DNA of 64,000 nucleotides, taken from positions 133,052,001 through 133,116,000 of the forward strand of contig OX597818.1 in the NCBI GenBank assembly GCA_951406725.2, written 5' to 3'. Below, piece by piece: positions 1 through 64,000 of the stretch (position 1 is its first letter; the number at the start of each line of letters is the position of its first letter). Under the pieces are notes generated by a model. The model made no database searches and was not told the DNA's origin. It worked only from the letters and a program-made list of their open reading frames with translations. Made by a program: the position numbers and the translations under genes. The stretch is from Octopus vulgaris. Lineage: Eukaryota.

Positions 1-67
1 TGATTCATATATTCAGGAGAGCTACAAAATATAGAGTCAGTCTATTTTTGTATTCATTCATTTTCAG

Positions 68-110
68 TATACCTGAGAAAGTTGACTGCCATTTCTATCA
101 GTTGTCTTAT
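68..110 (+). CDS. Penultimate coding exon of an unidentified host gene (YLRKLTAISISCL-M)
   Basis: Acceptor TTTTCAG (61-67) and donor GTAAGT (111-116). One frame ends in phase 2 (AT) and joins the next exon in frame across an 83-bp intron. Confidence 0.7.
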
Positions 111-193
111 GTAAGTTAGAAAACCAAAGTGCTGAACTCTAGGTACATCTCTTGTTGTTTGCACAACCTGAAATAATGATTTTATACTAACAG

Positions 194-377
194 GTATACA
201 TGGATGCTAGATGATGCGGCCAAGGCAGGTCCTAATAAATGGCAAGAAAATCTTGGATTTTTTTATAGTACTGCTTTAGTACCAGAAGATACAAGAAGAA
301 TGAGATCTCCTATGATTCATAATAATTTTACTTCAGACCAAGTTGGAAGTTCACATCAAGTTAATGTTTTTATTTGA
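194..377 (+). CDS. Terminal coding exon of the same gene (YTWMLDDAAKAGPNKWQENLGFFYSTALVPEDTRRMRSPMIHNNFTSDQVGSSHQVNVFI*)
   Basis: TACTAACAG branch/acceptor (185-193), phase matches the upstream exon, 60 open codons of normal composition to TGA 375-377, and several AATAAA within the next 400 bp. Protein not recognised. Confidence 0.7.
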
Positions 378-1613
378 AGCATTAGAACTAAGAGAATAAT
401 TTCATGATGGGTCATACAAAAAAGAACCCCACAAAACTAAACAAAAATAAACAAACAGTTTGCTAGAAGCTTCAATAACAAGAATATCAGACTGCCTCAT
501 GAATCCTAAAGTTCATTGTAGTTGATGAGGGCAAATACCTTTAGCAAAGATATTAAACTAGAAAGCAACTTTGCTATATTTCATATTTATTCTATGTAAT
601 TCTGAAGACAATTAAGAGTTGTACATGTCATATAATATTGCAGAACTTATTTCTAATAATTAGAAAATAATAAATATTCAAAAATATTTCAAAAATATTT
701 CAAAATAAATCCTTGTACATGCAATATAAAATAAAATTTAAAATTGAAATGTCCTCCTTATATATAGAAATTACTTCAGTAGGAAAATGCTAGCAGCCTC
801 TTAGATATTAACTATATCTTTAGCTTGGTTTATAACAACATATACACAATATATATAAAATGGCAATCAGCACCATAATTATCTATTACAATGTTTAAAT
901 GGCAGTTGATAGCTATGAGCAGAATTTCCCCTTTTTTCTTAGTATATTTACTGTTCACTTATCTTCACCCAATTCAAACTCATTATTGCTCTAACAGAAA
1001 ATCTTATAAGATTTTATTAAAACATTCTGCCAAGAAAACTGCAAACAATTATCACACAAAGCAGCCTAAAGTGGTCATTTACAATAACAGGAAATGAACT
1101 TTATGATGGATACTAAAAAAATAAACAAAAAGAAGACCTCAATATAATCTTTCTTTCAGCAATTGTGTCTTTTATTTATTTTTCAGTGTTAAAAAATATA
1201 TATATATTTGAACAATGCTAGCAAACTATAATTAAAAAAACTTTCATTACCAATAGCTAGGAAGGAAGAGAGTTTAGACGTATATATATACATAGACCAA
1301 ATCAATAAAACAGTTGAGAGATTTTGTTTTGAAGAAAAATTATTGAAACAGCATAGACTTTTAAAGATATTGCATATAGATATATTCAAATTAATTAATT
1401 TTGGAAAATGTCCAAATATTATCTGGACTTTTTCTAAGACATTTACTTAATCCTCTCTTCAGACTTAATGTAACCTCTACAATTTGAAGTTAACAAATGT
1501 ATTAGTCCAGACAAGATTCCAGTTATAATTATTTGGCTTTATTATAACATTTGCATGTCAAGTTTATAAATTTTCTGTATTTCTTTAATTATGAAAAACC
1601 AAACATGTCAACA

Positions 1614-2026
1614 GGCGCAGGAGTGGCTGTGTGGTAAGTAGCTTGCTAACCATCCACATGGTCCCCGGTTCAATCCCAATGCATGACATCTTGGGCAAGT
1701 GTCTTCTGCTATAGCCCCGGGCCGACCAATGCCTTGTGAGTGAATTTGGTAAATGGAAACTGAAAGAAGCCTGTTGTATATATGTATATATGTATATATA
1801 TGTATGTGTGCTTGTGTTTGTGTGTCTGTGTTTGTCCCCCTAGCATTGCTTGACAACCGATGCTGGTGTGTTTATGTCCCCGTCACTTAGCGGTTCGGCA
1901 AAAGAGACCGATAGAATAAGTATTGGGCTTACAAGTCCCGGGGTTGATTTGCTTAACTAAAGGTGGTGCTCCAGCATGGCCACAGTCAAATGACTGAAAC
2001 AAGTAAAAGAGTAAAAGAGTAAGAGT
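1614..2026 (+). mobile_element. tRNA-derived SINE family A, full length
   Basis: Pol III A box (TGGCTGTGTGG) and B box (GGTTCAATCCC), CTTGGGCAAGT motif, central TA/TG microsatellite, (GTAAAAGA)n tail, TSD ATGTCAAC at 1605-1612 and 2027-2034. Confidence 0.9.
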
Positions 2027-4744
2027 ATGTCAACGCCATTTCATTTAGTATTTGAGCACTACCTACACAACTATCATAACAGCATTTGATAAAACAGTTT
2101 TTGATTTAAAATTGAATATAACCTTTTTATAAATTTTTTAAAATGTTCTGTTCTGTATCATATCTTAATGGATAAATAAAATGTAATTATAAGAAAAGAG
2201 GACAGTTAGTTAGGGCTTAGTACCTGAGTAACAGTAGTACTACTTTAGTAGAGCAATATGGGATTATGAATAAAATACATAAAATAATTGGGTGAGGAAG
2301 AAGAAGAAAAGTGATACTGATAATGAAAAGGAAAATATAAAAGGGATAAAACGAATAAAATTCTTATGAATTATCTGAAAAATATATTACATTAATAAAG
2401 GTCAGAAAAAGACAGAAGTGAGAATGCAATACAGCTGTGATAAGATGGAATGAGAGGGGAGGGATAATAAAAAGGTGGGGAAAATATAAATATTAAAGAA
2501 GCTAGAAAAGTACAAGGCACTTCCTTTTTAATCTCTATTGATTTCTTTCACACTAGAAAAATTATCATTTACTTTTATATTTCTAAGTCATTTTCAATTT
2601 TCATTTATTTCTTCCAATCTTATTTTCTTAACCTTAGACAATTTTTACATTTTCTATAGAGACATATAGTGTACAATTTAAATAAGGCTAATTCTTACAG
2701 CTGGCAATGTTGTTATAGATACCAAATAGCTCTGATCTCCATCTACTTTCATCTGACATGCTTGGAAGATAAGCTATTTGATACTAAGCAGAAAATTTTA
2801 CATGCAAGCACACTCCAGGTTTACATAGGCTGCATTCAAGAGGACTGAAAGAGTACATTGTCTTTGGTGCAGAACAATACTGTTGGGAATAGCTTTTGAT
2901 TGATTCTTACATGAAATGGTACAGTGCAGGAAATGATGCTCAGAACGAAACTTTAACAAACTCATTTATATAAACTTTGACTCTGTGCTGAAAAACCCGA
3001 AGTGAAGTTGACTAATCTAGATAGAATGGTTCAGGACAAAGAGTACATTTTTAAATCTAGGAATTTTAAATTTAATGACATTCAAATAGCTGAGAAAAGA
3101 AAAAGAAAAAAGGAGATAGAGTAAAAAATAATATGAGATGGATGGAAGGAGGGAGAGAGAGAGAGAGAAAGGATAGTTGTAGTAATATTGAAGAAATGGG
3201 TAGTGAGTAACAAGATATTGATGTTAATGATGGTGGTACTACTGACATATCTTGAAAAGGACTAGACTAAGCACTACAATACATTAACAATTGGAGGCAT
3301 CTGTGCACGCTAGCTCCCCAAGATGTATCAAGCCAGGCAGAGTTGTTTTCTTCATTCATTTCTCTTCATATCCTTGCAGGTGGCTACAGTTGATTTCTAT
3401 TGCCTTTCTTCCTTTATTTCTTCTTTATATCCACGTACTATCTCCTACCACCCAATAATACAGAAAAAAAAAAGCATCACTGTCCTTCTCTCCTCCTTGT
3501 CATATTTTCTCTTTACAGCCTTTGATTTTCCATGTATAAAATATATATAATTTTTTTATATTTCCCTCCCTCTCCCTCTTCCTCTCCCTCACTCTCTCTC
3601 TCAGTTCATCTCTCTTTCTAGTTCCCATCCCTGCTGCTGCTGCTTTCTTTCAATTTCCTTTTACTCCTGGTCTGTTTTCTCTTTCTCCTGCATCTTCTCT
3701 TATCCTTTTATTTATATTTCTTCTCATCCCTTTCTCTCTTTTAACCCCCACTACTGTCCTACACACCAGCTTCTCTTTCCCTCTCACTCTCATTTGGTTT
3801 CTCATTTTCACTCCTCTCCTTTTCTTGTCATTTTCATCTCCCTTTTATTATAGCATTTATTACTAAACTATAACCAAAGACCATATTTTATAATACACTA
3901 TTATATTAGGGAAATAGTACATAGTACATGTTATGTAGATTATGATGTTTGTTTTGGGACTATGTTATCAGGAAAATTTAAATCTAAATTTCAGTAGGAA
4001 TGAATATGGAGAAAATTTTTTATCAAGCTAAAGCCTAAAATACGATAAAATTAAAATATTGAATACTCAAGTTCAATGTATTTATAGCACTTTATTTAAT
4101 GTATTGAAATGGAAATATTATATGAAAACATACTATGGTTTATCTTAAAAGATGACCATAAAATAAGAAAATTTATAATTACAAATACTTATTCATTAAT
4201 AGGAAGCAGACTTTAATAATTTAATATTTAAACTATAAAAAAGTGCATCATATTGATTACATCTAAGACAAAGATATAGTTATATTGCAAAAAGATAATA
4301 TAATATAAATATCTTGGATATAATAATTTTCTTTTCTTTTTAAAGCAGATTATCCTATGTTGTTTATCAGAATTTCAATTCACTAATCTTTGTAAATTAA
4401 AAGAAAACTAGTCTAATTATACTTCTGAACAATATTCTTATGCAGCTTTACATAGTCTTTGAAGAATATTTTATGAAGTTTTATTAAAAATAATTAATCC
4501 CAAATGAAAGTTACTTTGAATTCAATCTAAAATTGTATGAAATAATCCCTTTTTCAAAATCTTTCTTTTGCTATCCATAAAGTGGTTATGTCTGAGGAGC
4601 AATGATCGCTTTAAACTATCATTAATACTCTACCCATAAAAATTATCTATTAATTCTCAAACTTAGCTAGGATGTATCAACATGACTGAAGAAAACTACC
4701 TCTGAAGATATACACATATTTCATAAAGTTATGGCAATGCCTCT

Positions 4745-4975
4745 TCATCATCATCTTCATCATCATCATTTAACGTCTATTTCCCATACTGGAATGGGTT
4801 GGATTGTTCAATAGGAGCTGAGAAGCCAGAGAGTGATACAAGGAGCCAGTTGTCTTTTTTGGCATGGTTTCTACACCTGGCTGCCCTTCCTAGCACCAAC
4901 CACTTTACAGAGTGTACTAGGTGCTTTTTACATGGTGCCAGGACAGTTTTTTTTATGTAGCACCTGCAGGGCTGA
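4745..4975 (-). mobile_element. Family C retroelement 3' tail, degenerate
   Basis: (CAT)n followed by TTTAACGTC...GCCCTTCCTA...CACTTTACAGAGTGTA, homologous to 37383-37940 and 59063-59432. Confidence 0.75.
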
Positions 4976-5319
4976 CAAGTAGCATGCACAACAAAAAAAA
5001 ATCTCTCAGCTGAGAGAGGGAACCAAATGACCATGAACCAGGTGAGAGGTTACAGTTAATATTTTTTTAAGATTTGCAGAAATGAAGTTATTCAAGTAAT
5101 TAGTAGACTAAACTCCTTATCATAATGTTTGAAATTTAAAAGCAATGAGATAGCTAACGGTATCATTTAACTGGAAAGTTTGAGGAAAATATACAAAATA
5201 TATCATATGAACAGATAATCTAGTTTTTTATCTAAATGACAAAGGTAACAGACATGTTTCAGTGTTATTAGATCTCCTCAGAGAAGTATATTTTACATAC
5301 TTTGGCAAGACTAAGAATG

Positions 5320-5520
<201 letters not shown>

Positions 5521-6964
5521 GACAGAGGAATAGATGGGATTTAGTGATGCCAGTTATTAATTACAATATGACTAAGGAAATCAACTCAGCAGAGTATTCT
5601 GCATACTAAATGAAAATACTTTTATTAATCCTATCAAATAAAATTCATAGAATCTCTTTCTATTTTCCTCTCCTTCTAACTCTTTCTGGTAAATATTTTT
5701 CTTGTATAAACTAAATATCAAGTAAAATGAGAATTTTTTTCCGAGTCGGTTTAAACAAGAAAATTTAATATAATTTTATTATAATTTAAAAGTAATTCCA
5801 ACTAAGTAATACATATTCTTACAAACTTCAACCCAAACACCATAACACTACAGCAGAGCTTAGAATGTTAGTAACTCAGCTGTGTGGAATTTAGAGAATT
5901 TTAAAGAGGAGAAAATATTTCAAATTCAAAAAGTTCGGAAAACAAACAAAAAGCAACCTGTCTCATATGCTAAATGCAAAGGTAAACAAGTCATTGGATA
6001 GTGGAAGATCTGGGGGCAAGAATAACATAATGAAAAGCAGTTTGCAACATTCTAGCTTATTTACATAACGATTTCTCTTGAGAGTGAAATCTTAATGAAA
6101 TATTTAACAGTAGTAATAGAGATACTGGTGGCTGTTGTAATTACAGTAATAGTGGCAGCAGTAGTATGAGCAATAGTAGTGAGTGACATGGTAGTAATTA
6201 GTGGAGGTGTGGTAGGAGTGAGAATGATTGCAATGGTAGTAGGAGCAGTGTCTGTTATAGTGAGAACAGCAGTGGCTGGGATGGTATTTGGTAATGACAA
6301 TGATGCTGCTGTAGTTATAGGACCTAGAACAGTAAAAGAAAGGGTGAACATGTTTAGAGAGACTATATAACATTTAGTAAACACTGTTCTTAGCTGCATG
6401 GCGAAAGCAAACTACTAAAAGTCAAATATTTTCTGTTATGAAGTTGTAGAATATTGAAGAAACAGATATAATCAGGTGTGTTGGCAGTGAATTTATTTGC
6501 TGAAGATAGATTTATATTCAAGATATTATGTCAATTTATTGTTTCACTGATTAAATCTCAAACTAGCTAATTAATGAATTATAACATTGATGAGTTCCTA
6601 AATCTTTAATTATTATTTTTTTTATCCAATTTTAGCTCTTCATTTTGCATTTATTATCAACACAACAACATCTTTCTCATAATGAAGCATTTTCTATATT
6701 TTCCAATTAAACTGAGTTTAGGCTGCCAAAGGTAGAAAAATATACTCATACCATTTAATTTCAGCTTGTTTCTCTTTTAATCAATACTGTTTTGTAAAAT
6801 AACTAATAAATGAAGACAATTTGCATTAATTTATTTGTCTATTTGCTTAGGAATATTTTTGAAAAATTTAAAAGAGAATATATAATTAATGAAAGTTACT
6901 TATGCTAGGAAATTGATACGATATTAATTCTTTTTTCTGATTTTATTCTTTCTGTTTTCTTTAG

Positions 6965-7006
6965 GACATTTTAAGAATGGATTGATTCTGTATAAAACAG
7001 AGCTTT
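6965..7006 (+). CDS. Candidate 42-bp phase 1-1 exon (GHFKNGLILYKTEL)
   Basis: Pyrimidine tract of about 35 nt ending in TAG, donor GTAAGA, only one open frame, length divisible by 3. No partner exons identified. Confidence 0.3.
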
Positions 7007-7945
7007 GTAAGATATTTTACATAATAAAATTCTTTATATAAAAGAAATGAAGATTATAGGGATTAAAATGCCAACAGGATTAAAATGATGTGAATTCCAA
7101 TGACACTAATTAGACCAAATATCAGCGAAATGTACATGATATTTAATCTTAGAAAATTAATAACTTTTCTAGACTAACATTTATGTGTTAAATAATAAAG
7201 CTACTAATTCTTATTTTTGACTTATGTAAAGGTTTACTAATTCTTTATACTATTTCTTAATGAAGTCTGCATTTTAACACTAAGAATGTATAAAATTATT
7301 AAAATTTTCGATTTGATATTAATAATTATTCCTTAATAAAACAACATGGGAAAAAATCACTAGTAATGAAATAGACAGATTCTTAGAGGATTGAAGTTGA
7401 AAGCTACATTCACCAAATACTATCAATATTGCAAAATATATGAAGATGGCATTAAAAAAATAGAACTTTTCAATTTGAATAAGAATACATTTTAAAAATT
7501 CTGTATTCTTTAAATGATATTTTCCTAATACATAATTAATTTTAGTTTAACTGCAGTATATCAAATTAACATGAAAACAAATTATAGCCTTACTTGAATG
7601 TTTCTTTTTGTAAAAATTTTCAGAACTGATAAGAAATTACATATTTAAGAATGTTTGCTAAAATTAGTTCTCATTCATATAAATACAAGTTCATTTTGTA
7701 CAGGTTACACAAGGTAGGACATTTCTTGCTTAACTCTTAAAACCAACAAGTATGTAAATTCTTTCTTGATTAGGCAGGGAGCTAAATCAATTTTATTTCA
7801 TTAATTAAAGCCAAGGTAGAGTCAACTAAATTGACACATATGTTTCTAACATGTTATGGAGTTGTTATGAAGGGTAGAGTTGAGTTGATATAACTGTTGT
7901 GAAGTAGACGTTACAACAGCTAGGTAATGAATTAGATATTATAAT

Positions 7946-8505
7946 CTTTTATCTTTCACTTGTTTCAGTCATTAGACTGTGGCCACACTGGGACAGTACC
8001 TTGAAGAATTTAGTCAAATAAATCTACCCCAGTACATATTTTCTTTTCAAAGTTTGGTATTTATTTTATGGGTTTCTTTGCCAAAATCACTAAGTTACAG
8101 AGATGTAAACAAACCCACACCAGTTGTCAAACAGTGGTGGGAGACAAAAACACAGACACATATGTATACCTATTTCTTTATTACCCACAAGGGGCTAAAC
8201 ACAGAGGGGACAAACAAGGACAGACATAGGTATTAAGTCGATTACATCAATTCCAGTGCGTAACTGATACTTAATTTATCGACCCTGAAAGGATGAAAGG
8301 CAAAGTCAACCTCGGCGGAATTTGAACTCAGAATGTAAGTTCAAATTCCGCCAAGGTTGACTTTCATATGTATACCACAGGCTTCTACACCATTTCCATC
8401 TACCAAATTCATTCACAAACCATTGGTCAGCCTAAGGTTATAGCAGGGGACTGAAACCATGTGGCTGCAATGTAAACTACTTAACCATACGACCATGCAG
8501 GCATA
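7946..8505 (-). mobile_element. Degenerate SINE A interrupted by SINE B (8171-8364)
   Basis: Reverse-complement match to family A. The insert is flanked by the 12-bp TSD CATATGTATACC. Confidence 0.85.
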
Positions 8506-8636
8506 CAATCTGAAGTTTTACTTTTTCAGTTATTTCTTGAGACAAAAAAATTATTAAGTTTTATTTTCTCCATTTCACTATTAGGTTAAACTTAAAGTCT
8601 ACCACAATCAGCTATTTATATACTTTTGAAATTTAT

Positions 8637-9043
8637 AGTGGCTGTGTGGTAAGTAGCTTGCTAACCAACCACATGGTTCCGGGTTCAGTCCCACTGCATG
8701 GCACCTTGGGCAAGTGTCTTCTACTATAGCCTCGGGCCGACCAATGCCTTGTGAGTGGATTTGGTAGACGGAAACTGAAAGAAGCCTGTCGTATATATAT
8801 GTATATATATATATGTATGTGTGTGTGTGTTTGTGTGTCTGTGTTTGTCTCCCTAGCATTGCTTGACAACCGATGCTGGTGTGTTTACGTCCCCGTCACT
8901 TAGCGGTTCAGCAAAAGAGACCGATAGAATAAGTACTGGGCTTACAAAGAATAAGTCCCAGGGTCGATTTCCTCGACTAAAGGTGGTGCTCCAGCATGTC
9001 CGCAGTCAAACGACTGAAACAAGTAAAAGAGTAAAAGAGTAAA
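8637..9043 (+). mobile_element. SINE family A
   Basis: Near-identical to 1614-2026. Confidence 0.9.
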
Positions 9044-9331
9044 GGTGGTGTGGCTCCTCCATGCTACAATTTCTTTTGTTTTAATGTATTGTCTCAAATC
9101 AAGTCACTTGCTTGAAAAGTGACTTGAGGTGTGAGCCAAAATTTCAACATACTTATATTACTTGATTATGATAGCAGAATCTTCAAACCATGTTTACTAT
9201 TATAAATATGTTTCTTGGTGAATAAAAATGTTAAAAAACTAAATGAGCATTATTTTCTATTTTTATTCAGCACCATTACAGAAAATATATACTTATATTT
9301 TTTACTTGCTTCAGTCATTGGCCTGTGGCTA

Positions 9332-9625
9332 TAATAATAATAATAATAATTGTGTACAGTGCTCAGGTGCACTACAACTCATCTAAAGTGTATATATAAT
9401 CAGGTGTAGTTTCGGCGGATTTCGGAAAGCATGAGGGCCTTAAAGGATGCAGTGTCATGGCAGTCAACAACTGACGCAGGCAGTTTATTCCATGCTTCAG
9501 CAACTCTGAGCATGAAAAAATGTTTCCGAAAGTCATGGGAGCTGTGTTGTTTTCTGACTTTGTAGGCATGTCCACGTGTGTTAGACACATGGAGATCAAA
9601 AAGGTGTTCAGTGTTGTTGTTGGTG
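9332..9625 (-). mobile_element. CR1-like LINE 3' end
   Basis: Minus-strand translation NTRGHAYKVRKQHSSHDFRKHFFMLRVAEAWNKLPASVV carries the TRGH...FF.RV..WN.LP motif of CR1 ORF2 C-termini. (ATT)n tail at 9332-9350. Confidence 0.85.
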
Positions 9626-10041
9626 AGGTGGTTGTTAACTTTGTGGGGTACATTGAAAGGTTTAGTTGACTGAATCCCAACTTATATTTTAACTCTGCTA
9701 CTTACTCAGTAAGTCACCTTCTACTGAACTACTAGCTTATAATAATTAAATCCTACCTGTAGCTGATCAATAAGATATATTATGTTTGCTGGTCCTTTCT
9801 TACACGTTGGAAAATTGCAGAAGTTTTGAGGTATAATGTAGGTAAAGAAAATATTCAAATTACCATATTTTAGAATTAAAATTATTTGTGTGCAAAGAAA
9901 TATTTCAGGCAATCTTTTATGATAGTAGTTTTGGAGGAAAAAAAATGTTATTCAAGTTGTGTAAATTTTCATTTTTTTTAATGTTAATTTATCGTAACAC
10001 TGAATTTTTTTGAAAAGGCATATAGGTATAATTATAGTTAA

Positions 10042-10299
10042 GGGCTACTGTAAATGACCATTGCCAATGCTAGAAATAGATGTCAAATACCTACAATCCA
10101 GTCTACAATTTGTTCTCTATATTCAACCACAGGTACAAACGAAAGAGAATGAGCAAAAAAATACAAAAGATATTGGATAATTCTAATTGTATTTTCTTGC
10201 CCATTCCCTCACGTTCGTACCTGTGGTTGAATATAGAGACTGGATTCTAGGTATTTTACACCTCATTCTAGCATTGGTGATGGTCATTTACAGTAGCCC
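10042..10299. mobile_element. Fold-back MITE flanked by TTAA (Kolobok-like GG termini)
   Basis: TTAA|GGGCTACTGTAAATGACCA ... TGGTCATTTACAGTAGCCC|TTAA. Imperfect inverted arms span almost the whole element. Confidence 0.85.
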
Positions 10300-10356
10300 T
10301 TAACAATAATCACACTGCTATAATAATATATGTAAAAAAATTAATGCTATTAAAAT

Positions 10357-10752
10357 AGGTGCAGGAGTGGCTGTGTGGTAAGTTCCAGGTTCAGTCCCAC
10401 TGTGTGGCACCTTGGGCAAGTGCCTTCTACTATAACCTCGGGCTGACCAAAGCCTTGTGAGTGGATTTGGTAGATGGAAACTGAAAGAAGCCTGTCATAT
10501 ATAATATGTATGTATATATATATATATATATATATGTGTATGTATGTGTGTGTATATGTTTGTGTGTCTGTGTTTGTCCCCCCAATATCACTTGATGCTG
10601 GTGTGTTTACGTCCCTGTAACTTAGCAGTTTGACATAAGGGACTGATAGAATAAGTACTAGGCTTACAAAAAATAAGTCCTGGGGTCGATTTGCTCTACT
10701 AAAATGCAGTGCTCCACTATGGCTGCAGTCAAATGACTGAAACAAGTAAAAG
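10357..10752 (+). mobile_element. SINE family A
   Basis: Matches family A with small internal deletions. Confidence 0.9.
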
Positions 10753-10841
10753 AAATACCTATACAGTCATTTTTAAGTGCTAGGCCACTGATATAATCAT
10801 TTTATGTGTGTATATATACATATATATATACATATATATAT

Positions 10842-11041
10842 AGTTAATCCAAACAAGAAAGCACAAAAAAACACAACGCGAGGACATGGAACAAATATAG
10901 TATTATTGGACGCTCAGAAAAGAAGGAAAGAAGGAGGGTTTAACGTTTCGAGCAGAGCTCTTCGGCGGAAACATAGGAGAAGGAAAGATCCAGAGAAGGG
11001 AAGACAGAGGAAAAAAATCGCCAACGGTACACACGCGGTCA
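10842..11041 (-). mobile_element. Short (TA)n-embedded element with a degenerate hammerhead motif (PLE pseudo-LTR-like)
   Basis: Homologous to 34205-34418. Minus strand 10938-10972 reads GTTT-CCGCCGA-A-GAGC-TCT-GCTC-GAAA-CG-TT-AAAC. Confidence 0.6.
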
Positions 11042-11133
11042 TATACATTCTCAAACTGACAGATATCAGGCATCTTCAAAAGAAAATTAAAAACGTTAGT
11101 GAAAATTTTTTGTCCAAACCACTCTTAAATAAT

Positions 11134-11800
11134 TTTTTCTGTTATAGATATGAGGAGTGAAAATTTTGTTGGAGTTGGCTAGCTGATTACATTCAGCTCA
11201 GTTCTTGGCTGGTACTGATTTTGCTGACTCTGAAAGGATGAAAGGCAAAGTCGTCCTTGGCAGGATTTAAACTCAGAATGTAAAGCCAGGTGAAATGCTG
11301 CTAAGTATTTTTCTGGCATGATAACAATTCTGTTCCACTAGCTAGCTGCCTTTAATAATAATTCTTTCTAATATTGGCACAAGGCCAGCAATTTTGAATA
11401 AACACCAAGCCAATTACACTGACCCCAGTGCTCAAATGATACTAGAAAGGATTAATGGATAAATCAGCCTCAGTGGAATTTGAGCTCAGAAAGTCAAGAA
11501 CCAGACGAAATGTCACTAAGCATTTTCTCTGGTGCCCTAATGACTCTACCAGTGCACCTCCTTTCCACTCTTAAATAATCCTTTCTACTAAAGGCACAAG
11601 GCCTGGAATTTTTTTTTGGTGGGGGGGGACTAGTCGATTATATTGACCCCAGTATGTAACTGGTACTTATTTTATTGACCCTGAAATGATGAACAGCATA
11701 GTCAATCTCAGTGGAATTTGAACTCCAGAACATAAAGACGGATGAAATGCCACTAAGCATTTTGCCTGGCATGCTAACGATTCTCCCAACTCACCACCTT
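11134..11800 (-). mobile_element. Three head-to-tail copies of a SINE B variant (B')
   Basis: Each copy has GATGAAAGGCAAAGTC/GGAATTTGAACTCAG-like motifs and an AGGCACAAGGCC-type tail. Confidence 0.8.
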
Positions 11801-14017
11801 TTTCCACTCTTAAATAATGAAGAAACAAAATAGAGTTTGCATCCATATAATTTTTTTCCTTCTTCACCATGGTGCTGCACAAGTTTATAAGTTTAAAACC
11901 ATCTTAATTTCATTAAACAGGAAAAGCCCATCTCTCCTTTGTTAATTCTAGAGTAATCCCCATCAAGAAGAAGGTTGCTAGACCCCTCTCTGTAAGAACT
12001 CTAATCTACAGGTACTACACCTAAAACCTGATTCAATGTGTCAGGCAGTACTTAACAGGTTATCTATGGCCTAAGTCACTGCAAACTGAAACCCATTACA
12101 AGAACCTGATATTTTATGTAAATGGTACCTTTTGGAAATGATAAAGGAATTGATAGTCTTACTAAAAGGAATATAAAAGACAGGGTACTTAAAAAGAATA
12201 TTAAAAGCACAGGTAATGGAACCTATATAATATTCGATAACAATGGTAATTTATCTTATCTCCCAACCACTACTACATTAAAAAAAAATGGTAAGCAAAA
12301 TTTGGTTTTCCACCAGGTAGATGTACAGTATATCTAGAACAATATTTCTGCAGACATTTTGCACTCCTACTGATGTACAGAACATAAGTGTAAATCATCA
12401 TGGCTGACTTGAGGTTAAGCAAAACAGTACGGAGATATTGACTAAAACTGAGATATGTTGCTTTACGTGATGATAAAAATTAATAATTTTAATTCTATTT
12501 TTAATAAAATATTGAGCAATACAAAATCTGTCTTATACATATGGTTTAAACAATTATATTGTAATTTTTTTCTTTGTATATATCTTAATTTTTAATATCT
12601 GCATAGCAATATTTTATCTACTCTAGAAGAATAGATAAAATACCAGAAATAACTAAGGCTAGATGCAAGACTACAATTAGCTTGGTATTTATTTCAATTA
12701 GATAAAATAAATACCAGCAATATACAATGTTCCTTCAAATGTTTAATTCACCACCACCTCCTACCACAAATCAACTGAAAACCACTATAACTGGCCCTTA
12801 CATTTTGTCCACTTGCAACAAGGGTTATTATAAAAACAGACATTACATGGAAACTATGCAGTTCCCAAATTTTGTATTTTTAGGTGTATTTAACCTTGAT
12901 TGAGGTTGGCTTAGATTTTCATTTTTAAAATTTTTTTTATCACATCTCACATTTTTATAATTCTCATCAGTTAAGTTCTTATTGATTAAAATTTCAGGGG
13001 ATTAAAATTTCAACATCCTACACTCTTTTAACGAGCTGCTGTTTTGGCATCACATATCTAACACTATTAAACTCTAATTTTCTTTTAAATCAAAGAATGC
13101 AGTAACTATTTCAGACATATTTTCTTTACAGAACTGTTTTTACTCATTGTTATTGAAAGGCATTTGTATCCGCAACAATCCTACCTTGTTCACAGTTCAC
13201 CATGTTTGAGTTAAGATATAATTTTACTTGTCAAGGTATTACAATAGGAAGATATAAATACTATTAATGTAGATATCATTTTCATTAAAATGCTGTTTTC
13301 CTTTTATATATAAACTCTAAATAGAGTACCAGCCAATAAATATGCATGGATTCGGTATTGTTATGTATATTTGATGTTCTTAAGTAAATCATTTAATCTA
13401 AAAATCATCATTTAAACAAAAAAAATTATTAATTTCTATGTGAGAATAATATAGACAAAATGTACATGAATAAAACTCTGCAGATTATTGCGACAATAAA
13501 TATCAGTTTAATTACACTTAGCTGACTTCATTGACCTTATCATATTAGAAGGAGTCAAAGTATTGAATGAAAGACAATTTAATTAACTAATCATTAATTT
13601 AAAGTTATTAGCAGTTTCTTAAATGTTTCTTAAATATTTACCTTAAATATAAGCATGAGAAAGAAAGTGAAGACATTAATTGAGGCATCATCAGCTGCTA
13701 ACAAATAATTGATGATTACAAAGCTTATAACATTTTGTTCTGCTCGCTAACTAAAAACATGTGAAGAATCTCATACACTTACACTAATTTCTTGATCTTT
13801 TCCCTTCATCTCGGTCTTGTATTATTTGAGAAATTAGACATTTAATTACTTTCTTTTTGTTGGTTTCCAGGAGAGCATTAACTTATTTGATTTGTCATTG
13901 AAATATTAAACTTGACAAATGTGTTCCAGTTTTGTAAACACTTGCCAGTCGCTATCATTGCTTCCATTTATTTATTTATTTTGAACTCTTTTCAGTAATT
14001 TGAAAAGTGATCACCAT

Positions 14018-14430
14018 ACTCTCTTTTACTCTTTTACTTGTTTCAGTCATTTGACTGCGGCCATGCTGGAGCACAGCCTTTAGTCGAGCAAATCGACCCC
14101 GGGACTTATTCTTTTGTAAGCCCAGTACTTATTCCATCGGTCTCCTTTGCCGAAACCGCTAAGTGACGGGGACGTAAACACACCAGCATCGGTTGTCAAG
14201 CAATGCTAGGGGGACAAATACAGACACACAAACACACACACACATACATATATATATATACATATATACGACAGGCTTCTTTCAATTTCCATCTACCAAA
14301 TCCACTCACAAGGCATTGGTCGGCCCGGGGCTATAGCAGAAGACACTTGCCCAAGATGCCATGCAGTGGGACTGAACCCGGAACCATGTGGTTGGTTAGC
14401 AAGCTACTTACCACACAGCCACTGCGCCTA
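14018..14430 (-). mobile_element. SINE family A, full length
   Basis: Reverse complement of family A, flanked by ACCATA direct repeats. Confidence 0.9.
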
Positions 14431-14855
14431 TGAACCATATAACAGGTTCTTTTCTTTGTGTGTGTTTTTTTTTGTTTTTTGAACACCTTACAAATGGAAT
14501 ATGCTTATTTGCTACTCCAGTCTCAAACTAAAATCTAGAGAATTGAACAGAGTTGAGAAGATCACCCAGACATGGAAACCATGCCAAAACTGAGATATTT
14601 GAGAGAGACATGATCCCCAGATCTGTTGGAAGGTGTAAAAACAATCCACTCCTCACAAATATGAATGAAAACTGAACTTAAAAGAAAATGGAAAGCAGGA
14701 GGAGGGAGGAAGAAAAGGAATGCGATGATGATGATGACAGAGAGGAGGAGGAGGAAAAGGAGTATGATGATGATGAGGAGGCAGAAGGGGAGGCTCCACT
14801 AAAGGAAGCCAACGACCAGAAGTAGCGTTAAACCAAATGTCAGATTAACATAAAT

Positions 14856-16297
<1,442 letters not shown>

Positions 16298-16679
16298 ATA
16301 TCCATCAACTATTCCAAGTCACTCAATTTTGTATTTTGTCAATAATTTGTAGTCACAAAGATATGGATTTGAAGAAAGCCATGAAAGATGCTGGTCTCAA
16401 GTTTGGATTTATGCTACTTTCACTTTCCTTTCCTTTATATTTTCATTAAATATATACGTGAATATTTGCTAAGTACACACAATGTTTATGTATATTAGCT
16501 AAATATATACACTTTTCGTTGAATATTAGAGAACAGCATTTATATACAATGTACAATGTTTGTTTTATGCCCACTAATTACATACAACATTTGCATATAT
16601 TTGCTAATTATGTACAACATTTATCTTACATTGGTTAAATATGTACAGTGTCTGTGTATATTTTTGTAATGCATCACTT

Positions 16680-16874
16680 ATATCTTTTCCTTGTTTTGGT
16701 CATTACACTGAGACTAAGCTGTGACTGTCTAGGAGAGTTTAGTTGATCAAATTGACAACAGCACATTTTTTTTAAAGCCTGGTACTCGTCCTATTGGGTT
16801 CCTTTTGTCGAACTGCTAAGTTATGAGAATGTAAACAAACCAACACTGATTGTCAAGTAGTGATGGCAAACAAC

Positions 16875-16919
<45 letters not shown>

Positions 16920-17075
16920 GGGCTTCTTTCAGTTTCTGTTAATCAAGTCTCCTCACAAAGACTTTGGTCAGCCCAGGGCTATACTTGAAGAGACTTGCTC
17001 AAGATGCCATGCTATGGGAATGAACCAGAAACCATGGGGTCGGGAAGCAAACTTGTTACCACACGACCACTCCCA
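16680..17075 (-). mobile_element. SINE family A, old and degenerate
   Basis: Diverged reverse-complement match with an internal (CA)n. Confidence 0.75.
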
Positions 17076-17094
17076 CCACTACTGCCACCACCAC

Positions 17095-17330
17095 CACCAT
17101 CATCATCATCACCATCATTTTAGGCTTGTTTTCTATTCTTCCATGGTTTGGGCTATTTGACTGGCTCCAACAGAATGGAGGACCATGTCATGCCCCAGTG
17201 TCTCACTCTTTGCATGGTTTCTATGAGTAGACCTAATGCCAACTACTTTACAGAGTGTACTGGTTGCATTTTGTCATGGCACGAAGTTTGCTTTGTCTTC
17301 AGCAAGGCTAAAGAGGCCACTCAAGCCCTG
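17095..17330 (-). mobile_element. Family C tail, degenerate
   Basis: (CAT)n followed by CCTAATGCCAACTACTTTACAGAGTGTACTGG. Confidence 0.65.
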
Positions 17331-17503
17331 AGTTGTCACTGCTTGTATCAATTACCAACTCCTTACAGAGTGACATTTGTGGCACAAGCAGTAGTGTGTC
17401 TATGTGCAAGGGGATCTCATCTTGTAGTTGGTAAAATGAAAGAAGTTCCCTATGATGGATGGAGCAGATTTATTGTTGTAAGAGGGTGGGAAGGGAAAGA
17501 ATA

Positions 17504-17733
17504 TATTTCTTTACTACCCACAAGGGGCTAAACACAGAGGGGACAAACAAGGACAGACAAACGGATTAAGTCGATTACATCGACCCCAGTGCGTAACTGG
17601 TACTTAATTTATCGACCCCGAAAGGATGAAAGGCAAAGTCGACCTCGGCGGAATTTGAACTCGGAACGTAACGGCAGACGAAATACGGCTACGCATTTCA
17701 CCCGGCGTGCTAACGTTTCTGCCAGCTCGCCGC
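17504..17733 (-). mobile_element. tRNA-derived SINE family B, full length
   Basis: Head GCGGCGAGCTGGCAGAAACGTTAG...GAGTTCAAATTC, central GCCTTTCATCCTTTCGGGGTCGATAAATTAAGTACCAG, 16-bp TSD GGGAAGGGAAAGAATA at 17488-17503 and 17735-17750. Confidence 0.92.
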
Positions 17734-17964
17734 AGGGAAGGGAAAGAATAACAGAGGGAACAGTGTCAGGGTGGGAAAATAGAGACAAGAGAGAGGGAAA
17801 GAGGAAGAGTAATATTAATGATTGGTGTGAAGAAGAATGGCAATGGAGTGGGTTGAGCAAGTGGATCCAGTGATATGGTGTGTCCATCCACTCACCATGA
17901 CAACTAGAATTGGATGGTTCAGCAGAATCCAAGACAAATCTTCTTGGAGTTTCACAGGTTTAGC

Positions 17965-18303
17965 ACCCATGCGGTTCCATGTAAAAGTGCCTGTGTTGTG
18001 TCACATAAAAGTGGCCATGTGGTGCCATGTAAAAGAACCCATGTGGTACCATGTAAAAGAACCCATGTGGTACCATGTAAAAGAACCCATGTGGTACCAT
18101 GTGGTACCATGTAAAAGAACCCATGTGGTGCCATGTAAAAGCACCCAGCACACTCTGTAAAGTGGTTGGCATTAGGAAGGGCATCCAGCTGTAGAAACCA
18201 TCAGACTGGAGTCTGGTGCAGCTCCCCCAGCTTGCCACCTCTGGCCAAACTGTCCAATCCATGCCAGCATGGACAATAAACGTTAAATTGTGATGATGAT
18301 GAT
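17965..18303 (+). mobile_element. Family C tail with an internal 24-bp tandem array
   Basis: (CATGTGGTACCATGTAAAAGAACC)n at 17968-18145, then AGGAAGGGCATCCAGCTGTAGAAA...CGTTAAA(TGA)n. Confidence 0.85.
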
Positions 18304-18527
18304 ACAATGTTTGTGCATATTGTTTATACGGATGAAAACTAAATGAGAAAGGAAATTATACAACAAAGTATCAAAATAACTAAACTTACGACAAAGCATT
18401 AAAACTGGTAAAGGAAAATAGTCAAAGCAAAAAGCAAGATTATCTTTCAGTTTACAACAGAAAATGCAACTGCAGAGGAGAAAATTAATCGCTTTTATGA
18501 TGAAAAAAATTTTTTATATTTTTATCA

Positions 18528-18953
18528 CAGGCACAGACATAGTTTGTGTGGTTAAGAACACAGTGACAACACAGGGCTTGAGAACCTTACTTAGCAACCA
18601 TGTAGTTTCAGGTTCAATCCGTCTGTGAGGCACCTTGGATAAGTGTTTCCTACTATTGCCTGAAACCAATGAAAGTCCTGTATGTAGATTTGGTAGACAG
18701 AAAGTGAAAGATACCTATCGTATATGTGTACGTGTGTTTGCATTACCTGTCTTGATATAGTGTGATAGTTGCAAATGATTGTCACTGCTATACAAGTAGT
18801 GTCATTCATTTGTAATCATGTCTTGAATTGGAAAAATATTACTTTGCTTGGAAATAAGTGAAGCATGGTGACAGGAATGGTATCTGGCCGTAGAAAGCCT
18901 ATCTGACCCATGCAAGCTTAGAAAAGTGGATGTTAAAACGTTGATAGTGATGA
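18528..18953 (+). mobile_element. Old SINE with an A-type head and a C-type 3' end
   Basis: GGTTCAATCC...CACCTTGGATAAGTG head, a different middle, and an ACAGGAATGGTATCTGGCCGTAGAAA...GGATGTTAAAACG end. Confidence 0.7.
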
Positions 18954-19210
18954 AAATTATGATGGCTGTCATGATAGCTTTGTTCTGTGGCCCTGAGAAT
19001 TAGTGGCGTTAATGCTAGAGATATTCCAGCATGAAGTGATTAAGTTTCATTAGATAAATTCAAAGAACATAGATTTCCTCTGTGTACGTGAAGACATTTT
19101 CATTTGGCATACACCAGAGTGTAAAACATGAACTTGATAAGGAATAAGTGATGTTACACTGGGTGTTTTTTGAAAGATACAAGTAGAATTATTGTATGAT
19201 GTACATAGAT

Positions 19211-19385
19211 AGGCGCAGGAGTGGCTGTGTGGTAAGTAGCTTGTTTACCAACCATGGTTCCGGGTTCAGTCCCACTGCGTGGCATCTTGGGCAAGTGTCT
19301 TCTGCTATAGCTCCGGGCCGACCAATGCCTTGTGAGTGGATTTGGTAGACGGAAACTGAAAGAAGCCTGTCGTATATATGTATAT
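19211..19385 (+). mobile_element. SINE A 5' half
   Basis: Head only; ends at the central TA tract. Confidence 0.85.
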
Positions 19386-20535
19386 CCATTAAAGATTTTG
19401 CTGGTCTTATTGAATCACTACACCCCACCACCGAACTTTCAAGTAAGAAAAGGTAACAAACTACAAATATCACAATGCAGCAAAGTTCTTAATACTACAG
19501 ACTGCTTGCAAATGTTCTTGGGGTAGCAGGCCTAATTCCAATGCCCAGCATAACACCACGACTTCGGGTACTTTTATAACAATAAATAAATGTAAAAATA
19601 TATAAAGCAAGGTCATGCTACAGAAGTAACCAGGCTATTATGATGTTGATGAGTTGTTTTCTTTCTCCCTTCCCCAACCCCAGTCTCAGAGGTTATGTAA
19701 AGATTATGGACATTATCTTTCTTCCTTGGACTAAAACATACAAAAATTTTTTAAAAAAACATGCTCCAGCATGGCCACAGCTCGTGAGCTGAAACTAGAT
19801 AAACTAAAATAAAATAAAATACATCCACAAACCTCATACACAATGACATGAAACAAGAAATGCACAACCCTGAGGCAATGATGGCGCCTCTGTGCAGTCA
19901 CTTAAATTGCAAGAGATAGCAACCAAATCTCTCTTGAAACCAAATACTCTCAAAATAGAAAGGAAATGGCATGCTAAACATTGTAGATCTAGATACTACT
20001 AAAAAAAGATTGGATGGTCATGACTGGATTATAAAGTTAATGGGGCTAAACAACAGCAACAATGAAATGCTTAAAATAAAACAAAACAACTTGGACATGT
20101 GAGAGGCACAGTGTGTTATTTCAACAAGATCAACCCTCTCAGTCAATGCCATTATATGCATAATCACTCTCCCCTACACATCCAGGTACATCTTCAGTAT
20201 ATCATATTACAGCTACAAAACCAGTCAGGTAAACAAAAAAACAAAGCAGACTTTAAAATAGCAGTACCATCTATGCTCCCTTTAACTCCAAATGCATTGA
20301 TGTTTGTTCTATAACTGAGAGAATTAAAATTTGTTATACTCTAAATGAGTTCACCTTGCCTGTTTCTGCTTTAGATGCAACACTTGAATCTACAGGCAAA
20401 CAAACATAGACCAGATAGAAGAGAAAAAAAATGTGTCCAAATTGTGACACCATACTTTATGCAGTAAACTACACACTGGAGGGAGTGTTGACTGCGGTCA
20501 CCCATTAGACAGAAACATTATATATCTAAAATAAT

Positions 20536-20950
20536 GGAGTGGCTGTGTGGTAAGTAGCTTGCTTACCAACCACATGGTTCCGGGTTCAGTCCCACTGCGT
20601 GACATCTTGGGCAAGTGTCTTCTGCTATAGCCCCGGGCTGACCAATGCCTTGTGAGTGGATTTGGTAGATGGAAACTGAAAGAAGCCTGTCGTATATATG
20701 TATATATATACATATATATGTATGTGTGTGTATATGTATGTGTGTCTGTGTTTGTCCCTCTAGCATTGCTTGACAGCCGATGCTGGTGTGTTTACGTCCC
20801 CGTCACATAGCAGTTCGGCAAAAGAGACCGATAGAATAAGTACTGGGCTTACAAAGAATAAGTCCTGGGGTCGATTTGCTCGACTAAAGGTGGTGCTCCA
20901 GCATGGCCGCAGTCAAATGGCTGAAACAAGTAAAAGAGTAAAGAGAGAAA
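20536..20950 (+). mobile_element. SINE family A
   Basis: Near-identical to other copies. Confidence 0.9.
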
Positions 20951-22527
20951 GAGAGGATATATGGAGTGAACAGAGGTTTTTTGCTCAACTGCCTACACAC
21001 CATAGGTTTGGTGATTTAGCACTAGTCTTGAGGTACACAGCTAAGGAAAGCTAGTGTTTAGCAGTGATACAAAAGAGACAGAGTAAAGAAAACTTACACC
21101 TTGTTGAGTGAGAACAGAGCTAAATCTTCAGGGGAGTTCTTAATTGACTAGAAATGTAAGAGGTTCTGTTCTGTAAACATCTCCAACTTATGTTTTAGTA
21201 ATAAACCTGATATCCAGGGAAAGAATCACAAAACGAAAGGGTGAATCAAACTATTTTCTATTGATTTAAAAATGCTTTCTTTTGGTATCTGACGCACAGA
21301 CTTATTAACTTTGTAATACATAGATCACTTCTCTTGGAATTTCAACTGATAAAGAAATTTGACCCTTATTGGCATGGAATACAATGCATTGACCTTTTGC
21401 ACCAGTTGCTTTTACTTCACAACAAAAATGTTAGTAGCAATTGCATACATAATTAAAAATGTTGTTGATGTTAACCAATTGAACAATATATATTGAACAT
21501 TTAAAGAAAACAAAACCTGCAAATTCATGATTGTTGCAAATTGTTAAGGGAAAACATTGGAATAAAATCACCAGATTGTTTTACTGAATAACTTATTATT
21601 TTTTCATTAAAACACTATTTTCGCCATTATTTTTTAACAATGCGTTGTGTTATTTTTTTTAGATGAATCTTTGTTTTTATTTTAATCCATCAAATATTCG
21701 CTATATTTCAGTCAACAAAATGAATGTTTCAATCAGCTTCAAACATTACACATGTCACCGATAACTACTGTTATATTTTAGTGTGGACTTAAATTTTAAT
21801 CAATTTGGATTAAAAAGATAAATCACAGTTCTGTATTAATTTTAACACAACCCAGCTGGAGCTTTTATTTGTTACTATGGATCTCAAAAAATTATGTAGT
21901 AATAAGTGTAGTAATGAGGAATAACAGATCCAGTTTAAAATTTTTGGTTGATAAATTTCTGTTTCTCAGATGAAGGCACAAAAACTCAGATGCCTCTTCT
22001 ATAGCATACAAACTTTTTCAAACTCTTAAGCTTTTCTTCTTAATTTTTCTGGTAAGACATGCGAGTAGACTGTGTTTAATTACGTCTTAACATAATTTAA
22101 ACTAGCAATCTGATTATTTCTAAAAATGTAAATTCAACTCTATGAGTTCTTTAGTAGATTATCATAAGAGACCATCATATTTTTCTCATAAATAATCCAA
22201 TATTTTGAGATTATTTCTATTAAAATTTTGATTATTTACTAAAGCATAACTTGGAGAGGAGTTAGTTGATAATTGTAAGGTTTAAAATCAGTGATTTTCA
22301 GATAGAATTATTTAAGCATTACCGATATTACAAATATTGCCAAAACATATTTAACACTCTAACAGATTTAACCAAAGTCTAAATAATAAATTTTAAATTC
22401 CTTTTTGTAATAACCAACTCTTCAAATTAAGCTGAAGCAAATAATCATAATATTCATAGGAGAAAATCACAAAATGAAGATGTATATCAAACTATTTTGA
22501 ATTGATCTGGAAAAAAATTTCTTCATA

Positions 22528-22597
22528 AAGGCGGTGCTCCAGCATGGCCGCAGTCAAATGACTGAAACAAGTAAAAGAGTAAAAGAGTAAAGAGTAT
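22528..22597 (+). mobile_element. SINE A 3' tail only (5'-truncated)
   Basis: AAAGGCGGTGCTCCAGCATGGCCGCAGTCAAATGACTGAAACAAGTAAAAGAG. Confidence 0.85.
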
Positions 22598-24736
22598 ATC
22601 TGCTACACAGATTTATTACACCATAAGCTCCTGTATAATTCCCCTCTGAATGAAAATAACATGTAAGATTCAAAACTCATAATTTCTAAATCAAACTTAT
22701 GAATTGATACTCTTTAATTATATTGCAACTTTTCAAAATAATCTTCATAATATTGAGCCAACTTGGATATCCCTCCATGGCCAATCAATCTGTTATAAAT
22801 AACAGCTAAATGTCCTTTAATCACACCATATTGTCTTTAAAATATTTTACACTATGTAATTAGAATTATTAAGTATAAGATGCTTTACTAAAGAAGACGT
22901 GATGCTTATAGTTAAAACAGTTTTAATAATAGCTGTTCTCAGTTAGGGCCAATCTGAAGCTAAACAACAAAAAAACCCTCTTGATAAATATTCTCATATT
23001 TCAATATTCCACTAAACAGTTGATAATCACACAGTGTTAGTATTCTATTAAGTGGTACTACCCTTCACATTTCCCCTCTTGTATAAAAATCAGCTGGCCC
23101 TCATATCGTTAGGTAGATATATGTTTTTCCTATGTTATTATGAGCAACAGATTTGAAAGGACTTCAGCACATTTTGTGTCTTCTTAATTCTCTTTGTCTT
23201 CAGTATTGGATAACATCTTTGCAGAACATCCTCAAAAGTAGAAAACTTGATGTATTTGATAGCTAAAAGAGATCCTTAAATATATTGAAATATTTTGAAT
23301 GAATAAACAAAGATATAAACATCTTATCAAACAATTTGAATACTTACAGATGTTTCCAAACAAACCAACACAAGATCATGATGTATAGATTTTTTTTTTT
23401 AGTAGCTTTGATAGTTTTGAAATGAAGATAATATATGAAATCCTATTGAAAACTGAAAGTAATTTTTTTTAATATATTCCAATGGATTTCAGTGAACACA
23501 CACACCACTCCCTTCAAATATAATTTCAAGTAGAATAAGGATTTCTTAGAATTTAAGGAGAAGCTATAAATATAACTCTGGTATATTCTGTATAGTAAAT
23601 TGAGAAACTATTTTTGTCTATCTCCTTTCAGATACAATTTTTTTTGTTAAAGATTAAATAAAAAAATTCATATTCAAAAAATTCAGAAATAGGACTCAAT
23701 TTCTTTTGAAGTTGAGTATTTTGAACAGAAAATAATTTGTTATTACAAATATGTCAGCAATTACTACATGCTTTTTTCAGGAATGCTCAAGGTTGTATTG
23801 ATGGCCTTTTGTCATATTTCTATAATTTGATTCCATTTGACTGGTTTCAGCAATTACGACTTTACATGGGGACTTATCACTATCATTCCTACAACCATCT
23901 GTTCCTTAAGAATCCATCTCTAGAATACATCTTCCTTTTTCAGCTGCAGTTTCAATCGGATTTTCATCTATATGCTTCACATGAAAGAAAAATTGAATTG
24001 AAATTCAAAATTTGAATTCAAACTGATTATTACAGAATCAATCCAAAATGAATTGCTTGTATATACTAGAATTCTATTTACTCACAATGAAATCTTTTTA
24101 ATTCAAATTGACAATCTAAAGAAGTTTATACATTTTATATAAAATTCTTAATTCAATTTGCCATTTTAATGACTTAAACTTAGTATTGTATTAAAGAAAA
24201 CTTGAAAGTAGTAAGAAAAAACTTGCAGATAAGCAAAGAATTTCCTTTGTTGGATATACACTATTAAACCTAAGATATGTTCTTAGGTGTATATTGGGTT
24301 TCTAAAGCTTTTGTAGAAAGTATAAATACATTATTTAGAATATAAATTTTCTATTTTTATTGGGATATCTTTAAATTATCAATGACAAAGACTTAGTCTA
24401 AATTTGATTTTCTCACTGAATCACTTTGAAATAGTGTGGTTGTGATGAAAGCTTCTTTCTGCCAGTTTTATTCCAATAGAAATAACAGAAAAACGTACGA
24501 GGTAATCAACATCGCTACTGTTTATAAATGAATTGGATAAGAATGATGTAAGGATATTTTACTTCAATTTTATATTTAAAACAAAAATTTAAGATCCCCA
24601 AAAAGTCTTCAAAATTTTTCCATTATTGTAAAAATATTTCTTTTTGATATCTGTATGCATGTGCATACACATATTGTATATATCTTATGTATATCTTTAT
24701 ATTGTTTTTTACATTATATATTTTTATATATTTCAT

Positions 24737-24767
<31 letters not shown>

Positions 24768-25402
24768 GTATAAACACACACACACATATATAAATTCAAG
24801 ATATATGTATGAACACACTGCATTTGAAGTTGGTGATGTAATATACGGTGAAATTGTTTTCAAATATTTATAGTGTCAAATTTTGGGAAATTCTATCTGA
24901 TATATATAATTTAATAAAAAGCTAAACCAGTCAAATTTTACTTTGATAATTCTTGAAAAACCTTCAGCTCACATTGATACACATAATAAAATCACAAAAA
25001 AATTCATGTTAGAATTTTACAATATTTTCTCCCTTTCTGTTTAATAAATTAAAACAAAATAAAAAAATAAAGTTGGTAAATTCTTTATAACATTCAAAAA
25101 TAAAAAGATATGTAATTTTCATATTTTTCTTTACATTTTCACAGTTTTGTTTTTTGTTTTATTTAAGAATAGGAGACCATCATTGAAGGTGGATGTGCTT
25201 TTTATTATTTTTTTTTTAAAAAAACGGTCAAAATGAACTCTGTTTTATAGAATGGTTTCATATATTTCTCAAGTACATTTATAAATAATCTTTCAGCTCC
25301 AGTGGATTTTAAGAATGTAACACAATTTAAAATCTCTATATTTGTAGCATTAGAGATGTTCATCCATGGTATTTCTATTTTTTAGCTGCATTCACACATA
25401 TG

Positions 25403-25462
<60 letters not shown>

Positions 25463-26361
25463 CCTACAAATATATTCAGTCAATATTTTAAAATGGCAAA
25501 TAATAGAGAAAACTTATCAAGATATCTAATCAAAAGTATTCACATTGGTGATGTATTTAAAACATGGATGTGACAATAGGTCTGTGTGTGTGAGAGTGAG
25601 AGAGAGACAGAGATAGAGTCAGACAGACAGACAGAAGACAAAGAAAGTGATGCATAATATAACAGAGCATATCCTCTTCCCCAGGCTTGAATTTTCTGAT
25701 ATAAAGTATAAGTGAAGTGAAGAAGCTCAATACAGAATTGAACTCGTGTTAAAGACTTAGACCATAAGGTACTTATCCTCAATTCATTGCGTTTTCTGTG
25801 GTCTAATTATACAATAATATAAACAATAGAAGTATATGATGAAACATAATCTAAAGATACATAAATTTAAGTAGAATATTCAGTCACTGCCACTAGGTAA
25901 AAAAAAGAGATAGGTTACCATGTCACACATAAATCTCATGAATTGATTCAAATAAAATAATATATGTAACTTAAGCACCATTTAAAAATATCAATTTTCC
26001 TTTGATATCTTTTGATCAGCCATCCATTTGTATAGGTTTGTGGTATAGGGAATAATAAAGTCATTTGTTTACATTTCTCTTTCCTGCACTAAATAAATTG
26101 GTGATTTCAGAGTGAAATGGGGTTATTTTTTTTTTTTTTCTAGTATCACCTATAATATCATGGCACAAAATGTTTAAATCAGAACTCAGATTCATATTAA
26201 CATTTCAAACTAAAGTTACTAATTTTGATTTGTTTTTTTTTTTAACACATTACTAATTTTGATGTGTTCTGATTGGTAGGATTTAGTATTATTTTCTTTT
26301 TTAAAATTCTTTCTTACCAAGATAAATTTAAAAACAATAATATCACATTTCATAATATTAT

Positions 26362-26800
26362 CCCTTTAGCATCCAGGTTACACTGTTAAATGTAATGCCT
26401 AATTTTTTTCCCTTTGTTTTGAATTAATCATACATTACGTCATAGCTTCAAGATTTTGATGAGGTGATTGGTTATTTTACAATAACATTATAGGGTAGGT
26501 GCGAAAGGCTAGATCTAGCCAGTTTGAGCATAAAACAGGTAGACCATTTTGACCAAATAAGGTGGGTTTAACCCTTTAGCATTTAAACCAGCCATATCCG
26601 GCCAAAAGTATTCTGCCTGTTCAAACTGGCCATATCTGGTCTCTCACACCAACCCTACAATATCATCTTAAAAATTAACAGCTACCTCATCAAAATCTCA
26701 TAGCTACAAGATAATGCATGATTAGTTCAAAACAATGTGGATAAAAAAGGATTAATTTTGGCAGAATAATGTGAAAACTAAAGGGTTAAATGCTAAAGAG
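26362..26800. mobile_element. Nested piggyBac-type MITEs (inner copy 26572-26785)
   Basis: Inner copy TTAA|CCCTTTAG...CTAAAGGG|TTAA. Outer copy CCCTTTAGCAT...ATGCTAAAGAG has its internal sequence in the opposite orientation. Confidence 0.8.
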
Positions 26801-27245
26801 ATAATTATCTTTAGAGACTGACGACTTCAAATATAGAAAGCAGAGCTGTTTAATATAAATGTAAATACAAACAACCATTCAGTGTAGAGATAAGAGAAAT
26901 ACACACACACATGCATACACACATAATGGATAATTTAAAATATCTAACTCCAAATACAACCTTAAATTATGTATGGTTAAATATTTAAATATGATTATTA
27001 CTGGAAATTATTACTGTTATTTCAAAAATACACAAAATTAAAATTGAGATAACCTCATTATTGATACTTATGTAAACATATCATTCTTTATAGCGTGTAT
27101 TAACAGCCACAATAATTTTGCATTTAAAAATTGCCCAGCATGAAGTATTAGAATGCATCTGTGTTTATAATTAAGGATATAACTGAAGAACAAAAGAAAT
27201 AAGTATTGAAAATATATTATTTGTGATGGTTGTATGATTAACTAT

Positions 27246-27660
27246 AGGTGCAGGAGTGGCTGTGTGGTAAGTAGCTGCTTACCAACCATATGGTCCTAGG
27301 TGCAGTCCTACTGCATGGCACCATGGGCAAGTGTCTTTTACTATAGCCTCGGGCCAACCAATGCCTTGTGAGTGGATTTGATGGACAGAAATTGGAAGTG
27401 GCCCGTCGTATATGTATATATATGTATATGTATGTGTGTGTATATGTTTGTGTGTCTGTGGTTGTCCCCCCAACATTGCTTGACAACCGATGCTGGTGTG
27501 TTTACGTCCGTGTAACTTAGCAGTTTGGCAAAACAGACTGATAGAATAAATGCTAGGCTTACAAAGAATAAGATCTGGGGTCGATTTGCTTGACTAAAGG
27601 AGTTGCTCCAGCATGGCCGCAGTCAAAATGACTGAAACAAGTAAAAGAGTAAAAGAGTAA
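27246..27660 (+). mobile_element. SINE family A
   Basis: Matches family A. Confidence 0.9.
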
Positions 27661-27814
27661 CAAAAAAGAAAAAAAATATTCTTAAATTTGAAAGCAGTTT
27701 AACAAGTGTTTCAAGTGGCATTGTTATAGCACTTAATCTATTTATAATAAATGAAATTGTATGTTATGTATAGCTAATTAGTATTAATTAAGATGTGTCA
27801 ATCTGCATAGCAGA

Positions 27815-28300
27815 GGTATGGAATGCACTGGACAAATTCAGCATAATTTGGAAGTCTAAATTGCTTGACCAAATGAAAAGGGAATTTTTCAGAGCCATAG
27901 TAGAACCATTTCTTTACATTTAATCAGCATGGACTCTGACAAAAAAGATAGAAAGCAATTTGATAGGACTTGTATGCTGCATGCTACTCTCACCAAAAGT
28001 TGGAAACAACATCCAAAACAAGAATATCTTTGCAGCAAGACCCCACTGTATCATCAATAATTTGAGAGTGGACAAGTTTTACTGGTTACTGCTACTGAAG
28101 CAAAGATGAATTAGTGAGTTAACCTCTTTTGTGGATCCAGAGTCATGGGAATTCTTATCAGAAAACCCCAGAAGGACGTACTTTGATCAGCTCTCTTGTT
28201 TTGTCAAATTACAAATAGAAGACTTAGAAAATGTCATGAAAGACAAGAATGTTTGGAAAGAAAGAATAGTTTTGGTCTGGGCAACCCCACCCAAAATCTT
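27815..28300 (+). mobile_element. Degenerate RTE/RTEX-like LINE 3' fragment
   Basis: Broken frames ALDKFSIIWKSKLLDQMKREFFRAIVEP...WTLTK and RRTYFDQL...EDLENVMKDKNVWKE, typical of RTE-clade ORF C-termini. Confidence 0.75.
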
Positions 28301-28982
28301 AGATAAGATTCATTTGAACAAACTGAAATAAATTATATGAATTATTTAATATTTGAAACTTATCAGGAAAACAACATGGTTTAATAGATAAAAATCAAGG
28401 AAAGTAAGTTTAAATCTATTTGAGAAAGCAAATAGTTTTTGAAGAATCCATAAAACACCTTCACACTTTTATTTAACATAAGATGGGAGAATAGCAAAAA
28501 TTGAAGAACTTTCAATTAAGTTCCTAATAGTATTAAATTTTGACTCTGTCCACACTGAGTTTAGATCAGTCTGAAGCCAACTTTGTCTCACGTCCTTATA
28601 GGGGTGAGAAAACAGGCATCATTCAAGTACTAGGGTTGACTTAATTCACAAACTATGTGTTAACAGATTATTCAAAATTTAACAAATGAACAACAAAAGA
28701 TAGGGTCCAAAGATAAATATAGTCCAGGAAATAATTAGTTATTGTTTAACCAACGTTATTAATATATTTCAATTTGTTTAATTCAATCTAAACTATTAAA
28801 TTTGTTGAATGTATTACTACACATTTGACAAAAATGACAACCATAGATTTTCATATTCCCTTGTTTGGGGGTTGGGGGTTGGTGTGGGGTGGGGGATAAG
28901 GGATAGCTAGAACTGCATTGTAATTTCAAAGAATTTGGCTACACTTTCTAGCAGGCTAAATGGCTTCATAAAAGTTTCATCA

Positions 28983-29398
28983 AGTAAGTAGCTTGCTAAC
29001 CAACCACATGGTTCCGGGTTCAGTCCCACTGCGTGGCATCTTGGGCAAACGTCTTCTGCTATAGCCCCAGGCCGACCAATGCCTTGTGAGTGGATTTGGT
29101 AGATGGAAACTGAAAGAAGCCTGTCGTCTATATGTATATATATATATGTGTGTGTGTGTTTGTCCCCCTAGCATTGCTTGACAACCGATGCTGGTGTGTT
29201 TACGTCACCGTCACTTAGCGGTTTAGCAAAAGAGATCGATAGAATAAGTACTGGGCTTACAAAGAATAAGTCCTGGGCTTACAAAGAATAAGTTCCGAAT
29301 AAGTTCCGGGGTCGATTTGCTCGACTAAAGGTGGTGCTCCAGCATGGTCGCAGTCAAATGACTGAAACAAGTAAAAGAGTAAAAGAGTAAAAGAGTAA
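28983..29398 (+). mobile_element. SINE family A
   Basis: 5'-clipped, with a local duplication of GGGCTTACAAAGAATAAGT. Confidence 0.9.
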
Positions 29399-30359
29399 GT
29401 GATTAGTGCAGGTTAACAGCAACTATGCAGATTATGTTCAGAGGGCGATCTTATTACTTTACTTGCAGCACAACAAATTATATGTTAATGGGGCTTGGAT
29501 AGCAGTGATGTAACAGTGTTAAAAGACTCAGATATTCACTAACAATAAATGACAAAATCTGAGGTAACTTTACCGATGTTGAAATCAATGAACTCAAGAG
29601 TAGCTTGGCATGAAGAGTTGAAAGAATGTTTGAGAAATCATTGATTTTGTTTCAAACAAAGGGGATTTCTCTCCCCAGGATCTGTTGTTGCAAGTGTGAA
29701 AGCGATATATCAGTGAATCTGAATACATTCAGCAGACACTTTTGTGAAATAAATTAAGCATGATCTTCAGGATATGTAATATAAATCTGAGAGTCCCACA
29801 GCTGACAAGTGTGATTATGGAAGCATCAGAATTGATGTACACATACAGTAGTGATGACATTTTGTCAGCTTCCAACAAGGGAAGTGACATCAAGGACAAG
29901 TGATGTTTAATAGCATCAAGAACATTACCATCTATAGAAAACATTGATCAAGAGAGTTGAAAAAATTTTTGAGTGATAATTTATTTTTTAGAGGAAAAAG
30001 GTTTATTAATGAGATAAAGACAGAGAAGTTTCTGAAAATCTAACTAACCTGAACTAAAGTATTAAACTACAATAGATAATGATAATATGGTATGATGTAT
30101 TCTCCCAAGACCATGGCAGACTCATAGGACTGTCATTGTAATATCTTTGAGTATTTTATCTAATCCTCAATGTTCCATATTCAGATCATACACCATTAAT
30201 TCAGCTTCCTTTCTTGATAAAGTTGATTAAATAAGTGCCAGTAACATATGTAGTTTAAATCAACTCCTCCATTACAAACATTCACCCTGTACATAAGGAA
30301 GAAACTGAGATGGTATATTATTCATGACAGAGTTTTTGAAATAGAATTACAGGTTTAAT

Positions 30360-30591
30360 GCTACTTTTATTCTTTTACTCTTTTACTTGTTTTAGTCATT
30401 TTGACTGCAGCCATACTGGAGCACCACCTTAAAGGGTTTTTTAGTCAAAGAAACTGACACCAGGACTTAATCTTTGTAAGCCTAGTACTTATTCTATCAG
30501 TCTCTCTTGCCAAACCCCCTAAGTTACAGGGATGTAAACACACCAACATTGGTGGTGGACAAACATAGACAAAGACACACATAAATACATA

Positions 30592-30645
<54 letters not shown>

Positions 30646-30935
30646 TATATACATATATACACACACACACACACAACAGGCTTGTTTCAGTTTCCATCTA
30701 CCAAATCCACTCACAAGACTTTGGTCAGCCAAAGGCTCGATTACATTGACCCCAGTGCATAACTGGTACTTAATTTATCGACCCCGAAAGGATGAAAGGC
30801 AAAGTCGACCTCGGTGGAATTTGAACTCAGAACGTAACGGCAGATGAAATACCACTAAGCACTTCGCCCAGCGTGCTAACGTTTCTGCCAGCTCGCCGCC
30901 TTAAGCAAGCTCCTCACCACACAGCCATGCCTGCT
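30360..30935 (-). mobile_element. SINE A with a SINE B segment (30738-30902) replacing part of the head
   Basis: A sequence stops at GCCAAAGGC, B sequence follows, and A resumes at AAGCAAGCTCCTCACCACACAGCC. Confidence 0.8.
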
Positions 30936-31119
30936 ACTGTTCATATCATATTTGCAATATAACTCATACAAGAATATCAACTCCATTATTTCAATGTTTG
31001 TCAAACTTCATTGCTTATCAAATTCTGTGACCTACTGAACCCACAAAGAAATGAGTACAGAAATCACAATCTTTTCGTTTGGCTAGTATTTTTTCATGCC
31101 TCCTTCCGATATTCTCTCT

Positions 31120-31525
31120 TTTCTCTTTTACTCTTTTACTTGTTTCAGTCATTTGACTGCGGCCATGCTGGAGCACCGCCTTTAGTCGAGCAAATCGACC
31201 CCGGGACTTATTCTTTGTAAGCCCAGTACTTATTCTATCGGATCTCTTTTGCCGAACCGCTAAGTGACGGGGACGTAAACACACCAGCATCGGTTGTCAA
31301 GCAATGCTAGGGGGACAAACACAGACACACAAACACACATATATATATATATACATATATACGACAGGCTTCTTTGAGTTTCCGTCTACCAAATCCACTC
31401 ACAAGGCATTGGTCGGCCCGGGGCTATAGCAGAAGACACTTGCCCGAGATGCCGCGCAGTGGGACTGAACCCGGAACCATGTGGTTGGTTAGCAAGCTAC
31501 TTACCACACAGCCACTCCTGCACCT
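31120..31525 (-). mobile_element. SINE family A, full length, little diverged
   Basis: Reverse complement of the family consensus with CpGs retained. Confidence 0.92.
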
Positions 31526-32164
31526 ATATGTAAATAATAATTTCGTTTTTACAAAACTATGAAATTTCAGAGTTGTGGTTGAGAAGTAGGCAGTTTTGAT
31601 GCTTGGGTCTATTTGACAGTCATTAGTAAAAAACAGAATGAGGCGTTTCCAACAGAGGTTGGAACCATGTCTTGATCTATTGGGCTGAAATCTCTCCACC
31701 TCCCTACTGCATTTGTATGATAAAAAGTGAAAGATAAAAATATTCTAATAATGATAAACTCTCTGTGTGTGCGTATGTGTGTATTTAACCATGTAAGAAT
31801 TTTGTGGTCGGTCTGCTTTATATGCAAGTAATTAAAACAATAAAATTAATAATAAAATGGTAAAAGAAAGAAGAAAAATAGGCCACACTTTTTACTCTGA
31901 TTGCAAGGGGATTAGTACCAAGTAATGCATAAATTAACTGGAGATGTGTTTTCAATCAATTTCTATTTGTCACTGAATAGAGCCAATATCATTTTGTTGT
32001 TAATATTTTTTTCTTTGTTTTCTACCAATGCTATGAAGACCAACAAAGAAACCACCATGTGGTTGTTTAACCAGCTAGAAATTGCAGCCAAATCTCCTTA
32101 AAACAGCACCCTGCTGTCTAAAACAGAAAGGACATATTGAATAATGTGGTCCTTGAAACACATA

Positions 32165-34204
<2,040 letters not shown>

Positions 34205-34205
<1 letters not shown>

Positions 34206-34418
34206 ATAGTAGTAAGTCACTAAAAAACAAAGAACAAAACAGAAAAAACGAACGTGAGGGGGTGGTACAATTAAAGTATTAGCAGACGCTCAGGGCAAGA
34301 AAGAAAGATCGTTTAACATTTCGAGCAAACCTCTTATTCAGAAACAGAGGAAAGTCCAATAGAAAAGGAAGATAGAGGGGAAAAAAATCTCCAACAATTC
34401 ACACATGGTTACATTTCA
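34205..34418 (-). mobile_element. Second copy of the 10842-11041 element, with a degenerate hammerhead at 34311-34345
   Basis: Minus strand GTTT-CTGAATA-A-GAG-GTTTG-CTC-GAAA-TG-TT-AAAC, flanked by (TA)n on both sides. Confidence 0.6.
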
Positions 34419-34437
34419 TATATATATGTCTTGGCTA

Positions 34438-34494
<57 letters not shown>

Positions 34495-34536
34495 GAAAGA
34501 ACGGAGTTGAATGACGATTTAACAAAATTCCTTTAT

Positions 34537-34617
34537 TCTCGACATATGTTTCGAAGGCTGCATATTCCTAATTTCGAAGGAATAAGGGGTGCATTATGCT
34601 GCCTTCTCATCAGGAGA
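34537..34617 (-). ncRNA. Type I hammerhead ribozyme with a canonical core
   Basis: UCUC-CUGAUGA-GAAGGC..GCCUUC-GAAA-CAUAUG-UC-GAGA: 4-bp stem I, extended stem II, palindromic helix III. Predicted cleavage between 34541 and 34540. AAUAAA lies immediately downstream. Confidence 0.85.
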
Positions 34618-34761
34618 GACAAGGAACTTATGCTAGCATCAAGATGAACAAAAACTCTTAGATGACTGCCCACTCGGAGTCCATAGTCTGACATGAATTT
34701 GCTACCCAGGTATCAGTTAACCAAATTATCCATACTAGGATAATTCATTCAACTACTTAAA

Positions 34762-34804
<43 letters not shown>

Positions 34805-34811
34805 TTATATT

Positions 34812-34883
<72 letters not shown>

Positions 34884-34955
34884 AATATATATATATATGA
34901 GAGGTATTGGTATCCAGAAGACCCAAGATAGCAGGTAAGACTATGTAAGTGCTGT

Positions 34956-35379
34956 GGAAAAGGATGGATATAGGAAGTGCAAAGGGAAATAAGAGAATGA
35001 AAATTAAAATAAAAATATATGTAGGATGTTGCAGTTCCATTAGCCAAGGAAAGTGCTGTGTAGATTGGGTAGAAATGCTTCATGCCCACGGTATGTAGAT
35101 TCCGATAAGAGTTCATATTTTGTTATTACGAATGGACAGTGTGGAGACATAAATTCCCTTTAAATAAACAGCACATAGAATTTATGTTTCCACACTATCC
35201 ATTTGTAATAACAAAATATGAACTCCTATCAGAATCTACATAACATGGACAAGAAGAATGTCTACCCATTCTACATAGCACTTTCTTTCTGAAACTGCAA
35301 TTGTAATATCTTACATATATTTTCATTTTAATTTTCATTTTCTTATTTTACTTCATACTTCCTATATCCATCCTTTTCC
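34956..35379. repeat. Diverged inverted repeat with arms of about 200 bp and a 21-bp spacer
   Basis: GGAAAAGGATGGATATAGGAAGT...CATAAATTC (34956-35156) versus GAATTTATG...ACTTCCTATATCCATCCTTTTCC (35178-35379). Confidence 0.9.
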
Positions 35380-35435
35380 TAAATAACTCTTTATATTGAA
35401 CCCTACTATTTCCCTCTAGTTAACTCTGTCATACC

Positions 35436-35483
35436 GTCTCTGATGAAAGGATATCCCTAATGTCCCAGAAACAGCTGTAAGAT
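35436..35483 (+). ncRNA. Type I hammerhead motif with a weakened stem II
   Basis: GUCU-CUGAUGA-AAGGAUAU..AUGUCCCA-GAAA-CAGCUG-UA-AGAU. Confidence 0.7.
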
Positions 35484-35705
35484 TACCTTTCTCTTTATAA
35501 ATGTCCTAAAATTCCACACAGCCTTGGCTTGTGGTCTCATTTTATTTAACATATATAGATATACATACATATATTGCCAGTGGCACATAAAATGCGCCAT
35601 CTGAACGTGATCGATGCCAGGTCCGCCTGCCTGGCTTCTGTGCTGGTGGCACGTAAAAAGTACCAACTGATTGTGACTGATGCCAATACCCCTTGACTGG
35701 CTCTT

Positions 35706-36105
35706 GTTAATGATTTTCCCTCACAGCTACATGCACATCTGCCATGTTTTTCTCAGTTCTGCTGGTTGCAGGTCTCCCAGAACGTTCATCGCTACTGACA
35801 TTTTTTGCTATCTTAGAAATATCTGAACCACTCATACACTGGCGTACAGCTCATACACTCCTCTCCATACACTTTCTGCAACTTTGTATAGGACTCTAAG
35901 CAGGTGTTGTCATGACATCTTTCTTTGTCATGGTCAATGCAACGATCACACGTTACACATGTTACTTCCAAGCACTGCTGTAAAGAGTAGAAGTGAGCTA
36001 TAATGTTGAAACTTAGTGCACCTGCACAGCAGAGTTTAAAGTCATTCTGCATGTTTTAGCTTCGTTACTATGGCAACAGTCCAGATGCTTATTGATCAGT
36101 CTTTG
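35706..36105 (-). mobile_element. mariner transposon 5' remnant
   Basis: TIR-like TA|CAAAGACTGATCAATAAGCATCTGGACTG at 36077-36107. Translation KLQKVYGEECMSCTPVYEWFRYF*...DERSGRP is a mariner N-terminal HTH region with a stop. Confidence 0.85.
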
Positions 36106-36120
36106 TATATATATATATAT

Positions 36121-36259
36121 TATATTAAATTAGAGATAAAACCCCTATTAGGCAAATCAAACAATGAAAAACATAAGCCAATACATAAAATTAATTAATT
36201 TATATTATTTTAAATATATCTCAAAAGTATTAAAAGTTTAATAAAAGATAAAGAGTAAA
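36121..36259 (-). repeat. Copy of the 141-bp arm found at 55081-55221
   Basis: TATATTAAATTAGAGATAAAACC...AATAAAAGATAA is nearly identical at both loci. Confidence 0.9.
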
Positions 36260-36311
36260 TAATTCCTTATATTGAACTCTACTATTTCCCTCTAGTTAAC
36301 TCTGTCATATC

Positions 36312-36359
36312 GCCTCTGATGACGGGATATCCCCAATATCCCCGAAACAGCTGTAAGAC
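36312..36359 (+). ncRNA. Type I hammerhead motif (paralogue of 35436-35483)
   Basis: GCCU-CUGAUGA-C-GGGAUAU-CCCCA-AUAUCCC-C-GAAA-CAGCUG-UA-AGAC. C/C mismatch at the base of stem II. Confidence 0.75.
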
Positions 36360-36494
36360 AAACTTTCTCTTTATAAATGTCCTAAAATTCCACACTGCCT
36401 TGGCTTGTTGTCTCATTTTATTTAACATATATAGATATACATACATATATTGCCAGTGGCACATAAAATACACCATCCGAAAGTGGTCAATGTC

Positions 36495-36533
<39 letters not shown>

Positions 36534-36563
36534 ATATATGTAAGCATATACATATATTTTTGC

Positions 36564-36595
<32 letters not shown>

Positions 36596-37382
36596 TTGTG
36601 GTGTGTATATAGAAACGTGCATACATACATATATGCATGCATGCATACACATACATACATACATACATACATACATACATACATACATACATACATACAT
36701 ACATACACACACACACTAGCATTATGATATTACTTTACTCTATCAAATGTGTATATTGTGAAACATGATATTGTTGCAGCACAAGGATATGCACATTTGA
36801 TGATTATTAAACATATAGAATTATTGGTGAGTTTAATGATAAGACGTGAAAGAAGTCAATTCCCTTTAAATATGTGAACAATGTCTATACACTAATTTAA
36901 CCTATTGATTATGTAACTTCTTTATTAATTTCATTTAGAAACTCTTATAATTTTAGCTGATATATACACAATGAAAACTAAGTGCTACTTCTAACACATC
37001 TATTTACTTTTAGCAATCTTGTGTGAAATTTTTAAGCACCACTAAAATCAAAAATTTCAAAGACGTGGTAACATTAAAAATAAAAGGCTGAGAAGATGAA
37101 TTTTAAAATCTTCAAAAGTGATTTTATATGTAATTAATTAGCACCGTTTAATAGGCAATTTATAAAACGACTCTGAACTTGAAACATTTACTTCATTAGC
37201 TTATGGTAGGAGTGTGATGGTTAAAGGTGAATTACATAGCCTATTAGATTTTTGGAAAACTACAGAAAATAATATTCACCTACAGTGCATATCAGAGTAA
37301 GTCAGCCAGAAAAGCCGAAAAAAAAAAAAAAGAAAAAAAAAGAAACCCCAGAAACTATATTAATGGTAAATTTTGAACATGG

Positions 37383-37940
37383 CATCATCATCATCATCAT
37401 CATCAGCGTTTAACGTCCGTTTTCCGTGCTAGCACGGGTTGGATGGTTCGACCGGGGTCAGGGGCTGCACCAGGCTCCAGTCTGATCTGGCAGAATTTCT
37501 ACAGCTGGATGCCCTTCCTAACGCCAACCACTCCGCAAGTGTAGTGGGTGCTTTTTACGTGCCACTTGCACAGGTGCCAGGGGGATCCGGCATCGGCCAC
37601 GATCGGTTGGAGCTTTTAATGTGCCACCAGCACGGAAGCCAGCCAAGGCGGCGCTGGCAACGGCCACGTTCAGACGGTGCTTTTTATGTGCCACCGGCAC
37701 AGAAGCCAGTCAAGGCGGCGCTGGCATCGGCCACATTCAGATGGTACTTTTTATGTGCCACCGGCACAGAAGCGAGTTGAGGTGGCGCTGGCAACGGCCA
37801 CGTACAGTCGGTGATTTTTATGTGCCACCGGCACAGGTATCATAACTACTATTTCCGTTGATATTCATTTCGATGTTCATGTTCATGTACTTGACTCAAC
37901 AGGTCTCCTCAAGCACAGCGAGACGTTCCGGGATCCAGGG
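37383..37940 (-). mobile_element. Family C element (probable RTE-type LINE 3' UTR) with a 67-bp tandem array
   Basis: GTGCCAC anchors at 37559, 37621, 37688, 37755 and 37822. The upstream minus strand reads RLAVLEETC*, like an ORF end. (GAT)n tail. Confidence 0.8.
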
Positions 37941-37959
37941 TACTTAGAAATTTATTCCT

Positions 37960-38271
37960 GTTCTTTAGATTGATGGAATCTCCCATCAAAGTTGATGTAT
38001 GGGTGTTCAGCTTTTGCCAAATGACCTGCACAAAATGATTTGTTTATAGTGATCAAATCTATATGCTGTACATTAGCTCACTCCCTCCATCAAATCAATG
38101 TCGCCAGAACAGGTGCTCAGTGTACCACACGTCTGATGCTGAAGTGATCACAGAGTAATGTGAGATGAAGTGTTATGCTCAAGAACATAATGCACTACTT
38201 GGTCTAAGAATTGAAACCATGACCTTGCAATCATGTGTGCAACACCCTAACCACTAGGTCATGCATCCTCA
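37960..38271 (-). mobile_element. Old tRNA-derived SINE (related to 55578-55894)
   Basis: Minus strand TGACCTAGTGGTTAGGG...GGTTTCAATTC...GTTCTTGAGCATAACACTT. Confidence 0.7.
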
Positions 38272-38308
38272 GACTAAACAGAATGAAAATAATAATGCAT
38301 GTTAACAT

Positions 38309-38474
38309 AGGCGCGGGAGTGGTTGTGTGGTAAGTAGCCTGCTTACCAACCACATGGTCCTGGGTTCAGTCCCACTGCATGGCACCTTGGGCAAGTGTCT
38401 TCTACTATAGCCTCGGGCCGACTAAAGCCTTGTGAGTGGATTTAGTAGACAGAAACTGAAAGAAGCCCGTCGTA

Positions 38475-38506
<32 letters not shown>

Positions 38507-38697
38507 AGTATGTGTGTGTGTTTGTGTGTCTGTGTTTGCCCCCCTCCCCCCAACATCGCTTGACAACTGATGCTGGTGTGTTTACGTCCCCGTAACTTAG
38601 CGGTTCGGCAAAAGAGATCAATAGAATAAGTACTAAAGGCAGTGCTCCAGCATGGCCGCAGTCAAATGACTGAAACAAGTAAAAGAGTAAAAGAGTA
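38309..38697 (+). mobile_element. SINE family A
   Basis: Full head, with an internal deletion at AAGTACTAAAGGC. Confidence 0.9.
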
Positions 38698-40138
38698 TGC
38701 CTATGTTATACACTGCATTTTACATTTATATCTTTGAACTGGATATAATTCTTGGTACTAGCTCACAATTTAGTCACAGGCATAGTAGCACAGCTCCATT
38801 GGCTGACTACAAACTACCAGTTCTTTTTTTCTTTCTGAAGGGCTATCTTAGCTTAGTTCAGTTGACAGTTCATTAAGAAAAATAGGGAGCCTATTTGTAA
38901 GGGAAATATTGGAAGAAAGACCAAAATATTACACCAATACAAGTGAAAATTCCTTACATTATCATTAATATGAAAGTACCAAGAAACAGTCCCTATTTAT
39001 CATAGTGAGGGTTATTTTGAGATTGTATATTTATTATTGAAATATTTTTGCCTGATTCATGATCATTAATTATAAAGCATATTACTAATTTATCTTTCAG
39101 CTAAATTGGCAGCAAATAATTTTAACTGAAATTGCTTATTTTGTTGATTTATATTTATTAGACAAAAATACACACAAAATGTTCTGCTTTTATTTTCTTA
39201 TGCATGTGTTTTTTATTGGGTTTATTTTTCAATAACTGTAAAAACAGATAGTTTATGTTACTGCTGTCAAAATTTGGCACCACTTCATCACTCAGTTTTT
39301 GTATGTTAATAATGTTTAATATAATATAACAACAGTTGATGAAGATGTTGACTAACTATAATAGCATTTCATATCTTACACATAGTGGTTCATGGAATGT
39401 AAACATTTTGTTGTAAAGACCAAACAATTTAATCATCATTATATATTCTGTCTAAAAGAATGAAATCCCTAAACATATTAAGAGGTCTATAAACCAAATA
39501 AATGGATTTAATCATAATAATATTCCTCAGAAAATTTAATGCAGTATATTAATTTTATGATTTTACTAAATCATTATAATGAGATCATAGTTATATTAAT
39601 TTGCTATTTTAAGGTTATAGTATTACCAATTCAGTGTGTAGTAAGATGATGGTTTTAATAATTCATTATAGTAAGATGATTGTTAATTTTCCTATAATGA
39701 GTTGGCTCATGGAGTCACAATTTTAAAGTTTCATCTTCGTGAATTAATTAAAAAAAAATTTAGACTTGCAAAGCTAATCACATTTTACACTGAATACTCA
39801 ATATTTCAATGAAATACTGTGTTTGACAATGATACAGTGTGGTCCTGCTTTTGACTTTAGTTAGCTGTTACAATGCATGATATGTATTTATTGCTAAGGG
39901 GACTGAACTAGATAGAGAAGTTTTCTTGACTATGAACACAATACATTACTGGTTACTGGACAGAAACCATCAATCTTTTAACCACTTGGTCCTTATCATA
40001 TTGATACAGACAATCATTTTACTTTTATTTAATAAGATCCTCACTCAAACTATTCATCACAGCTTTACAAGAATTATACTTCCTCTTTTGGTAATGCTCC
40101 CCCCAAAAGTAAACTTTGTATATTTAGATGTACAAAGG

Positions 40139-40311
40139 TTACATCTTCACTTGATCGTTTTCTTTGTGAGTTGCTGATAAATCCTTCCAGTGGGCACTTT
40201 TTTGAGAGATAACAAATAAGAAATTAATTGCAAGCCAAGCAGTATTATAAATGAAGTAACCAATGAATATAACAGCTAAAATAGAAAGGAATTTTATCTT
40301 GCTCATATTAT
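40139..40311 (-). CDS. Candidate terminal exon or small hydrophobic protein (NMSKIKFLSILAVIFIGYFIYNTAWLAINFLFVISQKSAHWKDLSATHKENDQVKM*)
   Basis: CTAAC..TTTTACAG acceptor, open to TAA, long hydrophobic segment then a charged tail, AATAAA about 110 nt downstream, unique sequence. Confidence 0.45.
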
Positions 40312-40439
40312 CTGTAAAACTGTTAGAATAAATCACTACCCAAAGAAAAAAAAAATGTAATTATTTAAATAAATGCATACTTAATTCAAAAGAACAAATT
40401 AACAAGATTTGTCACTTTCAAAATCACTCTATTTTCTAT

Positions 40440-40474
<35 letters not shown>

Positions 40475-41490
40475 GGTTGACAGTATTCTTTTGCTCTACT
40501 AAAAGATCACAAAATAACAGCCAACCACAATATGCCATTAATAAAACTATTCTTCATTTCCACTACCAACCGCACACATATACGCATACAAATGTAAACA
40601 CACATTCATACATGTGGCCACACACATACATATAGTATTTCTTGCATCATAACACCGTTCACTTTTCTGATGGCAAGAAATCACTTTGCATCTAATCACT
40701 GGGAAATCAAATGTGCTTGTCACTATATTTAGTTCATTTGTTTTGCTTATTTTCAATTTGTATCTTTCTAGAAAGGAGTAAAGCACTCTTCAGCAGCAGT
40801 CGCCTAACCACAGCAACAACACTTGGAACATAATCTTTGCACATGTATAGAAATTCTTAAAAGAAGTTGTTAACTGACAGCTGAATAAATGCAAATTACA
40901 ATGCCAGATAAATATAGAGAATGGACTGGCTTCTGTAGTCCTCATCTTTTGTTGAATCTTCTCTACTACTCTAAAGTCTAATTGAACTATCTCACAAAGA
41001 AATACTTATGGTTTTTGTTCATCAAACCCTTTCACTCACTTATTATTCTGCCTTGTGTCATGTCAATGCCACTTGAATTTTTTCCTCAAGAAATAATACT
41101 TAACACCTGATTACCGATTTCTCCCTCATTTCAAATTCTCAGTTTCACACTTAACACATCCATTTTATTCATAATTTCTTTTATGTATCATGATCAATGT
41201 TTCTCTCTTTTTCCTTAATATTTCATTTGGTTTACAGAACTGAATCAGAACATTCTACAATACATTAACTCTATTAACTCTATCATTACTTGATCAATTC
41301 CAGCTTATTTTATGGCAAACTTTTTTTCAGTTATCTTTATTGTTATCTATTTACAATAAATTTTTACCCCAAGTCACCTGTGCTGACACACACTCATATA
41401 AGTTTTATAAATCAAAGTAAAACCTCTGCCTAGCTACATCTTTTTCAATAAGCTTAAGCTTTAAGCTACTCTTCAAATTTAAATACATAA

Positions 41491-41878
41491 TCTATACATA
41501 TAAAACTGAAGTTGTCTGTGTGTGGCAGGTTTGGTAGCCTTCAACTAACACTATCTCCTCTGAGACCCTGCGGCACAAGTTGACCAAAATTGAGTGTATG
41601 ATAGAAGGCTTGCTCTTCATTCCGAAGAAGATAAAATTCAAATCAGATCATGTTAAGACCAAAAATTATTTACATCAAAAAGGTGCTTTTTTTCTATGAA
41701 AATCCCTATTTTTTACGATTTTTTGACTGATGTGTCGCCATTTATTCGGTGTATTTCAACCAGAAAAATGTTCACTTAAAGAGAATAACAAGCTACATAA
41801 TGCAAAATTTTTACTTTTCAAAAATTCCAATTCTAAAGGGTCGAAACAAACCCGAGCAACGCCGGGCGATACTCCTAG
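41491..41878 (+). mobile_element. Non-autonomous Helitron, complete termini
   Basis: A|TCTATACATATAAAA at the 5' end, subterminal hairpin CCCGAGC-AAC-GCCGGG, CTAG|T at the 3' end, no TSD. Confidence 0.88.
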
Positions 41879-42044
41879 TAATATACTAAATTTTTACTCT
41901 ACTGCTTATATATTGCTGCAGTAGAATATGTTTCATTTCAAAAACACGTGATCATTCACCTATATCTTTATGTTTATAAAATTGTTTTGCAAGATTCCTG
42001 ATGTGAAACCATGTGTTGAAACAGATATTGTTATATTTCAGGAT

Positions 42045-42623
42045 TCTTTTATTCTTTTATTTGCTTCAGTCATTTGGCTGTGGCCATGCTGGAGCACCTC
42101 ATTTAGTTGAACAAATCAACCTCAGGACTTATTCTTTGTAAGCATAGTACTTATTCTATCAGTCTCTTTTGCTGAACTGCCAAGTTACAAGGATGTAACA
42201 CCAACATCAGTTATCAAGCAATGGTGGGGGGATAAACACAGACACACAAACATATACACATATATATATATATACATATATACATACATATATATATTTC
42301 TTTACTACCCACAAGGGGCTAAACACAGAGGAGACAAACAAGGACAGACAAAGGGATTAAGTCGATTACATCGACCCCAGTGCGTAACTGGTACTTAATT
42401 TATCGACCCCGAAAGGATAAAAGGCAAAGTCGACCTCGTCGACATACATATATATATATATATACACGATGGGTTTCTTTCAGTTTTTGCCTGCCAAATC
42501 CACTCACAAGGCTTTGGTTGTCCCGAGGCTATAGTAGAAGACACAAGGTTCCACACAGTGGGACTGAACCCAACTCAGAACCATGTGGTTGATAAACAAG
42601 CTACTTACCACACAGCCACTCCT
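42045..42623 (-). mobile_element. SINE A with a truncated SINE B (42296-42441) inserted in its central microsatellite
   Basis: The B tail is flanked by ACATACATATATATA direct repeats. Confidence 0.85.
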
Positions 42624-43179
42624 GGTCATTTTTTTTCTTTTTCGCCAAATAAACACATGCGCTATATACTTATTCTTCACTCATTTATTACTGATCTTAT
42701 TTTATCCTATGTCTATTGTCCAGAAATCTTTCGTTACACATCTGTGACCTCTTCAGTGAGCTTTCTGTCCACATGTGTCCTCCTGCTCCACTTAATCCAT
42801 TCTGGACAATGGACATAAGATGAAATAAGAATAGTAATAAACGAGTGAAGAACAAAAATAAAGTGCATGTGTTTATTTGGCAAAAAAAAATTACCAATCC
42901 AAAATGTAACAATTACCTATATCTGTTCTATCACTCTACAAGCTGAATTCAAATTTTATCAAAGGCAGTTTCCACTTTCATCCCTTTGATTTCAATAAAA
43001 TATGGTAGCAGTCAAGTACTAGGGTTCATGTAATCTGATCCGCTTCCCTCAAAACTGCTGGCTTTGTGTCAAAATCAGAAACAAATATACTACTCTTGAA
43101 CAATATCAAGTAACTAAGACATCAAAATTTCTCTTCTAGCACAAGTACATGGTCAAAATGATCTTGGAAGTCAGTTTAT

Positions 43180-43590
43180 ATCTTTTCTTTATCTTTTATT
43201 TGTTACAGTTGTGACATTGTGACCATGCTGAGACATCACCTTGAAGAATTTTTAATCAAAAGAATTGATCCAGTAATTTTTTGTTTTTTTGTAAGCCTGG
43301 TACTTATTCTATCAGTCTCTTTAACTGAACAGCTAAGTTAGAGATGTAAACACACCAACACCAGTTAACAAGTGATGTTATGGGGGAACAAACATAGACA
43401 CAAAGACACACACGGAGATATACATGCATACATATATGACAGGTTACTTTCAGTTTCCATCTACCAAATCCACTAACAAGGCATTGGTTGGCCTGGGGCT
43501 ATAGTAAAAGACACTTGCCAAAGATGCCACCCAGTGGAACTGAACCTGGTATCATGTGGTTGGGAAGCAAGCTTCTTACCATACAGACGT
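43180..43590 (-). mobile_element. SINE family A, degenerate
   Basis: Reverse-complement match. Confidence 0.8.
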
Positions 43591-43861
43591 GTCTATATGT
43601 ATAAGATCCTGTACTAATTTTAGCAAAAATGTTCATTTATATGCTACCCTAATATATATAACATGTCACTTTTAGTAGCTCTGACTATATGGTACTAAGT
43701 GACTATCAACAATGCTTAAGGTTTACTATTGGTTTATGATAATATTGGTTTTAGCTGTACAAACAAATTTCTTATCTTTCCTATCAATATGCAGTGATTT
43801 TTAAACACATCAATCGATTCTGTGAGCAATAAGTACAAAATGATAATCTTCAAAATATCTC

Positions 43862-45067
43862 ACAGCCCTCTACCAGTCAGGCAATGGGTGTTCCGCTTTA
43901 GAAATTTATAGAGGATTAGTGGCAGGGAAGTGTGACAGTGTTTTCGGGGAGACTCTGAACCCTAACAGGAATGAACTGGCTAGTCTGTTTTGGAGGACTT
44001 TCTGGTCAGGAACTATCATGGATAATTTCCAGATGTCCTTGGCCTGACAGTACTACCAGGGGGTGCTACTAATTCGGGATAAACTCTACAGGCACGGATG
44101 TGCTGTAAGACAGGCTTATCTTATCTGAGGTGAATGCAGAGTGATGAAACCATTCTGCACACCCTTGTTCAGTGTCCAGGTATTGCTGACTTGTGGGGGT
44201 TATGTCAAACAGTTGCTGTCATGTGTGGAACGGATCTGTCTGTAGTGATGATCGCATCACCACCCTCCTTCAACTGGGCAGGCAAGGCAGTTCTCCTTTG
44301 CCTGGCAGCTGTGGTGAAAGAGGTTGTTTTATGGACAAGGCTGACAAGCATGAGGACAGATACATTCCTCTATGGTAGAGCTTTCATTGACTTCTTCAAG
44401 TTTTACTTGAAAAGGGAACTGAGAGTAGAGCGGGAAGTGTTGACCTCAAGTGAGTTTATTATAAGGCGGTGAGCTGGCAGAACCGTTAGCACGCCGGGCG
44501 AAATGCGTAGCCATATTTTGTCTGCCGTTACGTTCTGAGTTCAAATTCCGCCGAGGTCGACTTTGCCTTTCATCCTTTAGGGGTCAATAAAATTAAGTAC
44601 CAGTTATGCAGTAGGGTCGATGTAATCGACTTAATCCGTTTGTCTGTCCTTGTTTGTCCCCTCTATGTTTAGCCCCTTGTGGGTAATAAAGAAACATATT
44701 AAAAGGTGGGTGAAAGTTGTGAAAATGGCAAGAGTGGATGGTATCTTTCTAAGTGTAGACTTGTGAGTCAGAGAGAAGGAATTGGAGAGGGGGCACTTGC
44801 TCCTGGGATTTCAAGGAAATCTCGGACAGTGGGATTCCTTGATTATCCCAAGGAGCTTTCCTGTATCAGGAGGGCCACATCTCTATCATCCTCCCCTCCA
44901 CGTTTTCTTTTTTTAAATCTTTGTATGCTGTGCATTTGCCCCTTCTTCTTCAGTGTGTACTATGTATACTTTCTTTCTTTTCATTTTTCTTTTTTTATCA
45001 TTTCTTTATATCTAAACTCCCACACTTTATGTCTATCTTTATATTCTACACCTCATTCTTCACCCTA
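43862..45067 (+). mobile_element. Tx1/L1-like LINE 3' fragment interrupted by SINE B (44465-44696)
   Basis: RDKLYRHG...QSDETILHTLVQCP zinc-knuckle-type (zf-RVT) C-terminus. The frame continues FI/KRWVKVVKMA across the insert. Pyrimidine-rich 3' UTR. Confidence 0.75.
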
Positions 45068-45535
45068 AGGGTACACTAGGCACATGCATCACAACCATGT
45101 GTGCTCGACATGGTGATCTCATATCAAGATAAACAGTACATGACTTTGCAGGTGGGGCCCAGTTAGAATTTTCTTCTGGTCGAGTAACCCATTCCACTCA
45201 AAAGGTCCCTGAATAAGGGTTGTTTAAGGATGTTGAATGAAACACCCATGTTTCCAGAGGTGAATTATTCAGACTCCAAAGAATCCCTCTCAATACATGG
45301 CTATGAAGCTCCTCCACTAGTTCTGCTCGTGATCAGAGATGCACATATCATCAGCCACCAAGGGATATGCTCAACTGGTTAAGGTTAAACAACTGACACG
45401 CAAATCTGTGGTATTGAGCAGAATATTTGCTGTAGCCCATCTTTTATACCAAGACAAAACAATGTACATGATAACACTTCCAATTAGTTAAGATCAGAAG
45501 CCACAAGAGCCACTGCCTTGTAATGCATCAGGGCA
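45066..45535 (-). mobile_element. GC-richer element segment starting at a (TAA)n tract; possible 5' region of an R4/Dong-type element
   Basis: On the minus strand it starts immediately after the (TAA)n tail of the R4-like end. Identity is inferred from context only. Confidence 0.4.
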
Positions 45536-45545
45536 TTATTATTAA

Positions 45546-45585
<40 letters not shown>

Positions 45586-45790
45586 TTTATTATCATTAGT
45601 TTTATTTTTATAGCATGCTTTCACTTCAATACCAAGCGCAGCTCTGTGTGCCTTGGGTATGTGCTGTGATTTGTTGTGATGCTCTCATGGTTACTGTATT
45701 GAAAGTGTTCTGCGTAGGATGTGTGCAGTGCCTAGTAGTGCAATTTTCTGTATGTTATATGTGTTTGTAAGTCCTGGTATCTTTGTTGTT
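45536..45790 (-). mobile_element. R4/Dong-like LINE 3' end with a (TAA)n tail
   Basis: Minus strand KIPGLTNTYNIQKIALLGTAHILRRTLSIQ*, the QK..LLGTA.ILR motif of RLE-type non-LTR elements. Confidence 0.8.
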
Positions 45791-46689
45791 GTTATTGGTA
45801 TTTTTGTTGTTGTTGTTGTTGTTATTATTATTATTATTATCATTATTATTATTATCATCATTATTATTATTATTATTATCCATAATCTTTACTGAAACAT
45901 TTCAATTTCCTTACTGCTTGGTCTAACTTCAATGTCCAGTACTCATGTGACCTGATGCAGGCTTTTGTTTATCATGGCTGCCAGCAGGTATATTTCAATT
46001 AAATGCGAAATAAGTTTTAAAATATTCGAAGTAAGTTATATGATAACTAATTAAATATTCGCTGTCAAGTAGTCAAAAGCTTGAATGAATCTGAAGAAGC
46101 AAAGTGAAAGAGTGAGCTGTGAAAAAAAAAAAGGAAAATTCAAAACAGGACTGACTGAAAGACTGAGAATGAATGACAGGACATAAATCAAATAGTATTG
46201 AATAAAAAAAACTTATTTTGTATACAGAAGGAAAATAACTCAACTAATAAGTGAACTTTTCATTGATTAATACACAGCACAGCAATTAGTGCGAAAAATT
46301 ATTCATACTGTAATTTTACATGACCATGAGTGTGTGCATGTGTGTGTGGTGCATGGTGTGTGGTGCATGGTGTGTGGTACATGGTGTGTGTGTGTGAGAA
46401 AAGGGGATGTATGTGTGAGGTGGTGCGAGCATACATGTGTGCATTTGTATTTGTTCATAGATGCATGCATGTGTAAGACCGTCGGTTCTTTTCCAAGTTC
46501 ATGAGGGGGGAAAAAAAAAAAAATTCAGTCAAAATCTAATATGAAATTTTAATGAAAATAACCCATAATTTCATCTATTATAGAAATACATTTTCATCGA
46601 GAATATCTGTTCTTTTGAATGGCGACGCACATACGTATGTATATTTATGAATGACTGTTTCATATATTTCTGATTAAAATTCTTCTTAA

Positions 46690-46806
46690 TTACATACACA
46701 CATACATACAAACACATACACACATACATACACACATACATACATACATACATACATACATACATTCATAGACATATATAGATCTACACACACACACACA
46801 AACATC

Positions 46807-46851
<45 letters not shown>

Positions 46852-46978
46852 ATATATATATATATATAATATATATATATATATATGTATGTATATATAT
46901 ATGTATGTACATATATATGTATATATGCATACATACGTATATATACGTACACACACACATATATATATATATACATAC

Positions 46979-47016
<38 letters not shown>

Positions 47017-47044
47017 CATATATATGTATATATATATAAATATG

Positions 47045-47083
<39 letters not shown>

Positions 47084-47095
47084 TATATATTATGA
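46690..47095. repeat. (TACA)n/(TA)n microsatellite block
   Basis: Directly visible. Similar blocks at 36500-36717, 47906-48212 and 56480-56840. Confidence 0.95.
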
Positions 47096-48063
47096 GTTTC
47101 AACTATGCATGCATGTATATGAACATATAGGGAAAAAAACTCAAATTAAAGTATTTTCGGATCCATTTTAAGAAGAAATATCTGTTTTTTTCGTGTGTGT
47201 GTGTGTGTGTGTCAATAATGTTAAAAAGAGTTAAAACAAGTACGTGTAAATAAGCAAATCATAGAGAAAGCTTAGAAAACGGGACACAAATAATTCTATA
47301 TATCTAGCTTATTATTGTTGCTGTTGAAACCATTTTTGTACATGTGTTGATTAATTAAGTGCTTTTCCCTTTTCATTTTCAAGTATGTATCATCTAATTT
47401 TCTCCCTCTTTATACAGCTCGGTTTGTTCTTATTATATTTTGGTTTGTTTTGTTTTGATTTTTGTTTTCCTGTAGACACCTTTGAATTATTGATTTCTAT
47501 ATATGTGTCTCTTTGCAGTTCACTTCTTGGCTTTAACTTTATTCTATATCATTTTTTTCCGCTTCATAGTTTTTTTTCTTCTTCTTTTTATACTTCTTCT
47601 ATATTTCTTCCCTATGTCAGTTTCTTTCTTTTCAAATTTTCTGAGAAATCACATATTAAAATGTAGAGTTCAGTTAAAGCATTAATCATTATAGAAAGTG
47701 TCTATATGTACTGAACATTATCTGTCAGAACTGAGGATAAATGCAAGCACAGCTTGTAGACAACATTTTTATTGTCCTCACAGCCATTTAACAGTTTTCA
47801 ATCTCTATAAAGTCTTTGTTAACATGAAACTTTCACTTCAATCCATTCATTTCTGTCTTCCAACTGTTTATTATTTATAAAATATATAATACTTTAAATA
47901 TATATCTATAAATATATATATATATATATACACACACACAGAGGTGGAAAAGAGAGAGAGAAAGAAAGAAAGAGAGAGAGATGTATATATACATAAATGT
48001 TTACAGATATATATGTACACAACACACACACACATATATATGCATGCTTATATAAATATGTGA

Positions 48064-48097
<34 letters not shown>

Positions 48098-48129
48098 ATA
48101 TATATATATACATACATATATGTGTATAC

Positions 48130-48179
<50 letters not shown>

Positions 48180-50094
48180 ACACACCTATGTATATATATA
48201 TATATATGTATATAATTCTTTTTGAATAGAACTAATCACCTTTATACAGACAACCATATTTAACTGTTTAAGGTTGCAATAAAATTTATCTTGCCAACTA
48301 TAGATAAAATATAATATGAATGATTTTTATTGACAAAATGTATAGAATTCAAAGACATTTATTTGATATCAAGGATATTTATCTCTTTTAATTCTATAGT
48401 TGGAAATATAAAAATCTATAGGTTTATTTAGATATTGTGTTACCATTACGAGGATGTAAGGTTCAATTATTCACACTGAACACTCCCTTGAAAAGGAATA
48501 GACCAAAGAAAAATTCCAACACAAAATGTGAATCATAGCTAAACAATGGCATTTACCTTTCCATTTGATAAATTAGTATATTGATGTAAATCATAAATCA
48601 AAAAAATATATTTGTTAGTTTACCTTATCCAACTTACTGGAAAATACGATATAAGCTTTCTTATATTAAGTCGCTATAACTTAACTGACATAAACATTGA
48701 TAAGAGATAAGTTTTGATATTGTCAATGATAGCCTCTCACATAAAAGTCTCCATAAATAAGCATCATAGACTCATAAGATAAATGCATATGCTTGCATGT
48801 TTTCATACATACACACATGCCTTGGCTGCTTATATAAGTGTTTGATATGCATCACAGAGACAGCATATCAATGGAAGATTTGTTGCAGAATCTCTCTCTA
48901 ATCCACATTCCATTGTGAGCATTTAAGTAGTTTAAGGTTAGAATATATAAAGAGATTTCAGCTGATCAAGATTGCAGCTAATCCAGATCTTCAAAGCTTT
49001 TAGCAGCTGACAGATCTAAAGCAGCATTAGTAAGTAATATGGGATAAAGAATTATACAATTTGGGAGTCTATAGATTTGATCCAAACTTATTTAAATTTA
49101 CTAAAGCAAATGCGTAATTGAAAGGAGAATAAAAAAAATTACAAGCGAACATTTGCTTTTAAAGAAAAAAAAACTCAGAGCAAGATTTTGCTGTAAATTG
49201 ATTATCACGCAGTTTCCTTCAGGTTTTATTTGCTTTTATACCAAAAACAATTCCGATACTAGGCATGACCTTAATAAATTCTCCCTTACTACATATTGAA
49301 TTTCCATATGTTACTTATGAATGTAAAGCATTTCTTTGCAGCTATCTGACATAAAAAAAAATGAAAATAAGGAAAACGCATATGAGATATTGTATATTAG
49401 GGCATGGGTGGTGAGATTGATCACTTTTAATTATTGCATTATTTATTTATTTAATAATTATAAGCAGTATTTTAAATTTTTTCCAAGGCTTATCTACTTA
49501 TTTTATTGATTTAAACCCCCTAGAGGCTAAAAAACAACACATTTCCTGATATCTTACTCACTCAACCTTTCTAATATTTCACTACTTAAACTTCATTTTA
49601 AGATACTCGAAATGACAGAATGGTGATTTCTGGAAATTAAATTAAAAGATAATTTATATCAAATAGTCAGCAGTTTCTATCTGGTAGTATGACACATTCT
49701 CCACATCTTGGTTGTTGAAGAATTCAGTAAATAATTAGTAAAATTAATATATTAATTTTCATAAATTTCTCCCATTTGCTTTATTGATCATTTCATTTCT
49801 ACTTTAAAGACATTCCAAAGAAAAAGAAAGCTGAAGAAGGAAACAAGATGAGTAAATATTCTTTCACTGTTAGACTTCTAAGAAGCACACAAAACATCTG
49901 AATAAATTTCCCTATTGATTTTGAAATGTCTACTTTTGTAGTGAGGACATCTGTCAAAAGTTCTGTATTTCTGCTTGTTACTGTATATTACATTAATTAG
50001 AACATTTCATTTAAATTTGCCTAAAATCTGAAATCTCAAACGTAGCAGTTGACCTCAGTTTTGCTATTTTTGACTGATATATTTCAATGTTGTC

Positions 50095-50151
50095 ACCATC
50101 ATCGTCATCATCATCAACACCACCACCACCACCAACACCATCACCACCACC

Positions 50152-50183
<32 letters not shown>

Positions 50184-50271
50184 CAACAACACCACTACCA
50201 ACAACACCACCACCACCTTCATCATCATCATCATCATCAACACCACCACCACCACCAACACCATCACCACC

Positions 50272-50303
<32 letters not shown>

Positions 50304-50385
50304 CAACAACAACACTACCAACAACACCACCACCACCTTCATCATCATCATCATCATCAACACCACCACCACCACCAACACCATC

Positions 50386-50434
<49 letters not shown>

Positions 50435-50496
50435 CCACTACCAACAACACCACCACCACCTTCATCATCATCATCATCATCAACACCACCACCACC

Positions 50497-50527
<31 letters not shown>

Positions 50528-50575
50528 CCACTGCCACCACCACCTTCATCATCATCATCATCATCATCATCATCT
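50095..50575. repeat. Higher-order repeat of about 120 bp built from (CAT)n(CAC)n(CAA)n
   Basis: The unit boundary CCACCTTCATC recurs near 50213, 50333, 50456 and 50540. Confidence 0.9.
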
Positions 50576-50949
50576 TCCTTATCTTCATCTAATACCACCA
50601 CTACCACCACTACCAGTGTCATTGTCACTACTACCACCACCACTACTGCCAAAAACCATCATCACCATCATCTGAGGGAACCTTTATGTGGCTGCTCAAC
50701 CAGCTGGAAAATGCCAATCTCCCTCAAATCTCAACCTCAGAATGATGTCCTAGGTTGCTGGCTAATAGGAATTAGAGGGAAATGGATGGAATGCTCACAA
50801 CTGTTTCAGGGCTGTCCTGAGGCAAAAAAAAAAATATGATCAGTGAAACTGCTAGAAATAATTGTCAAATTTCTATAAATTCATACACTGCCATCTTAAC
50901 AAAAAAATGATACTTTGGATTCCATTCAGATTGAAATATCAGTTGCACT

Positions 50950-51205
50950 ATCTTTTATCTTGCACCTGTTTCAGTCGATTGACTGTAGCCACGCTGGGGT
51001 GCTGCTGGGGTGCTGCTTAAAATTTTAGTCAAATGTATCTACCCCAGTACTTTTTAATTTTTTTAAAGCCTGATACTTATTCTATTGGTCTCTTTTGCTA
51101 AACCACTAAGTTATGAGGATGTAAATACACCAGCACCGGTTGTCAAGCAGTGGTGGGGGACAAACACAGGCACACACACACACGCACACATACACATATC
51201 CAGAT

Positions 51206-51244
<39 letters not shown>

Positions 51245-51625
51245 CACATACACAGATGCACACACACACACATACACACATACACAGATGCACACACACA
51301 CACACACATGCACACACACATACACAGATGCACACACACACACACACATACACATACACATATGCACACACACACACACATACACAGATGCACACACACA
51401 CACACACACATGCACACACACACGCACACACACACACACGCACACACACACATATATATGATGGGATTCTTTCAGTTTTCATCTACCAAATTCACTCACA
51501 GGGCTTTTGTTGGCCTGAAGCTATAATGGAAGATATTTGCCTAAGGTGACATGCAGTGGGACTGAACTCTGAACCATGTGGTTGGGAAGCAAGCTTCTTA
51601 CCACACAGCCAGCCACGCCTGTGCC
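50950..51625 (-). mobile_element. SINE A with an expanded CA-rich minisatellite (CAGATG-anchored, 51172-51452)
   Basis: Family A flanks. CAGATGCACACAC recurs five times. Confidence 0.85.
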
Positions 51626-51779
51626 TATACCAAGAAAACAAAAAATCACAAGATGTTCATGGGTAAAACACTTTTGAACAGGGGTCTGTTCCACAAAGAC
51701 TAACCTGGAGTTATGCATCAACAACAACAACAACACATTTTTGGAGGTCTGATATCATAAAGAAAAGAATCTTTTGTGT

Positions 51780-52180
51780 TACTCTTTACTCTTTTACTAG
51801 TTTCAGTCATTTGACTGCGGCCATGCTGGAGCACCGCCTTTAGTCGAGCAACTCGACTCTGGGACTTATTCTTTGTAAGCCTTGTACTTATTCTATCGGA
51901 CTCTTTTGCTGAACTGCTAAGTGATGGGGACATAAACACACTAGCATCGGTTGTCAAGCAATACTAAGGGGACAAACACAGACATACAAACATACACGCA
52001 CCACATATATATATATATACATATATACGACGGGCTTCTTTCAGTTTCCGTCTACCAAATCCACTCACAAGGCTTTAGTCGGCCCGAGGCTATAGTAGAA
52101 GACACTTGCCCAAGGTGCCACGCAGTGGGACTAAACCCATGTGGTTCATAAGCAAGCTACTTACCACACAGCCACTCCTG
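51780..52180 (-). mobile_element. SINE family A
   Basis: Reverse-complement match. Confidence 0.9.
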
Positions 52181-52296
52181 AAATTTATTCATTATCATTG
52201 GCTTTTGATAATGCAATCTACCTCATCCCTGTTATAACATGGAGAATAAAAAAATAGGTAAATTAGTTAAGAGCTCAGTCTTTAGCCATGACTATA

Positions 52297-52664
52297 TATT
52301 TCTTTACTACCCACAAGGGGCTAAACACAGAGGGGACAAACAAGGACAGACAAACAGATTAAGTCGATTACATCAACCCCAGTGCGTAACTGGTACTTAA
52401 TTTATCGACCCCGAAAGGATGAAAGGCAAAGTCGACCTTGGCGGAATTTGAACTCAGAACGCAACGGCAGACGAAATACCTATTTCTTTACTACCCACAA
52501 GGAGCTAAACACAGAGGGGATAAACAAGGACAGACAAACGGATTAAGTCGATTACATCAACTCCAGTGCATAACTGGTACTTAATTTATCGACCCCGAAA
52601 GGATGAAAGGCAAAGTCGACCTTGGCGGAATTTGAACTCAGAACGTAACGGCAGATGAAATACG
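52297..52664 (-). mobile_element. Tandem dimer of 5'-truncated SINE B
   Basis: Two 184-bp units inside a single TSD GCCATGACTATA at 52285-52296 and 52665-52676. Confidence 0.9.
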
Positions 52665-53103
52665 GCCATGACTATAGTGTAACACACACACACACAAAAA
52701 GAAAAACGACTGCTTATACATTCAAAATATACCTTCTGACTGTGGTTGCATTTGGCATAATGGTTTGCGTATTTGTTGGAAGCTGCCTGAGTTTCATAGA
52801 TAAAATCTATACAGAAGCTTATACACTCACACACATGTACATGAATATATATGCACTTCCCCCACCTCCCTCTGACCACTAACAAACAAAATACTAATAC
52901 CACTCAATTTGCTTTGAGACTGGCCAAATGGATAGACCCTGAAGAAGTTGCCCCAATAATAGTGATAGATTGCATCTGCAACTGCCAGTGGAAACACATG
53001 TAGGTCACAATGATATGCTGTATAAAATAGTGTAAGTGAAAATAAATTTTGAAATTGAATGTTTCTACACTCTTTATAATTATTGCTAATATATATATAT
53101 GTA

Positions 53104-54052
53104 CCAGCAGTATAGCCCGGCTTTGCCTGGGATTAAGTTAGGATTATTAAGCTGATCAAGTTCTTTATTTCAACCCAAAATAAGTAACATTGACGTCAAA
53201 TTTGAGTGAAATCTGTTGAAATTGGTAAACTTTTTTGCTGAAAATGAATTGCAGACAACTTGATTGGGAAATCCCATAAGGAATCAGTTTATCAATTTTT
53301 TCCACTCAGCGATTTTTTTTTTCTTTCGTTTTTGGAGAATTTAAAGTATTCAAAGATCCCATGAGCCCTAAGTAATGCTGGCTCAAGTTTGAACAAAATA
53401 TATCAAATTTGGTAAAAGTTATGGTTGAAAATGGGGTGTAGCCAATTTTATTGGGAAATCCTATAAGGAATCGCTTTATCGATTTTTTTTTTATGCTGAT
53501 TAAATGGAAAACCCCATAAGGAATCAGGTTATTGATTTTTCGCTCCGAAAAGAACTTAACTGAACACAACATTGCTGATTCAAAAACATCTATATTTATA
53601 CTTTAAAGTTGGTTTTCACACCCAACCCAGTCCTGCAGAATCAGTGTCATGACTGGAGTGCATGGGTTGGGAGTTTGATCAGTAGGTTGCACATGCCAGC
53701 CCTGTGAAAACCCCCTTTGCCCATGAGTTGGGAACCCTTCCAGCAACAAAAATAGAATGCCCAAAGGGCTCCCGATCCTCTGTGTCAGAAGCGGTTACAT
53801 TCAGATCACAACTAAGTCTTAAGTATATACATATATACATATATATACATACACATACACACATACACACATGTACGCACACATATTGCATACATGTTTT
53901 TTGTACACATACATGTTCATGTGTGTGTATGCGTGTGTGTGAGTGTGTGAGTGTGTGTGCGTGTATGTGTTGCCTGTATATCAACAAAACACTTTCTTCT
54001 TGATGGAAAAAAAAGTCTTAACAAAAACTTACTCGATAGATAGATAGATAGA
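53104..54052 (-). mobile_element. Non-autonomous Helitron with internal repeats
   Basis: Minus-strand end CCCAGGC-AAA-GCCGGG-CTATACTG-CTGG|T resembles 41851-41879. GGAAA.CC.ATAAGGAATC is repeated three times. The 5' boundary (A|TC in a TATC tract) is less certain. Confidence 0.7.
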
Positions 54053-54160
54053 TGCAATAGGCCTCTTACAGTTTCTGTCTATTAAGTTCACTCACAGAAC
54101 TTTAGACAGCTTGGAGTCATAGTAGAAGAGACTTTAAGTGCCACAAATTGTATATGTATA

Positions 54161-54997
54161 TAGGGTGCAGTGAATAAATTGCCATCTAAATTACACAAAA
54201 ATGAAAATATCATTGACATCTCATTTTAACAGATGTATTTACCAAAATTACATACAAATATCTTGAAATACTAAAGAGTAAATGTTTTCAATAAAATCAC
54301 CATTGGCTTCAACCACGGCCTCCAGACGACTTTGGAATCTCCTACAACTCTTCTTGACGGTTTCTTTGTTTAAGTTGAGAAATGCTGCCTTAATCCTTGC
54401 CTTCGGTTTATCTTTGGTGTTACAAGGAGTTTTTTTGGTCTCTCACTCAACTGAACTCCACAAACAACAATGCAGTCTGGGGAATTAGCTGGCCAGATGT
54501 TAGGGGTGATGTGGTCCCAGAAATTGTTTGACAGCCATGACTGGAGTCTCCTGCTTGTGTGGCATGGTGCAGAGCCCTGTTAACAGACATATGGTCTTCC
54601 AGCAGCCACCCTCTTGACCCAGGGCAGCACTACCTTCTCCAGGCACTTGATGTAGACTTCCTTGTTGAGCCTGAGGCCGTGTAGGAAGATGATCACTAGT
54701 GATCACTCCAAACACCATGATGTTGACTGGATGTTTGATTTTTATCATTCTCGGTACATGTTTTGGGGGACATGGCAAGTTCTCAGATTGACACCCAAAC
54801 ACTCTGAAATGTTCGTATTGGTGCTTCTGGCACAAATGCCAAGAAACACAGCATTTCATTTCCAAATTTCTGGCAGAATGAATTGCATCATGATGCTGTT
54901 TTTTTCACAGACTATGTCCAAACTGATCCTACTATACTGTGTAGTCGACAAAATATAAAACAATGCGCACGTGCAAATGTAAAAATATAAAATGGTG

Positions 54998-54999
<2 letters not shown>
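54161..54999 (-). mobile_element. Internally deleted Tc1/mariner element (maT/DD37D-like)
   Basis: Minus-strand fragments KHPVNIMVFGVITSD, GRPYVC*QGSAPCHTSRRLQSWLSNNFWDHITPNIWPANSPDC and RRFQSRLEAVVEANGDFIE. Stops and deletions are present; the third catalytic residue is missing, so the subfamily is inferred. Confidence 0.85.
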
Positions 55000-55049
<50 letters not shown>

Positions 55050-55080
55050 CATATACCTATATATATATATATATATATAT

Positions 55081-55448
55081 TATATTAAATTAGAGATAAA
55101 ACCACTATTAGGCAAATCAAACAATGAAAAACTTAAGCCAATACATAAAATTAATTAATTTATATTATTTTAAATATATATCAAAAGTATTAAAAGTTTA
55201 ATAAAAGATAATGAGTAAAACTAAGATAAATATTTCAATTACCTGAAGATTGACTGTAACCATAACTCGAATTATTACGAATTGGACAGCCATGAAACGA
55301 TCGTAGTGTTTTACTCATTATCTTTTATTAAACTTTTAATACTTTTGATATATATTTAAAATAATATAAATTAATTAATTTTATGCATTGGCTTAAGTTT
55401 TTCATTGTTTGATTTGCCTAATAGTGGTTTTATCTCTAATTTAATATA
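55081..55448. repeat. Near-perfect 141-bp inverted repeat with an 86-bp spacer
   Basis: 55081-55221 is the reverse complement of 55308-55448 with about one mismatch by eye. Confidence 0.92.
55240..55308 (+). ncRNA. Type I hammerhead motif in the spacer of the inverted repeat
   Basis: UAC-CUGAAGA-U-UGACUGU..ACAGCCA-U-GAAA-CGAUCG-UA-GUG. Palindromic helix III; U/U at the base of stem II. Confidence 0.7.
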
Positions 55449-55536
55449 ATATAATATTTTACTATAAAATTGGATTCAATCCTAAATCTGATTTTTCCCT
55501 GTAAGTTTCGATTTATTCCCTAATATTTTATTATTA

Positions 55537-55577
<41 letters not shown>

Positions 55578-55581
<4 letters not shown>

Positions 55582-55894
55582 CGTCACTGTGATCACCATG
55601 ACTGACCAGGCTATAAGATGTTGCTACATATCGTTGGTCACAATGCACTTCACATTGTTTTAGCCTTCCAATGACACCACCCTGCTGGCTAAGCAAGCAG
55701 GCCAACGGAAGAAAGAGTGAGAGAAAGTTGTGGCGAAAGAGTACAGCAGGGATCGCCACCACCCCCTGCCAGAGCCTCGTGGAGCTTTAGGTGTTTTCGT
55801 TCAATAAACACTCACAACGCCCGGTCTGGGAATCGAAACCACGATCCTACAACTGCGAGTCCGCTGCCCTAACCACTGGGCCATTGCGCCTCCA
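55578..55894 (-). mobile_element. tRNA-derived SINE family D
   Basis: Minus strand GGAGGCGCAATGGCCCAGTGGTTAGGG...GGTTTCGATTCCC (A and B boxes), embedded in (TA)n. Confidence 0.85.
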
Positions 55895-56720
55895 TATATA
55901 TATATGTATGTATGTATGTATGTATAACACGCAAGGTAGCAAGTTCTAAAATCTCTAAACAAGATATAAGTAGTAACAATTATAGATGGTTAAATTTTTT
56001 GCCACTATAACATGGCTGTTCTATACAGAACTGTGTTACTACATTTTAACCCCAGGAAAATGTCTTTCCCAGCTGGTTAATGACATACAACCAGTGTCTT
56101 ATATATTGAGAGTAAGGGAGAGAATCACTCACCTTCAGCTTCTCTGTTTATATATTGTGAGTGGAAACAATTGACTGCCATCTCTAGCGGGCAGGTATCC
56201 AGTACTTATGAGGTATAGAAACTTTGAAACTAATATTTGCTTTCTAGAATGAAACAAGGTTAAATAGTAATGGAATCTTAATACACAATGGTTTCTCTCA
56301 TTGGCTTATAGCCACAAATTTTGTTCCTGAGCATTTGTAGTCACTGGAATTAATATCAGTGGATGCAGGTTTCAAACTCAGTGGCACAGACGGATAATAA
56401 GATAATACCTGGCACACAACTACTACTACTACTACTACTACTAATATTATCACCACCACCACCATGGCCACTACTGCTGCTTATACATACACATATACAT
56501 GCATGTATATATATGTGCATATACACATATGTATGTATATATGCATGTATATATACACACACACACACACATATATATATACATATACATATAAATACAC
56601 ATACATGCACATGCACACACACATATGTATATACACATATACATATATATATATACGTATATATATATATATATATACACATATGTATATATATATATAT
56701 ATTGTATATATATATATATG

Positions 56721-56817
<97 letters not shown>

Positions 56818-57420
56818 GTCTGTGTGTGTATGTGTGTGTAAAATATGGATTGTATGATATTTGAAAAAAAAATCAGTTTCTAAGCTGTTAGGTCACCTAT
56901 AAAAATCAAAATGACAATGTAAATGACCATGTTTTCTTTTACACACTACAGCTGCTCAAGTGAAACGAATGATGCAAATTTCTTATGACATATTTTCCCA
57001 AATATGTAAAAATTCCTTCTTTTCGATGTTCTGTTTAATATTTTTGCTGTGCTTAATTCTCCAAGTATACGAAGAGTCATTAATTCTTGAGGGATCAGTG
57101 ATACTTCTACAGTGAAAGAATCAAGTCATTTAATCTGATATACACCACCGTATTTCTGCTAGCCATCAATGTTTGCAACAGTTGCAAAAGGAAAGCCAAT
57201 TTCTACAGAGTAAGTTATATATGTCTACTTATGTTATAGCTTGTCACATATTGATCCAGCTGTCAAACCACAGATGTGGCATTTGGCAGATAAATGCACA
57301 TTTAACAAAATATAAATAAAATGATCTAAACAGCGTTAAAATCAAAATGAAGAAAATAAAAATAAAATGAAGAAAACTTGAGTTGTCTACTCTGAGTATA
57401 CCAAACCTCTTTGTTCTTAC

Positions 57421-58020
57421 ATATCCTGACAGACAGAACAATTGAATACCTATTTCTTTACTACCCACAAGGGGCTAAACACAGAGAGGACAAACAAGGA
57501 CAGACAAACGGATTAAGTCGATTATATCAACCCCAGTGCGAAACTGGTACTTATTTTATCGACCCCGAAAGGATGAAAGGCAAAGTCGACCTCGGCGGAA
57601 TTTGAACTCAGAACGTAATGGCAGACGAAATACGGCTACGCATTTCGCCCGGCGTGCTAACGTTTCTGCCAGCTCGCAGAACAATTGAATACCACAGAAC
57701 AGATACCATTATATATGACATAATAAAAATAATAGAGAAGGCCCCTATAATTGACATTGCAATTCCTTCAGACAAAAGATTGCAGACAAGGAAGTAGAAA
57801 TTAAGTACGATGATTTAAAAGTAGAAGTATCAAGAATGTGAGGATGTCCAGCAGTAAAAGTAATATCAGTCATATCAATTTTATCAGGGCATTGGGTTCA
57901 ATTCCCAGAAGAATCATCATGTCACCTGGAGCATTTTGGACACTGAGATAGATCTGTAAGTGCTCTCCAAAAGTCTTCTCTACTTAGAACAGCTCATATT
58001 CTTAGAAAGGTACTCTCAGT
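57421..58020 (+). mobile_element. R4/Dong-like restriction-like endonuclease remnant interrupted by SINE B (57451-57677, minus)
   Basis: After removing the SINE and one TSD: ILTDRTIEYHRTDTIIYD...IIDIAIPSD...KYDDLKVEVSRM...ALGSIP...LQKSSLLRTAHILRKVLS. TSD AGAACAATTGAATACC at 57435-57450 and 57678-57693. Confidence 0.85.
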
Positions 58021-58119
58021 CCAAGTCCTTTCATTAAGGTTTGACAATTTAAACAAAGAAGAAAAAAAATAACAAAAGTCATTATTTTGTATCCATTACA
58101 GTGCAATGAAAAATAATAA

Positions 58120-58238
58120 TGATGGTGGTGGTGGTGGTGGTGGTGGTGGTGGTGGTGGTGGTGGTGGTGGTGGTGGTGATGGTGGTGGTGGTGGTGGTGG
58201 TGGTGGTGGTGGTGGTGGTGATGATGATGATGATGATG
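58120..58238. repeat. (GGT)n(GAT)n microsatellite
   Basis: Directly visible. Confidence 0.95.
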
Positions 58239-58889
58239 CAATGAAACCTTAAGTGACATTAAAAAAAAATGTTGTGTTTCCTACTTTCATGCAAGGTTTT
58301 GCTACAATTATGGAAGGCCCAGCAGAAAGATAATTGACAGGAGATATTTTCTAGCATCACCATTAAGTTGATGCTAATATTTGCTACAATTAAGGTAGTG
58401 AGAATCACAGAATCATTAGCATGCCAGGCTAAATGCTCTGTCTATATGCTCTGAGTTCAAATTCTGTTGAGGTCAACTTCACCATTCATCTTATCAGGGC
58501 CAATAAAATAAGCACCAGTTGTAGACTGGGGTTAAGGTAATCAACTTAACCCCTACCCCAAATTTGTTGGTCTTGTGCCAAAATTGGAAACCAATATTTG
58601 TTGCAACCAGTGCTATTACAAAATTGCATTTTACATTTTCTGCAGTTATGATATAACTTTTTATTTTCAGTCAGGAGGCCAGCAGTACCCATGACTTTTT
58701 ACAGGTTCTCAGAGACTGATATAACAGAGGGAGGGCAGTATCTTCATACCAGATACTTTACCCAAGCGCTTTCAACAGAGTAGACTACACTAAAAGCACT
58801 TGTTGTTAGACGTGGTGATATATTAAGCCAAAGCAGCATTTGAACTTATGAAGCAAAAAGTTGAAACAAATACTACAGACCATTCATTT

Positions 58890-59710
58890 TAATTCATTGG
58901 CATTTAAACTGGCCAGATCTGGCCCAAATATTCTACTTGTTTAATGTTTCAAACTGACCAGAGTTAGCTTCTTACTCCTATTCTACACTGTCATTCTAAA
59001 ATTTAAAAATCATATCATTGAAATCTCAAAGCTAGAAGATGGTGCATGATTAATTCAAAACAATCATCATCATCATTATCATCGTTTAACGTCCGTTCTC
59101 CATGCTAGCATGGGTTGGACGGTTCGACCGGGGATCTGGGAAGCCAGAAGGCTGCACCAGGCTCCGGTCTTATCTGGCAATGTTTCTACAGCTGGATGCC
59201 CTTCCTAACGCCAACCACTCCGTGTGTGTAGTGGGTGCTTTTTACGAGCCACCTGCACTGGTGCCAGGCGAGGCTGGCATCGGCCACAGTCGGATTGGTG
59301 CATTTTACGCGCCACCAGCACGGAAGCCAGTCGAGGCGGCATTGGCTTCGGCCACGATTCGGATGGTGCTTTTTACGTGCCACCGACACGGAAGCCAGTC
59401 GAGGCGGTGCTGGCATCGGCCACGATTCGGATAGAGAATAAATAAACATTATACATGACAGAGTTAAGGCGACAAGCTGGCAGAATTGCTAGCATGCTGG
59501 GCAAAATGCTTAGCAGCATTTCATCCATCTTTACGTTCTAAGTTTAAATTCCACCGAGGCCGACTTTGCCTATCATCTTTTTGGCATTGATAAAATGAGT
59601 ACCAGTTGAGCACGGGGGTCAATGTAATTGACTAGGCCCTTCCCCACAAATTTCAGGCCTTGTGCCTATAGTAGAAGGGATTATATTTGACAGAGTAATG
59701 TGGATGTTTA
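58890..59710. mobile_element. piggyBac-type MITE interrupted by a family C tail (59063-59432, minus) and SINE B' (59467-59688, plus)
   Basis: MITE sequence is homologous to 26572-26785. TGACAGAGT is duplicated around B'. Confidence 0.75.
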
Positions 59711-60560
59711 TATTCTTATAGTTCTTCCAATCCACTATCCTAAATTGGTAATTCTTATCAACCCTGAAAAGATGAAAGATGAAGTTGATCACAGCATGAT
59801 TTGAATTCAGAGAGCAGAGATTTGAAAAAGATACCATGAAGAATTCTATCAGCCCCCGCCAATTAATTGCTTGTGACTCTACCAAATCACTGCTATCTGT
59901 ATATTAAATATATTGCCTATACTTCAAACTTTACTTAAGGGATTCAATGGAGTAAGTTTAATATCTATAAAGACTTAAAGCTAGAATCAGATATTTCTTA
60001 AGATTTCTGGTGAAACTGAGAATTTTTTACTTGTTTATAATCCATATTTCTATACAAGCATAGAATATGATAATATTTTTGAGAGCAATTTTGTGTTTGT
60101 TTTTTTTTTTTTTTTTATTTTTACACTTGAATGCCTTTTATACAACTAAACACTCAACCATGAATGAGATGTGGAAACTATTGTTAGTCAAGTAAATTAG
60201 GAAAAAACAAAACACTATTGATGAAGTCTAACACAGCTTATCTTTTTTTTTTAATAGGTTAGCCATTATCAAACTTGAATTCTATCTTTAATTATTTCCC
60301 TTTTCGTTACCTATTCGATAATGCCAAACCTAAAAGACCTGCTCCATATTTTTCTTGACTGTTTTTATTTTCTTTCGTTTGCAGTAGCATTTACGCATTT
60401 ACTACACTTTCATAGAATACCATGAAAACACTTGATTACTATACACGTTAAAAAAGTAATTAAAACTTGTGTTACAGCTAGTTTTTGCTTTGATTTATGT
60501 GAAGTTGGATTATACAGACAATAGTTTGTGTTTATCTCTCTCTCTCTCTCTCCCTCTCCC

Positions 60561-60600
<40 letters not shown>

Positions 60601-61241
60601 TCTGTGAAATTCTAACCGATGTTCTGAAACATAATATAGCAAACTTCTCCTTGTCTAAACAAAGAGTAACCTTTCGTCGTTGACAAAGAAAAGCAGAAAA
60701 AGAAGAAACAGGGTGTCCTGCTGAACATTTCCTAGCCTAATAAACTTCAATCAATACAATAATATTATACCTTCCATCCTTACTGGTCCCGTCACTTACA
60801 GAAACCACTGCTCATAATATTTAGAGCAGGACAATATACAATGTATTATCATTGTATGCTATACAATTCCTTTGTGCTTTCGATGAAGTGCTTTTCACTA
60901 TCAATCTGTTTGCTTCCTATTCATTCATTTATTGCACTGTCTCAATGATATCGTAGTTCTTACTACTTCTTCTCCTTCACACATACAAATAGCAAGTCCA
61001 TGTTCTCATAAACTACAGAATTTCCTTTATTAATATTGTCAAACAGTTTATTATGCACACCTGCAACTTTTCAATTCTTTTAGGTAAGACACTTTTTAAT
61101 CTTCTGCATCTATTATAGCACTATCTACTCAAATCGACATCTTCTAAATTCATTTAATCTTCAATCCCGTAGCTAAAATTTTATAAGTTTTAATTTTGTA
61201 TTCTGCTAGAACACTAGAATAATAAGAAAATATAAATAAAA

Positions 61242-61660
61242 CAGGCACAGGTGTGATTGTGTGGTAAGAAGTTTGCTTCCAAACCACAGGGTTCTGGGTT
61301 CAGTCCCATTGCACGGCACCTTAGGCAAGTCTCTTCTACTATAGCCTTGGGCTGACCAAAGCCTTGTGAGTGGATTTGGTAGGTGGAAACTGAAAGAAGC
61401 CTGTCATACATATATGTATATATCTATGTATGTGTGTCTTTATGTCTTTGCTTGCTCCCCTCCACCACTTGACAGTTGGTGTTAGTGTGCTTACATTCCC
61501 ATTACTTTGCAGTTCAGCAAAAAGAGATCAATAGAATAAGTGTCGTGTTTATATATAAGAAAAATAAGTCCTGCGGTTGATTTATTCAAATAAAACCCTT
61601 CAAGGCGTTGCCCCAACATGACCGCAGTCAAATGAATGAAACAAGTAAAAGATAAAGGAT
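61242..61660 (+). mobile_element. SINE family A, degenerate
   Basis: Matches family A. Confidence 0.85.
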
Positions 61661-61849
61661 GAAATAAAATGAATTGTATTTGCAGTGTTGATAAGATTCC
61701 TTTCTAATTAGTCACTAGTATATTGGTAGTCATATCAGCTACCAAGATACTTTAAAAAAATTAGTGTAAATTCTGCATGTGTATGATTATATCACGGCAA
61801 ATACTTGCTTCAGTGGTTAATATCAATGCAAGGTAACTACATCATGTTC

Positions 61850-62726
61850 CAATATATCATTGGTAAATCCATCTTCCGCAATGACTGGCCTCCGTGCTGA
61901 GGGCACGTAACAAACACCATCCGAGCGTGGCCGTCCGCCAGCCTCGTCTGGCACCTGTGTCGGTGGCACATAAAAAACACCATCCGAGCGTGGCCGTCTG
62001 CCAGCCTCGTCTGGCACCTGTGTCGGTGGCACATAAAAAACACCATCCGAGCGTGGCCGTCCGCCAGCCTCGTCTGGCACCTGTGTCGGTGACACATAAG
62101 AAAACACCATCCGAGCGTGGCCGTCTGCCAGCCTCGTCTGACACCTGTGTCGGTGACACATAAGAAAACACCATCCGAGCGTGGCCGTCTGCCAGCCTCG
62201 TCTGGCACCTGTGTCGGTGACACATAAGAAAACACCATCCGAGCGTGGCCGTCTGCCAGCCTCGTCTGGCACCTGTGTCGGTGGCACATAAGAAAACACC
62301 ATCCGAGCGTGGCCGTCTGCCAGCCTCGTCTGGCACCTGTGTCGGTGGCACATAAAAAACACCATCCGAGCGTGGCCGTCTGCCAGCCTCGTCTGGCACC
62401 TGTGTCGGTGACACATAAGAAAACACCATCCGAGCGTGGCCGTCTGCCAGCCTCGTCTGGCACCTGTGTCGGTGGCACATGAAAACACTATCCGAGCGTG
62501 GCCGTCTGCCAGCCTCGTCTGGCACCTGTGTCGGTGGCACATAAAATCACCCACTACACTCTCGGAGTGGTTGGCGTTAGGAAGGGCATCCAGCTGTAGA
62601 AACACTGCCACATCTGACTGGCCTGGTGCAGCCTTCGGGCTTCCCAGACCCCAGTTGAACCGTCCAACCCATGCTAGCATGGAAAGCGGACGTTAAACGA
62701 TGATGATGATGATGATGATGATGATG
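61850..62726 (+). mobile_element. Family C element with ten 62-64 bp tandem units (61915-62547)
   Basis: CACCATCCGAGCGTGGCCG anchors at 61915, 61978, 62041, 62105, 62169, 62233, 62297, 62360, 62424 and 62486. GGACGTTAAAC(GAT)n tail. Confidence 0.9.
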
Positions 62727-62946
62727 CCAGCAGTAAATGCATCCTCATGCTTTTTATCCACAGAGTAAATACATTGCTAAGCATTTTTTAAAGTTTTAAT
62801 TCACAGAGAAGTTACATGGCATTTTATTAACTATGATAAAGTAATGCAAAGACAAATGATTATTAACATAAAATTTACTCGAGATATACACGAAAAAAAG
62901 CAAATCAGTTACTTTTAAAAATAGATTTGTAAGCATGCACACTCTC

Positions 62947-62977
<31 letters not shown>

Positions 62978-63504
62978 CCCTCTCGCTCTCTCTCTCTGAA
63001 TCACATACTCTCTCTCACACATTCACACACACAATTTCTCTCATATAAACATACACACACACAAAAATGCAGTAAAAAGACAACACACTTCTAAACTGGA
63101 AGAAAGGAAGACATAAAAAAAATTATGATCTTAAATAATCTAGTTTTTGCACTTTTGATATTCATTGACAATGCATTAAATTCTTGCTGCACTAACTTTA
63201 TATTTCTTTTTATGACAAGGAATTTCTGCACCATCGATATACTGTTTGATTATTATTTCATTTCTTGAATGTTTCTTTTCAGGATTTCAGAAATTTTCCA
63301 GATTCATAGGATGAAATTTTTATTTTTGAATTTCTTTCAATGAATTGCAACATATTTGTTCTGTGAATAAAAGCTTTAAATGTTTACTGAGGTATTTATT
63401 CTATGGTTAAAAAGCATGAGGCTAAATTTTGTCAATGGTATATTCTGCATGACAATGAATTCACCAACAATATGTTGGTGAAGAGGACTGGCTTGCAAAG
63501 GTCC

Positions 63505-63710
63505 TGAGTTGGTACCATGTAAAAAGCACTTGTGCTGATGCGATGTAAAGGCACTCATGCCAGTGCTATGTTAAAAGCACCCAACATACACTTATAAAGT
63601 GATTGGCATTAGGAAGTGCATCCAGCCATAGAAAACCAAGCCAAATCAGGTTCAGCTCTCTGGCTTGCCAGCTCTAGCTAAATCATCCAGCATGGAAAAC
63701 AGACATTAAA
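63505..63710 (+). mobile_element. Family C tail with three units of about 24 bp
   Basis: CCATGTAAAAAGCAC-like motif three times, then AGGAAGTGCATCCAGCCATAGAAA. Confidence 0.7.
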
Positions 63711-63849
63711 AGAGGAGGAGTAGGAGGAGCAGGAGGAGTAGGTGGAGGAGGAGGGGGAGGAGGAGGATATTGGCTTACAAAATAATTCCCTTGCAATAAA
63801 ACTACAATGTGTATATACAGCAATATAATTTTCAATATAATTTTCTAAA

Positions 63850-64000
63850 GGCGGCGAGCTGGCAGAAACGTTAGCACGCCGGGCGAAATTCGTAGCCGTA
63901 TTTCGTCTGTCGTTATGTTCTGAGTTCAAATTCCGCCGAGGTCGACTTTACCTTTCATCCTTTCGGGGTTGATAAATTAAGTACCAGTTACGCACTGGGG
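63850..64000 (+). mobile_element. SINE family B (runs off the window end)
   Basis: GGCGGCGAGCTGGCAGAAACGTTAGCACG...GAGTTCAAATTC. Confidence 0.92.

What the first reader, a model, noticed from the sequence alone, without database searches (positions are those of the whole stretch)
34205..36494. Nest of four hammerhead-ribozyme motifs from three families in 2.3 kb of (TA)n-rich DNA
Seen: motifs at 34311-34345 (minus), 34537-34617 (minus), 35436-35483 (plus) and 36312-36359 (plus), an inverted repeat, a direct repeat, and an arm of the fourth hammerhead family found at 55.2 kb. No RT ORF is present. Established: PLE pseudo-LTRs carry such minimal hammerheads, occur in tandem or inverted form, and some PLE clades favour microsatellites; retrozymes are non-coding hammerhead retroelements that yield circular RNAs. 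Inference: this genome hosts several protein-free, microsatellite-targeting ribozyme elements, and this is an insertion hotspot. Best candidate for an undescribed system in the window.
Basis: partly seen in the sequence, partly recalled or inferred. Interest (0 to 1): 0.75.

Follow-up and report, generated by a model that had tools for sequence, protein, structure and literature searches.

The report
Penelope-element ends piled into a microsatellite
The four self-cutting-RNA (hammerhead) motifs are real, but they are the leftover end pieces of ordinary protein-coding Penelope-like jumping genes that insert into TA repeats; a side result, spliced short copies beside unspliced long ones, likely explains how such elements keep their introns.

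Summary
The motifs, inverted repeat, direct repeat and fourth-family arm are present as described. They are not protein-free elements. [quoted passage not shown] The window holds truncated pseudo-LTR (pLTR) ends with inverted arms, two alternative 3' ends and (TA)n flanks. Motif 1 lacks catalytic G8, motif 4 is a local duplicate of motif 3, and only motif 2 is intact. Such ends occur about once per 15 kb, and 1 of 40 sampled stretches holds a similar three-family cluster. Side result: short copies of A, B and D start at an initiator-like site. In D, copies that start there are mostly spliced; copies reaching upstream mostly keep the intron (upstream reach: 22/27 unspliced, 1/26 spliced). This points to a sense-RNA template primed at either pLTR, and so bears on PLE intron retention. 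Cleavage is untested. The scan has many hammerhead/PLE notes in this genome; none of the eight shown describes these families or the splicing pattern.

The parts
33890..34208 (.). (TA)n-rich tract at the 3' end of insertion A
34210..34416 (-). Family A: solo pLTR of a Neptune-type PLE, starting a few nt after the initiator-like site
   Evidence: coding parent
34311..34345 (-). Hammerhead A, decayed (G8 replaced, helix III palindrome and one helix II pair broken); predicted inactive
34442..34491 (.). (TA)n tract at the inner 3' end of insertion B
34492..34686 (-). Family B: sense pLTR part of a Hydra-type PLE, from 7 nt after the initiator-like site to the inner 3' end
   Evidence: coding parent
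34537..34617 (-). Hammerhead B, intact; palindromic helix III; predicted cut after 34541; predicted to work as a dimer
34687..34760 (+). Family B inverted arm: far end of the optional tail, abutting (TA)n
34761..34898 (.). (TA)n tract between insertions B and C
34899..35150 (-). Family C inverted arm: tail end (34899-34953) joined to the 3' UTR part (34955-35150), hammerhead region missing
35148..35555 (+). Family C: 5'-truncated 3' end of a decayed Hydra-type PLE
35436..35483 (+). Hammerhead C, copy 1; core intact, first helix II pair mismatched; family has an extra A on both sides of helix II
36111..36259 (-). Family D tail fragment without hammerhead, 96% like other D copies, 3' end in a short TA run
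36256..36492 (+). Local duplication of 35380-35616 (C end plus its unique flank)
36312..36359 (+). Hammerhead C, copy 2 (duplicate); helix I weakened
55071..55221 (-). Family D inverted arm of the 55.2-kb insertion
55221..55539 (+). Family D sense pLTR, spliced form (exon joint 55229/55230), hammerhead 55240-55308, far tail end at (TA)n

Best explanation
The region is a pile of end fragments (pseudo-LTRs) of four protein-coding Penelope-like retrotransposon families, plus one local duplication, which likely collected here because their endonucleases likely cut TA-rich DNA. Shown: family membership, upstream RT and GIY-YIG ORFs at other loci, (TA)n flanks, inverted arms, two discrete 3' ends, a shared 5' start in A, B and D, and an exactly removed GT-AG intron in short D copies. 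Inferred: the element RNA starts at an initiator inside the pLTR; the RT-endonuclease nicks (TA)n and primes at one of two sites downstream of the hammerhead; since that sequence occurs in both the 5' and the 3' pLTR of the RNA, priming in the 5' pLTR runs through the uncut hammerhead to the RNA start and gives a short, mostly spliced solo pLTR, while priming in the 3' pLTR gives long, randomly truncated copies that mostly keep the intron; a second cDNA on the other strand gives the inverted arm. The hammerheads would cut only as dimers through the palindromic helix III; in these solo, decayed copies they are likely idle.
For: Coding parents: A loci with PLE RT/EN directly upstream of the pLTR, e.g. 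L381; B ORFs in L282-L287, 93-95% alike, 3 of 6 with an inverted pLTR; C RT and EN in L220; D RT and EN in L351-L357. Clade motifs against Craig 2021 section 11. Two 3' ends: D 57 and 52 of 124 segments, B 48 and 50 of 100, C 28 and 16 of 50; simple-repeat flank in 110/124, 93/100, 33/50 and 23/23 parsed A copies of 30. 5' starts within -10..+20 of a TCATT-like site: A 27/30, B 26/30; C spread over -50..-736. D intron: GT..AG, about 0.65-0.9 kb; reach upstream 22/27 unspliced against 1/26 spliced, Fisher p 4e-9. Three subfamily sites segregate in both short and long D copies. D tail runs on into the ORF in L351. Helix III is a different palindrome in each family, and cofolding pairs it between two molecules for B, C and D. 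Background 26 pLTR hits in 400 kb. Literature: tail = two RT start sites, uncut RNA is the main substrate (PMC11167929); TSS, Inr and intron in the pLTR (PMC2377424).
Against: No full element with both pLTRs was recovered for any of the four families, and no intact single ORF; the longest stop-free piece was 538 aa. Clades rest on motifs, no tree. The B start-site count is biased, since the query favoured copies with the same arm joint. The D counts use exact patterns of unequal length, and a few loci are two arms of one insertion or segmental duplicates (e.g. L240/L241, L311/L312). Short and long D copies are not fully mixed (permutation p 0.0005, nearest neighbour same class in 32 of 36); part of this is forced by the search pattern, but some re-copying of short copies is not excluded. 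Tails here (about 70-140 nt) are longer than the 30-40 nt described. C and D lack a G10.1-C11.1 pair next to G12 (A/A in 29 of 30 parsed C copies, U/U in 46 of 46 parsed D copies), so their activity is open. Initiator status is from sequence likeness, recalled consensus, not from RNA ends.
Confidence: 0.9

Rival explanations
1. Short A, B and D copies are self-propagating non-autonomous elements (SINE-like solo pLTRs): they keep the internal promoter and the priming site and are copied in trans from short master copies.
For: Fixed 5' start that would keep an internal promoter (PMC2377424); short copies outnumber long ones among top hits; short and long D copies differ a little in sequence; pLTRs act in trans in rotifers (PMC3846280).
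Against: No fixed difference: the three subfamily sites occur in both classes; 5 unspliced copies also start at the same site and spliced long copies exist, as expected from processing stages of the full RNA. The sequence is the coding element's own pLTR, not a separate element.
Confidence: 0.25
2. The families are non-LTR retrozymes: tandem hammerhead monomers that give circular RNAs and spread by rolling-circle reverse transcription.
For: Type I hammerheads with palindromic helix III; D unit about 340 nt; one head-to-tail D junction (L238); retrozymes are reported as PLE derivatives (bioRxiv 10.64898/2026.07.22.740005).
Against: 1 head-to-tail case among 26 spliced D loci, with a diverged upstream partner; the 876-nt pair in the window is a genomic duplication with flank; copy ends map to the start site and tails, not to the cut site; all families continue into coding sequence.
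Confidence: 0.04
3. The locus is a special insertion hotspot or a selected ribozyme cluster in which neighbouring hammerheads cooperate.
For: Four insertions in 2.3 kb against 0.15 expected from the mean density; TA tracts 47.8 per 10 kb against 10.0.
Against: L401 has three families in 1.7 kb, and L399, L404, L423 have two hits within 0.8 kb, among 40 stretches. Palindromes differ between families, so cross-dimers would not pair; motifs lie on both strands; three of four are damaged.
Confidence: 0.05
4. Long intron-keeping D copies come from an antisense template, and only the short spliced copies from sense RNA.
For: Antisense templating was proposed to explain intron retention and head-to-head arms (PMC3846280).
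Against: Both classes share the same two 3' ends on (TA)n; spliced long copies exist (L293/L294, L316) and unspliced copies that stop at the sense start site exist (5 of 27). One sense template explains all four classes.
Confidence: 0.12

Closest known systems
Minimal and variant type I hammerheads in pLTRs of metazoan PLEs (Cervera and de la Pena 2014, PMC4209133; parts 1-2 of 4 read)
   Same: Short helix I, long helix II, extra base after A9, palindromic helix III, thousands of solo motifs from truncated PLEs, pairs on opposite strands 100-700 bp apart, intron end next to helix I (as in D. virilis Penelope).
   Different: C and D have an unpaired base on both sides of helix II and no G10.1-C11.1 pair beside G12; B and D have 40-55 nt helix II domains.
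Hydra clade of C-terminal EN+ PLEs, including Hydra-1_Obim (Craig et al. 2021, PMC8557442; sections 11 and 15, passages, supplement rows read)
   Same: DKT, CxCx5C linker, no CCHH, CxxC and CxH around E and N, hammerhead present, (TA)n targets; an octopus family is already listed.
   Different: The listed Hydra-1_Obim hammerhead has another sequence; five short motifs from A, B, C, D and a B relative gave 0 hits in the supplement text (line breaks can hide matches). B, C, D are longer (about 3-4.5 kb) with N-rich ORF inserts; D has a 0.65-0.9 kb intron.
Neptune-type PLEs (as described in PMC8557442)
   Same: Family A parent: DKG, CX2-5CxxC linker, CxxC in the GIY-YIG core, microsatellite flanks.
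   Different: Long CA-rich 3' UTR; parent ORFs found are decayed; no tree built.
Anolis Poseidon element PAc (Frangieh et al. 2024, PMC11167929; part 2 of 4 read)
   Same: Two RT start sites that define the tail, AT-rich target, uncut RNA as template, no RNA ends at the cut site.
   Different: Other clade; tails here are longer; that work, in the part read, does not treat spliced solo pLTRs.
Drosophila virilis Penelope (Schostak et al. 2008, PMC2377424; Arkhipova et al. 2013, PMC3846280; passages read)
   Same: Start site, initiator and intron inside the pLTR; spliced and unspliced RNAs; head-to-head inverted arms; solo pLTRs noted.
   Different: Solo pLTRs were put down to recombination or deletion and the template strand was left open; here solo copies stop at the start site and are mostly spliced.
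Metazoan non-LTR retrozymes (Cervera and de la Pena 2020, PMC7229834, passages; Li et al. 2026 bioRxiv, part 1 of 5)
   Same: Type I hammerhead, short non-coding genomic copies, PLE kinship.
   Different: No tandem monomer arrays; each family has a coding parent with the same sequence.

Membership tests
EN+ PLE pseudo-LTR | RT plus C-terminal GIY-YIG ORF upstream on the same strand | tested here: met
   A; B; C; D (at other loci; ORFs broken)
EN+ PLE pseudo-LTR | Type I hammerhead with palindromic helix III in the terminal repeat | tested here: met
EN+ PLE pseudo-LTR | Inverted 5'-truncated copy at the 5' end | tested here: met
   window B, C and 55.2-kb D; 15 of 26 spliced D loci; 3 of 6 long B loci; not seen for window A
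EN+ PLE pseudo-LTR | Optional tail, i.e. two discrete 3' ends | tested here: met
   B, C, D bimodal; one end only seen for A; tails longer than 30-40 nt
EN+ PLE pseudo-LTR | Partial tandem with a pLTR on both sides of the ORF | tested here: inconclusive
   D tail runs into the ORF in L351; tandem seen for another PLE family; no complete two-pLTR copy of A-D recovered
EN+ PLE pseudo-LTR | Spliceosomal intron near the pLTR start site | tested here: met
   family D only; none seen in A or B between start site and hammerhead
Hydra clade (B, C, D) | DKT in place of DKG | tested here: met
   B and D; region not recovered for C
Hydra clade (B, C, D) | CxCX5C linker | tested here: inconclusive
   met in D; C has CxC with a decayed third position; B shows no linker cysteines
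Hydra clade (B, C, D) | No CCHH in the endonuclease; CxxC and CxH around E and N | tested here: met
   translations
Hydra clade (B, C, D) | Grouping with Hydra references in an RT tree | not tested
   references not held as sequences; B, C, D RT pieces are 38-47% alike and far from the Neptune-type ones; one named relative is from Hydra vulgaris
Neptune type (A) | DKG, CX2-5CxxC linker, CxxC in the GIY-YIG core | tested here: met
Neptune type (A) | Phylogenetic placement | not tested
   no tree
Non-LTR retrozyme | Tandem 150-450 bp monomers, each with a hammerhead | tested here: not met
   no such array in the window or in the loci read; one head-to-tail D junction; no genome-wide tandem scan
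Non-LTR retrozyme | No coding sequence of its own | tested here: not met
Non-LTR retrozyme | Abundant circular monomer RNA | not testable with these tools
   only contigs of runs not on record as RNA
Hammerhead ribozyme | Core C3 U4 G5 A6 N7 G8 A9, G12 A13 A14 A15.1, U16.1 H17 | tested here: met
   met in motifs 2, 3, 4 and 55.2 kb; not met in motif 1 (G8)
Hammerhead ribozyme | G10.1-C11.1 pair closing helix II | tested here: inconclusive
   met in A and B; C and D carry A/A or U/U at that place as the family state
Hammerhead ribozyme | Site-specific self-cleavage | not testable with these tools
   needs in vitro assay; inverted-arm ends show no clear pile-up at the cut site

The most novel reading that the evidence does not exclude
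The genomic copies of family D record the PLE life cycle and solve the intron-retention puzzle: the template is sense RNA that carries the pLTR intron twice; the cap-near copy is spliced, the 3' copy mostly is not, and reverse transcription primed at the 5' tail makes spliced solo pLTRs that end at the start site, while priming at the 3' tail restores the intron. Solo hammerhead pLTRs across animal genomes would then be strong-stop-like products that map PLE start sites and supply the raw material for retrozymes.
Probability: 0.55. Interest if true: 0.55.

Novelty: new member of a known kind. Interest (0 to 1): 0.3.

Why it matters
As a candidate new ribozyme-element system it does not stand: it is PLE debris of a kind present at well over 100,000 places in this genome (extrapolated from 26 hits in 400 kb). 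The value lies in the side result. Craig 2021 calls the meaning of PLE intron retention unknown and Arkhipova 2013 leaves the template strand open; family D gives a countable pattern that favours a sense template with two priming places and makes a direct test possible. It also warns that solo hammerhead repeats with fixed ends can pass for SINEs or retrozymes unless one walks upstream.

Tried and rejected
Rfam scan of the window: no hammerhead at E<=1, only microsatellite-driven miRNA matches. Pfam on two PLE pieces: one weak RVT_1 match below cut-off. First guess that A belonged to the young 784-aa PLE family (L188, L189) was dropped: those A-like copies are separate insertions beside it. 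The RT piece behind C in L015 and the GIY-YIG piece before D in L118 are unrelated neighbours. Idea that D is a circular 345-nt retrozyme, from the junction in L238, was dropped when 29 of 30 loci with the longer start motif ran upstream into a shared UTR. Idea that inverted arms end at the hammerhead cut site: the two window arms end at +3 and +5, but ten loci near that value were selected by my query and the others spread from -24 to +96; not supported. Within-family covariation is not informative for dead copies; only one-sided G-C/G-U changes were seen in B; no covariance model was built. Sequencing runs: no RNA holder listed; contigs only; one contig of a guessed RNA run joins the D exons at GT..AG, but the joined form exists as DNA, so it is no evidence; one search added nothing. 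Lunse et al. on PLE hammerhead variants was not held, seen as a title only; Arkhipova et al. 2003 (introns in PLEs) was not read and may already mention spliced copies. bioRxiv supplements are closed and Repbase/Dfam are not available, so exact family names could not be checked.

Full report
Setting. The window is G000:C5:133052001-133116000 in a 2.8-Gb, 227-contig genome. I take the host to be an octopus; this is inference from recalled repeat types and size, not a call result.

Observation. Motif 2 is a complete type I hammerhead and one of 2 strict-descriptor hits in the window against 0.06 per shuffle. Motif 1 has lost G8 and its helix III palindrome; the family state is intact in most parsed copies. 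Motifs 3 and 4 keep the core words but have damaged helices. Motif 4 lies in a 237-nt duplication of motif 3 with its unique flank (62 of 68 nt alike) and five shared derived changes; 1 of 378 other pairs reaches five. So there are three independent hammerhead insertions (A, B, C), one duplicate, and a ribozyme-less arm of family D. Rfam finds none of them and the core word alone is not enriched.

Families. Each motif belongs to a dispersed high-copy family: first-look candidates 3064 (A), 2296 (B), 2679 (C), 1533 (D); only 40 were scored and 30 fetched per search. Top copies are about 83-86% (A), 85-88% (C), 90-93% (B) and 95-98% (D) alike, so D is young.

Coding parents. I walked upstream by repeated searches. 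C runs through about 1.2 kb of UTR into a GIY-YIG domain and an RT. B extends more than 1.5 kb in 6 of 30 loci, and five of those six, fetched longer, show RT matches and three the endonuclease end, 93-95% alike. D extends into GIY-YIG and RT. A extends through a CA-rich UTR to RT/EN sequence about 50% like a second, near-intact PLE family; several loci such as L381 hold both ORF and pLTR. All parent ORFs seen are broken. Motifs place A with the Neptune type (DKG, CX2-5CxxC) and B, C, D with the Hydra clade (DKT, CxCx5C in D, no CCHH); no tree was built. An octopus Hydra family with hammerhead and (TA)n target is already listed, and 31 recently active Penelope-like families are counted in a 2026 octopus annotation that has no mention of ribozymes in its main text. 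The genome also holds young PLEs with many open 784-aa frames.

Anatomy. Insertions end at one of two places after the cut site: D +150 or +220 (57 and 52 of 124 segments), B +50 or +190 (48 and 50 of 100), C +70-90 or +200 (28 and 16 of 50), nearly always on TA/CA repeats. This is the PLE tail, shown in vitro to be two RT start sites (PMC11167929). Head-to-head arms as in the window are the usual PLE form (PMC8557442). Helix III is a different palindrome in each family, and cofolding pairs it between two RNAs for B, C and D, the dimer design of PMC4209133. C has A/A (29 of 30 parsed) and D U/U (46 of 46 parsed) where G10.1-C11.1 is usual; whether these cut is open.

Hotspot. Eight hammerhead-centred queries gave 26 hits in forty 10-kb stretches taken at round coordinates, one per 15 kb. 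Three in 2.3 kb has Poisson odds near 5e-4 per interval (my arithmetic), which still gives hundreds of such places, and hits are clumped: L401 has three families in 1.7 kb. The nest has five times the mean TA-tract density. Shared target choice is enough.

Side result. Short copies begin at one site: within -10..+20 of a TCATT-like word in 27 of 30 A loci and 26 of 30 B loci (B biased by the query), whereas C starts are spread over 700 nt. D has a GT-AG intron of about 0.65-0.9 kb ending 13-14 nt before the core; the window's 55.2-kb copy carries the exact spliced joint, direct proof of an RNA step. Of all 27 exact matches to first exon plus donor, 22 continue upstream; of all 26 exact matches to the spliced form, 1 does (p 4e-9; a few loci are not independent). 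Five unspliced copies stop at the same start site, and spliced long copies exist. Three subfamily sites are shared by short and long copies, though the classes are not fully mixed (40 of the 54 candidate rows could be cut out, two duplicates dropped). In L351 the tail runs on into the ORF, so the priming sites also exist near the RNA's 5' end. The simplest reading is a sense RNA with the intron twice, spliced near the cap, mostly kept in the 3' pLTR, primed at either tail. Penelope has its start site, initiator and intron in the pLTR (PMC2377424); the template strand was left open, with antisense favoured (PMC3846280), and the meaning of intron retention called unknown. I found no account of this pattern in two searches, but Arkhipova 2003 and Lunse 2016 could not be read.

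Verdict. Real motifs, known kind of element, new family members; not a protein-free system and not a special hotspot. Interest 0.3, carried by the splicing pattern. Earlier notes of this scan on hammerheads in the same genome (8 of 249 shown) concern other motifs; two further look-ups returned nothing.

Noticed in passing
window 10873-11036 (minus): Solo pLTR of an A-related subfamily with a decayed hammerhead, 3' end on (TA)n.
   Followed up: partly
window 52931-53010 (plus): A further hammerhead-like motif with a palindromic-looking helix III, from none of the eight families queried.
   Followed up: no
L181 (G000:C9:10670500-10680400): Young PLE family in 4.4-kb tandems: a 446-aa open frame overlapping a 784-aa RT-EN frame, many equal-scoring copies; its hammerhead core reads UUGAAAA instead of CUGANGA.
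   Followed up: partly
L183, L184: Second PLE family with open frames over 800 aa and a hammerhead core CUGUUGA followed by an extra A; variants CUGUCGA and CUGUGGA occur in sampled DNA.
   Followed up: partly
window 36256-36259: The D arm meets the duplicated C segment over a 4-nt overlap, so the duplication may have formed during D integration; the copies differ somewhat more (15 of 164) than D's age suggests.
   Followed up: partly
L282-L287, L352-L357: Long asparagine-rich stretches between RT and endonuclease in B and D, like those described in rotifer Penelope ORFs.
   Followed up: no
L403:9692-9755: A stretch that reads as a hammerhead on both strands within 64 nt; probably a very short head-to-head insertion.
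   Followed up: no
window 52297-52663, 37589-37836, 59234-59432, 61912-62544: Tandem 184-nt and 64-68-nt repeats of other dispersed families; the flank copied with C belongs to the 64-68-nt type.
   Followed up: no
L284 (about 818-1822 on the locus + strand): A 335-aa intronless frame that looks like an aminergic G-protein-coupled receptor, next to a long B insertion.
   Followed up: no
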